From the NCBI GenBank assembly GCA_050575255.1, contig JBNZDD010013673.1:22184-86183 (forward strand): 64,000 nt of DNA, read 5' to 3'. Positions 1-64,000 of the stretch are shown here, piece after piece; position 1 is the stretch's first letter, and every line of letters begins with the position of its first letter. This stretch comes from Harriotta raleighana. Lineage: Eukaryota. Below the pieces are notes generated by a model. That model was given only the letters and a program-made list of their open reading frames with translations, had not been told where the DNA came from and made no database searches. The position numbers were made by a program, and so were the translations under genes.

Positions 1-422
1 CAGTTGGAAGACGCGCCCAAGGGGACATTGGTCATCAAACTGAACGCCACCGACTTGGACGACGGCCCCAACGGAGAGATACTTTACTCTTTCAGCAGTT
101 ACACTTCTGCTCGTGTCCGCGAATTGTTTGCGATGAATTCCAGAACCGGTGAAATCAAAGTGAAAGGACGATTAGACTATGAAGAGAACACTGCGTTCGA
201 GATCAATGTCCAGGCAACTGATAAGGGTCAAAACGCTATCCCCACCTACTGCCATGTGTTGGTGGATGTTGTGGATGTAAATGATAACGCACCTGAGGTG
301 ACCCTCACGTCTCTGTTCAGCCCAGTCAGTGAAGCTTCACAACCCGGCACATTGGTAGCTCTGATAGGGGCAACGGACAGAGACTCAGGAGCAAATGGAA
401 AGGTGGACTGTCAAATCCTCAA
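1..422 (+). CDS. Clustered protocadherin variable exon A, partial (EC3 to start of EC4), cut by the window edge and by the N at 423
   Basis: ORF 4-450 has cadherin Ca-binding motifs (ATDLDDGPNGEI, LDYEE, DVNDNAP, ATDRDSG). It is near-identical to 2488-2803. Confidence 0.9.
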
Positions 423-423
423 N

Positions 424-751
424 CAACAGGAACGGTTTGGGAAACAATAGCTGTTTGCTGGGTACGTGTTGTTGTTTGCAGTCAAGGAGTTCCCTGAATG
501 GAATTCAAAGAGCCAGTAGAAATATTCAGATTCCTCCCAACTATGTTGAAGTGTTTGGTGGTGATCCGCTTTCCCAGAGTTTTCGTTACGGGTCCTATTC
601 AACTTCCGGTTCTTCCAAAGGAGGCTTCAAATTTTCCAACACTCACAGTTCATCCACACACAGGAATAAAGCCAGGGATGAACCAATTGGGAGCGATGGA
701 TATCAACTAACATCGAATTCTGCAAATTATAAAAACTGTGTAAATAACGAG
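424..751 (+). CDS. Variable cytoplasmic domain (3' end) of a protocadherin variable exon, probably exon A; phase-0 splice donor after 751
   Basis: Encodes CLLGTCCC...SLNGIQRASRNIQIPPNYVEVFGGDPLSQSFRYGS...NNE, homologous to the tails of the complete exons. It ends GAG|gtgaga. The missing EC4-TM part coincides with the N at 423. Confidence 0.85.
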
Positions 752-1366
752 GTGAGAGGTTTCTAACGTTAATCATGAAACCTCATGATATGTTGGATAC
801 TCATCCAACGTATCATTTGTAATGTTCGATTAGATGCGGATGTGGGATCCATTGATATTAATAGGATTCGATTTTCATTTCAATTGTTATATCTGTTCCC
901 TCTTCTCAGTCCTAATCTGCGATATCTTCCAAATGTTCAGATTTTATTTCAGTTAAATATGTTTCTTGCAGGACTTCAAGAACAACCAAAACAATCGGAT
1001 GGTAATTTTCAAATTTTTTGTGGGTGGGCTGCAGAATTAATTTTTTTCCATTTGTGCGATATTCCACAAACGTTGCAAAGGATATATACTTATGTCGTGT
1101 TGTGATAATAAAATTCGTTTTTTTCACGTGAACAAAATATTTGGATGCGTTGGAGATTTGCTTTGATAATAACAGTGAGTCAGACGTAAAGCATGTAAGT
1201 GTGCGCTTTCTACCAGAATCCGAGCGTTATCAGAGGCAGTGTAGAACCATCCTTAGGATATATAATAGGAGTGCTAATTGACATAAGAAATAATTAAATG
1301 TGAGGTGTAAGCTTAATTTTTAACTTCAATAAGTGTACAGTTTTGGCTTGTTGTCGGAACATTCTT

Positions 1367-1492
1367 GCTTTAAGACATGTCCTGTGCGGTGATTGGTTGA
1401 GTACGTGGCCACCAATGAGAAGCTGAGTTGTGAGCAGAGATCCTGACCGCCCCCTTCCCCTTCCCCTCCACCATCACCATCAGTCCATCAGA
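1367..1492 (+). promoter_or_regulatory. Promoter of variable exon B
   Basis: The block GCTTTAAG..TGATTGG..CCAAT..AGCTG..GAGATCC..C-rich..CACCATC..TCAGA is shared with 4092-4224 and 7575-7705. It lies about 250-380 bp upstream of the ATG. Confidence 0.75.
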
Positions 1493-1743
1493 GACTAGTG
1501 AACATTGGGTAGCGAGCTGCGTAAGCGGACGCTGGGATTATTTGTACATCGTTTTGTGATATTTACAGGAGCAGTGTAATGCTTCCAGAAGAAAACCTCA
1601 GCGAATTGTAAGCAAAAACATACAGGTATTTGTGTGTTACTTAGCGTTTCTGCTGGTGAAAATGACTCGGAACTAAATGCATTCGAGGGTTGATTCCTAG
1701 GCGCCCTGTTGTTCTTAGGCTGTTGAAATGCTTTGTGCTGGAT

Positions 1744-2803
1744 ATGGGATATTATCAGATATGTTGGTTGATAAAATGGCAACTCCTGTGCTGTATATTA
1801 TACTCCTGGAGTCTGGTTTCCGGAGAGATTCGTTACTCGGTCCCTGAAGAGCTGCAACTGGGCGCCTTTGTTGGGAATATCGCGGACGATTTGAGGTTAG
1901 ACGTGAAAGAGCTGTCGGCTCGCAGTTTCCGTATCGTGTCCGGTGGCAGCAAACAATATCTGGACGTGAATGTGGCCAACGGGAATGTTTTCGTGAAGGA
2001 AAAAATCGACAGAGAAGACCTTTGCGGGTCGAGACTCTCTTGCGCTTTGTCTTTCGAAGCCGTGCTTGAAAACCCTCCCAACGTGTTCCATGTTGAAGTG
2101 GAAATACAGGACGTGAACGATAATTTTCCCCGTTTCGCAGGGAGCCCGATCCGCCTTGAAATCTCAGAGGTGGCCGTGCCTGGATCTCGCTTCGCCCTTG
2201 AGAATGCCCACGACCCAGACGTGGGCACCAATTCCCTACAAACCTACCAGCTTGCTGCAAATGATTACTTTTCCCTTCATGTTGACACACTGAGTGGAGA
2301 AGGGAAGTTACCGGTGTTGGTGTTGGAAAAGCCGCTGGATAGAGAGAGGCAATCAACCCACAGTTTAGTGCTGACAGCCACAGACGGAGGGGTCCCGGTT
2401 AGGACTGGCACGGCCCGGATCACAGTCACGGTGCAGGATGCAAACGATAACGCGCCCACTTTCCTGCAGTCGGTATACAGAGTCAGTCAGTCGGAAAACG
2501 CGCCCAAGGGGACATTGGTCATCAAACTAAACGCCACCGACTTGGACGACGGCCCAAACGGAGAAATAGTTTACTCTTTCAGCAGTCACACTTCTGCTCG
2601 TGTCCGCGAATTGTTTGCAATGAATTCCAGAACCGGCGAAATCAAAGTGAAAGGACGATTAGACTATGAAGAGAACACTGCGTTTGAGATCAATGTCCAG
2701 GCAACTGATAAGGGTCCCTATGCGATCCCCACCTACTGCCATGTGTTGGTGGATGTTGTTGATGTAAACGATAACGCACCTGAGGTGACCCTCACGTCTC
2801 TGT
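1744..2803 (+). CDS. Clustered protocadherin variable exon B, 5' part (signal peptide, EC1-EC3), broken by the N at 2804
   Basis: MGYYQICWLIKWQLLCCILYSWSLVSG-EIRYSVPEE...IDREDLC...DVNDNFP...DPDVGTNSL...LDRE...DANDNAP...LDYEE...DVNDNAP. The sequence after the N is intergenic-type DNA. Confidence 0.92.
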
Positions 2804-2804
2804 N

Positions 2805-3218
2805 TCAGATTTTATTTTCAGTTAACTATGTTTCTTGCTGGACTTCAAGAGCAACCAAAACAATCGAATTGATAATTTTCGAATTTTTTGTGGGTGGGCT
2901 GCAGATGTAATTTCTTTCCAACTGTGCGATATTACATAAATGTTGCACAGGAAATATACGCATGGTGTTGTGGTGTTGTGCTCATAAAATTAGTTTTTTT
3001 ACATGACCAAAAATCATGCATGAGTGGGAGGTTTGCTTTAATAATCACAGTGAGTAAGACGTAAGTGTACGCTTTCTACCAGATTCCGAGTGTTATCAGA
3101 GGCAGTAGAACCATCCTCACGATGTATAATTGGAGCGCTAATTGCACATGTGGGATAATTAAATGTGAGGTCTACCCTTACTTTACTTTTCACTTGAATA
3201 AGTGTACAGTTTTACGCT
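2805..3218 (+). repeat. Paralogous copy of the inter-exon spacer 936-1350 (tandem duplication unit)
   Basis: Aligns by eye with 936-1350, for example ggacttcaaga.caaccaaaacaatcg, ttatcagaggcagt and aataagtgtacagtttt. Confidence 0.85.
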
Positions 3219-3219
3219 T

Positions 3220-3408
3220 GATCCACTGTCTCAAAGTTTTTGCTACGGGACATGTTCAACGTCTGGTTCGAGCAAGAGACACTTTATGTATTCCAGCATG
3301 GCCGGGTTATCTGCACACAGGAATAACGTCAGGAATCACACTGTTGGGAAAGAAGGAAGCTCACTGGAATTTAACGCCACACCTTGTATTAACAGTGTAA
3401 ATACTGAG
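3220..3408 (+). pseudogene. Orphan 3' remnant of a deleted protocadherin variable exon
   Basis: DPLSQSFCYGTCSTSGSSK...INSVNTE|gt is homologous to the variable cytoplasmic tails. It abuts spacer DNA directly with no N, and has no promoter or ectodomain. Confidence 0.8.
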
Positions 3409-4091
3409 GTTTGGTTTTATAGAATATTCCAGCATATGGTGATACCTGTGTGCCCATCCAGCCTTTGGTTGTTGGTTGTTTCTCCTCCGATGGAGCTAGT
3501 TATTCCCATCCAAGTCTTTCCCATAACCTTGTGTGTTGTTCCTCTAGGCTGGCGTTGAGTTACAGATCTGGATAGAATATACAATGGTGGCACAGCTCTA
3601 GCGGCTGAATGGCTTAGTTCCTACATTCCTATGTTTATGCAGGTAACAAATGCCAATGGAGAACTCAACTATATGCGGGTAGAAGTGTGAAAGAAAGAGC
3701 CAAATTTATCAGTTTTTTAGAATTGTGTCTATTGATATATTAATCACAAGTGCGGAGCTGTGTGACTCATGGTGGTTAGATACTGTATGTTGTCAGGAAC
3801 AAAGTTAATTAGCATAGGATAACTTTAATGGAGGGACGAAAAAGAGAATTGGAAAGATAGATTCTGCTTATTCGTACGAATGTCCCACAATCTGTCTGAA
3901 GTGCATGTGTTTAAACAGGCGGACAAGAAAGGTGCGTCTCTCATGTGTTCGTAAGTGAACTCGCGATCATAATGGTCGATTGGTGGTAAATGGGTTATCC
4001 AACAAGTTTCTAATTGCGCAACAGTGAACGTAGATTACTTTTTACGCAGTTTGTTTTGAAAAAAAGTTTTAATTTTTACCAAGACATCCCA

Positions 4092-4224
4092 GCTTTAAGA
4101 AACGTTCAGCTTCCTGATTGGTAGGACGGGAGTGTGGCTCCGTTGACCAATGAGAAGCTGTAATGTGACGAGAGATCCTGCTTGCCGCCTTCCCTCCCCC
4201 ATTCCACCATCACAGATCATCAGA
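4092..4224 (+). promoter_or_regulatory. Promoter of variable exon C
   Basis: Same conserved block, with ATTGG at 4117 and CCAAT at 4147. Confidence 0.75.
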
Positions 4225-4470
4225 AACAGACTCAATGTGAATGGCGAGCTGCCTTAGCGTTTCATTAGCTCGCTGCTGCCCACCGATTTACCGCAACCAT
4301 TGCTACCAAATCGTAGGTATCTTGCGCGCGTGTGTGTGGGTGTGTGTTACCGTTCATCAGATATTCTTCCCCATAAAAAAAATGATATCGAAAAAGTCAC
4401 TTTATTCCTAAGAAAATATTCAATGGTACCGGTGCCGTGATCAAGCGACTGAAATGCTTTGTGCTGTAAA

Positions 4471-6924
4471 ATGGGAGGTTATAGACTAAGCTGCTGGTCG
4501 CTCAAATGGCAATTGTTTTACTCGATCCTCTCTTGCTGGAGCCCAGTTCACGGACAGATTCGTTACTCGGTCCCCGAAGAATTGCAACCCGGCGCCTTTG
4601 TGGGGAATATCGCGCAGGATTTAGGGTTGGAAGCCAGAGAGTTGGCAGCTCGCAGATTCCGCATCGTGTCGGGACCCATGAAGCAATATCTGGACGTGAA
4701 TGTGGACAACGGGATGTTATTCGTGAAGGCAAAAATCGACAGGGAAGAGCTGTGTGGGGCCAGTCTGGCTTGTGTGCTGCCTCTGGAGGGGGTGGTTGAA
4801 AACCCGGTGAACGTGTATCATGTGGAGGTGGAAATAGTGGATGTGAATGACAACGCGCCCAGCTTCCCAAAGAGCCAGTTCCGCCTTGAAATCTCAGAGG
4901 TGGCCTCGCCAGGGGCTCGCTTCGCCCTGGAATGTGCTCACGACCCGGACATTGGAACCAATTCTCTGCAGACTTATGACCTGTTGGGAGACGAATATTT
5001 CAGCCTCAATATCGACCCACTGAGCGGAGATGGGAAGCTACCCGTGTTGGTCTTGGAAAAGCCCCTGGACAGAGAAACGCTGCGGATCCACAGGTTAGTG
5101 CTGGTGGCCAGGGATGGCGGGGTCCCAGAGAGATCTGGCACGGCACAGGTGAACATCATAGTACAGGATGCAAACGACAACGCGCCGGTTTTCTCGCAGT
5201 CGGTCTATAGGGTTAGCCTGTCGGAAAACGTACCTAAAGGGATTCTTGTAGTCAAAGTCAATGCCACCGACCTGGATGTGGGTCCTAACGGTGAGATCGT
5301 TTACTCCTTTGGCAGCCACACCTCGGGGAGAGTGCGTGAGTTGTTTGCGCTGAACGCTAGGACTGGTGACATCAACGTTAAAGGGGATTTGGACTACGAG
5401 GAACACAGTGTGTATGAGATTAACGTGGAAGCAAAGGACAGGGGATCTAATGCAATCCCCGCTTACTGTCATGTGTTGGTGGATGTTGTGGATGTCAATG
5501 ATAACCCACCTGAAGTGACCCTGACCTCCTTGTTCAGTCCAGTGAGTGAGGACGCGAGACCAGGGACTGTGGTGGCTCTGATCAGTGCAACCGACAGGGA
5601 CTCGGGGGAGAATGGACGAGTCCAATGCCGGATAGCCAACAGTTATTACTTCAGGCTGGATTCATCCCTGAAGAACTACTACCGGTTGTTGACCCAGCGG
5701 CCGCTGGACCGCGAAAATACCTCCCAGCACGACTTGACGGTAGTCTGCAAGGACAACGGCTCCCCATCTCTCTCAACCAACGCTACCGTCGGGGTGGAGG
5801 TGTCCGATGTGAATGACAACTCCCCGATTTTCCTGCAGACTCTGTACACGGCGCGAGTGATGGAGAATAACGTTATCGGGGCTTCCATTTTCTCGGTGAC
5901 AGCCCGAGATCCCGATTCGCACCGGAACGCTCAACTCTCTTACTCGCTCCGGGGCAGTCAAGTGGAGGGGCAGTCGGTCTCCAACTACGTCTCCATCGAC
6001 TCTGCTTCTGGGGATATTTTCTCCCGGAGATCCTTCGACTACGAGCAGCTCAAAAGCTTTCAGATCCAAGTTGAGGTTCAGGACAGTGGAGAGCCACCAC
6101 TCAGCAGCAACACTTCAGTGGATGTCATCATCCTGGACCAGAACGACAACTCCCCAGTCATCGTGTCTCCATTACCCGAGTTTGGCTCAACAGTGACAGA
6201 GACTGTATCTCGGTTGGCAGAGCCAGGCTACCTGGTGGCCAAGGTCTCAGCCACTGACGCTGACACTGGGCAGAATGGGCGTCTGTTTTACCAGATTCTC
6301 CAGGCCACTGACCCGGGACTTTTCACCATTTCCACTGACACAGGAGAAATCTGGACCATCCGCAGTGTTAGGGACAAAGACGCCAATAAGCAAAGGCTGG
6401 TCATTGTGGTGAAAGACAATGGAAGCCCCTCACTCTCAGCCACAGTGACCATCGTGTTGTCGATAGTGGGCGGTGATGCGGAAAATCTCTCCGATGCGAA
6501 CAAGTTATCAGAACGACCCGAATCCGTTCCCCCTTTAAGCCTTTATTTGGTCATATCTTTGGGTGCAATCTCTGCCATTTTCCTCGTGGTGTTAGTCATC
6601 CTGGCAGTGATGGTTCACCGAAACAGAACTGCTTTGGCTGACCGTGATTGCTGTTCTCTGGCTGTTTGCTGTGGCTTGGGAGGGAGGCATTCGCTGAATG
6701 GGATCCAGAAAGCCAGCAGAAACCTCCAGATCCCCCCCAACTACGTGGAAGTCTTTGGGGGCGACCCTCTCTCTCAAAGTTATCGCTACGGGTCGTGTTC
6801 GACCTCTGGCTCCACCAAAGAAGTTTTCGGGTATCCCAAGGCGCACAGGAATGGAACGCTTCGGATGGAAGAACCCGCCACAATGTTAAACTGTGAACAT
6901 TTTAGGAAATCTAATAAGAGTGAG
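4471..6924 (+). CDS. Clustered protocadherin variable exon C, complete (818 codons: signal peptide, EC1-6, TM, variable cytoplasmic domain)
   Basis: Uninterrupted ORF with six cadherin repeats, TM LYLVISLGAISAIFLVVLVILAV and the NLQIPPNYVEVFGGDPLSQ motif. The phase-0 donor GAG|gtgagg follows 6924; the ORF read-through to 7110 is intronic. Confidence 0.95.
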
Positions 6925-7574
6925 GTGAGGCGCTGGATGGAGAGTGGGCTGGGGGGAACACACGTTTTTATGGATAGATGGATAGTCCACCGGAAACAAA
7001 ATCTAGTCTGTGGAGGAGAGTATCCATGTATCACGATCACTTCTAGTTCTCTTCGCAGTGTCAACATGTTGTTGATTGTTTTTTATTTACAAAACAAAGT
7101 TATGAATTGAGATTTCTCTCAAATTTAATACCCCCAAGTGGTGGTACTGTAATTGCAAATCATACTCGCATTAATTTATTTGAACTAACCCCCAATGCTG
7201 CAAATAAGTGGGATCTAATTGTGTACAACAGAGAACTCTAACTCGTGTCCATTACTTTATCCCCCCCCATCCCTCCATCGAACACGTCTGCTTAATGTAG
7301 TGTAGGTGTGGTATACGGAAAATTTTAGGATCAAATTCAGCCCATTCAGCCCATCGAGCCTGTTCTGGAAGTTTAGTGGATCAGAGCAGATCTTTTAAAC
7401 CGATTTCACCATAATGATAGTGATGAATAAGAAGAATAGCAGTTGGAAAATCAAGCCAGATATCTTAGCATTAAGTAATGGCTGAAAAATCAACGAGATA
7501 AAAGGGTGTCTGGTAATTTTGGATTGAGCAACTTTAAACGCGAATGCTTCGCCGAGCTTCACAGGGACGTACTC

Positions 7575-7705
7575 GCTTTAAGTGGGAGCTTGGTTCGTGA
7601 TTGGTTGAACTTGAGCCTGTATCCTTCCACCAATCGGGAGCTGAGTTGTGCCTGAGAGATCCACAGTGCCCTCTCCCTTTCCCCAGTCACCATCGCACAA
7701 TCAGA
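7575..7705 (+). promoter_or_regulatory. Promoter of variable exon D
   Basis: Same conserved block, with ATTGG at 7600 and CCAAT at 7630. Confidence 0.75.
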
Positions 7706-8010
7706 TGCCGAGTGAAGACATACATGCACACGCACACATACATACCCTGTCAGCTGCACAAGGCAGTGGTCAGGATGTGTGTGTGTGTTATGCTCCACTA
7801 TGGTGTTTGTAGAGGGGGGTGGGGGGGGTGATGGAGAGGAAAGGTTTTCACACACAAACAGGTAATTTATTTTGAGTGTCTGTAAGATTTTTTTTTCCTG
7901 GTTCAAATGGAAAGTGAAGAACTTTACTCCCTGGGATTATTGCTGAACGGAGGCGCCGTGTCGCGTTGAAACACTTATTTTTTGTGTGGAGGGGATGCTT
8001 TGAGCTAGAG

Positions 8011-10491
8011 ATGGGATGTTATAAAATATATGGGCTTCTACTAAAATGGCCACTGCTTTGTGCCATATTCTCCTGCTGGAACCCCTCAGTTTACGGACAG
8101 ATCCGCTACTCGATTCCCGAAGAGCTGCAGCCCGGAGCCTTCGTTGGGAATATGGCAGAGGATTTAGGGTTAGACGTGAAAGCACTGGCCGCCCGCAGTT
8201 TCCGCATCGTGTCCGGACCCAGCAGGCGTTATCTGGACGTGAATCCGGACAACGGGATTTTGTTCGTTAAGGAAAAAATCGACAGGGAAGAGCTTTGCGG
8301 CCAGAGCCTGGCTTGTGTGATAGCGTTCGAGGCGGTGGTCGAAAACCCCCCGGATCTGTACTATGTCGAGGTGGGAATATTGGACGTGAACGACAACGCT
8401 CCTGTTTTCCCCAAGAGCCAGTTCAGCCTTGAAATCTCAGAGCTGGCGGCTGCCGGGGCTCGATTCCCCCTAGAGAGAGCCCTGGACCCAGACGTGGGCA
8501 CCAACTCCCTGCAATCCTACCAGCTGATCGACAACGACTATTTCACCCTGGATGTGCAGACGCGAGGCGAGGACGATAAGCTGCCGGTCTTAGTGCTAGA
8601 GAGGTCCCTGGACCGAGAGAAACACTCCAGCCACAGGTTAGTGTTGATGGCCAGAGATGCCGGGGTCCCGGAGAGGTCAGGCACCGCCCAGATCACGGTA
8701 GCAGTGCAGGATGCGAACGATAACGCGCCCGTTTTCTCGCAGTCGGTGTATAGGGTCAGCCTGTTGGAGAACGTGCCCGAAGGAACCCTCGTCATCCGAC
8801 TGAACGCCACTGATTCGGACCATGGCTCCAACGCGGAGATAGTTTATTCCTTCAGTAATCTGATTTCTGCGAGAGTGAGGGAACTGTTTAGTGTGGATTC
8901 CAGGACTGGTGAGATCAGAGTGAGAGGGAAATTAGATTACGAAGAAAACAAAGGGTTTGAGATTAATGCACAAGCAAAGGATAAGGGGTCAGATGCAATG
9001 CCAGTTTACTGTGATGTCCTGGTGAATATTATTGATGTCAATGACAACACACCTGTGGTGATTTTGGCCTCTCTGTTCAGCCCAGTGGGTGAGGACGCGC
9101 TGCCCGGGACTGTGGTGGCTGTGATCAGTGCAGTCGACAGAGATTCAGGAGCCAATGGACAAATACAATGTCAGCTTGCAAACAATCTTCCCTTCAAACT
9201 GGATTCCTCGTTAAAGAACTACTACAGGCTGGTTACACAGGAGCCACTGGACCGGGAAAATGCCTCTGTGTACGACATTACCATTGTGTGTAGTGACAGA
9301 GGCTCCCCTCCTCTCACAGCCAACAAACACATCCAGGTGGAGGTTTCTGATATCAATGACAACGCGCCCCGGTTTGGGCAGCCTTTATACACAGCCCACG
9401 TGATGGAGAATAACCCGGTGGGCTCTTCCATTTACTCAGTGACAGCTTATGATCCGGATTCAAACCAGAACTCTCGGCTCAGCTACTCTATCCTAGAGAG
9501 TCAGGTTGAAGGGGAGTCCGTTTCTGGTTATGTTTCCATTAACTCAGACACTGGTGTTATTTTCTCTCAAAGATCCTTCGACTATGAGCAAATGAAACTA
9601 TTTCAAATTCAAGTTCAGGCCCAGGACAATGGAGTGCCAAGACTGTCCAGTAACGTGTCTGTGGATGTCACTATCCTGGACCAGAACGACAACTCCCCAG
9701 TCATCGTGTCTCCATTGCCCGAGTTTGGCTCAACAGTGACAGAGACTGTATCTCGGTTGGCAGAGCCAGGCTACCTGGTGGCCAAGGTTTCAGCCACTGA
9801 CGCTGACACTGGGCAGAATGGGCGTCTGTCTTACCAGATTCTCCAGGCCACTGATCCGGGGCTTTTCACCATTTCCCCTGACACAGGAGAAATCTGGACC
9901 ATTCGCAGTGTTAGCAACAAAGATGCCAAGAAGCAAAGGCTGGTCATTGTGGTAAAGGACAATGGGTCACCATCGCTGTCAGCCACAGTGACCATCATCC
10001 TATCAGTGGTGGGCAGTGATTCTCAAACACTCTCTGATATCAGCAGCTTGTCCGAAGATCCAGGAATGGCCGCTGACACCAGCCTCTACTTTGTTATTTC
10101 CTTAGGCATTGTTTCATCGATCTTCCTGGTGATTTTAATCATTCTGTCTGTTAAGGTTTGCAAACACAGACTGGGCCTGGGGGCTTCTGATTGCCTTCTG
10201 TGTACGTGTTGTTGCTTTGAAGCTAGACATTCACTGAATGGGGTCCAGAAAGCCAGCAGAAACCTTCAGATAACCCCCAACTATGTGGAGGTATTTGGTG
10301 GTGATCCACTGTCTCAAAGCTATCGCTATGGGTCTTACTCAACTTCTGGTTCATCCAAAGGAGACTTCCTGTATTCCAATGCGTGCAGTTCCTCCAAACG
10401 TGGGAACAACATTGGGATTGGAGTACATGGGCCACACCAAAGCCCACGGGCAGCAGATCCTACAAGTTATAGGAACAATTTAAATAGTGAG
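8011..10491 (+). CDS. Clustered protocadherin variable exon D, complete (827 codons); last full variable exon before the constant region
   Basis: MGCYKIYGLLLKWPLLCAIFSCW..QIRYSIPEE, six cadherin repeats, TM LYFVISLGIVSSIFLVILIILSV. The phase-0 donor GAG|gtgaga follows 10491. Confidence 0.95.
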
Positions 10492-10945
10492 GTGAGAGTT
10501 CAAAGGAAAGACACCTCAGGATTTTGAGTTGGATGTGCAGATTTTCCATGCTGCATTCTAACACCTCGCTCTTGTCGAATTGCCTCTTTGTATTGATTTG
10601 CAGTAATTTGGATTCTTTGCTCAATTCACCAGCTCCCATGTTACTTACTTGCGATTACTTTTCAATAGATGATCCAGCTATAAATGAGCTCCTCTAGTGT
10701 CTCATCTATTAAAATCATCTAATGAAAGGAAATTGCAAGTAATCAGACAAACTATTATAATATGAAACCAATACTTGGTAGGAGAAAAATGAAATACGTT
10801 AACCCATCCTGCTAAGTAATTCTTCCTGAAGCATTCAGTATTTGTTATCTTTCTGATTGCTCTCAAATATACGTGACATAATTTAAATTCTGATTCAATC
10901 AAGAAAAATATTACAACAATGATCTTTTCTGGATTATTCTTTCAG

Positions 10946-11188
10946 AAAATGTGTTGGTCCAACCCTCAGATAACTCCAAACTATGCTGAAGTGTTCAACC
11001 CTGATCCATTCTCCCAGGCTTTGTGCTATGAGGTGTGCTGCAGTGAGGATAAAAATAACAGCCTAGGAATTTTCTCACTGTTAACTGTGCTGGGCAACTA
11101 TGTACTCCGATGCCCTCCATGTGCGAGGCATGGATGTTCAAATGTAGAATATTATAAATTACTGGATAAATATAATTTACAGGCTCAG
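10946..11188 (+). other. Diverged variable-cytoplasmic-domain remnant with splice signals (relic or cassette exon)
   Basis: NPQITPNYAEVFNPDPFSQALCY aligns with NLQITPNYVEVFGGDPLSQSYRY. It is preceded by attctttcag and has in-frame donors after 11032 and 11188. Confidence 0.55.
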
Positions 11189-14115
11189 GTACATATTCCC
11201 CAACATTGTGATTTCCCTATCTAGTAATTTAAGGATATATATAAAGATTCTGTTCCAGATAAAGACTTAAATATTTAAATTGAATCAGTAAAGTCTTATC
11301 TGGAACAGAACTTTTAACTCTCTGTTTTCTACAGCAGTGCCATGTTGTCCTTACAGTGTGGACCATCTTTTAATGTTCTTTCTTCAGTTAAAACTGAGGC
11401 TCTTATCAAAGCAATAAAAATATTCCATTGTGTTCCATTTGCACACAACTTGAATTTTTTAATATATATTATATTTATATAGCGCCTTTCACGTCAGGAG
11501 GATGTCCTGATTTGCGCACAGCGAAAGAGAGTTGCATATTTTACAATTGGTAGAAAAAAATGCTAAAGCACTAGTTAAGTATGAAACATGGTGCCAGATA
11601 GGGGAAGTGGGCTGTACTTTGAGGAGCTATGTTGGTACTCTTTTAAACAGTTGTGGATGTAACAGCAATCAGTTACTTGTTATAAAGCTGACAGAGATGC
11701 AGGAAAAGGAATATAAACATCCTATAGATTAACAGGATTCGTGGGTTTTATTATGATTTGATTCAATCGTTGAAGAAATCTTTCAGAAAGCTGGATAGAT
11801 AGAATGAGTGAGATATGCATTATTTATGGATGTATTGAAACATTCTGATGTTAACAAGTCAAATAGCTGATCTGTGTGAAATCTGAAGATCTTTAGCATA
11901 TACAGTACTTAATAATATAATTTAGTAGGTGCCTCTGCATGTAATGTAACTGTACAGACTTATCATAGAAGTAGTACACATAGAATATAATGTCAAGAAA
12001 ACCTGAAATAATGTATCTTGATTTGGAATTATCTAGGGTGAATAGTGATGGTGAATAATAAGGAAAATCTATTTTGTCTTCTCGCCCAGTTGTTTGACCC
12101 ATTCTCTACTCTGCTAGCAGAACTAGGTCAGGGTATTTTCACTTGGAATGTTGCCAACAATTTGGGTTGGATGATGGAAAGTTGAAATGTTCTGATCATC
12201 TGGCATGAAGATGTTCCATTTTATGTGGCTTATTGTCTGAAAAGAGTTGTGTGAATCCAGAAGTCATGCTTTATATTTTCACTTGAGTGGCACTGAATTG
12301 GAGATATTAGATTTGATGCACTGTAAATGCTAAGTTCCCAAGTTCTTTGAAAAAAAACAAAATTGTGTCCAAAGATACTTTGATCATCCAACTGTTTCTC
12401 AGCAATACCGAGAAAGAATACAAGATTGATAGGTATTATGCATTTTATTTTGATTTAACTCCAGGAATTTGAATGGATTATGTTCATTGATATTGAAGAA
12501 ATAGGAGGGATATTTGAAGAAATAGGAGGGATGTGATATTGGTCATCATTGTATAACATACTGTAATGTTTGCTGATAAAAGGAAATAAGTTGCGCTTTT
12601 TCAAATCATTGCAAACAAGTAATGCTGAACCAGGCAACATATCAATTTCAAAGCTAAATTTAACTATCAGCTGACCCAAGTTCATTGTTGATATCAGATA
12701 TCAGTTTGTCTGTACAAAACTCTGGTAATTTGTTGGAAATAAATAACGAGTCTTCGAGGATCTAAAATACGATTATGTTATTGCATATAGGATTTCTACT
12801 AAAATTGTGCTTAAGGCTTCACAATAGTGGGTGAAAAGCTGTGGCGTATTCAGTACCGGCTTTTATTTTCTGTAAAACAAGTCATTGGAGTTGAGGTACA
12901 GATCAGCCATGATGTTTTTGAATGGTGGAACACGCTCAATGAATGGCCTACGTCTGTTCCTATGATGTTAAAATGATGACTTTTGTGAAAAATAGATAAA
13001 CTACCCAATGAAGTTAGCCTATGTAACAATGCCCATTGATCATGAAGACACATGGCTTTGATTTTGTTGTGTTCCTGTGACATGTGCTCTCAGCAGTCTG
13101 TTGGTAGGGAGTTGACTAAGTGACTAGTCTGTGTTGTAAACACACAGTAAGTGTGCTTCCCACAACCATGGATTTAGCTTAGCCAGTGACATCCTTTCCT
13201 CTCAGCTGGAATGACAAGCTGCCTGTGAGGAATCAGTGATCAGTTTTAATGAATGCTTGAAACTGAGCTGACTATGGTGACTTTGGCATGCTTGCTAATT
13301 GATGCTTATCCTCTGATCAAAGGGCTTAATTCAGTGACAATGAGTGAAGCATGGTACATGACAGTAAGGGACCACAACTACAGCAGGAGAGATATCAAAG
13401 CAACCCGGTGACACTATCTGACACTGAGCTGTTTGTTATGATGAGCTTCAATCTATTTTCGAGTCCTATAAATTAGTGGTTAGAGCACTCAATGAGAGGG
13501 CCTGGGTTCAAATTCCAGACAGGATGAAACATTGGTCAAGTTTCCTTACTCCACAAGCCTCGGTTTACCTGGCAGTAAAAAGAGTGAATAACTAAAATGT
13601 TGGAATTGCTTAAAATCCCATCTTAATTTTTTTTTTCTGATAGAAAATAATATAAAAACAATAAAGTAATAGAAGTCCAATGATAAATAGTAGAAGAGGA
13701 TGTTAATTTGCAGTTTGTATTAAATCGTCTGTTTGTCGCCAGTAAATTAGGAAGGTGTAATACAGTATTCTGCTTGTTATTTTAACAGTAGCAAATGAGT
13801 AAATGCAGACTGATATCAGCTTTACACATTTTTTATGTCTCCTCTCAGACTTGGCCCAAGGTTTTCCAGCCATTATTGATCAGTGATGTTTTCCAAAATG
13901 CAAACGTCGTTGCAGTAAAATGGCTCAACCTCATTGCTTATCACTATGTCGGCAGGAGCAGCAGCTCTGTGAACAGTGAAGGGACTTAGGCTTTCCAGCG
14001 CTTGGTATAAGATTGAAGGAGAAATTATTTATTATCACCGTTTTAACAAAATATTAATTGTCAAGATCTTTAAAACTAAGAATGTAATGTTTAAAACATT
14101 TTAAAGCAAAATACC

Positions 14116-14430
14116 ATAGTGGTTAGCATGCTCACTTCACAAGCGAGAGGATCTGGGTTCAATTCCTGGGTGAGGGGAAATCTTAGACAAGACTCTGTTA
14201 TCCATACATCTTTACCTACCTAGCAGAAAGTAGGAACCCGGTTGTCAATTGATTGATGGATCGCTTTCCAAGGATCACTCAATCCATACTATTTGTTGGG
14301 CACTGTTGTGCACAATTGGCTGCCGAGTTTCACTCCCACAAAATATGCAGTGAATCCACTTTGGATTACATTCTGTGAACCGCTTTGAGACATCTCAAAG
14401 ACTTGATAAGGCGCTACATCAAATATAAGG
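14116..14430 (+). mobile_element. tRNA-derived SINE, diverged copy
   Basis: tagtggttagca A-box and ggttcaattcc B-box head, shared body, and the tail gctttgagac..aggcgctacatcaaat. Confidence 0.8.
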
Positions 14431-15534
14431 GTTAGTATATACCTTCACTGGATTAAAATCAAAGCAAACTTTTGCATTTTTTTCCCTCAGAAAGATGTTT
14501 TTTCTGTTTCTTGTTAAGTAAAAGTTTTTACTGTAAATTCTCCTGAGCGCCAAAACCTTTGGTGAGTAAGCGACTGATTATACTCAGTGGGTGCAACATC
14601 TTTATACCATCTGTGAATATCCTTCTGCCAGTGCCAGCTTAACGTCAAACGTTGCAAAACTGTTTTAGCTGTTCTGTGAAGATATGTTGATTGCAATTCA
14701 AAGCTTGTGTATGTGCATACAAAATCATTTTACACAGGGCTATGTTGATTCCAAACCTCTACACACCCCTGTAAGAAGGAGACGCAGTGAAGGTTTAAAA
14801 CTGAGATCAAAACATGAAGCAGAGAAAGGCTATTCTTATTTAAGCAAATATCTCCTCCGATAATCCATTCAGCACACGCCAAACATAGAAGTGGGCAGAT
14901 TTTAAATTCTACACCATCAGTGGCATTAATTCATTTAAAAAATACCAACTCCCCAGAAATAAAAAGTAATCGTTCAGCTACTTAAAATTCTTTGAAAATT
15001 GTGACAGACGTGATAAATTAGCTGCAGAGGGAGGGAAAAATGAATGAGGAGAGAGGCCATAGATTGTGTTCAATATAAAATAGAAAATATTTGACATCTT
15101 GTTAAAAAAATACTTCCAGGTCAAATGAACAAGAGCATCAGGAATAGCATAGAATAAGATGCAATACCCATTGCTTTTGCGTGACCAATCTCTGATAGTT
15201 CTGAATGAATAAAAACAGACAGTATGTTGGAGATTTGACACAGACACACACGTCAGGAATATGCAGTGTGCAATAAAATAATTTTTTTCAGAGTCAATCC
15301 CCCATAGATTGATAACTTGTCTTAAATTTTATAAACAAAAAAAGTTAAGATTTTATAGCTTTTTAAGCTGTGTTCCATAAGACGATTTTATTCACCTTAA
15401 AGCAGGTGACTGTCAAAAGCTTCTCTCTATTGATGGGGTGGACATCAAGGTGAGAACTGATTGCATTCGGAGTTCACATAAATCACCATCGCAAGTAGTT
15501 TAATCTTTCTACACTTTCTCTCGTTTCTTTGTAG

Positions 15535-15593
15535 GTGAAACAACCGAACACTGACTGGCGTCACTCACAGGCTCATCGAGTGGAAGTGAATAG
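15535..15593 (+). CDS. Protocadherin constant exon 1 (59 nt, phase 0 to 2): VKQPNTDWRHSQAHRVEVN(S)
   Basis: tttctttgtag| acceptor and |gtaact donor. PNTDWRxSQ matches Pcdh-gamma constant exon 1 (QAPPNTDWRFSQAQR), and 59 nt is the known length of that exon. Confidence 0.93.
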
Positions 15594-17299
15594 GTAACTT
15601 CATTTTCCTTCCTGTGCGAATGTTGGCTTTAGGTGTGTTCAGTTAACTCTGTGTATGCATTGAACATTTTTTATTGGTACAACTAACCCTCCCATGGGTT
15701 TCTGTGCGTGCTAACCATCCTCTAAATTCTTGTCTTCATTCTGATCCAAGTCTTATAATCACCACAGGCCATCTCATCAATGTTTGTGGGGCACCGCTCT
15801 GCAAAATTGCGTGCCGCGTTTCACCCACAAAATTCAGACTACTCAGATTCCTTATCAAAAAATCCTCTTAAGAAATCTCACATATTAGACCCAGTACATC
15901 TTCAGAATCATAACCCGCTTTGCACAGTCTATCATTTTTGGCCATTTCATTGACGTGTCACCTTTGGAGAAACATCCATTGCAATTTAACCTGATAAAAA
16001 TCACTTTGAGTTTGGATCGAGATTATCCGAACTGAGTACAATATAACATAATCCTCTCATGATTTTAGATGGAGCAAGGTCTCCAATCGGTTTATGTGCC
16101 AGTGACAAATTATTATTCCTTTGCATGAAACAAGTTTTGATTCAGAGCTGCAATCGGCTGTCTGTTTACATTAGATGCTTCCGAGAGGCACAAATGCAGA
16201 GGATAATTCACCTGGGGGGATAAAGTGGCACCACTGAAGTTAAAGTTTGATCCCACTGAAAACACATACCCCCACCATCCCTTCTGCTTAGGCAGTCACT
16301 GTGATTCAAATCCCCTGAAGTAACATGCAAAGTTATTGCAAAGTGCAGGCGGGAAGACTGAAGTACTGTACTGAGAAGCAATGAAACATCAGCAATAAAT
16401 CAACGAAATACACAGTCAAAACACTTCACAGAATATTCTGTAAAGCGCTTTGAGATGTCTTGAATATATGATAAGGCACTGTATCAAATGCAAAGATTAT
16501 TATTAAATATAGATTTAAACTGTTTCTTTAGTCAAAGGTTAGTCTGATTCTCCACATTGAGAACAGAATTAGTTTCTTTTCATGAGCGACTGATATATTG
16601 TGTGATATCAGCTGGCACATCTTCAAGAATGGAATATTAGAATTTGCACGGTGGCAGATTTGCCAGTTAAGCTTTTCATTTAGATAACTAACCATTCTAT
16701 GATTGCCGACACGCGCTCATGTTATTACCCGCTATATTTGCTCAATGACTGGTGTACCTGCATCTACTCATAGGCCAGGCAAATCAAATTAACCACAGTA
16801 TGGATGGAACAGGGATGACTTGTGTCTTTTTAGGCCATGTTTGTGTTGCATCTTAATTTGCTCTGTAGGTACCTAAATGACCATTGATAGTCTCATTTTC
16901 AGCCCCTCTACCCTTTACACTCTCGCCCAATCCCTCCATCTTGTATCCTCTTTCCTCATCTTCAGATTGGCGCCTGAAGGCATTGCTCTGCAACCGTGCT
17001 TATGGTCACTCCCCCTGCGTACATTACCATTACCAAGCGCTCTGGTACACTAACCTGCATGAGCAGCGCTATATAAATCCAAGGTGTTGTCCTCCTGTTG
17101 CCTTGGGTGTTCAACACTGGTTGCCTGGAGTATCTAAAGTTGAATTACAATTGATCGTTCACTTAAAACATTAAACTTTTGGAGAAACTGAAGCTCATTG
17201 GATGGGTCAGTTCAGATGGTGTCTCCGTCTCCATCTCTCTGTCTCTCCGCTGCTCTCATTCATGATGCTTTAGTGAGTGTCCACCTATTCCTTCCGCAG

Positions 17300-17553
17300 T
17301 TCCCAGTATTTGGAGGAGGAAGTTGTGCAGAGAGATGTGCAGAGAGAGGCGCAGAGGGAGGCACAGCGAGACGCACAGCGAGACGCACAAAGAGACGCAC
17401 AACGAGACGCACAGCGAGATGCACAGAGAGATACCCAGCGTGAAGTGCAATGCGAAGTGCAGCATAACGTGCAGAGTGACGTGCCCCGGGAGTTGGAGAA
17501 AGATCCTGGTGTTCAGCGGAGAGCCGTTCCTGCAAAACCCACAGCCCACCCTG
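17300..17553 (+). CDS. Protocadherin constant exon 2 (254 nt, phase 2 to 1) containing a tetrapeptide repeat
   Basis: ttccttccgcag| acceptor and G|gtcagt donor. It continues the frame as SQYLEEEVV(QRxx)n...EKDPGVQRRAVPAKPTAHP. It starts with SQ and has the same phases as gamma constant exon 2. Confidence 0.85.
17328..17483 (+). repeat. Coding 12-bp minisatellite, 13 units of about CAGCGAGACGCA
   Basis: Units read directly as QRDV QREA QREA QRDA x5 QRDT QREV QCEV QHNV QSDV. Confidence 0.95.
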
Positions 17554-20500
17554 GTCAGTGCGGGTCAGGGCAAAACGAACACAACACATAGTAATTGAGA
17601 TTGATTTTTATAGGAACGTAGGAACATAGCAGTTGGCCATTTGTGTGTTGGTGCTGGCTGTGTAATTATCAAAGGAATTGATACAAGTTTTTGAAGTGAA
17701 ATAATAGCTGAAAGGGGCAAAATACAATGAATTGGGATTAGAGGAGATAGATCTTGGAGAGGAGCGAGCACCAGGACGGATAGCATAAAGGACTGAATTT
17801 AACATGCTGTAATTTCTGTACGGGCCTTCGTGAGACTTACACCAGTAATGAAGAAAGGTACAGAAGTCAATTGAGTTTAGCGGAGTGTAAAATTTAACAG
17901 ACTAATTTCAGAAATTAAGACACAGGCTCATTTTCAGAACTCAAATAGAACAAAGAGCACAAGTTGTATTTATGGGTTGCGTACTAGTCTCAAATAATGT
18001 GTGTGTATTTTACTGAAAGCACATAAGTTTGCATTACAGTGTTCTCTTGCGGTGTTTCCATAACCCATGCCTGAGCTATGTGTGACAATAGCAAAGCTAT
18101 CCATCTAATTTGTGGATTGCTTCCAGAATTTAAGCGTGCATTTGTCTTATCCAATGTGTCTATGTGGCAACGCAGTCATCTTTTATGAGTGGTTTAATAT
18201 ACTCCTAGCGTTTTTCTCCAATGTATTGATGAGTAACTCCCGATGTCTCGGTTGGTAAGTATGTTTTCCAGTGTTGTACACATCCATGAGGAGGAGTGAC
18301 CGAGGTTGGATTCTCAGTCTGTGCGGAATGAGCTGATCTCAAATATTGGCTTGAGGTTGAGCTAAGAAAGTGACCATCATCCACATTTCCTATCCTAGAT
18401 GGTATCCAAAGACTGTCTTCCCCTTTTCCTTCCACATAGTGTGAGGTCTGATGTGGGCTCAGCTGAGATCCATTCACCCCCTATGGTGGAATAGACCGTT
18501 GGCAATATCTAAGGTCAAATGTCTGCTGGACTAAGGTACTGGTATTGGCATGGATATGTACACCAATAAGGGCTTGAGGAAGTGCTGGGAGAAAATTATG
18601 ATTGTGAAAGAACCAGAAAACGTAAGCTTTAATTTATGAATTGATGAACCGCAGAGATCCGTCTTCCAAATTGACGTCCAACATGAAGAATCATTCCTAA
18701 TTGATAAAATTTTAATTTTAAATAAAAAATTTAAATCCTAAATTTAAAATTTTTAATCTTAAATTTAAATCTTAGATTTTTAGAGAAATATAACTCGCAG
18801 GCTAAGGTGAGATAGAATTTCGATGCTCTGATTCTAATACTATTTCAATTGCCCAAGTTACTGTGAAACTGAATTCTGTGTGAAAGCCCGGAACTGTCTG
18901 TGTGGTGGTGCCTGAGGGAAATACGTGCTGGTTTTTTTTTACTGAGTGGGGGAAGGATGATGTTGCTGCATACAGAGTCTAAGCATTGAGATGCGTTGTT
19001 GAACAGTATAACCTCAGCCACTGCAGTTCCATTCATTGATACATTTATGAATAATTAGTTTGTGTTATATTCAAACATCTGGCAAAGTGTTAAACTGATT
19101 CATGGATGCTTGTGAACAGAATACAAATCTGAGAACACCACAGAGCTCTCTCTCTCACTCGCTCTTCATCTCAATGTGATTTTCTTGAATCTATCAACAC
19201 AAATTCAGTGGCGTTTCCAACATCAATCGTTTGCTTGTCTAGACAAATTATCCTTCTAGGCAGCGTTGAACCGATTTGTTCTCATACTTCAAACATTTAA
19301 ATCCTCTTTAGAGGAGCTCTGGATCATGTGCTGGTCTATGCCAGCTCAACTGTTTATGTTGCTTTTACTGTAATTATAATTTGCATCAGTTACCCACACA
19401 AATCTCTTCTCAAGATGCTTTGGTCTGATTGGCACCATTTACTTTGAGGCCCATTATGAACCATTACTGGAACCAATCGGAGGAGGTAATAACTTGGGGA
19501 GAAAGTGTTCAGCTCGCTTTCCTTTTTTGGGGTGGGGGGTTGTTGGTGGTGGTGGGTGAGTGGGAGAGAGAAAGAAATGTAATCCATAAGGGCAGAACAC
19601 TAACATAGAGTGAATTAAAAAAAAGAGTGTGGTATACACCCAATCTTATTCTTCTTCAAATATTAAAAAGGAATATTCCCTTAAAAAGATATTGTGGTCA
19701 CTCAATCAAGAGTTGTTTGTGGGACGTTGCTGTGCACAATTGACTGCTGCATTTTTCCTACAAAATATGGAGTTACTAAACTTTACAGTATATTCTGTGA
19801 AGCATTTTGAGACATCTCCACAATGTGAGTAGGTGCTTTTCCCAGTCTCAATTGGTGTTGGAATCAATATGGAACTGAGCAAAATACTGGGACTTGCGAA
19901 ATCTCACTTTTGACCCCAGTGCTTCCAAGTTTTGACAGGAAACAGCAGGAATTTGGCTGCCATTTACATCAGTCACCTCCTGGTGGAAATTGAAAGTATG
20001 GACATTACATCAGGACAAGCTGCGCTTTGCTGTAACTACAAAGAGATTGTTTCCTCCACATCCTCTCAATTGGGATGTTTCCATGTCGAAAGCCTTGGAC
20101 TGAAAAGAAAGCTATTTTTGGTGGGGGTGGAGTTAGAAAATGGATTAATTCACTGAGTCACAGACCCTATTAGCGGATCCAGGTAGATGCCTCTCGCAGT
20201 TCAGACTGGAGTGTTTATTTCAGCCTGGATGTCGCAAGTGTTTAGTCAGACGCGATTAAGTTTCTGCACAAGTTGAATCTCTCATGGATAGACAAGCAGT
20301 GAATAGGGATGCAGTCAAAATCCAGCATTGTTTTGGCACGTGCTCTGCCAACCCTGTTATAAATTATAAACTCTTCAGCCCTTGACATCCATCTACTAAT
20401 TTGGAAAGCTACTTTTGCTGCAAGCAATTTAATGTCAATTAGACGGTATCACACCAAAATGAGTCCACACTCCTACCCTCTCCGCCCATAATCACAAGCC

Positions 20501-20838
20501 AAACCATAGCATTAACCCTCAAAGCAGAGTCTTTCTGCAGCGTTACAATCTTTGTGATGTTCATACTTATTCCGCACGCTAAGGGTTAACAGCTGTATTT
20601 GGGAAACTTTCTCCCCAGTGCTTTGTACACCCCAGTGGTGTGAGAGTGTATGACACATTCATTTCAGTTGCCATGTTCTGAGTGTTTTCTTAAATCCGAA
20701 TTCCAAATCGTTACAAAGCAAACTCAGAAAAGTTGAAAAAAGTTCAACAACAATGCCCATTTCAAAACACCCTAATTGTGCTTTGATATATTGGCCTTGA
20801 ATCTTTCTATTAGCCCTTTCTCCACCTCACCTCTCCCC

Positions 20839-21249
20839 NNNNNNNNNNNNNNNNNNNNNNNNNNNNNNNNNNNNNNNNNNNNNNNNNNNNNNNNNNNNNN
20901 NNNNNNNNNNNNNNNNNNNNNNNNNNNNNNNNNNNNNNNNNNNNNNNNNNNNNNNNNNNNNNNNNNNNNNNNNNNNNNNNNNNNNNNNNNNNNNNNNNNN
21001 NNNNNNNNNNNNNNNNNNNNNNNNNNNNNNNNNNNNNNNNNNNNNNNNNNNNNNNNNNNNNNNNNNNNNNNNNNNNNNNNNNNNNNNNNNNNNNNNNNNN
21101 NNNNNNNNNNNNNNNNNNNNNNNNNNNNNNNNNNNNNNNNNNNNNNNNNNNNNNNNNNNNNNNNNNNNNNNNNNNNNNNNNNNNNNNNNNNNNNNNNNNN
21201 NNNNNNNNNNNNNNNNNNNNNNNNNNNNNNNNNNNNNNNNNNNNNNNNN
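20839..21249. other. Assembly gap (411 N)
   Basis: Run of N. Confidence 1.
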
Positions 21250-21845
21250 CCGCTCTGTGTTTCTCTGACTGATTAAACAATCCAATATTTAATTTCAATA
21301 TAACAAGAACAATTGATGCCGCCTATTAGAGTTTAGGACAATGTGAACCACTTGACTGGTGCAATGTTATTTATTGCGTAGAATGAGGTTGAAGTAAAAA
21401 AAAGCTTGGATAGGGTTGAAAGGGAATGAAGAAAGATCAAGCGATAGTTCTGTACAACAAACAGTTTCCATTAGAAGGGCCAAGAGTGGCGCTTGGAGGA
21501 GAAATAAATGATAGTTTTTATGTCGTGTTTCTTTAGAATTCTTAACAAAGCTACAGCAGTTTTGCAGTGAGGATATTAAATTGTTTTTAATGACTTGAAG
21601 TTAAGGCATGACATTGAGTCAATGCTTATATGATCTTGGCATTGATATGAGAGGCTGAGCTCATGGAACCTTCCTGGAACCCTAGTTATTTTGTAATTCT
21701 GAGAGAGGGATCTGGCGTGCAAGTAAGTTACGATTCGAGAAAGTCAACTCACCAGTTTTGAAATGTATCGCTGTCTGGTGATCTTTCCTGCTGCTTGTCC
21801 AGCTAGGACCACCCCCTCTCTACTGCTTATTGCTTTGACTTGAAG

Positions 21846-22170
21846 GGTTATCTAGAGCTGGTCGGGAGGATTTCCTTCCACCCACCCCCAACCAGACAGA
21901 CTGGTCTGTACTCCCAGGAACTACCAATGAGCCAGGCTGGACTATTCTATCGCCCGCAATGCCCTGGAGTACTACGGACCCACCTGGCTCAGGAACCAGA
22001 CTATTGATACTGCCACAGACAGCTGGCTCGATTCTGTCATTCCATTGCCAAACTTGCCACCTTGGAATCAGTTCAGCTCGAAGGAGACCCCACCACACCC
22101 AAGGAGGATAGTCACTCGTTGATTGTTCAACATTTGATAAGCACAGATTTGAGGCCTCACTAGGCGAGAG
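21846..22170 (+). other. Candidate alternative or degenerate constant exon
   Basis: GC-richer block between a weak acceptor (ttgacttgaag|) and AG|gtaaca. The phase-1 frame reads GLSRAGREDFLPPTP...EPGWTIL..., echoing AGREGWTI of exon 28123, with one TAG at 22109. Confidence 0.35.
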
Positions 22171-24034
22171 GTAACATTGGTTTGAAACATTGGAGTAAAA
22201 TTTCAATTAGCAAAGTGGGGACGTAGAGGCAGAATGTTTGGGGAAAGAGGAATATGATCTCCGTGACCCAGAAAAAAAGTCACAATGTGTTAATTAGCAC
22301 AAGGAGTGGGTTAAGAAACTGCAGCAAGATAACAGGAAATAGCAATATTCCACCGCCAGATTTTCTGGAGTGTTTGACTCTCCAACTCTATAATTACGAT
22401 CTCAAGTTCCCTTTTGGAATCATAATTTTGATTTCATTTTCTAAAGAAGACTCCAGTAAATAATCCCGAAAGGTTTCATGTTAAAAAGAAACGGCATTTA
22501 TTCTTCTTGAGCACATTCAGACTGCCTTTCAGTGTTTGAAGTTATTTCTGTTTCATCCAATGATGGCCTGGATCATTTCACCGTAACCGCGTGTTATTTT
22601 TATAAAGAAGAAAAAAAATCTGCAGTTTGCTCGTGTCTGCAGTTCTCCTGATGTGAATGTCAACATCTGGGATTTAAAGCAAAGAAGGGACTTCATGTTA
22701 ACACTTAATGTGCCTGTCAGTGCCATCTGTTTCTAGGACAGATTTTACCACCCACAAAACAAACGTGAATATTAAAGTACTAAATGTACAGCAGAACAAT
22801 AAAGAATCCCTACGTTTGACACAGTGCCTTGCCTATCAGAGGGACATCTGAAAGTGTTTCACGGGACAGCCTGTAAAGTGCAGTGACTGTTCTGTAGGCA
22901 AATTTAAATATCAGGCAAAATTAGTACTTTTCGAAAAGAACCGGCTTCTAAATCGAGACGGAATTTAACAATTTCTTCATAATAGTAGAAAATTTTAAGA
23001 GATTGATGTTCAGGCTAGGATTTTATAGAATTTCAGTCCTCAGGTTACAATAGCGCACCACCAATTGGCTATGCTACACAAAAACAAAACCCACACTCCT
23101 TCCCTTCATTGACTATTATGAGCAGACATAGTCAACCTGTCCTCTTTCTTTGAAAGGCAGACACAATGATCTGAATGCCATGTCCTATCCTATCTTATCC
23201 TATCCCAGACTCAATCCACTGGAGTTTATATAGAGCCATAATTTAATGTATTTTAATATAGCAATATAATTCAAATACCCTGCATTTTAGTTAGAGTGAG
23301 TATTGGAACTGTTGATGTTTCATCCCTTTGCAGCTTTCCTCTCCTCTCTCTGTTTGGTGAACACAGAATGGAGACAATGTGACTCAGTATTAAACAGCAG
23401 ATGTGCTTTAAGAAAAATCCCCTTCCTACCCCCACCCCCAAAACCCTCCCTCACATACACACACTCCTTCCTCCCTAATGCCAGCAAAATCTCTCTTGCT
23501 TCACTTAAGTAATTATCCCCTGGGCTTTGTGGATGCTGGATTTCATCAAATCCTGGCTGTCTCGAAACGATGGGTTCTGCAAATCTAATAATGTGGGAAT
23601 CTGCTGGGATGACTAGCAGTTCTAGAGTAGAAAGAGCTTTGTTACTCTTTAAATCTTTTAAACTGGAGGTGGGTTCCCAGTGCTGAAGACATCATACTGC
23701 ACATAATGCAGCAGAACGTCCCAAATAAACCTCAGGACAATATTTACTGCGCACATGATTGTCTATTCAATTCCTGTCCTGTGTTCAAAATAAATCCAGC
23801 CACAGCCTTCATTCTCTGGAGCCAGTGTTTATCATTGACTGGTGGAGCCGCAGAATGAATCACCACAGAGACAGAGCAGTCAGTCGAGGGCTCATGTGAC
23901 TGACTGTAAATCCGTTAGCATTCATAGGGTTTCTGAGAATCTGACCTGCTCTGCCTCACAATGATCACTGGTTGTGAGAGTTAGCATTCTAGACTCCTCT
24001 GCAGCGAAAGCACGTAGCGAGTTATTTTCCAATC

Positions 24035-24375
24035 CGGTCCTGTAGCGTAGAACTGTGGCCTTGAAAGCGAGACGACCCGGGTTTGTTACATAAGCAAGGC
24101 CAAATGTTGGCAAGTGTCCTTATTCCACATGCACTCCACAGTTTTATCTAGCACTAAGTAGCTGTTTGTTGGTCGATTGGCAGACCACTTTCTGGGAGAA
24201 ATAATCTACATTGTTTTTTATAGTTTGCTCACTGTTTGTATTACACTGGTAATTGCAGTGGTTGCCGTGTTTCACTCACAAAATACGCAGTCAATTCACT
24301 TTACAATATATTCCATGAAGACTTTGAGATGTCTCAATGATACAGTAAGGTGCTATATCAAATGCAATGTTCTTC
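24035..24375 (+). mobile_element. tRNA-derived SINE, diverged copy
   Basis: gtcctgtagcgtag head, shared body, and the tail aaggtgctatatcaaatgcaa. Confidence 0.75.
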
Positions 24376-25024
24376 TATTTATTTATTTTGTATGGTAGGA
24401 TATTGAAACCCAGTGCTAAAAGGGTTACCCAGAGCTTTGATCATTTGAAAATAACACACAGACCCCGGTTTAAAATTGTGTTAACAAGTTAAAATAACCA
24501 ACACTGGAAACAGAAAAAAAAATCTCAAATGCTTAGATTTAAAAGCAGGCGGAGAGTGGGGGCTGGAGGGATGGAAAGATTCAGGAGAGAGAATAGGAGT
24601 TCAAGGAGCGGAATAAGCATGTTGCTATGGAAACACTCGAAAGGAGGACAGAATTGAATTAATGATGTGCAAGTACCAAGCAGCACAGAGAGAGGAGAGC
24701 TGCAAAGAAGATAAACACCAACTGTATCACCCTCCTAATTTCATATCATTGCAGTGTTATTATTAGAGATATTGCAATATGGAATGATTGAGAAAGATGC
24801 ATTAACCTTGCCTCTTGCAGATTGAAATATTTAGACCACGTCATCATTCGCGACGTGAATGGAAATGTTGCCGTGCCCTTGTGCGGGTAAACGGTTAGTT
24901 TGCTTTGAGGCCAGAAATTGAACAGATTGCACTCTTAACCTAAAAACACTACTTGCCAACACAACCATATTAGTCACGGACATCGAGATTACTTGTTCAC
25001 CACCAATCCCAATCCTTTCCTGAA

Positions 25025-25245
25025 ATAATAGTAATAATAATAATCCTTGCATTTGATATAGCACCTTATCACATCATTGAGACATCTCAAAGCACATCAC
25101 AGAACCTACTGAAAAATGGATCGACTGTGTATTCTGTGAACAAACCAACAAACAACCGCATTCCTACTTGCTGCTGGGTAAACAGAGGAAGAAAGAAACT
25201 TTGGCCCGCCTGGGAATCTTGTCCCACCTGGGAATCGAACCCAGC
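25025..25245 (-). mobile_element. SINE, internally deleted copy
   Basis: Reverse tail taataatccttgcatttgatatagcacc and reverse B-box ggaatcgaaccc. Confidence 0.7.
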
Positions 25246-26199
25246 TCTTCTCACTTCCTCTTATATGGTCCCATTGGTCACCCCAAATCCCTTTCCCTCC
25301 ACCCTCCCCATTCCTGACCCCAGCTCAGGTCTGAAACATTGACTGTGCTGCAGGCTCTGGGATGTCCTTCTGACGTTAAAGGCACTGTACAAGTGTAATT
25401 TTGTTGTTGTTGTTGTTGAGGCTTATTCATGAGCCAATTAGCTGTCACATTTTGCCGACGAAATACACAATTAATTAATTAATTCACTTTGCAGCATATT
25501 CAGTAAAGCTTTTTGTGATGTCTCAAAAGGCACTACATCAGATGCAAGAATTATTATTACGGGAGCTATTATAAGGAAAGTAGTATACAATACAGTCCAG
25601 TACTGCACTACCCAGCTCACATTGCTGTTCAATTAAAGGAACTGGCAAGGTCAGGTCAGAATGTGTGGAAAGCCTTTTTGGCTGATTGCACCAATGATGC
25701 AGTGTGAGCTGATATCAGGGCTTCAGTCTATCTGTGCAGCTGAAGCTCAGACTATTAATAGACTGAGGAATATGGTGTTGATGGAAGTTGGCCAGGGATT
25801 GGAGTACAAGCCTCCTCTGGGGGTGCTAGGCACAAACCTAGACCCCATGACCTCCGCATGTTCCTTGACTAATACAATATCCTGCAGTAGCTCGCACGTC
25901 TCATTTAAATGCTGATCTCAAATTCCTTTGCAAGTTCCAGGAGAGGTGGTTAGTTTCACACTACATCTCATTTACTCCGAGTTTGTCAAATTTGTCTCAT
26001 TGCACATCCTTGCCTTGCACACGTTTGCACATCAACGGCAGTGTCTACTGATCCAGTTTCTTTCGAGTCCAGGAGCAAAGCTGTATCTATTCCACAAACT
26101 AAATTAGTCCCTTCACTTGACCTTTTTACCTTAGTGATAAGTGTATAATCATTATATAATATAATGATAATATAATGCAGTAGGATTATATTATATTGG

Positions 26200-26440
26200 C
26201 CTCCAGTCTACTATCGGTGACCGTGCCTTCAACCATTACACTCCGAAACTCTGGAACCTTTATCCGAAACCTTGCTCCTTCCTTTCCCATCTTCAGGTCA
26301 TGCCTGAAGACCTTCTTCTTCAACTGAGCCTAGAATCAACTACCCTCTCTCCCTGGTTTGGCGTTGAGCTCCCCTATTATCAAGCACTCTGGGATGCTAC
26401 CCAGTGTGAGGGTACTTTATAAATGCTAATTGTTGTTGTT
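26200..26440 (+). mobile_element. L2-type LINE 3' fragment
   Basis: Similar to the reverse complement of 61312-61740 (atcggtg.ccgtgccttca..ctctggaac..gaagacctt) and ends in a ttgttgttg tail. Confidence 0.7.
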
Positions 26441-28122
26441 AGTTTGGCACTACTGGCAATGAGTTTGTACACCATCGTTTTATGAATTCTAAACTGAGAG
26501 TAGAGCATTGTCCTTTAAAGCGCTCCTTGCTGAGACTTGTACTCATTTGAACTCATTCCTATTCATTAAATTCCAAAGTAAACTCCTGCTTTCTTTCCAT
26601 TCAGGAACTGAGTGCACACAATAGAATGTAGTTTTCGGCAGTTCATAAAATTGTTCCTATTACAAGGAACATCGTAAAAAAGGGCCATAGATTTCTCCTA
26701 GCATCGCTGTTTGCTAGTCTTATCCAGGCCTTTAAAACATATTTAATATATTTTGATCCTTTTGCCTAGAATTAAGGGCTCGTTGTTCTCTGGCACATAT
26801 CCATAGAGCTTTCAAGATAGTATTATTGCTGTGGTTAGCTTTTCATAGTTGACTTGCTTTCACTGTGTTGTAGACAAAGGAATTTCTCCATGTGAAATAT
26901 CTCATGAATGAAATACACAAGGATAGGGTTCAATTCAATTTGAATCCTTTGAGAAACAAGTCATAGATGTGCAATGAAAGTAGCACGTCTCCCTAAACAT
27001 CTCCCATGAATGATGTCAGTGCCAATCTCCAAATGTAACACATTAAATAAAACTTGTTGAGTTCTAAGGCGGAGGCAGAGACATTTACTGGAACCTTATT
27101 AACACAAACTGCTGATGCCCGTGGGACTTGGAAAAAGTGAGCCACACCTATCTTATATACAGGAACTTTCTTTCCTTGTTCCTCCTCATTTTGTCCTCTA
27201 GCTGAGTGGTTAGAATACTTACCTCCCTCGCAAACGAGTGACCTGGGTTTGATTCCCAGCAGGGCAAAATGTTGGGCAAATTTTTTTATTCCACATGCCT
27301 CTGTTTACCTAGCAGTAAGTAGGAACCTGATTGTTAATTGGCAGTTAATTGGCAGATAGTCAATAATGATTTGGTAACTCAATCCACGATTGTTTGTGGT
27401 GAGTGGGGGTGGGGAGATGGGGTGGGGCGGAGGGGAAGGAGAGAAACTGGAAACCAAATGGACAAATCTTGCTGCGAATGGGTAAGGTCTGGTAAAACAG
27501 GTAAAGGTGTTGTTTGAGCCAATCAAAATATTATGTTTCCGAAATTTGAAATTCCATCTAATCTTAGCTCCGTACAACAAACATTGTTGTTTAATTTGGA
27601 AGTCGTTTCTCTGGTAATCTGCGGTAAAAAGTCTCACAATTCGGTAAAGCAATCAGTCCAGATGTACCAACGGAATGGTCAAAGGCATCTAAACAAGGTA
27701 GGCTAATTGATTTCTAATTTGAATCTCGCTGCATTTTTATCAAAGGGATACTATTAAGGAGCGGGTGGGGGTGGTGGGTATATTTCCCATTGCTATTTAT
27801 TGCTTGACCTCTTTGTTTTGCGTTGCTGTTGTTTCGCATTGGTGCTTTCCCCTTAACTCTTCACGATGCTTGTTCAGCTATTTATTTTCAAAGTTTGATT
27901 GCAATCTCACACCTGCCCACCTTGGCGCTATGATTTTTTTTCTGCATTATTTCATAAGTTACCTGTTTTGCTTTCATTTCTGTTGTTTCCTGGATTTTAT
28001 TCTATTGTGTTTCTCCTCCTCCCACCCCATCCCCCACTCCCTCCTTCTCACCACTCACCACCCACCACCTACCACCAACGCACACCCACAACGGTTCCCG
28101 CTACCATGTGTTCCTTCATCAG

Positions 28123-28233
28123 CTGGTAGAGAAGGGTGGACAATACCACGGACAACTCCACGAACTCCGTTGCAGATGAACCTGAGTGCCCACCCTCCAG
28201 GAGCCATGCGAAGTCAGTATTTTCTCCCCCAAG
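28123..28233 (+). CDS. Additional protocadherin constant exon (111 nt, phase 1 to 1): AGREGWTIPRTTPRTPLQMNLSAHPPGAMRSQYFLPQ
   Basis: gttccttcatcag| acceptor and a strong AAG|gtgagc donor. The frame is open and compatible with the exons ending at 17553 and starting at 32010. Confidence 0.75.
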
Positions 28234-31039
28234 GTGAGCCCCCTTCCCCTCATCCAGTCTTGGTGATGTTCCTCACCATGGCACTTCTCATGGCTTTTAA
28301 GTAAGAAAGACTTCTTTGACTTATCGTAAGTGATCACTTACACATATAATGTATGAAGCCCTTACAGAAGTCTCAACAATGTGATCAGGTTGCTGTGTCA
28401 AATGCAAGGATTGTTATTATTATTATTTTATTATTATTTCCCAACTTTGTTCGTTGAGTCATTAGGACCAGATCCAAATCCCTTTATTCCCCATGTGCTC
28501 CTGGTGTTTAGATCTAGAATGAATCCCTGAATGACTTGAACAAGACCAAACGGGTTGCTATTAACCCTCTGTTTGCCGCGCAGACATTCAGTAATTTTCT
28601 TTTTTTAAAACGATTGATCATTTGCTCTTTGCAACCAACTCTCTCTCAGTTGCCTCTCCGTTTCTCTCAAGAATATCAAAAACACAAAGCCACATTAAAA
28701 CACATTAACCAATCCAGAATATGTCTGTCAAGGTGAGATAGGTTCTCTTGCTCTCTCTAATTATTGTTGCAAATGCCCCTCTCCATAATGGAACTCTCTG
28801 CCAACATCCTATATTCCAGCTGAGAGCCTGTGTATCAAGTCAGCCAGACATTATCATGTTCAAATATCAGTGTAGGATGGGATTCAAGGTCAGTTGAGTG
28901 CAATCAGTGCTCCAACATTAGGATATCCAGACTGTTTCAGCCTTTCGCTTCACCAAGTAAATTAATCAAAAGGCATATTAATATTAATTAATACGTCCAC
29001 ATAACAAACATCCATCATGTATGGTAGATGGACAAACCATGCAGACTCAGGTTCACATGAGGAAAGGTGGACAGACAATTTAAGGCTCATTGTATTGCAC
29101 AGAGTGTGGTGAGTGTATAAATAAATATTGATATCGGCAGTGAGGACAATATGGGCGAATTTAAGAAGGAACTCGACAAATTATTTGGCAAAAGAATGAA
29201 ATTGAAGGGCATATAAGAAACATTTAAAGGGAAAGAAAATAATTCTGGTGCGCACAGAGAGAGTAGGATAATAAGATTAGATTCAAAGAGCGAGCAAACT
29301 GGCTGGCGAGAGATTTTCCCTGCAATTTCCATGTCAGCAAGTTAAAGAATCCTTTCTTCAATGATATTCAACCAAGTTTAAATATATGATGCACTGTTTT
29401 TAAAAACTTTCTCTTATGAAAGTCTCATTACTGGTGAATAATCCTCTCTCTCTACCCTGTCAAGCTATTTCTGTTACCCTCTGGCTAAGCACAAGCTTGA
29501 AGAAGCTTGCTCACCCATGTATGTGTGTGTGTGTATGTGTGTGTGATTTCAGATCCCCTCCATTTGCAGGGTGTGCTGTCAACAATCGGAGAGAGCTGTA
29601 GGGTCTCAGGTACTGGCTGGGCGCAAAGCTCTGATTCACAAAACCTACTCGTTCATCCATATCCAATTTAATCAACGCCTGTATAGGAATACAATCCATA
29701 TGTTGATTTATAAGGGGAATAAGCAAAATACATTTGATGTATTAAACTATGAGAATGTCGAGACAGATTAGAATGACTTGTTTAGATCTATATTTTTTAC
29801 CGAGGCTATTCCCCTGAAGGAATGATGAGGTATTAATCCTTTTATCTTGGAAATGTCATCCAGAATGATTGGAGCGAGTTTCCCTCTTGTGAGCAGGAAC
29901 ATTGCCTTGCTCTCTCTGTGGATATGTATTAATGCAGCCACCATGCACTTACTTCCCGGAGGCATTTATGGTGGGCTCTTGTTATTTCAGAATCTTAAGA
30001 CTGGTTCACAACGTTGTTGTTTGAGTGGTACATTTTGCCCACATACTATTGCATAATGGGAAATGTTGTGGGACGCTTCAGTGAGATCAGGGTGTTAAGT
30101 GAGTTTCAAGAGGGATGTAGATGGGTAGGACAGTGGGATTGAAAGCATAACTTGGTCTGAGATACTTGATGGGCCAAAAAATGGCCCCCTTACCTGCTAA
30201 CAAATGTCTTTCATTCCTTGTTGTTGGCCAATAACAGCATTGATTTTTCTTTGTTTTGGTGAAAGATTTATTGATAATTTTCTGAACACAGAAAACAAAA
30301 CAGGTCAGGGGCTGATGAATGCAAACCGGGTATTATGAAGGGTGATGCAGAGAGTGGCAGAGAGGGTCAGACAACCTGGTCCACAGCGATAAAATAGCTC
30401 ACATGATTGTAGATACACTAAAAGGTCATGATTGAATCCATCCTGGGGAACACTGACATCTCTGGCAAGGAAAGGCACACACGAGACAGCTTGGAATACC
30501 ATGAATAATTAAAAAGGGTATATTTTGGTTTCTTCGTAGAAGTCAATGCTTATGGGATCTGTTTAAAGGAGGCTGTAGGACAAATCACCCAAGTATAGAG
30601 GCTGACCTCAATATTTGCTCTTAGTTGTGAGGACACAAGACAGTTAAATGATGTTTATGGTAAAAAAATTCGACCAACTGATGTTTAACATGTACCACAG
30701 ATTCGGAGGCTGGATTGAGGAGGGCTGCTGTGTTGGCTTCACGAAACCAATTCCCTCTCGACACTACCTCGCTGCATGAATTGTTCACATATTCACCAGC
30801 TTCTGGGTAAAGAAATTAAATCTGAACTCCCTGTTTACTCCCCACTCTTTGGGACTTAACACCACACACCCAGATCTCTGGGCTACATCGCACATATTAT
30901 TGCAGTTGGGTCACTCGGCAGCCCTTGAAAAACCTTTTCCAGCATTGCGCAATCTCTGCCAATAACCCTCTCTCGTGTATATGCAGCAAATGTGTTTCAG
31001 TTGTTAACTTCTTCCTAGTCGCTTTGTCTGGGTGTCCCG

Positions 31040-31160
31040 ATTCAGTTCTGATGAGGGATCTGGCACCTGAAACGTTAATCTACCTTTCTCTTTCAGATGC
31101 TGAATGATCTGCTTCTGCATTTCCAGCCTTTTCTGTTTTTGTTTCAGGGTTCCAGCCTTC
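31040..31160 (+). repeat. Interspersed repeat of the type common in cartilaginous fish (possibly Penelope-derived); an inverted copy lies at about 48960-49145
   Basis: tctgatgagggatc..gaaacgttaa..cagatgctg..gatctgc..ttccagc matches the reverse complement of 48960-49145. The family name is from recollection only. Confidence 0.5.
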
Positions 31161-32009
31161 ACGGGTTTCCATCTTTAATTAATCTCTTTGGTGTTCCCAT
31201 CTTTAACATCAAATTCAAGTGCTGGTCAGGCACGACTGCCCAGTGTTAATTAGGATAAAAGTATTATTGAATTAATTTAAAATCCCGTCTGAATTAGGCC
31301 GTCTTTGCTTTCGCACACCAGGGATCCTTTGCCAATTTACCACCACCACTACCAACAACTTGCACCATTGCCAGCCAGCGTCTCAGAGTGTTTAATTTAG
31401 AGCCATCTTAGGACACAAGTTAGTGCTGTGAGACCCTCATCCAAAAGGACCTGGGCTGAGTTTGGGCCCAAATTCATCTCACCCAAAGACTCTTCCATCC
31501 CAAGGAGACGTTCATCCCATTAATCAGGTCTCGAGAGGTAAAAAAGTGTCACCCAGTTCATACACTTTACTAATTCTCAATAATACTCCTGAGAATGCCA
31601 CAGCATAGCCCATGGCATCTGCCCCACTCATCCAAGCTGTTGACTACTGGGTCAGAATGAATAGGGGACCTACAAGCAGGCTAGTGGACTGATAGTGACA
31701 CACAGCTCAGCTCAGCAAAAGCCATCAGCCAATAACAACACACCATCTCACAGGATAGCAGTCAGTGTTCCTTACAGCAATGAGGCCAATTGCACTGTTG
31801 CTAACTTCACACTGGCTGAGATCAATTCACTAATCCATCACAGGAACCTGGGGCTTTCCCAATCTGTAATGCTGACTTCTCCGCTGGGCAGTGATTGCAC
31901 TCATCCACTGAGCTACTCACTCATTCACTCACTCACTTACTCACATTTGATAGCAATGCACTGCAACACAGGTGATAACTGATGTTTGCACCCATTGTGC
32001 CCCTGACAG

Positions 32010-32224
32010 AGGGCATCGTATCATCTCCAGTTCGGGCAGCAGGAGAGCAGAGCTGGACGCCCAGACTGGCCGTGAAATTTCCCCCGCATCACCAGGCCAC
32101 TGACTATCTACACAATGTCTACATCCCAGGCACGACGGCCACCCTCTCTGGGAAATCCACCTCCGAACGTGAGGGGAAGAAATCCTTCATCACCTTCGGG
32201 AAGAAGAAGAAGAGCGGTAAATAA
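32010..32224 (+). CDS. Terminal protocadherin constant exon, coding part: EGIVSSPVRAAGEQSWTPRLAVKFPPHHQATDYLHNVYIPGTTATLSGKSTSEREGKKSFITFGKKKKSGK*
   Basis: gtgcccctgacag| acceptor, phase 1. DYxxNVYIPG..ATL and KKKSGK match Pcdh-gamma constant exon 3; FITFGKK matches Pcdh-alpha. Confidence 0.92.
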
Positions 32225-34470
32225 GCTTTCAGCGGAATGAGAGAAACAGAGTTTAACAAAAGAACATTATTAATAATAATAACAACAACAACAATATCGG
32301 CACTGCATGTCTGAAGCACGTTTTGTGTTTTTTTTAGGAAAATGACTAAAATGTCACTTAATTACTTAAACCACTGGGGACCAACCACCGGTTTCCTTTT
32401 TTTCCCCGCTGCCCTAAGTATTAGTTTGAAAGGGAATGGAGATTTTAAACTACAAATGGGTATGTTCAGAGAGCTGGAATGCCTTGGAAGAAATTGGGAT
32501 TCTTAAACCTAGCAACTGCCACGGCTGAAAATACGTTTGCACTATTAGCAATGTGCTGACCACATGTCTTCAAATGTTGACATGAGTCAACACTGTTAAG
32601 TGCTGGCTGTCAGTATTGGTTATCAATCACTGTTATCAGACAGTTTCCAACCAAGCCATTGGGTGCAAAGCAAAGCCTCTGAGCAGACTAGCATTTCCCC
32701 CATGGGCTCAAACCATCTCTCTCTCCAGCACACATCAACTGACTGGTTGAAAGCACCCAGAGATTGAGAGGGATATTTCATTGCAATTTTAAGTTCACCG
32801 CTTTTCTTACCAAAATTTCCAAGTAAGGTGGGAACCCCTTCTCCTGCTACCCACCGCACCGTACTGCCCCAACCCCCCAACACCATAACCCCCCAAGATG
32901 GTTAAAACATTTGAAGAAAGATCCATTCCCTTTTTCAACGATTTGTTACACATGTTTCAACTATTGTCGGCAGACACTGATTTTAATCAATCCCATTCCC
33001 TAAGCTAATGTGTCTCCATTTAACCATTCCAATGTGTCACTTGGCCTTAACGTAGATTAAGCAGCGCTTTGTCTCTCATTGTGCATGTTGCCCCCTCCCC
33101 CGAACTCTGCTCCCCACCCTCTCCCCAGCCGACAAGGGTTATCGCTCGTATTAAATTTTCTGTAATTTATTTACCATCGAACACCTCAGCTTTAACGTTC
33201 GGATGGTATGTGGAAGATCATAAAAGAGAAAAACATGTGTGTAAAACAAAGGAAAGCCTTCCTTCCTGTATAGGTTGAGTTGGGTCAGAACAATAAAAAT
33301 ATATCCCATCCCATTCCTGGAGGAAGCCCAAGAGAAAGCTCCTTCCTAATATTTCTGATCTGACTCCATTGGAATTGTACACAGTATTGGCTGTTTCATC
33401 AGAAGTTGGACTCTGTCATAATATCTCAAAGAGATCCCATGATGAACAATGTCTGTTGCAAGGAAGAGAGACAGGGAGAGATTGAAATTGGAATTAAATT
33501 GGAGTTGAGGTATAGATAGGCCATGAATGACGGAACAGGCTCGAGGGGCTGAGTGGTCTATTCCCATAGAAATAGACAAGAAAGGCAAGAAAGAGTGTGA
33601 GGAAGGGAGAAAGGGAAGAGTGGAAAAAGGGAATAAAGGACTAGAGGAAGGAAGGAAAAATATAAAATATTAATATGCCGAAAATGCTTATAAATTTTGT
33701 GGAACAAGGACTTGACTATTTAGATACCCCTTTAAGTCCTGAAATGTAATTTTTTTCTGAAAAACAGCAGCGATAACCCTATAATCATGATTTTTGTCTT
33801 ATGGACTGGGATAATGAGCCAAGGCTTTGTGAAAAGCCTTTGCTAACCAGTACTAGAGCAAGCGCAAGTACTTTGTAGCTGTTATAATATTTAGGCATGC
33901 TGAATGTGTCCTGTGAACAGTGATTATGAATATATGCATATACAAGTAGTTGCTCAATTTCTTAGCGAGAGAGAGTGAGAGAGAAAGACTGAATTAGTTC
34001 TGACATTGTGAACTTCCTTCTAGTTTTTCGATGTTAATTTTTTGCTAAAATCTGTTTTAATACAATTTCACCGTATGTGGTGCTGTATACTTCTACACTA
34101 AAACCTTTTTTTGTACACTATGCCAACACTAGTCAACTCTAATGATGGTCCAAGTTTCCTTATCATGTACATGTCTATTCCTGCAATACTCTTGTAATTG
34201 CTTACACCGGTATGATGGCTTGTACAACCACAAAGTGTATCACAGAGTTCCCTGTAGCCTCTCACAGCGTGCTGTAACCCTACTGCAAACACTTTTGCTT
34301 TGAACTGTATTGCTTTATATTAGTACTGTTTTGCTCTTAAGTTCAGTCTTTCCAGTAAAAAAAAATGTTCCTTTAATCCATTCAATGTGTCTGTGTTCAA
34401 TATGAAGACTTCTCTTTTTTGCAAATCTTGGGAAAGCAGAAGCAATAAAATTTCATCTACACCATTTCCC
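32225..34470 (+). other. Probable protocadherin 3' UTR with poly(A) signals at 33292 and 34444
   Basis: AATAAA at both sites after the stop codon, in AU-rich UTR-like sequence. The true end is inferred. Confidence 0.5.
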
Positions 34471-36059
34471 TGGCTCGTGTCCTCCAAGTCCACAGACTTA
34501 CAATGGTGATGAAATAGCTCACAGTCAAAGTTGACTTTGAGTGATGGGAAACGTTCTATTGTCAGAGAGAGAACTAGAGAGAAATGGTTATGATTCCCCG
34601 TAGATAACTTTTTTGCTCAGTTTTATTTTTGCCAGTGACAACTTTTCTCCCCATCCTCGCCATCATCTCTCCACACAGCCATTTCTGCTGCACTGGACAT
34701 TTTCCCTCTGCTAAACAGGGAACTCTCGCACAGAACAAAGGAAATTAAGACTAAGAGCTCCCCTCCCCCATACGGAGGCAGAAAACATGCTCTCGGCTGT
34801 GTTCCATTAACTCTGGAGTGCTTTTTGCACAGCTGCTGAACGTAAAATATGATTCATATGAAAGTGAGTGTTTCACTCGTGTGGTTCGTCACACTCAAAA
34901 GAATTTACATTACAGAAATGTAACATTAGCTGTGGCTGCAGATTGCACATGGTATCAAGGCTCCAGTCTTGTCTTTAATGCAATACAAGTTTATACAATT
35001 AATTGAAGTGGAAACACACATGACTTGGCTCTTAAAATTAGACTTATTTTTTCTGCCTGTTTTGATTTTAATTTCTGGTTGTAGTCTAACAAGAGATTCT
35101 AAAACACAATCTCTTCAGGGTGGATGAACCTGGTGTGAGCATTCAATGACTCCACCTCTCTCCGGAACTCTTCCTCCATTACCTTGTTCCACCAGCAAAA
35201 TATACAGTCTATTCACTTTACAGTGTAATCTGTGAAGCGCTTTGAAGATCTCTTCAAGGAGCTATATCAAATTAAGGTTGCAAGGATTATTAAATAATGG
35301 AAATATAGAACTCTCTACTCCAAAAGGCATTGATGCTGGATTTATTCACACATTCAAGACTGAGGTGGATGGCTATTTGTTAGGTCAGTGTATTAAGGGA
35401 TATGTGGTAAGGGTGGGTAATTTGAGTTGAGGTACAAATCAGCCATAGCTTTCAGAGAGCTCCCACCCAGTTTCTCTGAGGAACAGTGAGGCAATGTCTC
35501 CGCCCTTGTGGTGACCATGTGGTATTTGCATATCACATCAATGATGTACATTGTGGGAGTTAAATGGCTTTGTTACTGAGTGGCATTTGTGTAATGTACC
35601 ATTCTTAATGCAGAATTGTATTTCTTTACTTTCCTGCTGAAGCATTCAGTTTTTTGGAAAAAAAACACATGCAATCACTGCTTTTAGAGATGGAAAGAGT
35701 TAAAATGAAATTCACTGACCTTGAATGAAGGAAGGACACGCAAATCCCATGGAGCACCACCCACCAATATGTTGCTTTGGTCTTCTGAAAGGTTTAAAGC
35801 TGTAACACTACTCCTCAAGGTGGCATTTAATCCACCAACACCAGATCTACTTTATAAGAACATTCAACGGGAAAATACTGTAAGATTTCACCGCTGCAGT
35901 GTTGAATTAGGACTGCAGCTTCAGGAGTGACATCCTTCAGATGAGACGTCTCCTGAAACATGTGAAACATGTGATAACAAATTGAAGAATTAATTAATGT
36001 CTGAACATTTAGTTCACAATTTACATTGCAAATTTGAGGCTGATTTATTATTTTCCTGT

Positions 36060-36382
36060 AGTGTATTGGTCAGGCTTTCGCCTCGCAAGCGAGAGGACCG
36101 AAGTATGAAACCTTAGGCAAGTTTCCTTATTCCAGACTCACTCCACTGCAGTAACTCGGTTGTTAGTTAATTGGTGGATTGTTTCAGGGGCAATAATCCC
36201 TTTTTAAAAAAAAACGATAATTTGATCACTCACTCTGCAATTGTTTGTGGGATAGTGATGTGTGCAATTGGCTACCGTGTTTGGCTCACAAAATACAGAT
36301 CACAGTACATTCTGTGAAGCGCTTTGATACATTTCAATGACGTGAGCAGGTGCTAAATCAAACGCAACAATTATTATTAATA
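36060..36382 (+). mobile_element. tRNA-derived SINE, diverged copy
   Basis: Shared head, body and gtgaagcgctttga tail. Confidence 0.75.
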
Positions 36383-37634
36383 ATAAGATTCGTTCTGTCC
36401 ATGGCTTCTGTTTCTAGCCCTGTGGAAATAGATCCTCATTGTGATTGTGGAAGTCAATCTCTCCGACATCATGTTCTGATTTTTGGCGTTTGGCCACAGT
36501 ATTCCCGATGGAAATTCATGGAAGATGATTGAAGTGACCTCTACTTTACTAATTTCTCACACTCAGGCATATTTAACTGCAATTTGTCATGTCATAGAAT
36601 TAATCCCTGTTCAGCAGGTGGGGTGTCTGGGCGGGATAGGAATTCACTGTCTATATGGATTCACAAGGCGATCAATTTGGGGTGTAACTCACTTTTGTAC
36701 AAACATATACAGTGATGAATTGATTGATTATAGATTCACAGTAAGTAGAAATATGATAGAAATACTAACATACCAACTCAGTGAAATTTGCTCATTTGCT
36801 GCATTTGTGAATAACAATTCTACATGAATTGAGGTGGGGGGCGTGTGGGGGGAGGTGGGGAGGAGGAGGAGGAATGGGAGGGGAAATGTGTCCGACAGTA
36901 AATGGTATTTTGTTATCTTGACCCGTGCAAACTCTCCCGTTGACATCTGGTACAGAGGTCACCAAGGTCGGGGGAGTTCTAAGGCATTCCTTGTTAAGCA
37001 ATCCTATTAAGAAATGTCACAAGTTAGATCCCCCGCGAGATCCATTTGTGTGTTTAAAAACAACCTTATACTGCATGTTTTCTCAGAGCCTGGGAAACGC
37101 TTCAGATTTCACTGCCTTGAAATTGTAACAATAAGAATAATTGTAATAATGCATTATCTTTGCATTTGCAGTGTCAGCTATAGACTATGCAATTGCAAGT
37201 CTCGACATTGTGGCTTCAAACTTTTGGCTCTGAGCCTTTTGACTCAGAGGTGAGAATGCTCAGACCACTCCGCTGATACAATAGATCCCTCCATAAAAAT
37301 CCTGAGCTGATTTCAACGGGAGAAAAAAAAGGGTTTAAATTGAGAAGGTGAGCAAGCTTTTCCTTGCAATTCCAAACGGACGAGCATTAGTCTACTCTGC
37401 ATCTTTTCCATCGATTTGATATGCATCACCGCATCACTGGAATAAATCATCAGATGTTTCAAAAGATGGAGCATGTTTTGCAGCATTCATTCTATTCATT
37501 CCCAGCCTCGCATCAGCTCTCCCCTGTTACGGTTTTTTCGGTTTCGACTTAACACTTTTTTTCTTCCTGTGAGGAGCGATATACCCAAGACATTAGTAAT
37601 TCAAGCCTGTGAGTGATGGTTCCTATCTCAGGGT

Positions 37635-37865
37635 CATAGAATCATGGAACCCTACAGCACAGAAGTAGGCCATTCGCCCAATAGTGCCTGTGTCAGCTCT
37701 TTGAACGAGCTTTCAACTAATTCCACTCACCCACTCTTATCCCCTCAGCCCTGCAATTTTTTCCTTTTCAAGTATATATCCAATTACCCTTTGAAACTAT
37801 CATCGAATATCTGTTTCCACTACCCTTCAAGGCAACGCATACCAGACCGTAAAAACTCGCTGGGT
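37635..37865 (-). mobile_element. CR1-type LINE 3' end fragment
   Basis: catagaatcatggaac..gcacagaagtaggccattcgccca..tatatccaattaccc is a typical reversed CR1 3' terminus. Confidence 0.65.
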
Positions 37866-38247
37866 GAACAAAATGGCTCTGAGTTAAAAAAAAAGGGTCA
37901 CCTTAAGAGTTAGGGGAAAAAAAAGCAATGCTTTAAAGCTCACTGTGTCTGACATGAGTTAGGCATCTGTACTATAACTAGGTCAGACTGTTGGGAAGGA
38001 TGTGACACAAGGCAGTAAAATGAACCCTCAGGGAACATTCGCAGCAAGAGGAAGCTCTACATCACTATCGCTCTGCCCCCATCCAACTCGATCTGTGCTA
38101 CTCTCAAATAGACAGGAGAATTGCCTTGTTTCTTTTTTAAAAAAAAAGAGATGAATAGATTTCAACAGTGTGATATATGTGTAATATATATGTGTGATTT
38201 ATATGTATGATTTATCCTGACGTGTGACCTATAATGAAATGCAACAT

Positions 38248-38558
38248 ATTGGTTAGAGCACTCGCTCTTGCAAGCGAGACGACCCGGGTTCCATTCCCAG
38301 ACAGGGCGAAGTCTTAGGCCAGTTTTCCAACTCCTGTTTCCCTGCACTAAATAGGAACCCCCTGTTGTTTTGGTGGATTGCTTTCAGGGAGTAATATTCC
38401 CTTGAAATAATGATAATAACTTGGTCACTCAATCCACTACCGTTTGTGGGGACGCTGCTGTGCGCAATCGGCTGCTGTGTTTCGCCCACAAATGTACACT
38501 CAATTTGCTTTACAGTATATTCTGCGAAGAGCTTTGAGACGTCTAGAAGACGTGATTC
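38248..38558 (+). mobile_element. tRNA-derived SINE
   Basis: tggttagagcactcgc..gacccgggttccattccc head, shared body and tail. Confidence 0.85.
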
Positions 38559-39547
38559 AGTTAATCTATTTTAAACCCCACACTCTCTTCCCCCCCAAAC
38601 CTCCCCTCTACCCTAACTCTCCCTTTAAATCATTGCCAAGAAAAAAAAGCACTAGCGCTCTTCAAATTGTTAACAGGTCCCAGAAGCTTTTCTCCCACCC
38701 TTTGATCACCCCGTTTAGAACATTCTAGCCGTACATTAAGCACACAAGAGTGAGCTGACTCCGGTATTCATCCCCCCGCCTCATCCTTAAACAAGGAGAG
38801 AATTGCAAATGATAAGCTGAACGGCTCATCCGCATAAATAAAGGCTCCTTGTTTTTGATCTCATTAAAATTTCAACACTGCTGCAGAGGGGAAGCACAGA
38901 GTGGGAGGGAGTGGGGGGAGCTGTGGGGTTGGGGGCTGGAGAACAGGAGGGAGTGAGGGAGTGAGGGAGTGGGGGCATCAGAGAAATAAGGAGGGAAAGG
39001 ACCGAAGCAATTTTTGCCCACACAATACACAATGATTGTGTGTCACTCCACCTTACAGTGCATCCTGTGAAGCACTTTGAGATGCCTGAATGACCTGATA
39101 GGGCAATGTATCAAATTCAAGGGTATTCACTGTATCAAATTATTATTATTATTATCAGTGCCAAAGCAATGTATTTCACTCACGAAGAGACATAATTTGA
39201 GCATGGGTGAGGATGCGGAGTCAGGAATGTGGTGTTTCATTTCACTTCCAGTCTCTGTGATCCATCACTGCACCCACCTACCCTATCACACAGAGGCTTT
39301 AAAGTCTTCCTGATCCGTTCGCTGTTATGTCACACTGAGACAGACCCCATGGGACAAGGTCCTCTAGTGCTGAGCACAGTCACACAGCCTCTGCCTCCCT
39401 CCGTCTGTCTCACTGAGCAACTGAACCCATTGCCTTTAAAGCAAACCTTTTTTTTCTAACTGCAAGGTAGAGACTGAAAAAAACAGAGACTCGTACATTA
39501 AAATGTCTGATCATTTCAGTGAAGTGCTGGAGCTCATGTAGCCAGTA

Positions 39548-40228
39548 TGAGTCACTGCAATTAGAGACACTGTTTCAGAAACAACAGGAATTAAGCTTCG
39601 CTTTTTCATTGCGTTAAATTCTCTCCAAGGCTCTACCCTACATGAAGGGAACTATATAAATGCACCTTGTTGTTGTGGGTCTAGCATCTTCCAAGTGTAC
39701 TTATAATATAATAATAAAAATTAAGGTGAAGTGCATCTTGATGCATCTCATCGATGTTCATTTGTTCCATTACAGCTTTAAACCCAGTGAGGGAATGACT
39801 CACTCATCAAAGCATAAGAAGCCTAGCTCTGTGTGACTTGATATATCTGTGTTGGAAAAGCATTGTTCTGCTTCAAGGATCTTGCACCAATTTAGCAAGC
39901 AGTCACCTCCCACACACACACACACACATGCCTTTTCCCGAACTTGGTTATTTTGGGATTTCAATGATATCTCAGCCTTTTGTGAGTCTGCCCACATGTT
40001 GTGGGCTTTACACAATTTGTGACTGTCTGCAGGGAAAAGTCCCAGAATTTTTGAATGAAGTTCGATGATTGTCACACTTCCTTGCTGTTCCGGATCCGCA
40101 CACAAACATCTGAACAAGTGTAAAATAGGATTGACGAGCAACTGTGAGTCATTTTACATTAGATTCAATTCAATCAATCTAATCTGAGCACAGGACACAG
40201 TTGAGTCACTGACTTGATGCGTGAGTCA
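39548..40228. promoter_or_regulatory. Cluster of five AP-1 motifs, candidate enhancer
   Basis: TGASTCA at 39548, 39796, 40145, 40202 and 40222. Confidence 0.45.
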
Positions 40229-41547
40229 ACATCATCCGGTCTGTGACAAAATAAACCAAAGCAATAATCATCCTTCCATCCTTTGGGTTTATTTCTGTTT
40301 TTCTTTTTTTTTAAAAAAACTTTTCCTGTAAACAAGTTAGCCATGATGAGATCACGGAGAATTTGAAACCCAGCTGCTGGCTGGAACAGGAAGGAGTAAC
40401 TTACTTTTCAGTCATTTGCAATGGAGTTATAATCCTACTACAGTACTACTACTAATAATAATCCTTGCATTTGATCTAGCGCCTTATCATGCCTCTGAGA
40501 TGTCACAAAGAGCTTCAAAGGATACACGGTAAAATGAATTGACTGCGTATTTTGTGGCTGAAACGCGGCAACCAATTGCATACAGCAGTGTCCCCACAAC
40601 AACAACAACAACAACAACAAAATTACATTTATAGAGCGCGTTTCACGTCAGGAGGACGTCCCAAGGCGCTGGACAGATGATTTAAGACCCGANTGGTTGG
40701 CATATCAAAGAGAAGACATAAAAAAAATCCAGCCACTGTGTGCACAACGTGGGGTAAAATATAGCTTCCAAACTAATTCTAGGTGTTATTTTGTGAGCGA
40801 AACGTGGCAGCCAATTGCGCACAGCAGCATCCCCATAAACAGTCGTGGATTGAAATACCCAATTTTTAAAATATTGTTGTTGAGGGATTATAACCAGGCA
40901 ATGTGGAGTAAGGAAACCTGTCCAAGTTTCGCCCTGCCTGGAATTGAACCCAGGTCTCACGCTTGTAAAGTGATTCCTCCAACCACTGCTTTAGTAAGTC
41001 GCGGATATAGGGAGACCGACAGTTGGAGGGATTTAAAAGTGAGGACAAGGATCTTAATCTCGATGCTCTTAATGCTATTGGAAAGAATAAATTCTGCTGA
41101 GCTGATTGTGGATGTCATGGAGGATGTAGGGTAGAAAGAGAGCCAAGGATGGCATCATTATTCAACAGCTGTGGTTACCTGCAGCTGGTAAGGATGTGCT
41201 GAATTCTTGTAACATCCTCCCTTTGGTAAATCTGATTGTCTGCGAGTTCCACTGAACTGAATAGCTGAGACAGCTGGATCCCAGATTGAAGTTATTTTTA
41301 GCACAATGCGGAGGGAATACACATTATAATTTGTCAGGCTACCCTTAAACTGTCTTGAAACAGCAGTTTTCAACAGAGGAATTTTTTTTTAAACTCTGCA
41401 CATTCTTTGGAGACCAGCTGTCCGTTCTACGATGAAAATTATCCTCATAAGTTGAATTTCCAAACTCTGCCTGAGATTATCGGGGCAAAAAAAAATTGGC
41501 CCCAGTATCCGCTGCCTGGAGAGAAGACAGCAACTCATCACTGTCTG

Positions 41548-41561
41548 GCGACCTCTGCTGG
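41548..41561 (-). promoter_or_regulatory. Candidate reverse-oriented CTCF site
   Basis: The minus strand reads CCAGCAGAGGTCGC, a 13/14 match to CCASYAGRKGGCRS. Confidence 0.55.
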
Positions 41562-41659
41562 TAAATGATGTGGACATTGGGCATAGAAAGAGACAAAGGT
41601 GACTTGCACAGCTCTTAACAAAGGGTCTTTGAAACAACAAGTAGCTCTCAAATCTCTTC

Positions 41660-41998
41660 GGCACTCACCTCGCAAGTGAGAGGATCCAGTTTCGATTCCC
41701 CAGTATGGCAAATTTCCTTACTCCACACGCCTGTATACCTAGCAGTAAATGGGAACCCGTTTGTTGGGTGATTGGCAGATCGCTTTCCGGGGGTAATAAG
41801 AAAGAAATAAAAATAAATAAGAATGTGCTCACTCACTCCACAACTGTTCATGGGACACTGCTGTGCATAATTGGCTGCTGCGTTTCACCCACAAAATATA
41901 CAGTCATTCACTTTACAGTATATACCGTACTGTGAAGCGCTTTGAGACATCTTAATGAAATGTTAAGGTTCTTATATCACAAACAAGGATTATTATCA
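41660..41998 (+). mobile_element. tRNA-derived SINE
   Basis: gcactcacctcgcaag..ttcgattccc head, body, and the tail gtgaagcgctttgagac..aaggattattat. Confidence 0.85.
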
Positions 41999-43857
41999 TT
42001 TTTATTGTTATCTGAAGTAAAGCTCCCATGTTTATTGAGCTAAAATGAATTTGTGCCATGAACTAAGTCCCCACATGAACCCTTTCTTCTCATCTTCTCC
42101 ACCAGCAGCACTTAAATATTGCCAACATATTAAAGTGTCCCAAATATTTACTCAACCATAATAAACCGCAGTGAGGTGGCTAAGTGCACAGAGAACAAGA
42201 CAGGTGGGGGGGGGGGGGCACCTTACAGACCTCTTTAGAAAATGACATGCGGTTGTGACTTATGTATCCGGAAAAATTGATTATTGATTAACTACATTAA
42301 ATAGAACAAGCTCGTTAAGAGAAAAAGATTTCTGTTCAGAGTTGAATCAGGTTGCTTGATGCTTTCCCTTTGGTCAACAATGTATCGGCCACTGCAGCTA
42401 CTTTGTCTTGTAACCGCTATAGATATTTGGAGGGTTTGAAAGTTTGAAAAAGAGAATTGTTTCCAGATTTTTCAGTTAAAAAGGCATCTGCTCAGTATTA
42501 TCTCCCGTGATCAACCACCAGGGGATGGAAAAGGAAATGCTCTTTCTTTGACCCTAAAATAACTGCATTATTTAAGACATTGGATCGACTTTGATGCATT
42601 TCAGCCAAAAATCTTTATTGGATTTGATCCAGATGGTTTGTACTCGGGGAGTATATCCTGCCATGTTTGCTGCTTATACTGACAGCTCTGCAATGCAAGC
42701 TGTACTTGCTGATTGGCTTTTAATGTTATAAAATGTCTTAGAATATGTTCACCCGACTTTCAAACTGATCTGTGTGGATTTTACAAACACATGGAGCGAT
42801 GAGAAGGTGTGATTTGAATGTAAGAACATGTGCAATGATTCATTTCCACATTTTTGGGTTCTCTAAAAAAAACGCAGCAAACCCTTATTGAGTTTCAAAC
42901 TAGAATCCTGAAATTCCACTTTGTCGGAAGCTGGAATATCACTTTACTGCAAAAAATTAAAGATTGTGCCAAATTGTGGAGAAATCCTTCCAAATCTCTA
43001 TTTTCAATGACTTTGGAAAGGTGGCTCGCAAGGTAAGGCTGATTTTTAAGAATTTGACAGAATTCTGCACAATTTTTTGCTAAAATTGCAAAATGATAAT
43101 AATCCTTGCATTTGATAAAGGCGCTTTATCACATTGTCATTATTATCAGTTTTGATTAAGGAATTACCACTGGAAAGCGATCTGCCAATCAACTAACAAA
43201 CATTCGTGCTCCTACTTACTAGGTAAACACGTCGGTTAGAGAATATTTAATAGTGATAGAGAATATATAATAGGTCGATAGAGAATACAACCTAGTATTT
43301 GAGAAAAGCGCGAGAAATCATATACAAGCTCACAAAATATCTACAGTGGAGAAAACACTCAAGGGCATTTCAGTGTTCCGCTAAGCACAACAAAGGTCAC
43401 AGATTTATAAGATTTATTTGAACGGATTTATAAGAAATTGTTCCAACTCGACTAGAATTATCTGGGAGATAGATAGTGTCAGACAGATCTGACAAATCTG
43501 TAGATATAATCTATTTTGATTTCCAGGAGCCATTTGACAACCTTCTTGATACACTAGGTCTCGAAAGAAGATTGAGGCTCATAGAATGGTTGGATTAAGA
43601 ACAGAGTGTTAAATGGAAAAGGCTCTGACTAAGGAGTTGTGAGTGATACAATATTCTAGGTCTCTGTCCTGCGTTCTTCGTGTTGTTCACCATTTGTAAA
43701 TAATACTTATATTTTACATAACGCCTTATCACGTTGTTGAGACGTCTCAAAGTGGTTCACAGAATATATGGTAAATTCACTGTATTTTGTAGGTGAAAAG
43801 AGGGAGCCAAATGCGCACTGCAGTGTCCAATAAACGCTCGTGGATTGAGTGACCAAT

Positions 43858-44176
43858 TATAATAATAATCCTTGCATTTGATATAGCGCTTTTCACATCT
43901 CATCAATGTCCCAAAGCGCTTCACAGAATATACTGTAAAGTGAATTGACTGTATATTTGTGGGCGGAACGCGGCAGCCAATTGCGCACAGCAGTGTCCCA
44001 CAAACAGTCATGGATTGAAATGACCAATTTTATTATTGTAGTTTTTTTGGAGGGATTATTATTAGGCATGTGGAGTAAGGAAACTTGCCCAAGGTTTCGC
44101 CCTGATCTGCCTGGATTCGAACACAGGTCTCATGCTTGTAAGGCGAGTGCTCTAACCACTGAGCCACAGGAGCTCC
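43858..44176 (-). mobile_element. Full-length tRNA-derived SINE (young subfamily) flanked by other SINE pieces (43710-43857, 44180-44300)
   Basis: Closely matches 49476-49803, 57358-57684 and the reverse complement of 59223-59545. Confidence 0.92.
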
Positions 44177-44464
44177 AAATTATTATTATCCCCAGAAAGC
44201 GATCCGCCATTCGCCTAACAAATGGATTCCTACTTACTGCTAGGTAAACAGAGGCGTGTAGAGAAAGGAAACCTGCCTAAGGTCCCACTTCACCCAGGAA
44301 CTGTGACCCAAACCCATTCCTCCTTAAAATAACCAAACAGCGATGCATTTGATAAAATATTTGTTTTTATTTACAATTCAAATCACACATTCAATCTTTA
44401 GTTTCCAAACACATTTCTATCAAAAAGTCCTCAAAACAACTCTTTTAAGTTTATGTTTCATAGC

Positions 44465-47400
44465 TTTATTTTTTTCCTCTCATTAAAAATATTCCAATTG
44501 CCAATTTTGTGGCTTTGGTCCACTTAAATTTGTTGCCTTGACAGGGAAGTGAGATGAAGGCAGTTCTGTCTGGCTGTCTGTCTGCCTGCACTTAACCAAA
44601 CTGAAGATTGGCAGGACAATTATCTCGGGTGGACTTTTGAGTGTGAAGTCTGAAGCTGGTGTCAGCAATTCTGAACAAGTACATTTTCATAATAAAAACT
44701 GAAAGGGTTTCAAATAAGAACAAGATGGAAAACATACAAATTTAACTCTTTTACAGTTCCAGTGACAGACAACCCATATGAGCAAATTATGAACTACAAT
44801 AATCCAATTGACTTTTCCAATAGCAACCAGGTCCTAACTTCATATTCCTTAAAAACTGTAATACTTTGTGGGGATTCTCAGATGTTTTAGAAAATCAAAA
44901 AGATGTCTGGCAAGGATACAAAATGTTGATATGTTAGAAAGTAAAAATGTGATCTGATGAAATGCAATTGATTAAAAACAAACCCCTGAATAACACAACA
45001 CTATATGATAAGCAACAATCCAGATATATTAACCCTGGACAGCACAATGCTGAATGAATGCAGAATCTGTCACACTTGTATCAATGCTTTTGATACCTTG
45101 CTTTCCATTGAAATTCAGGCATGTCTTAACTCGTGTAGAAATGGGGTTAGGATAAAGAAACCNTCACAATACTAACTCGTGTAGAAATGGGGTTAGGATA
45201 AAGAAACCATATCTGTCTTAACTCAGGAGTTTGCATATGTGGGTCTAATTTTCCATCAATCATTGTTCTCTCAAAGGACTACTCTACACATTCAGGTGAT
45301 TCATGACCCAGCAAAATGTAGTTAAGATTCTCAGAAACTCGTAATTGTGCAGATCAAAATGGCCTCCTGTGTGGACGAGCTCCCCATTCTATCACTGGAC
45401 AACGATGAGGGCTTTCCACCATTGGAGAATAGGGGAAACCCAACCATGGTTTTATATTGGGAGATTGTGACATTCCAAGCAGCTAGCTTCACAAATACAA
45501 TGCAAAATTACGTTTGTATAGTGCCTGTCACGTCGGGAAGATGTCCCAAGTCGCTGATACAACAATTGAGCTCCTGGCAATTCTCGCTCACTGAGAAACC
45601 CTCTCAAAGCAGTGAACCGAATGATCGGAAACAACGCAAATCAAATAAATATTCGATGCAATAATTCAAACTGTTCGCAGGAAATCGATGCTGAACATTC
45701 AGGAGCAATTTGCATTTGACTAATATTCTTTACATATGCCAAATAAAAGATACTCTGCAGCTCTGCAGCCTCAAATGATTTCTAGCACTTTTTACAATTG
45801 CATAATGGCCTTAATATTTAGCGAACTATGAAATCATCACAAACAATTTTAATAAAATATGCATCAAATTCAACTCAGTACAGTACATTTAAAAGAATTC
45901 TGACTACATTATGAGATTCAACCTTTTAACATCTCGTATTAAAAAGAAGTCAATACCATTAAAAAATACCTTCGACCCCCCCTCCCACTTCCCTCTAAAT
46001 AAGAGTGCTTCTATTATGTTCATTAGATGAGATATGACTAAGTCCTTTTATGTGTGGCTGTATCTATGCCTCAAAGTGCTTAAAGTCGAGAATTTTCATT
46101 TTCTTTTCTAATAATAATTGAAGTCAACAGTATATTTATAGCAAATTAAATCATTTCAGTAGAATATGTATATCACTTAGCTCAACTTTTATATCACAAC
46201 TCTGGATAGCTCCATATCCAGTATTTCCAGAGCCCATGAACAGTGATCTTAGCTCCGACACTCCCCTCATGCTGAAATAGACACAATGTCTTTATGTCCT
46301 GGGTTGCACATAAAGAAGGGTCACTTGGTTGAGGTACCAGAGAATTTCTGGCATCAACTCAACCAATTGCTTCCAACACAAGTTCACCAACGTCAGGGGA
46401 GGGGAGTTTTTATTGGGAAGAGGGGGTGGGAAAGCTTCAATGTTGAATAGGATTTACACACAATGAGAAACAATCAGAATCTGTGAATAAGGACCAACAG
46501 TTCCTTGTACCACAGTAGACCAGTGTACCACTAATTGAGGTCATTACAGCAGAGAATCTACAAGTCCCATTAGTGTGAACTCATGAATGGCTTGGGTGCG
46601 CGTGTCATTAAGTGGCAGGTCGAGAGAACTTGCAAAAGAAAAGTGCAACCGATTAGTACATGCTGGCTGGGCCTCCTCAATTCACAGAGCAAACAGGACC
46701 TGATTCACAGCAATAATCCAGCACCGGCACAGACTGCTTGACTACATTGCTTCACAGAACGGGTATGTACAGCCATATATGATCAGCAACCATGTGAGGA
46801 TGACATGTTAACCTGGGCAAGTGCTGCCTGATCACTTACTGATCCCTGGTGGCTGCCAGGTTGGGCACTGCATAAAGCTCGCTGCCTGTATGTTAACGTC
46901 ACTGCAGCTCTTAGTTACACTGGGAATCATACAATAAACTCCTGGCCCAACATGAATGGCCAAGGTGAGAGATTAAATACAGACCAATTATCCCTTTCAC
47001 CAGCATGCTATACTTACTGGGCGACAAACTACAATGTCTATCAAGGGTCTCCATTGTGGACAAGGGTATGAAACATTACAGAAAAGCAATTTTAGTTCAA
47101 ATTACAGTGTGGAGTTAACCAATTCTACAAGGGAGTAGAGATGGAGTGCAAGCACATTAATGTGGAGAGGGAAAAAGAGAAATGGTGCCTTAACTGTATC
47201 TAATCAGTGCTGAATTTAGCATGAACCATATCGGCGCCTGGAACTGTACCAACAAGCTCCGAGCGGAAAGAATGGTGACTGAGAGATATACAATTCGACA
47301 CAGCGTCAAGGTTGAGATTTTGTGTTGCGCTCCATTAAACATTTAAAATTATTTACTGAACATGATAATAAACCCTTTTTTCTTATTACAAAATAATACT

Positions 47401-50400
47401 CGCTGAATATTGCAAAAACTTTTAAAAGATATACCAATATAAAAAGTATTTTTTAAAACAAATACCAAGTGACACAGTGCAATGATAATATTTCTGGCAC
47501 CTAGAAGAATTTTGTTGTGAACAGGAATTTGTTTTTGCTGGTGAAAGGGTTATGTGTGATATCTATGAGTTAATATATAATCATGTAGAGGGATTAATCA
47601 GCTTTCAAGTGAAATCGGCTCATTTGCTGGAATACAGTCAAAAAGCACATTAACTCGGACCCACACACAACAGCTGGAGGGAACCATGCAGGATTGGTCC
47701 AAAAATGCAAGATTCAAGAATCACAGAAACTTTTTTGTTCTTTCTTTCTCCCTTTCATTCTTTCTCTCTCTCTTTCCCCAACTTAAAAACAGGTTCCAGT
47801 TTTACATCGCCGTGAAGTGCATTTGTGTTTTTGATGTATCGTGAGCCAACTAAAAATCCACTCAAGTCAAATGCTCGCTCACGTTTCTTTGTCAAATCTG
47901 GAGGAATCATGCTTTAATGCCTGTGGGTCAGTCTGGGAAGGGGCGAGCAATAAAACACTAGTAACAGTAGCTCTATACAGTAAGACCCATCTGCTGATCA
48001 AATAGATTCAAAAATGTCTGATCACACGCTCCTTTCGACTGCAGAGTTGGGCCAGACATACAGTAGCAAAGTCCTATGATCCCAGTGACATTCCATCTGG
48101 GATTTACGCAGCTGACAAACATTAACACCCTCAATAAATACAGCAGGACCTGAATCAGTACACAGGGGCCACATAAAACAAATTAGCAGCGGATGAGAGA
48201 TTTTTTTTTCTATGATGAGGAAAAAGCACTGACTGTGTTTCGAGCCCAATACATTCATTTTGCAGGGTTTAACATTCCACAATGTTTTTAAAAAAATGCA
48301 TTGTACTGCATGTAGTTTCTGATGGATGATACCTGAGTGATGTTTAGTGAGCATTTTTCCTGAAAAACAGTGGACGTGTTTTAATGTATTAAAGTTCCTG
48401 GTAAGTGGTGTCTGAGAGAAGAATACATGAGACTGTAAAGTTCACAAACCGTAGGCAAAATTATAATTTCCAAATTCAAAATACTCAGCAGTAATATTAC
48501 GTTCATTATGCAGCAGAAGGCACTTTTTCAGGCTTTACTATTTTACTATTTCTATTTTCCTCTCCAAGTTCCTTGCAGAAGAGGCGATTTTTATGCCAAC
48601 CAATAGAAAAGGGTGGTATACAACATTCCGCAAGATTTTCAAACTGCTGTGCTTGGATATGTCGCTGTGTTTAAGTTACAGTCAATTGACAAAAAGTCAC
48701 TATTAAGTTATTACTATATAATCAACACAGTCAAAGGAACTTGTTTGCCCAACGCTTTGACAATTGTGAATGAACTGAAGCTATTTTATGTCCGCCAGCT
48801 GGCATCTAGACCAATTAACAAACTGGGTAATAAGGGGAAAAGCATACTGGCTGTGCAACTGATGTGGTCCTGTGCTCATTGTTGCTGAAGTTACGACTTA
48901 ACAGAGGAACCTGCAGCAGCTGCAATGGAGGATCTGATCAACAGAAGTCAATTTACAGCAAAAACACAAAAAGGCAAAATACTGCAGTTGCTGGGAATTG
49001 GAAAGAAAAATAGTGGCTGGGAACATTCAGCGGGTCAGGCAGCATCGATAGAGAGCGCGAGAAAAGTGAGTGAACGTTTCAAGCTAATAATCTTCAGTCA
49101 GAATTCCTCTCGTCAGATGCTGAGAGCTTCCAGCGACTTCTGCTTTTACATCCGACAGTAATTTGCCCCTTCATATGGAATTGGAAGAAAACATGGATTC
49201 TGAGATCCGAAGACTGAACCAGGGGAAATGTAACACTGACTAAAAGCAGTGGGAATAAGGTGGTAAGGGTTCATTTTACAGAGTGCCAAAAAAGCAGATT
49301 GTAAAATGCTGTTGGAACAGTTAGCGGTAAAGCAGCTTCTCTCTTAACCCTACATCGGTCTGATAGTTGAGAGTTCTCCATTAACACTGTAAAGAGCAGA
49401 TTCACTTGGGATAAAGTGGACGTGTTCATCGATTTGGGGACCTCTGAACCAGTGGACAAATAGATAGATGTCGGGAATAATAATCCTTGCATTTGTATTT
49501 TGATATAGCTACTTTTCACATCTTATCGATGTCTCAAAGGGCTTCACAGAATATACTGTAAAGAGAATTGACTGTATATTTGTGGATGAAACACAGCAGC
49601 CAATTGCGCACAACAATGTCCCACAAACAGTCATGGATTAAAAATGACCAATTTCCATTATTTTTTTGTTTGGATGGATTATTATTAGGTGTGTGCGTGG
49701 AGTAAGGAAACTTGCCCAAGGTTTTGCCCTGATCTGCCTGGATTCAAACATAGGTCTCACATTTGTTTGGCGAGTGCTCTAACCACTGAGCTACAGGAGC
49801 TCCATCCCAGCTTGTTAAATACTAAAGACTATTTGAGATGTTCTTGATGGGTGCTAACAGTGACTGAATTTGCGCCTCCATTGTGTAACATATCTACCGT
49901 GCATGTGTGACTGTGCTTGTCTTAACTTTGGATAAACTACAAACGCTCTGCATTGGGGGTTAAGGAAGCTGGAATCCTCTTACATATACTTAAAACCACT
50001 GTGTGTTCAATAGATTTGTGATGTAATGTGTGATGTACAGTAGATTTTTGCCCAACTTTATTAATTTGAGTTCTCTATGTGATCTGGAAGGAAGATTTTA
50101 TATTTATTTAACAATACTGACAACTGAAAGAGCAACCAAATCTGAAATCTCTCCCGGTCAAAGTTGCAGTGATCAATTATCTTTCTCTACTAATTTCTTT
50201 TAGGTGGCTTTGAGATTCCATGTGCAAATATTTCATTTCAGAAACTCAACATTTTTTTTAAAAAAAGAACAATAGAAGAATTATCAAAAGATGAAAGAGG
50301 ATCATCAACAGAACGGTTTAAAAAAACGCCCAAGACAACCTGAAGCAACCTGAAGCTCCCAAACATGAGAGGGAGACCTGGTAGGACTATCCACACAGCG

Positions 50401-50627
50401 CCATTGCCAAACCTGAATTGGGAGAGAAAAACATCCTCGCTGCATTAATTGGATCGGCAGCTCTATAGTGACATGGAGCTGCTTCAAACATCATTGGGGG
50501 CTGTCTCTCGATGAGACAAAGGTAGTCCAGGAATGTGACTGTAACAAACGCAGAGTATTTCAAGCATTAAAACCAAACAGGAGAAATGGCATGGAACCTT
50601 CGAATCCCAGGAACTTCCTATATGAGT
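44465..50627 (-). other. DIAPH1: Probable long DIAPH1 3' UTR
   Basis: Lies downstream of the DIAPH1 stop, with minus-strand AATAAA at about 50058, 44465 and 44366 and few repeats. The extent is inferred. Confidence 0.4.
49476..49803 (-). mobile_element. Full-length tRNA-derived SINE
   Basis: Reverse of GGAGCTCCTGTAGCTCAGTGGTTAGAGCACTCGCC...AATGCAAGGATTATTATT. Confidence 0.92.
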
Positions 50628-50800
50628 TTAACTGGAGCGTGTCAGCATCTCCTCCATTAATTCATCTTGCTCCTTCGGCACTGCCACCAACATCTTATCC
50701 TTCTCGATGACCTTCTTTTTGCTCGCGGGATGTCCAATGGCATCGTCTTTAGTAAGTTCTTTGGCTAAAATCGAGGTCATAGCACATCCTTTTCGGTTAG
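50628..50800 (-). CDS. DIAPH1: DIAPH1 last coding exon: ANRKGCAMTSILAKELTKDDAIGHPASKKKVIEKDKMLVAVPKEQDELMEEMLTRSS*
   Basis: ctcgccag| acceptor, phase 1. It matches the human DIAPH1 C-terminus [23 protein letters not shown]...GRAS* and is missing from the ORF track. Confidence 0.9.
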
Positions 50801-53800
50801 CTGGCGAGTTGGCGGTGGATATGAAAGGAGAAAGAGAGAGAGAAATGAATTTTTAAAAAATAGTTTCTAAATTATGCTCCAACATTTTGTGCATATGTTC
50901 ACAAACAACACAGGATTTTATCATGCAGTGTGGGTTCCTACGCTGCAGAATGGACTCTGTACCCCATACCAAGCAGAGTGGAGAACGTAAAATCAAGTAG
51001 ATAGCACTGACAACCATTACATGACAACTGGCCACGGAATGTAGATCTTGACAAATCTATGTTGTTATTATAATAAAAATAAAAAGTATATTTTGTGAAG
51101 CGTTTTGANTAAACAGTATATTTTGTGAAGCGTTTTGAAGTGCTCTAGAAGACGTGAAAAGCACCATATCAAAAACAAGGATTATTATTTATTATAACAA
51201 TAATAATCTTTGCATTTGATATAGCATCTTATTACATCTTCAAGATTCTCTAAGCGCTTCACAGAACATACTTCCAAGTGAATTCACTGTATATTGTGTG
51301 GGTCAAATGTGGCAGCCAATTCCGCACAGCAGTGTCCCACAAACAGTGGTGGATTGAGAGACATGGCGCAGCTCATTATCTTGGACTACTGTTGATAGAA
51401 TTGATTCCATCTCCCCCACTGACCACCCCGCACTTTACAAACACAGAATATTCGCATATTCTCTTATAATCTCTTTGCCAACTGTGCGAGATTGAAGAGA
51501 ATGTCAGACTTCCCACAATTAGACACATCAAAGATATTTGCTCCTCTCACTGGCTGGATCTGTCAAGTTAATAGTTATCTTCTGTCAGTGTAACTGAATG
51601 ATTCTGGTAATCACAATGCTTAGTACAGTCTAAATACAATGCACGCATTGTCAGAGGCAATGGGAGTAAGTAAAGCATGCTGGGGGAAGGGGGGAAAAGG
51701 AAGGCAAAACATTTTAAATGTTAACATATTAGCAAAACTACATAACGTACAAGCACATCAGTTCAGATAAAACGTCACACCGGTTTAAAGCACAGGAACA
51801 ATCTAGTCAGACATCCTGTGTTGAGGGCTCTGGATTGTGTATCAGGATAAGCAGCATTGTTTTGCTATTCTATTTCTGCTGTTTACCACGCTCACCCCAA
51901 ACTTGACTCTCATGGGAAGAGCCAATTAAATGCACGATAAACCCAAGTTCGACAAATTATATACTCCACAGCTTGGCGCAAGAGGCATATCAATTTCCCT
52001 GCACCCCCCAGTATTTTTACTTCCCATGTACAGTACTGTGTTTATCTCTCTCCCTTTCATCACCTCAATCCACTCTTCACACCAGTAATGAGCAAGATGA
52101 ATGATCGATGTCATTCCACAGAAAGAGTCTTTCGGTCGAAAAATGTGACTAGGATTTGTCACCCGCTGAAACCTATAAAATCACTGACATAAGTCCCTGT
52201 GTAAACCCTGGCAAGATGAGGTTTACGGGCAGAGGAGGGGGAGGCTGCTGATCACACCATCTGGCAATGACTTGAAGAAGGTGCACGGCAATTAATACAA
52301 ACAGCAGGTAGCTGCCACACTGTGCCTCACTTACATTGGAAACTACATCCAAGAGGCATCAGGCTCTCAGCAGCTCACACCATGGTAATGTTTTAATCCC
52401 CAAACTACATACAGTGTAGGACTATATTCACACTATGTGCGTGGAGACGTGACTGCTTTAGTTAGGATTCTATTTCAGGTTTTAATTTAGTTGCGTGGAC
52501 CACTTTTGCTATTCTCTTCAATTCTAGATTGACTTTTAGATACTCCCCCACCCACCATCCCTTGAGATATCTAGCACTCAACACTTGTTTTCAGATTCAA
52601 AGGAACTTAAGCGACAAATAATCCACTTTAAATCAGCTCGTCTCATTTTGTCTCGTCTTCTCCCCGAGATTGCGGGTGTTTTATTTGAGAGCAAGATCAT
52701 CAAACACTACCTTGGGTCCATCGACCTCGACTGAGGCTGTGTAGAAAGGATTAGTGTTAGCGCTGAAGGGAACAAGATGGGGATTAGGGGAATGAGGCAA
52801 GGATCCAATAAAACAAAGCAATAAGGCTGGGAAGATTTGCTGAACATCAATACATTGAAGCAAACCATTTTCAGGATGTTGCGAAATCTGTGTTTGAACT
52901 AAGCGACCGCCTGCTTGTGTCCCTAAAGCCACAGGTAACCGGCGAGGAAATTACAGTCATGATCATGACTTTTGCTTAAAAATGTATTTATGGAGGAATT
53001 CAAAAAAATTAATCCATTGCCTCCTTTTACACACAATTGAATTGGGAGTTAGTTTTTATGCCATTTTAGGTTGCTCCACTTGTACACAATGTATATTTAT
53101 TATAATTATAGTGTACAAGACCAACTGTGCTAAAGTGAAACATTAATATTCTAGGAAAGTTGCTGGTGAAACAGATCAGTGACATGGACTGAACGTGATA
53201 ACCATTCTAACGTTTGATTATACACACAGTCCTGTTTGTTGAGAAGGTCAAGGTCAACAATGAATGCTGAATTTCCAATGAATTCACGGTGTCAATGGCA
53301 CAATGATTGAAAGATATTGAAAGAGCTGGTAAATACAGAAAGTACCGAAAATGGCCCCCAACTGGTCAAAAATAAAGTGTTTGGAATAATCAACGTTTCA
53401 AAACTTCAAAGGATGCTATTTCTAGATATTGATTGTTTTTGAGGGGATCCAGAAAGTCTTAAAAACACAGCGATTAAAAATAGAAGTACTTTGCCACCAT
53501 AGACAAATATGCGTTGCAAACAAACAGGAGTGTAAACTGATTGGACACACAACAAGTCCAAAGAGAAGTTGTGTGTGTAAAATATCTGCCTCGTGTTGTA
53601 TTGAAATCAGCAGTGATGATATTAGCTAAATGGCCTTCCCAGCCTTACTGGGTACAACTGCAGGATAAGGATCAGGACCAAGCTAACAGCATTCTCTTTT
53701 TACCGGATCATTGTCGCCAGTGAATCAGAGAGACACAACACTGAGTCTAAAGGAAATAAAGAGAAGAGGTTAACTAGACAGATAACTAACAAGACAAGAT

Positions 53801-56800
53801 GCATCTAAATGGTGGTTGAAGGCGAGTGAGAGAGAGAGGAAATAAAGACATTAAATCACCATCAATTACAAACAGACAAGAACAACTTTATCGGAATTGA
53901 ATGTCGCACTGCTGAGTCACCTGAAGTAATGTGTCCAAGTCCCATTTTGTGCTGACCTTGTTGTTGGTAGATTGCCGGGATCCCATGTGCAGTTTATTCA
54001 AATAATATGCAAGCACTTAGTCACGGAAACAATATTCCTAATGGTCATAACAAACGCTCGGTTTTGAAGAGGTGCGGCAGACACTTTCAATGTAAAATAT
54101 CAGTTCAAGAAATTCTTGGTATTTCTGAAGTACACTTTCCCGGAGAATTCTAACCAACTGGGGATCCTTTCAGTTACTAAAGTGTCATCATTATCGTGGG
54201 TGGAGTTGCTCTTTCTGTTGTTAAGGAATGAAGCCAAATGCAAGCAATTCTACAAGTAAATTTGATTGTTTTCCCTCCAAACGGATTGACACTTGAGTGA
54301 GTTGGAAAGCAAACTTCTCGCTCAGCTGGCACTGAATTCCTACAATATTCGTGGTGGTTCCAAATCAAAGTCAGGGAGGGTAGGATGCCAGTCTCACCTA
54401 CCAAAGAGACAGCTGCTTTGTGACAGACCTTTGCTGTAAGGTAGCTAAGTGCCTCTTTCACACCAATGAGCGTTGACTTGGAGTGTCTCTGTCAGGCAGC
54501 TGGCAGGGGAGAAACACAGAGATGTGTCGGGGAAGACAGCAAAGATCTTTCACGATTTCTTTCCTTGTGAACGCAGAGGAAGAGTGAATAGCAGTGAAAT
54601 ATTGGTACGCAAATGTTTTTCCTGTCAATGAGTTATCTTCAGGGTCATCGCTTATGTGATGAGCAAATGTTTTGGGCTCTTTTAGATGAATCGATGAAAT
54701 CACAAGCGGCATAAATCCTAATTAGCACCAGCATGAGTGTGAAGGATCCGGGGAATATGATAAGGCAGAGAATTACTTATAGCACCAATGACCTCAATCT
54801 GTTTAGTTCAGACCATATGTTTATCAGGCAGCAACCCCACCATTTGCCAAGCACTGACCCATACAGCGATGTAAAGTGCGACGGAGACAACAACAGTTAA
54901 AGGACTGACATTCAATGACATTTACCGTCGAAACTCTTTCACTAGGCATCTCCGTATTCTGTCTGAAACATTTCAGGCTAACAGAAGGTTGCCCTTGGAC
55001 TGAATGACAAAAGGATGGCAGTGGTAGTGGGGGGGGAAACGAAGGGAGAGAGAAAAAAAATAGTGTATCTTTGTTTGAAAGCCATCCGTAACATTCTGTT
55101 TAGGAACGTCCACATGGTCAAACAAACACAGGATTGAGCTTCAATTGGCGAAGGCGGCGAGTCTTGTTTAGTAAAAAAAAGTCTGAACGAACGGCAGCTG
55201 TTATTAAACATTCCGCCACTGTTGTGGATTGGATGCCTAGGTCAACTATTCAGCGATTCCAATGGACAAGTTCGCAGATGGCTTGCGGGACACACGGACT
55301 TACATACATACAATGCCACCACAGCATGCTGCACAGACGGTGGAGTCTGCCACTAATCTGGATGTGTGCCTTCCATCTAAAGGCATCTGCTCAACTCAAC
55401 CCTTTAACCTTTGCTTTTATACCATGCACAGAGAAAGACTATCAATTCTGAAGCACGTCATAAGATTAGCTTTCCTTTTTCTTTGGGTCATTAAATGTAT
55501 ACATGACGTTATGTTCATATCTTAATCTCATTACCAGCCGTAACATTTTAAGATTTATATTCAGGCTCTCGTTTTAGAAGACACAATGGATGGACAAAGG
55601 ATCTTTGAAACTATAACAAAAGAGGGAGGTAAAAAAAAAAGGACATTCACTTGCTAATATATGAGCAGGGCGCAAGGCCTGTTGAGAATGGGTTTGACAA
55701 AAGAAAGAACATAAAGGCAAATTAATGTCCATTTTCCTTCATCTGTTGGGTCTAAGCTGCGTAATGCATGGTATGTGAGAAGTCATTAGGGATTAGGTGT
55801 TTCGTTCAGCCGCTTTAACCTTGAATAATCTTTAGCCCATGTTACTATTAGAGTTACTAACGAGACTCCAGCAAGAGACTTTATGAGCACTAGTATTTCA
55901 AAATAACAAGTTAAAATTGGTCACTAATTGAAAGGAGAGCTCTGAAGCTGGGAGCAATTAATTAGTATTATTTGTTTTATTAAACTGTTCAAAATTCTAA
56001 GGCCAATTGTCAAATTAAACTTTAGTTAATATCTAATACGTCATCAATATTTCACCTAGAAAAGATGTAAATTCACTTTCTAATATCTTCTGTGAATCAC
56101 TTTGAGACTGCTCAACAACAACAACATCAACAACAACAAAATCACACTTATAGAGCGCGTTTCACGTCAGGAGGACGACCCAAGGCGCTGATGATGTGAT
56201 AAGGACTATATCAAATGCAAGGATTATTATTAATAACACAGAAAAAAGCATTGCCAATGGTACATATTGTTGCATTCAAAGGGATGCATTACCCTCTCCT
56301 TCGTCCACTCTTAAAATAATTAGTGAAAAAGAGTAATTATTTATCATTGTAACAGCAAGTGGTGAGGGGAAGCTGCTTTCTGTGTACCAGCAGCTATGAT
56401 CCTTTCCTCATATAAGTGTAGTTTTATAAAAAGCAAAACATATTCTACCACTTGGGAGATTACATGTATAATATATACAGTGTGTAAAGTGTACGAACAT
56501 TGAAAAGAGCACTTAGCCAAGAGCTGAAGAAAGAGATAGGGCTTTGCGCTGGAGTGCAATACGTTGTTGAGGTCACGGTGTGTGCGGAGCTCGCACTGGG
56601 TATTTCCAGGTTAGGCTGAGTGAGCTCTATGGGGGCCAGAGAAATGGGTTGAAAATAGAGTACTTTTAAAATAGCGATGATAATTATAATCCTTGCATTT
56701 GATATAGTGCCTTATCAGGTCTTCGAGGCGTCTCAAACCGCTTCACCGAATAAATACACTGGCATGACTTAGTATCTTGTAGGCAAAACTTGATAACAAC

Positions 56801-57357
56801 AAAATTATACTTGTATAGCGCCTTTCACGTTGGGAGGACATCCCAAAGCGCTGACAGACAATGGCGCACAGCAGTGTCCCCACAAACAGGCAAATATTGA
56901 GTTTTGCAGGTGAAAAAACACAGGTGTCCTTTGCGACCAATGTAAGAAAGCTGTTGTTGGAAAATTGTCCCTTTGACCAAGACTCTTTTGCAAGATAAAT
57001 TTAAAGAGACTGTACATCGTCACTCCTTTTAAGCCCCAATACCTCATCTGATCTTTTTCCAAACAGAGAATCTGCATACACAGTTATTGCCTGTGCATCA
57101 ATAATCCAAAGCTCACCTGACTTACTGTGACTGTGACTGAGTGCTTTGGTAGCTGATATGCAGCCAGCCAAAAGACTGCAGTGATCGCAAACCGCTCACA
57201 GCCACACCCAGGCACGAAGCGTAATGAAATGAAATATAGTGCTGCAGTACAAGCAGAATGCCTGACTGCAGGAACACAGGACTGGTAAACGCACAGTTCA
57301 AGGTCTTTTAGTGAAAAGCAATAGGGAGGAGATGTAAGTCCTGTGGGTAAATGCACA

Positions 57358-57684
57358 TAATAATAATAATCCTTGCATTTGATATAGCGCTTTTCAAATC
57401 TTATCGACATCTCAAAGCCCTTCACAGAATATACTGTGAAGTGAATTGAATGTATATTTGTAGGCGAAATATGGCAGCCAATTGCACACAGCAGTGTCCC
57501 ACAAACAGTCATGGATTGAAATGACCAATTTTATTATTGTGTTTTTTTTGGACGGATTATTAATAGGTATGTGTGTATAGAGTAAGGAAACTTGCCCATG
57601 GTTTCTCACTGATCTGCCTGGATTCGAACACAGGTCTCAAGCTTGTAAGGCGAGTTGCTCTATTCACTGAGCTATAGGAGCTCC
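57358..57684 (-). mobile_element. Full-length tRNA-derived SINE
   Basis: Same young subfamily as 43858 and 49476. Confidence 0.92.
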
Positions 57685-59222
57685 ATGAATGCCTTTGGAT
57701 ATTCAATTTAGAACGTTGGTAAAACTTGTGAATCAATATTAAATATATTTAACAATGACAATTGACTCAAGTGTATCTTGCAGCATCGCATTCATCTAGA
57801 TTGAATCAACACACCTAAAGCTACCAAATTAGTCCAACAAATTGCTACGAGGTCTTCCACAGGTTAAATTGCTGAAGGAGTTTACATTGAATGGACGGAA
57901 TAGTTTGATATAAAGGGAAATGCCCAAAAACTACACTTTAAACTGATCCTGTTATTTTTCATATTTCTTCACACGTTTATCATTGTCAATCTGTAGGAAA
58001 ATGCATTTTTCAAGGTGGATTGAGAACAAATTTGTTTGCCTTCAAAACACGTAGTTGCTGTGCTTTGCACTTTCATCTGCAAAAAATATACAGTCCCTTC
58101 ACTTCACCATGTATTCCATGAAGGAATTTGAGACGTCTCAAGGTGCTATAACAAATGCAAGGATCATTATTATTGTATCCTGTGAAACACTTTGAAACGC
58201 CTGGCTGATATGAAAAGTCGCTCGATGTAATCAAATGTACAATGCTGTCGAAAATTTACACTTACATAGTGCCCTTTCATGTCGGGAGGATACATTAACA
58301 ATATTGCCTTGGCTTTGCTGTAAGGATTAATATAGTTAAACATTTGGCAGTTTTACAGTCACTGATTGTTTAATATACACTATTTCCTGCTGAGCTGAGC
58401 AAGACCTGTGATTCATTTACCCTCAGCCTCGGTTGAAAGAAGTTTCAAGGTCTGAAACTCTTACATTACGTCAAGCACTCCCTGAAACAGGAAGATATCA
58501 TCGAATGCGAAAAAAAAATCTTTAAATGCAAGACACTGAGCAGAAAATTCAAGACAGCAAAGCAATTTCAGTTTCTCGTAGTTTACGAGATCGTAAAGTG
58601 TTTGATTAGGTGACAGAGCTCTAACTCATACCCAGACACCCAATCTGTGCACTCACAATAAACAGCTCGGGCAAATTGAAAGTGCTCGGTGAGCAGAACC
58701 ACAGAAATAGAAAGCATGTATTTACGACAGCACAAAGGGGAGAAAAGAAAATGTGCTACTTTTCTGAAAATTATATTTGACTCGAAGCTCAGGCCCCACA
58801 GGTCAACACTAGACTCTCTCTTTCATTCCAAATCATTTCCATCTGTAGCTGGACAAGGTTTAAATCGATAATGGAATTCAATCATTTGAAATTTTCAATC
58901 CATTTCACCCTTTCTGATTTATGGCATTCATGTGTTGCTTCTGCAGACACTAAATTAGATTATATTGATTTGACTCTGAAGGTGCTTTAGTAGAGGCTGC
59001 TCTTTAAAGTGAAGCTGGTTTGTTTTTTACGCCAATCACTAGGGTGGGGTATGTTATCATTGATCTACTTACTGCCGAGCTCCTTAATTGGCTCAACTCA
59101 TAACAGAATAGTGTCTGGACACACAGTGAATTCTCATGTGATTCCTTGATAAAACCATACGTTTGTCATGTTCATACTCTGAAATCCCACAAGCAAGGGG
59201 TTAAGGGCTCCCCATTCATGAT

Positions 59223-59545
59223 GGAGTCCTGTAGCTCAGTGGTTAGAGCACTCGCCTTACAAGCGTGAGACCTGTGTTCAAATCCAGGCAGATCTGGGAG
59301 AAACCTTGGGCATGTTTCCTTACTCCACATACACGCCTAATAATAATAATCCCTCCAAAAAACACAATGATAAAATTGGTCATTTCAATCCACGACTGTT
59401 TGTGTGGACACTGCTGGGTGCAATTGGCTGCTGCGTTTCGCCCACAAGTGTACGGTCAATTTACTTTACTGCAAATATACCGTGAAGCGCTTTGAGACAA
59501 CTAGAAGACGTGAAAAGCGCTATATCAAATGGAAGGATTATTATT
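59223..59545 (+). mobile_element. Full-length tRNA-derived SINE
   Basis: A-box TAGCTCAGTGG, B-box GTTCAAATCC, and an L2-like tail ending in (ATT)n. Confidence 0.92.
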
Positions 59546-60070
59546 CCACTTCTTTAGTAGGGATTTTTTTTTTAAGCAAACAACACATCATCAGCTACCA
59601 AGTAGCCTATAATTCAATTCAATTTCCAGCATAAAGCACAGCAGGGTTAGGATGTCTGTGAATTGTATATCTCTAACTTTAAATAATTTGAGAAAAACAG
59701 GCTCATTTAATCCGGTAGAACACTGAAATCTTTGTAAATCTGACATCATCTACCAGGAATAACTGTGACATTAGATTTTGAGTTGAAGGTATTCTGCATA
59801 ATGTCTGAAATCTTTGCAGCGTAGAAAATAAACATCTCCTCTGTAATTTGCCAGGGCAGCTTTCAAATGGGTTCCTGTTGTCTGATAATCAAATCCTGGT
59901 TGGTAGGAGCATGGTTTCATTTCCTGCTCTCTCTCTCTCTCCTAATTTATGGCAACCAGTGCCCCACCATTTCACTGAATGCAGAGAGAGAAATGGCCAA
60001 ATGCATCCAAACTGAGAACACAATGTAAAACTCTAAAACGCACTGAAGAAAACACCATAGAAAAATCTCA

Positions 60071-60352
<282 letters not shown>

Positions 60353-60721
60353 TCACCACAAGATCATTGCTAGATAACCAAGTTGCTTCCAGACATTCTT
60401 GCAAGTGACTGAAAAATTTTGACCCACTTCTAAATCGGGAACAGATCCTGACACTTGACCTTCTGAGAAATGGTAACACTGAGAATATCAATTGAAATGG
60501 AACGAGAAAATGTATTCTCAGATTGATCAGTATATGATGCCAGATTTCTAAAATGGTGGCATTCGAATCCAGTATTTGGAAAGCTTATTGAGATTCCCAC
60601 AGGCACTTTTCACATCTGATTCATTTTTTAAAATCAATCTCCCAGACAGACAGGAAGTCACACTCAACGACTCAAATCTGGTTGAAGTCCACTCATTTCT
60701 GACCTGAACGGAATTGAATTA

Positions 60722-61096
60722 CAGTAAAACCTTGTTCATCCGTGACCCGATCAACCGGATTGCTCGACCCCCTCCCAGGGGAATTCCCCATTCCAGAATC
60801 GCGAGTTTGCTCACTTTGCGCATGCGTACAATGCGTGCGCTTGCGCACGTAGTGAACTTACGAACTTGGGTTTTTACCAATCGGTAAAAAATTATGCTTT
60901 ACCGATTTTTTCCCGACTGTACTGGAATGCTTTATTGATAAGTATCCATACAATATTCTGTTTGATCTATTATTAACATGGTATGTTTTAAAATAAGTTA
61001 ATTTTTTATGTTGGGTTTTTGGCTACTTGTCCCCCTTTTATCCGGCAGTCAATTAGTCCACCCCCCAGAGTGTGCCGGATAAATGAGGTTTTTCTG
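60722..61096. mobile_element. Tigger/pogo-like (Tc1/mariner) MITE, 375 bp
   Basis: Imperfect TIRs CAGTAAAACCTTGTTCATCCG and (reverse complement) CAGAAAAACCTCATTTATCCG, with TA on both sides. Confidence 0.75.
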
Positions 61097-61311
61097 TAAA
61101 TTAGAAAAACCACAGTCCATGGTCTCTGTGAGCTCTGTTTGCCATTTACATCACTGATATGTTCATCCTCTGTGATGGCCTTACAGGCAAAGTGTGTTGC
61201 ACTTCCTAGCATCATCTCAGTGACGGCGTCATTCACTGTTCAAGGCAAGAATGACAATTCGATTTGCAATACAGTCAGGCTGCCGGATTGTGCGAGATTC
61301 TCCAAACTGAA

Positions 61312-61740
61312 GAACAACAACAACAACAAAATTACACTTATAGAGCGCGTTTCACGTCAGGAGGACGTCCCAAGGTGCTAGACAGATTGGTTCAGGACCC
61401 GAGCAAGGGAAAATGTTCAGGGCAAGGGGGGGGAAGGATGGGAGCAAGGAGGGGGTAGAGACTCGAGAGGGGAGTTGAAGGCACGGTTGAAGAGAAAGGT
61501 CTTGAGACCGGCCTTGAAAGAGGAAAGGGAGGAAGCGAGGCGAAGGCACTGGGGGATGGAGTTCCAGAGCCTGGGGGCTGAGCGGCTGAAAGCCCGGCCG
61601 CCGATGGTAGGACAGTTAGGGCAGGGGACGTGGAGCAGACCAGTGCCAGAGGAACGGAGGGTACTGGCAGGTAGATAGGGGGATAGTAGGTCGGAGAGGT
61701 AGGAGGGAGCAAGACCGTGAATGGCCTTGTAGGTAAGGAA
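61312..61740 (-). mobile_element. L2-type LINE 3' end (ORF2 C-terminus, 3' UTR, TTG tail)
   Basis: The minus strand encodes GLAPSYLSDLLSPYLP..TLRSS..TIGGRAFSRSAPRLWNSIP, typical of L2 ORF2 ends, followed by a (TTG)n tail. Confidence 0.85.
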
Positions 61741-63384
61741 CGGAACAGAAATAAAATGACCTTAGAAAAAGAATTAAGATATTTCCAATTATATTGAGAT
61801 GCTCAGAAGCTATGACTGTGATCAGGGAATACCCCAGGCAAAAATTGAAAAGGTCAGTACCTCATAAATACATACCTCATAAAGGCATATTTCTACTCTA
61901 CTCAATCCACACCCCCTTCAGCCCCACAATTGTACACTAGAAAGATAAGATATTTCTCCGCATTACTCCTGAAAGATGATTTGTACTGAGGTATTGTTTT
62001 TGGAAACACAGAGGAGTTTACCCTCTGGTCTGTCACGTTAGTAACCTTACGAATTTACCCAGTGAGGGATTTGATTGTGTAGCGCAGGTTAAGCAGTGTG
62101 TGACGCTAAAAGTGAACCTAGATTGTGTAGCGCGTTGAGGATATTTGCCCACTGGGGCATCAAAGGAGCCGCCACTGAGATAATTTCAACAGTGAGAGAA
62201 GGTGTGAGACAGCCAGACTATAAATAGCTGTGGATAGAAATGTGAGAATGCTGGAAATCAGAAGAGATTGGAACGGCTCGAAAATTCGGAGCAGCTTTAA
62301 ATGAAACTTGAAAGAGAAACTTAAGCAAATGTTTTAAGGGTGAACCTTCACAGTCTGAATGCTGTACTTGGGAGCTCTTGGTGGGCAGAGTTGTTCTCTC
62401 GCAAAGCCAAGCCTCTCACAAACAAAGGATTATCTTTGAACTCTGTCTCAAACCAATTTCTAATCATCTCTTATATATGTACGTTTAAGTAAACGTATAA
62501 GAGATGATTAGAAATTATCTTTTATACATTTAACCCACGACTGTTTGTGGTATGCTGCTGTGCGCAATTGCCTGCAGTGTTTGGCCCACAAAATACAGTC
62601 AATTCCTTCGACAGTATATTCTGTGACGTGCTCTGAGGCGTGTCAACGATACGATAATCAGTGACGTGTCAGATGCATGCATTATTATTATTTTTGTAAT
62701 GAGCTGATATTTTAAAATGTGCGAGGTGTTAAAAAGCNCAGTCAATTCCTTCGACAGTATATTCTGTGACGTGCTCTGAGGTGTGTCAACGATATGATAA
62801 TCAGTGACGTGTCAGATGCATGCATTATTGTTATTTTTGTAATGAGCTGATATTTTAAAATGTGCGAGGTGTTAAAAAGCAAATTCAAATAGCTCCCCTA
62901 TCCAAGTGTATCAGGTTTCATTCAGAATTTTACTATCACACAAACAACTTGTGTTAACAGTGGAAAAGAAAAATTCATGGAAAGAAAAATCATCTCACTG
63001 CAGTTTGGCAGCTTTTAGTATCTGCCACTAGTAACAGTTTCGACCAGGGCAAATAGCTAGGTAGTTAGACAGTTGGACTATGCCTTTAAGTTCTCAGTAG
63101 ATCCTTTTTTTTGCGTCTAAAGCGCCTCACTGACAAGTGGCTGCTGACGCGACCACTGCAAAGTGCAGCCTTTGGGCAGTTTCTGTATCACATGGGGCTA
63201 GTCTCTTCCTGTGCAGTCAATGGAACAGACTGAGTTAATTTCATCTCTTAAAGCCACACTTCATCCTTGGGGTTTGAAATAAGAAACGTACACCTTCTTC
63301 TATCAAAACATCTTACACTGAAAATTTATCGTGGAAAACCATTTACTTGGACACCGATAAAAAATGTCACTTGTTCTCTGAAGC

Positions 63385-64000
63385 ATGTAATTAGAGACAG
63401 CCAACAAGGATTGTTAAAGGCAAATCTTGCCTAACAAGTCTAATAGAAAATTTTGAGGAGGTGCCTGCGAGGATTGATGAGGGAAATGCGGTGGATGTTA
63501 TTTACATGGATTTCAAAAAGGCTTTTGACACAGTACCGCATAAGAGAATAATAAAAAAAATTAGAGGCCCATAGTATTAAGGGGACAGTGGCAGTTTGGA
63601 TTAAGAACTGGCTGATTGACAGAAAGCAGAGGGTGATGGTTAATGGGTGTTTCTCAAAACGGAAGGAGATGTGCAGCCGTGTCCCCCAGGGATCGGTATT
63701 GGGACCACTGCTCTTTCTAATATATATTAATGATCTAGACTTGGGCATAGAGAGCACTATTTCCAAGTTTGCAGATGATACAGTTAGGTTGGGTAGTAAA
63801 TAGTGAAGAGGACTGTCACCAACTGCAAGCAGACATACACAGAATGGTGGAATGGGCTGAAATGTGGCAGATGGATTTCAATGTGGATAAGTGTGAGGTG
63901 ATACACTTAGGTAGGAAAAATGATAGAAGGCAATATAGACTTGGTAGCTCAATCTTTAAGAGAGATTTAGGTGTTCAAGTAAGCGAATCATTAAAGGTAG
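63385..64000 (+). mobile_element. CR1-type LINE reverse transcriptase fragment, frameshifted
   Basis: GKSCLT, VDVIYMDFKKAFDTVPH, NWLIDRKQRV, VPQGSVLGPLLFLIYINDL and KFADDT motifs, with frameshifts and stops. An older relic lies at about 43500-43700. Confidence 0.92.

Follow-up and report, generated by a model that had tools for sequence, protein, structure and literature searches.

A diverged copy of the Pcdh-nu cytoplasmic motif between the last variable exon and the constant exons of a holocephalan protocadherin cluster: leftover or cassette exon?

Layout of the nu subcluster in the window

The window (i.e., the whole stretch of 64,000 nucleotides that was analysed) covers the 3′ end of a Pcdh-nu subcluster from a holocephalan other than C. 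milii (Table 1). Its last intact variable exon, exon D, is the orthologue of C. milii nu17, with 723 of 825 residues (88%) identical, and the encoded tail weakly matches Pfam Cadherin_C_2 (E 7e-5). The delta, epsilon and mu exons and the first nu exons are on contig C13398; subclusters were named by order and resemblance, and the nu names come from database entries. An intron of 5043 nt (10492-15534) separates exon D from constant exon 1, which has a phase-0 start (across this junction, the nu17 of C. milii reads ...NSE/VKQPN). All 11 motif-bearing nu tails that were examined end in phase 0 with GAG/GTGAG(A/G), in line with the phase that the earlier note gave for the variable donors and constant exon 1.

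Table 1. Features of the window, in window positions (a slash marks a splice boundary)
Feature	Positions	Strand	Remarks
Exon D, last intact Pcdh-nu variable exon (nu17 orthologue)	8008-10491	+	Donor GAG/gtgaga at 10491
Hairpin 1, single-copy inverted repeat, 29-nt arms	10645-10742	+	z -6.9; 203 nt upstream of the acceptor
Possible worn transmembrane segment	10820-10873	+	Motif frame, family spacing, stops on both sides
Pyrimidine tract and AG acceptor	10921-10945	+	CAG-AAA corresponds to Q-K in the intact nu exons (p 0.026)
Candidate 87-nt in-frame exon with diverged nu cytoplasmic motif	10946-11032	+	Phase-0 donor GAG/gtgtgc
Open continuation to second donor (243-nt option)	11033-11188	+	Phase-0 donor CAG/gtacat; nu-tail similarity weak or nil
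Hairpin 2, single-copy inverted repeat	11242-11316	+	z -6.4; 53 nt past the second donor
Pcdh-nu constant exon 1	15535-15593	+	59 nt, phase-0 acceptor
Constant exon 2	17300-17553		
Constant exon 3	28123-28233		Optional
Alternative last exon	30701-30807		
Alternative last exon	32010-32221		

Some further properties of the cluster were noted in passing. The QR(D/E)xQ repeat of constant exon 2 is 12 residues longer than in C. milii, and the last exon at 32010 is used in two reading frames in shark isoforms, the second of which contains a stop here. Single Ns at window positions 423 and 2804 link partial variable exons to non-contiguous sequence, and the assembly shows exons A and B in collapsed form; the intronic feature described below and its surroundings are free of N. 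Many mu-type variable reading frames (G000:C13398:177847-261810) hit a stop shortly past the tail and resemble single-exon beta-type genes. The nu tails listed (G000:C13398:349528-355870, 364677-372409) include no counterparts of the C. milii nu4 and nu7 tails, which are either lost or in gaps.

A motif-sized block of homology in the intron

The earlier note had described a variable-domain remnant in the intron downstream of exon D, and profile searches bear this out. A protein HMM made from 38 spliced nu variable parts and run against the six frames of the intron detected the cytoplasmic motif of nu proteins (E 6.9e-8), and a DNA profile made from four intact exons placed the match at 10961-11036 (E 2.2e-7). 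Position-specific tests based on 52 unique nu tails strongly supported the 24-residue motif (0 of 8895 nulls); support was weak both for the Q-K pair of the acceptor site (p 0.026) and for the stretch of 15 residues past the motif (p 0.028). Resemblance to nu tails was not supported for the 17 residues preceding the acceptor (p 0.43), and the last 12 residues of the 81-codon frame running to the second donor were unlike nu tail ends (p 0.33). Indeed, similarity to nu tails is slight or absent over the last 50 of these 81 codons, the 3′ 150 nt reach a z of only about 0-2 against the paralogues (vs. 7-16 for exon D against the same set), and the flanks of the motif block are unalignable at the DNA level. 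Firm homology is thus confined to a motif-sized block that nearly coincides with the 87-nt option.

Compared with nu4-17 and shark tails, the piece has 15-17 of 30 residues identical. Motif scores were best with shark tails and C. milii nu4 (82-89) and lower with nu17 types (63-69), and the motif shares some states with the divergent nu2 (scores of 59-71). As the highest scores fall on shark tails and nu4, the parent was likely an older paralogue. A tandem duplication of the 3′ end of nu17 was also considered and set aside, since it was borderline only (combined z of 1.8; 10 of 300 nulls) and the motif scores favour other nu types. Annotated protein models with odd tails do not map onto the piece.

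Splice-site anatomy and the case for a cassette exon

The donor at 10491, the acceptor at 10946 and the donors at 11032 (87 nt) and 11188 (243 nt) are all where the earlier note had put them. The acceptor, which follows 454 nt of intron (10492-10945), is in phase with the motif and reads ...ttattctttcag/10946. The 81 codons up to the second donor are stop-free as claimed, within an open frame that spans 10877-11224; the motif frame has stops upstream of the acceptor and none inside, and the other two frames each contain several. It had further been proposed that these 81 codons equal in length the K...E stretch that ends exon D. The numbers are indeed equal, but the register is off by one codon (74 codons from the motif Q to the donor in the piece, 75 in exon D, and 66-75 across 11 nu tails), and given this shift and the poor similarity of the last 50 codons the match carries little weight.

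Splice sites were scored in a crude manner, without a trained model, by counting pyrimidines in 16 positions, by the AG-free zone and by matches to a 9-base donor consensus. With 12 of 16 pyrimidines, the acceptor lies between the extremes of five real ones (9-15) and fails a 13-of-16 cut; 13 acceptors of this grade occur in the 5043-nt intron. The two donors match 6 of 9 (11032) and 7 of 9 (11188) consensus positions, real donors 7-8, which makes the donor of the 87-nt form weaker than every real donor scored. With cut-offs fixed at the candidate's own values, a scan of non-coding DNA (104,358 nt, counted on both strands) yielded only 4 acceptors from which a stop-free in-frame exon leads to a donor of 7, two of them inside the piece, and 10 acceptors for a donor of 6. 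An acceptor and a donor in phase were present at 0.3% of random non-coding anchors (n 18,918). When 5′-truncated relics were simulated (5000 runs), an in-phase acceptor and donor of such grade appeared in 2 of the 848 cases with an open motif (5 of 848 with a looser acceptor), and the frame stayed open for 52 more codons in 39 of 848. Because these rates were set post hoc, they overstate the oddity of the piece somewhat. The base composition also changes at the acceptor, from 29% GC upstream to 45% in the first 87 nt.

The piece thus has, under this crude scoring, AG and GT sites, a frame-preserving length and no stops, as a functional cassette exon would. That the piece was exapted as an in-frame cassette exon, most probably the 29 codons of 10946-11032, is in our judgement a serious possibility, if a tentative one. 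In that case, death of the parent exon would have been followed by the rise of an acceptor where the Gln codon had been and of a donor at YE/VC, so that a second, altered cytoplasmic motif could be added to any nu isoform before the constant domain. By analogy with the motif in the variable cytoplasmic domain (VCD) of mammalian protocadherins, such an addition would perhaps tune trafficking or cis-association. Frame, splice-site phase and island-like conservation would together be hard to obtain by uniform neutral decay, and optional exons already occur in the nu constant region, with models that include or omit constant exon 3 and models with alternative last exons. If the piece is an exon, the 87-nt form would fit the homology block, with its unalignable flanks, whereas the 243-nt form would lean mostly on the length match.

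Missing parts and decay of a variable exon

Neither protein nor DNA profiles detected cadherin repeats in the 5043-nt intron, and the promoter element of variable exons, found at 1383, 4109 and 7592, was not found in 10492-15534. Compared with an intact variable exon, the piece therefore lacks its own promoter, a signal peptide and the six cadherin repeats, and it retains a variable cytoplasmic motif followed by a phase-0 donor; it shows the homology to variable exons without an intact parent reading frame that characterizes a relic. Upstream of the acceptor, a possible worn transmembrane segment was spotted by eye before testing, at 34 residues from K to Q (30-38 in the family). It gave p values of 0.003-0.007 (mean score) and 0.02-0.03 (best score) at the protein level and of 0.025 and 0.27 at the DNA level, and showed no similarity by global alignment. 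An EC1-like relic near 12070-12200, likewise seen by eye, was unsupported by protein or DNA profiles.

The piece is a worn copy of the Pcdh-nu motif, and we put the probability at roughly 0.5 that it was orphaned by the loss of its variable exon and is normally passed over when nu transcripts are spliced to constant exon 1. In this reading the parent would have been an old paralogue among the nu exons, of the RYE(T/S)C type, and not the neighbouring nu17; its motif would have been left as an island by deletion, or a short copying or conversion event would have placed it on sequence that was already degraded. The AG (from the old Gln codon), the GAG-GT of an E-V pair and perhaps the far donor would then be an inheritance from coding sequence that now resembles splice sites.

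How the block decayed bears on both readings. Neutral decay was simulated as a uniform process acting on the complete end of a nu4-17-type exon, with rates and an indel model of our own assumption. None of the 161 simulations with an intact motif lost its upstream flank to the extent seen in the piece, and none of 1172 runs at divergences of 0.3-0.8 combined a motif scoring as high as the real one (z 9.9) with the loss of similarity in both flanks. As uniform decay fails to reproduce the piece, the motif block is an island that arose either from selection or from a short copy, conversion or double deletion; intact divergent paralogues, unlike the piece, keep their flanks as well as the motif or better. 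Identity to the paralogues is 70% at codon positions 1-2 (vs. about 96% for paralogue pairs) and 49% at position 3 (vs. 52%). Set against the 88% identity of exon D to C. milii nu17, this drift of about 30% at positions 1-2 suggests that the piece is likely older than the split from C. milii. The changed motif residues include G13, G14 and L17 (fixed in 51 of 52 shark and chimaera tails), R22 (52 of 52), V9 (48 of 52) and F21 (46 of 52), and some of these changes at near-invariant positions are radical, which speaks against a working cassette exon. Tested against neutral decay, the substitution pattern yielded p values of 0.28-0.49 for third positions, 0.08 for identities and 0.14-0.15 for BLOSUM scores, i.e., a pattern not clearly distinct from neutrality, with amino-acid retention only slightly above it given the divergence, as judged from paralogues. 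Pfam Cadherin_C_2 did not match the piece at E<=1, and KDM6 was the sole, sub-threshold, Pfam match.

Relatives, database searches and other broken tails

A second motif before constant exon 1, as inclusion of the piece would produce, was found in none of the 66 spliced nu models examined, which come from 11 species and include C. milii nu17 in two annotations. These 66 models (out of 105 proteins) carry one motif 44-71 residues before the junction in 64 cases and none in the other 2. The sample consisted of 80 candidates with 10 clusters opened, and the C. milii models of the region are partly fused, so that low-level inclusion would escape notice.

A weak search with the open frame among proteins of 203-2000 aa returned 0 of 1252 candidates at E<=1, and no protein of 55-177 aa shares words with the piece. 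The search of representative proteins gave five matches, of which four are unrelated repeat proteins that sum up weak stretches and the fifth is a fused shark Pcdh model that covers residues 7-33 of the piece only; none of these protein searches recovered an orthologue. Six metagenome matches of 9-10 residues were attributed to chance, and the ESM Atlas gave no usable match to the piece.

Counting the present piece, about 380 kb of the cluster contains 8 broken variable tails; rows cut by a locus edge, two tails beside N, one gap-broken frame and intact frames that reach a natural stop were left out of this count. An acceptor of the grade of that at 10946 accompanies the present piece only (1 of 8). 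One of the other seven, an orphan nu tail in the window (3211-3408), is likewise 5′-truncated, being cut within the motif, is stop-free to a weakened donor (GAG/gtttgg) and has its nearest acceptor out of phase; it is joined to DNA like the intergenic stretch at about 944-1350, reflecting either a real deletion or misassembly. A nu pseudogene tail with two stops lies at G000:C13673:12084-12380. Downstream of the final variable exons of the delta, epsilon and mu subclusters, no orphan motif exceeded the threshold.

Weighing leftover and exon

Broken tails abound in the cluster and we know of none that has been recycled, which gives exaptation a low prior. Its odds are raised considerably by the splice anatomy and the island-like conservation, and are lowered again by the absence from annotated isoforms and by the damage to the motif. 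The weights given to the relic, the cassette exon and the two readings below are judgements and were not computed. In the fuller form of the cassette scenario, a dead variable exon recycled as a shared 87-nt cassette exon would give each nu isoform one or two motifs, with the flanking hairpins controlling its inclusion; taken as a whole, we regard this as doubtful.

These hairpins are two of only 10 of their kind in 381 kb of the locus, and they bracket the piece. They do not form a repeat family, as each is single copy and two further matches to their arms stop at 9 bp, and no Rfam family reached threshold (best 20-22 bits vs. cut-offs of 60-100). AT-rich near-perfect palindromes can be template-switching scars, and the hairpins could be either rearrangement scars at the ends of an inserted or surviving piece or RNA elements. 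An improbable reading that builds on them is that 10645-11316 is kept for a non-coding reason; the hairpins would then give rise to structured or small RNAs or regulate splicing, and the motif copy would be a DNA element or have been carried along as a passenger. Codons lying between hairpins would not be maintained by selection on the hairpins themselves, and the window contains no NRSE-like site, although regulatory elements within Pcdh coding sequence are reported for mammals (PMC2926608).

It is very improbable that the piece is an independent short first exon spliced to the constant exons to yield a soluble intracellular protein, for even though in-frame ATGs with A at -3 (10919 or 10949) and phase-0 donors are present in the open frame, the region upstream is AT-rich at the GC content given above and carries no promoter element of the family, and the proteins of 55-177 aa searched offer no relative.

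Comparison with known systems

The closest known system is the Pcdh-nu subcluster of the elephant shark (nu1-nu17 and constant exons; ABV59349-64; C. milii cluster record EF693954, as named in PMC2926608), reportedly described by Yu et al. in 2008. It has the same locus and order, and the piece carries its nu motif; the piece differs from the elephant-shark nu exons in that it has neither ectodomain nor promoter, has altered near-invariant positions and is in none of the nu models examined. As an orphan leftover, the piece would join the pseudogenes and fragments of Pcdh variable exons, which are reported in degenerate form from other clusters, with 14 in the anole (PMC2764143), and which are likewise homologous pieces inside a variable array with no intact parent. 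It is set apart from the 7 other fragments found here by being a motif-sized island with an in-phase acceptor on one side, two in-phase donors on the other and no stop in between. A relic would be of little weight, as a further instance of the birth and death seen in Pcdh clusters.

In mammalian gamma-Pcdhs, the VCD trafficking motif is cytoplasmic and encoded by the variable exon (PMC4660814). The nu motif would occupy an equivalent place, a likeness by position, and the piece itself is unmatched by the Pfam model. A full-text literature search, which did not extend to the primary elephant-shark paper, turned up no precedent for a variable-exon remnant that serves as a common optional exon. 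The optional constant exons of the nu subcluster, i.e., constant exon 3 and the alternative last exons, are similarly in-frame optional segments common to nu isoforms, but they are conserved from chimaeras to sharks and present in annotated isoforms, and the piece is not. If it is spliced nonetheless, a remnant of a variable exon would have turned into a common optional exon that changes the intracellular tail of all isoforms and leaves recognition specificity untouched, and would add a third layer of Pcdh diversity to promoter choice and constant-exon splicing.
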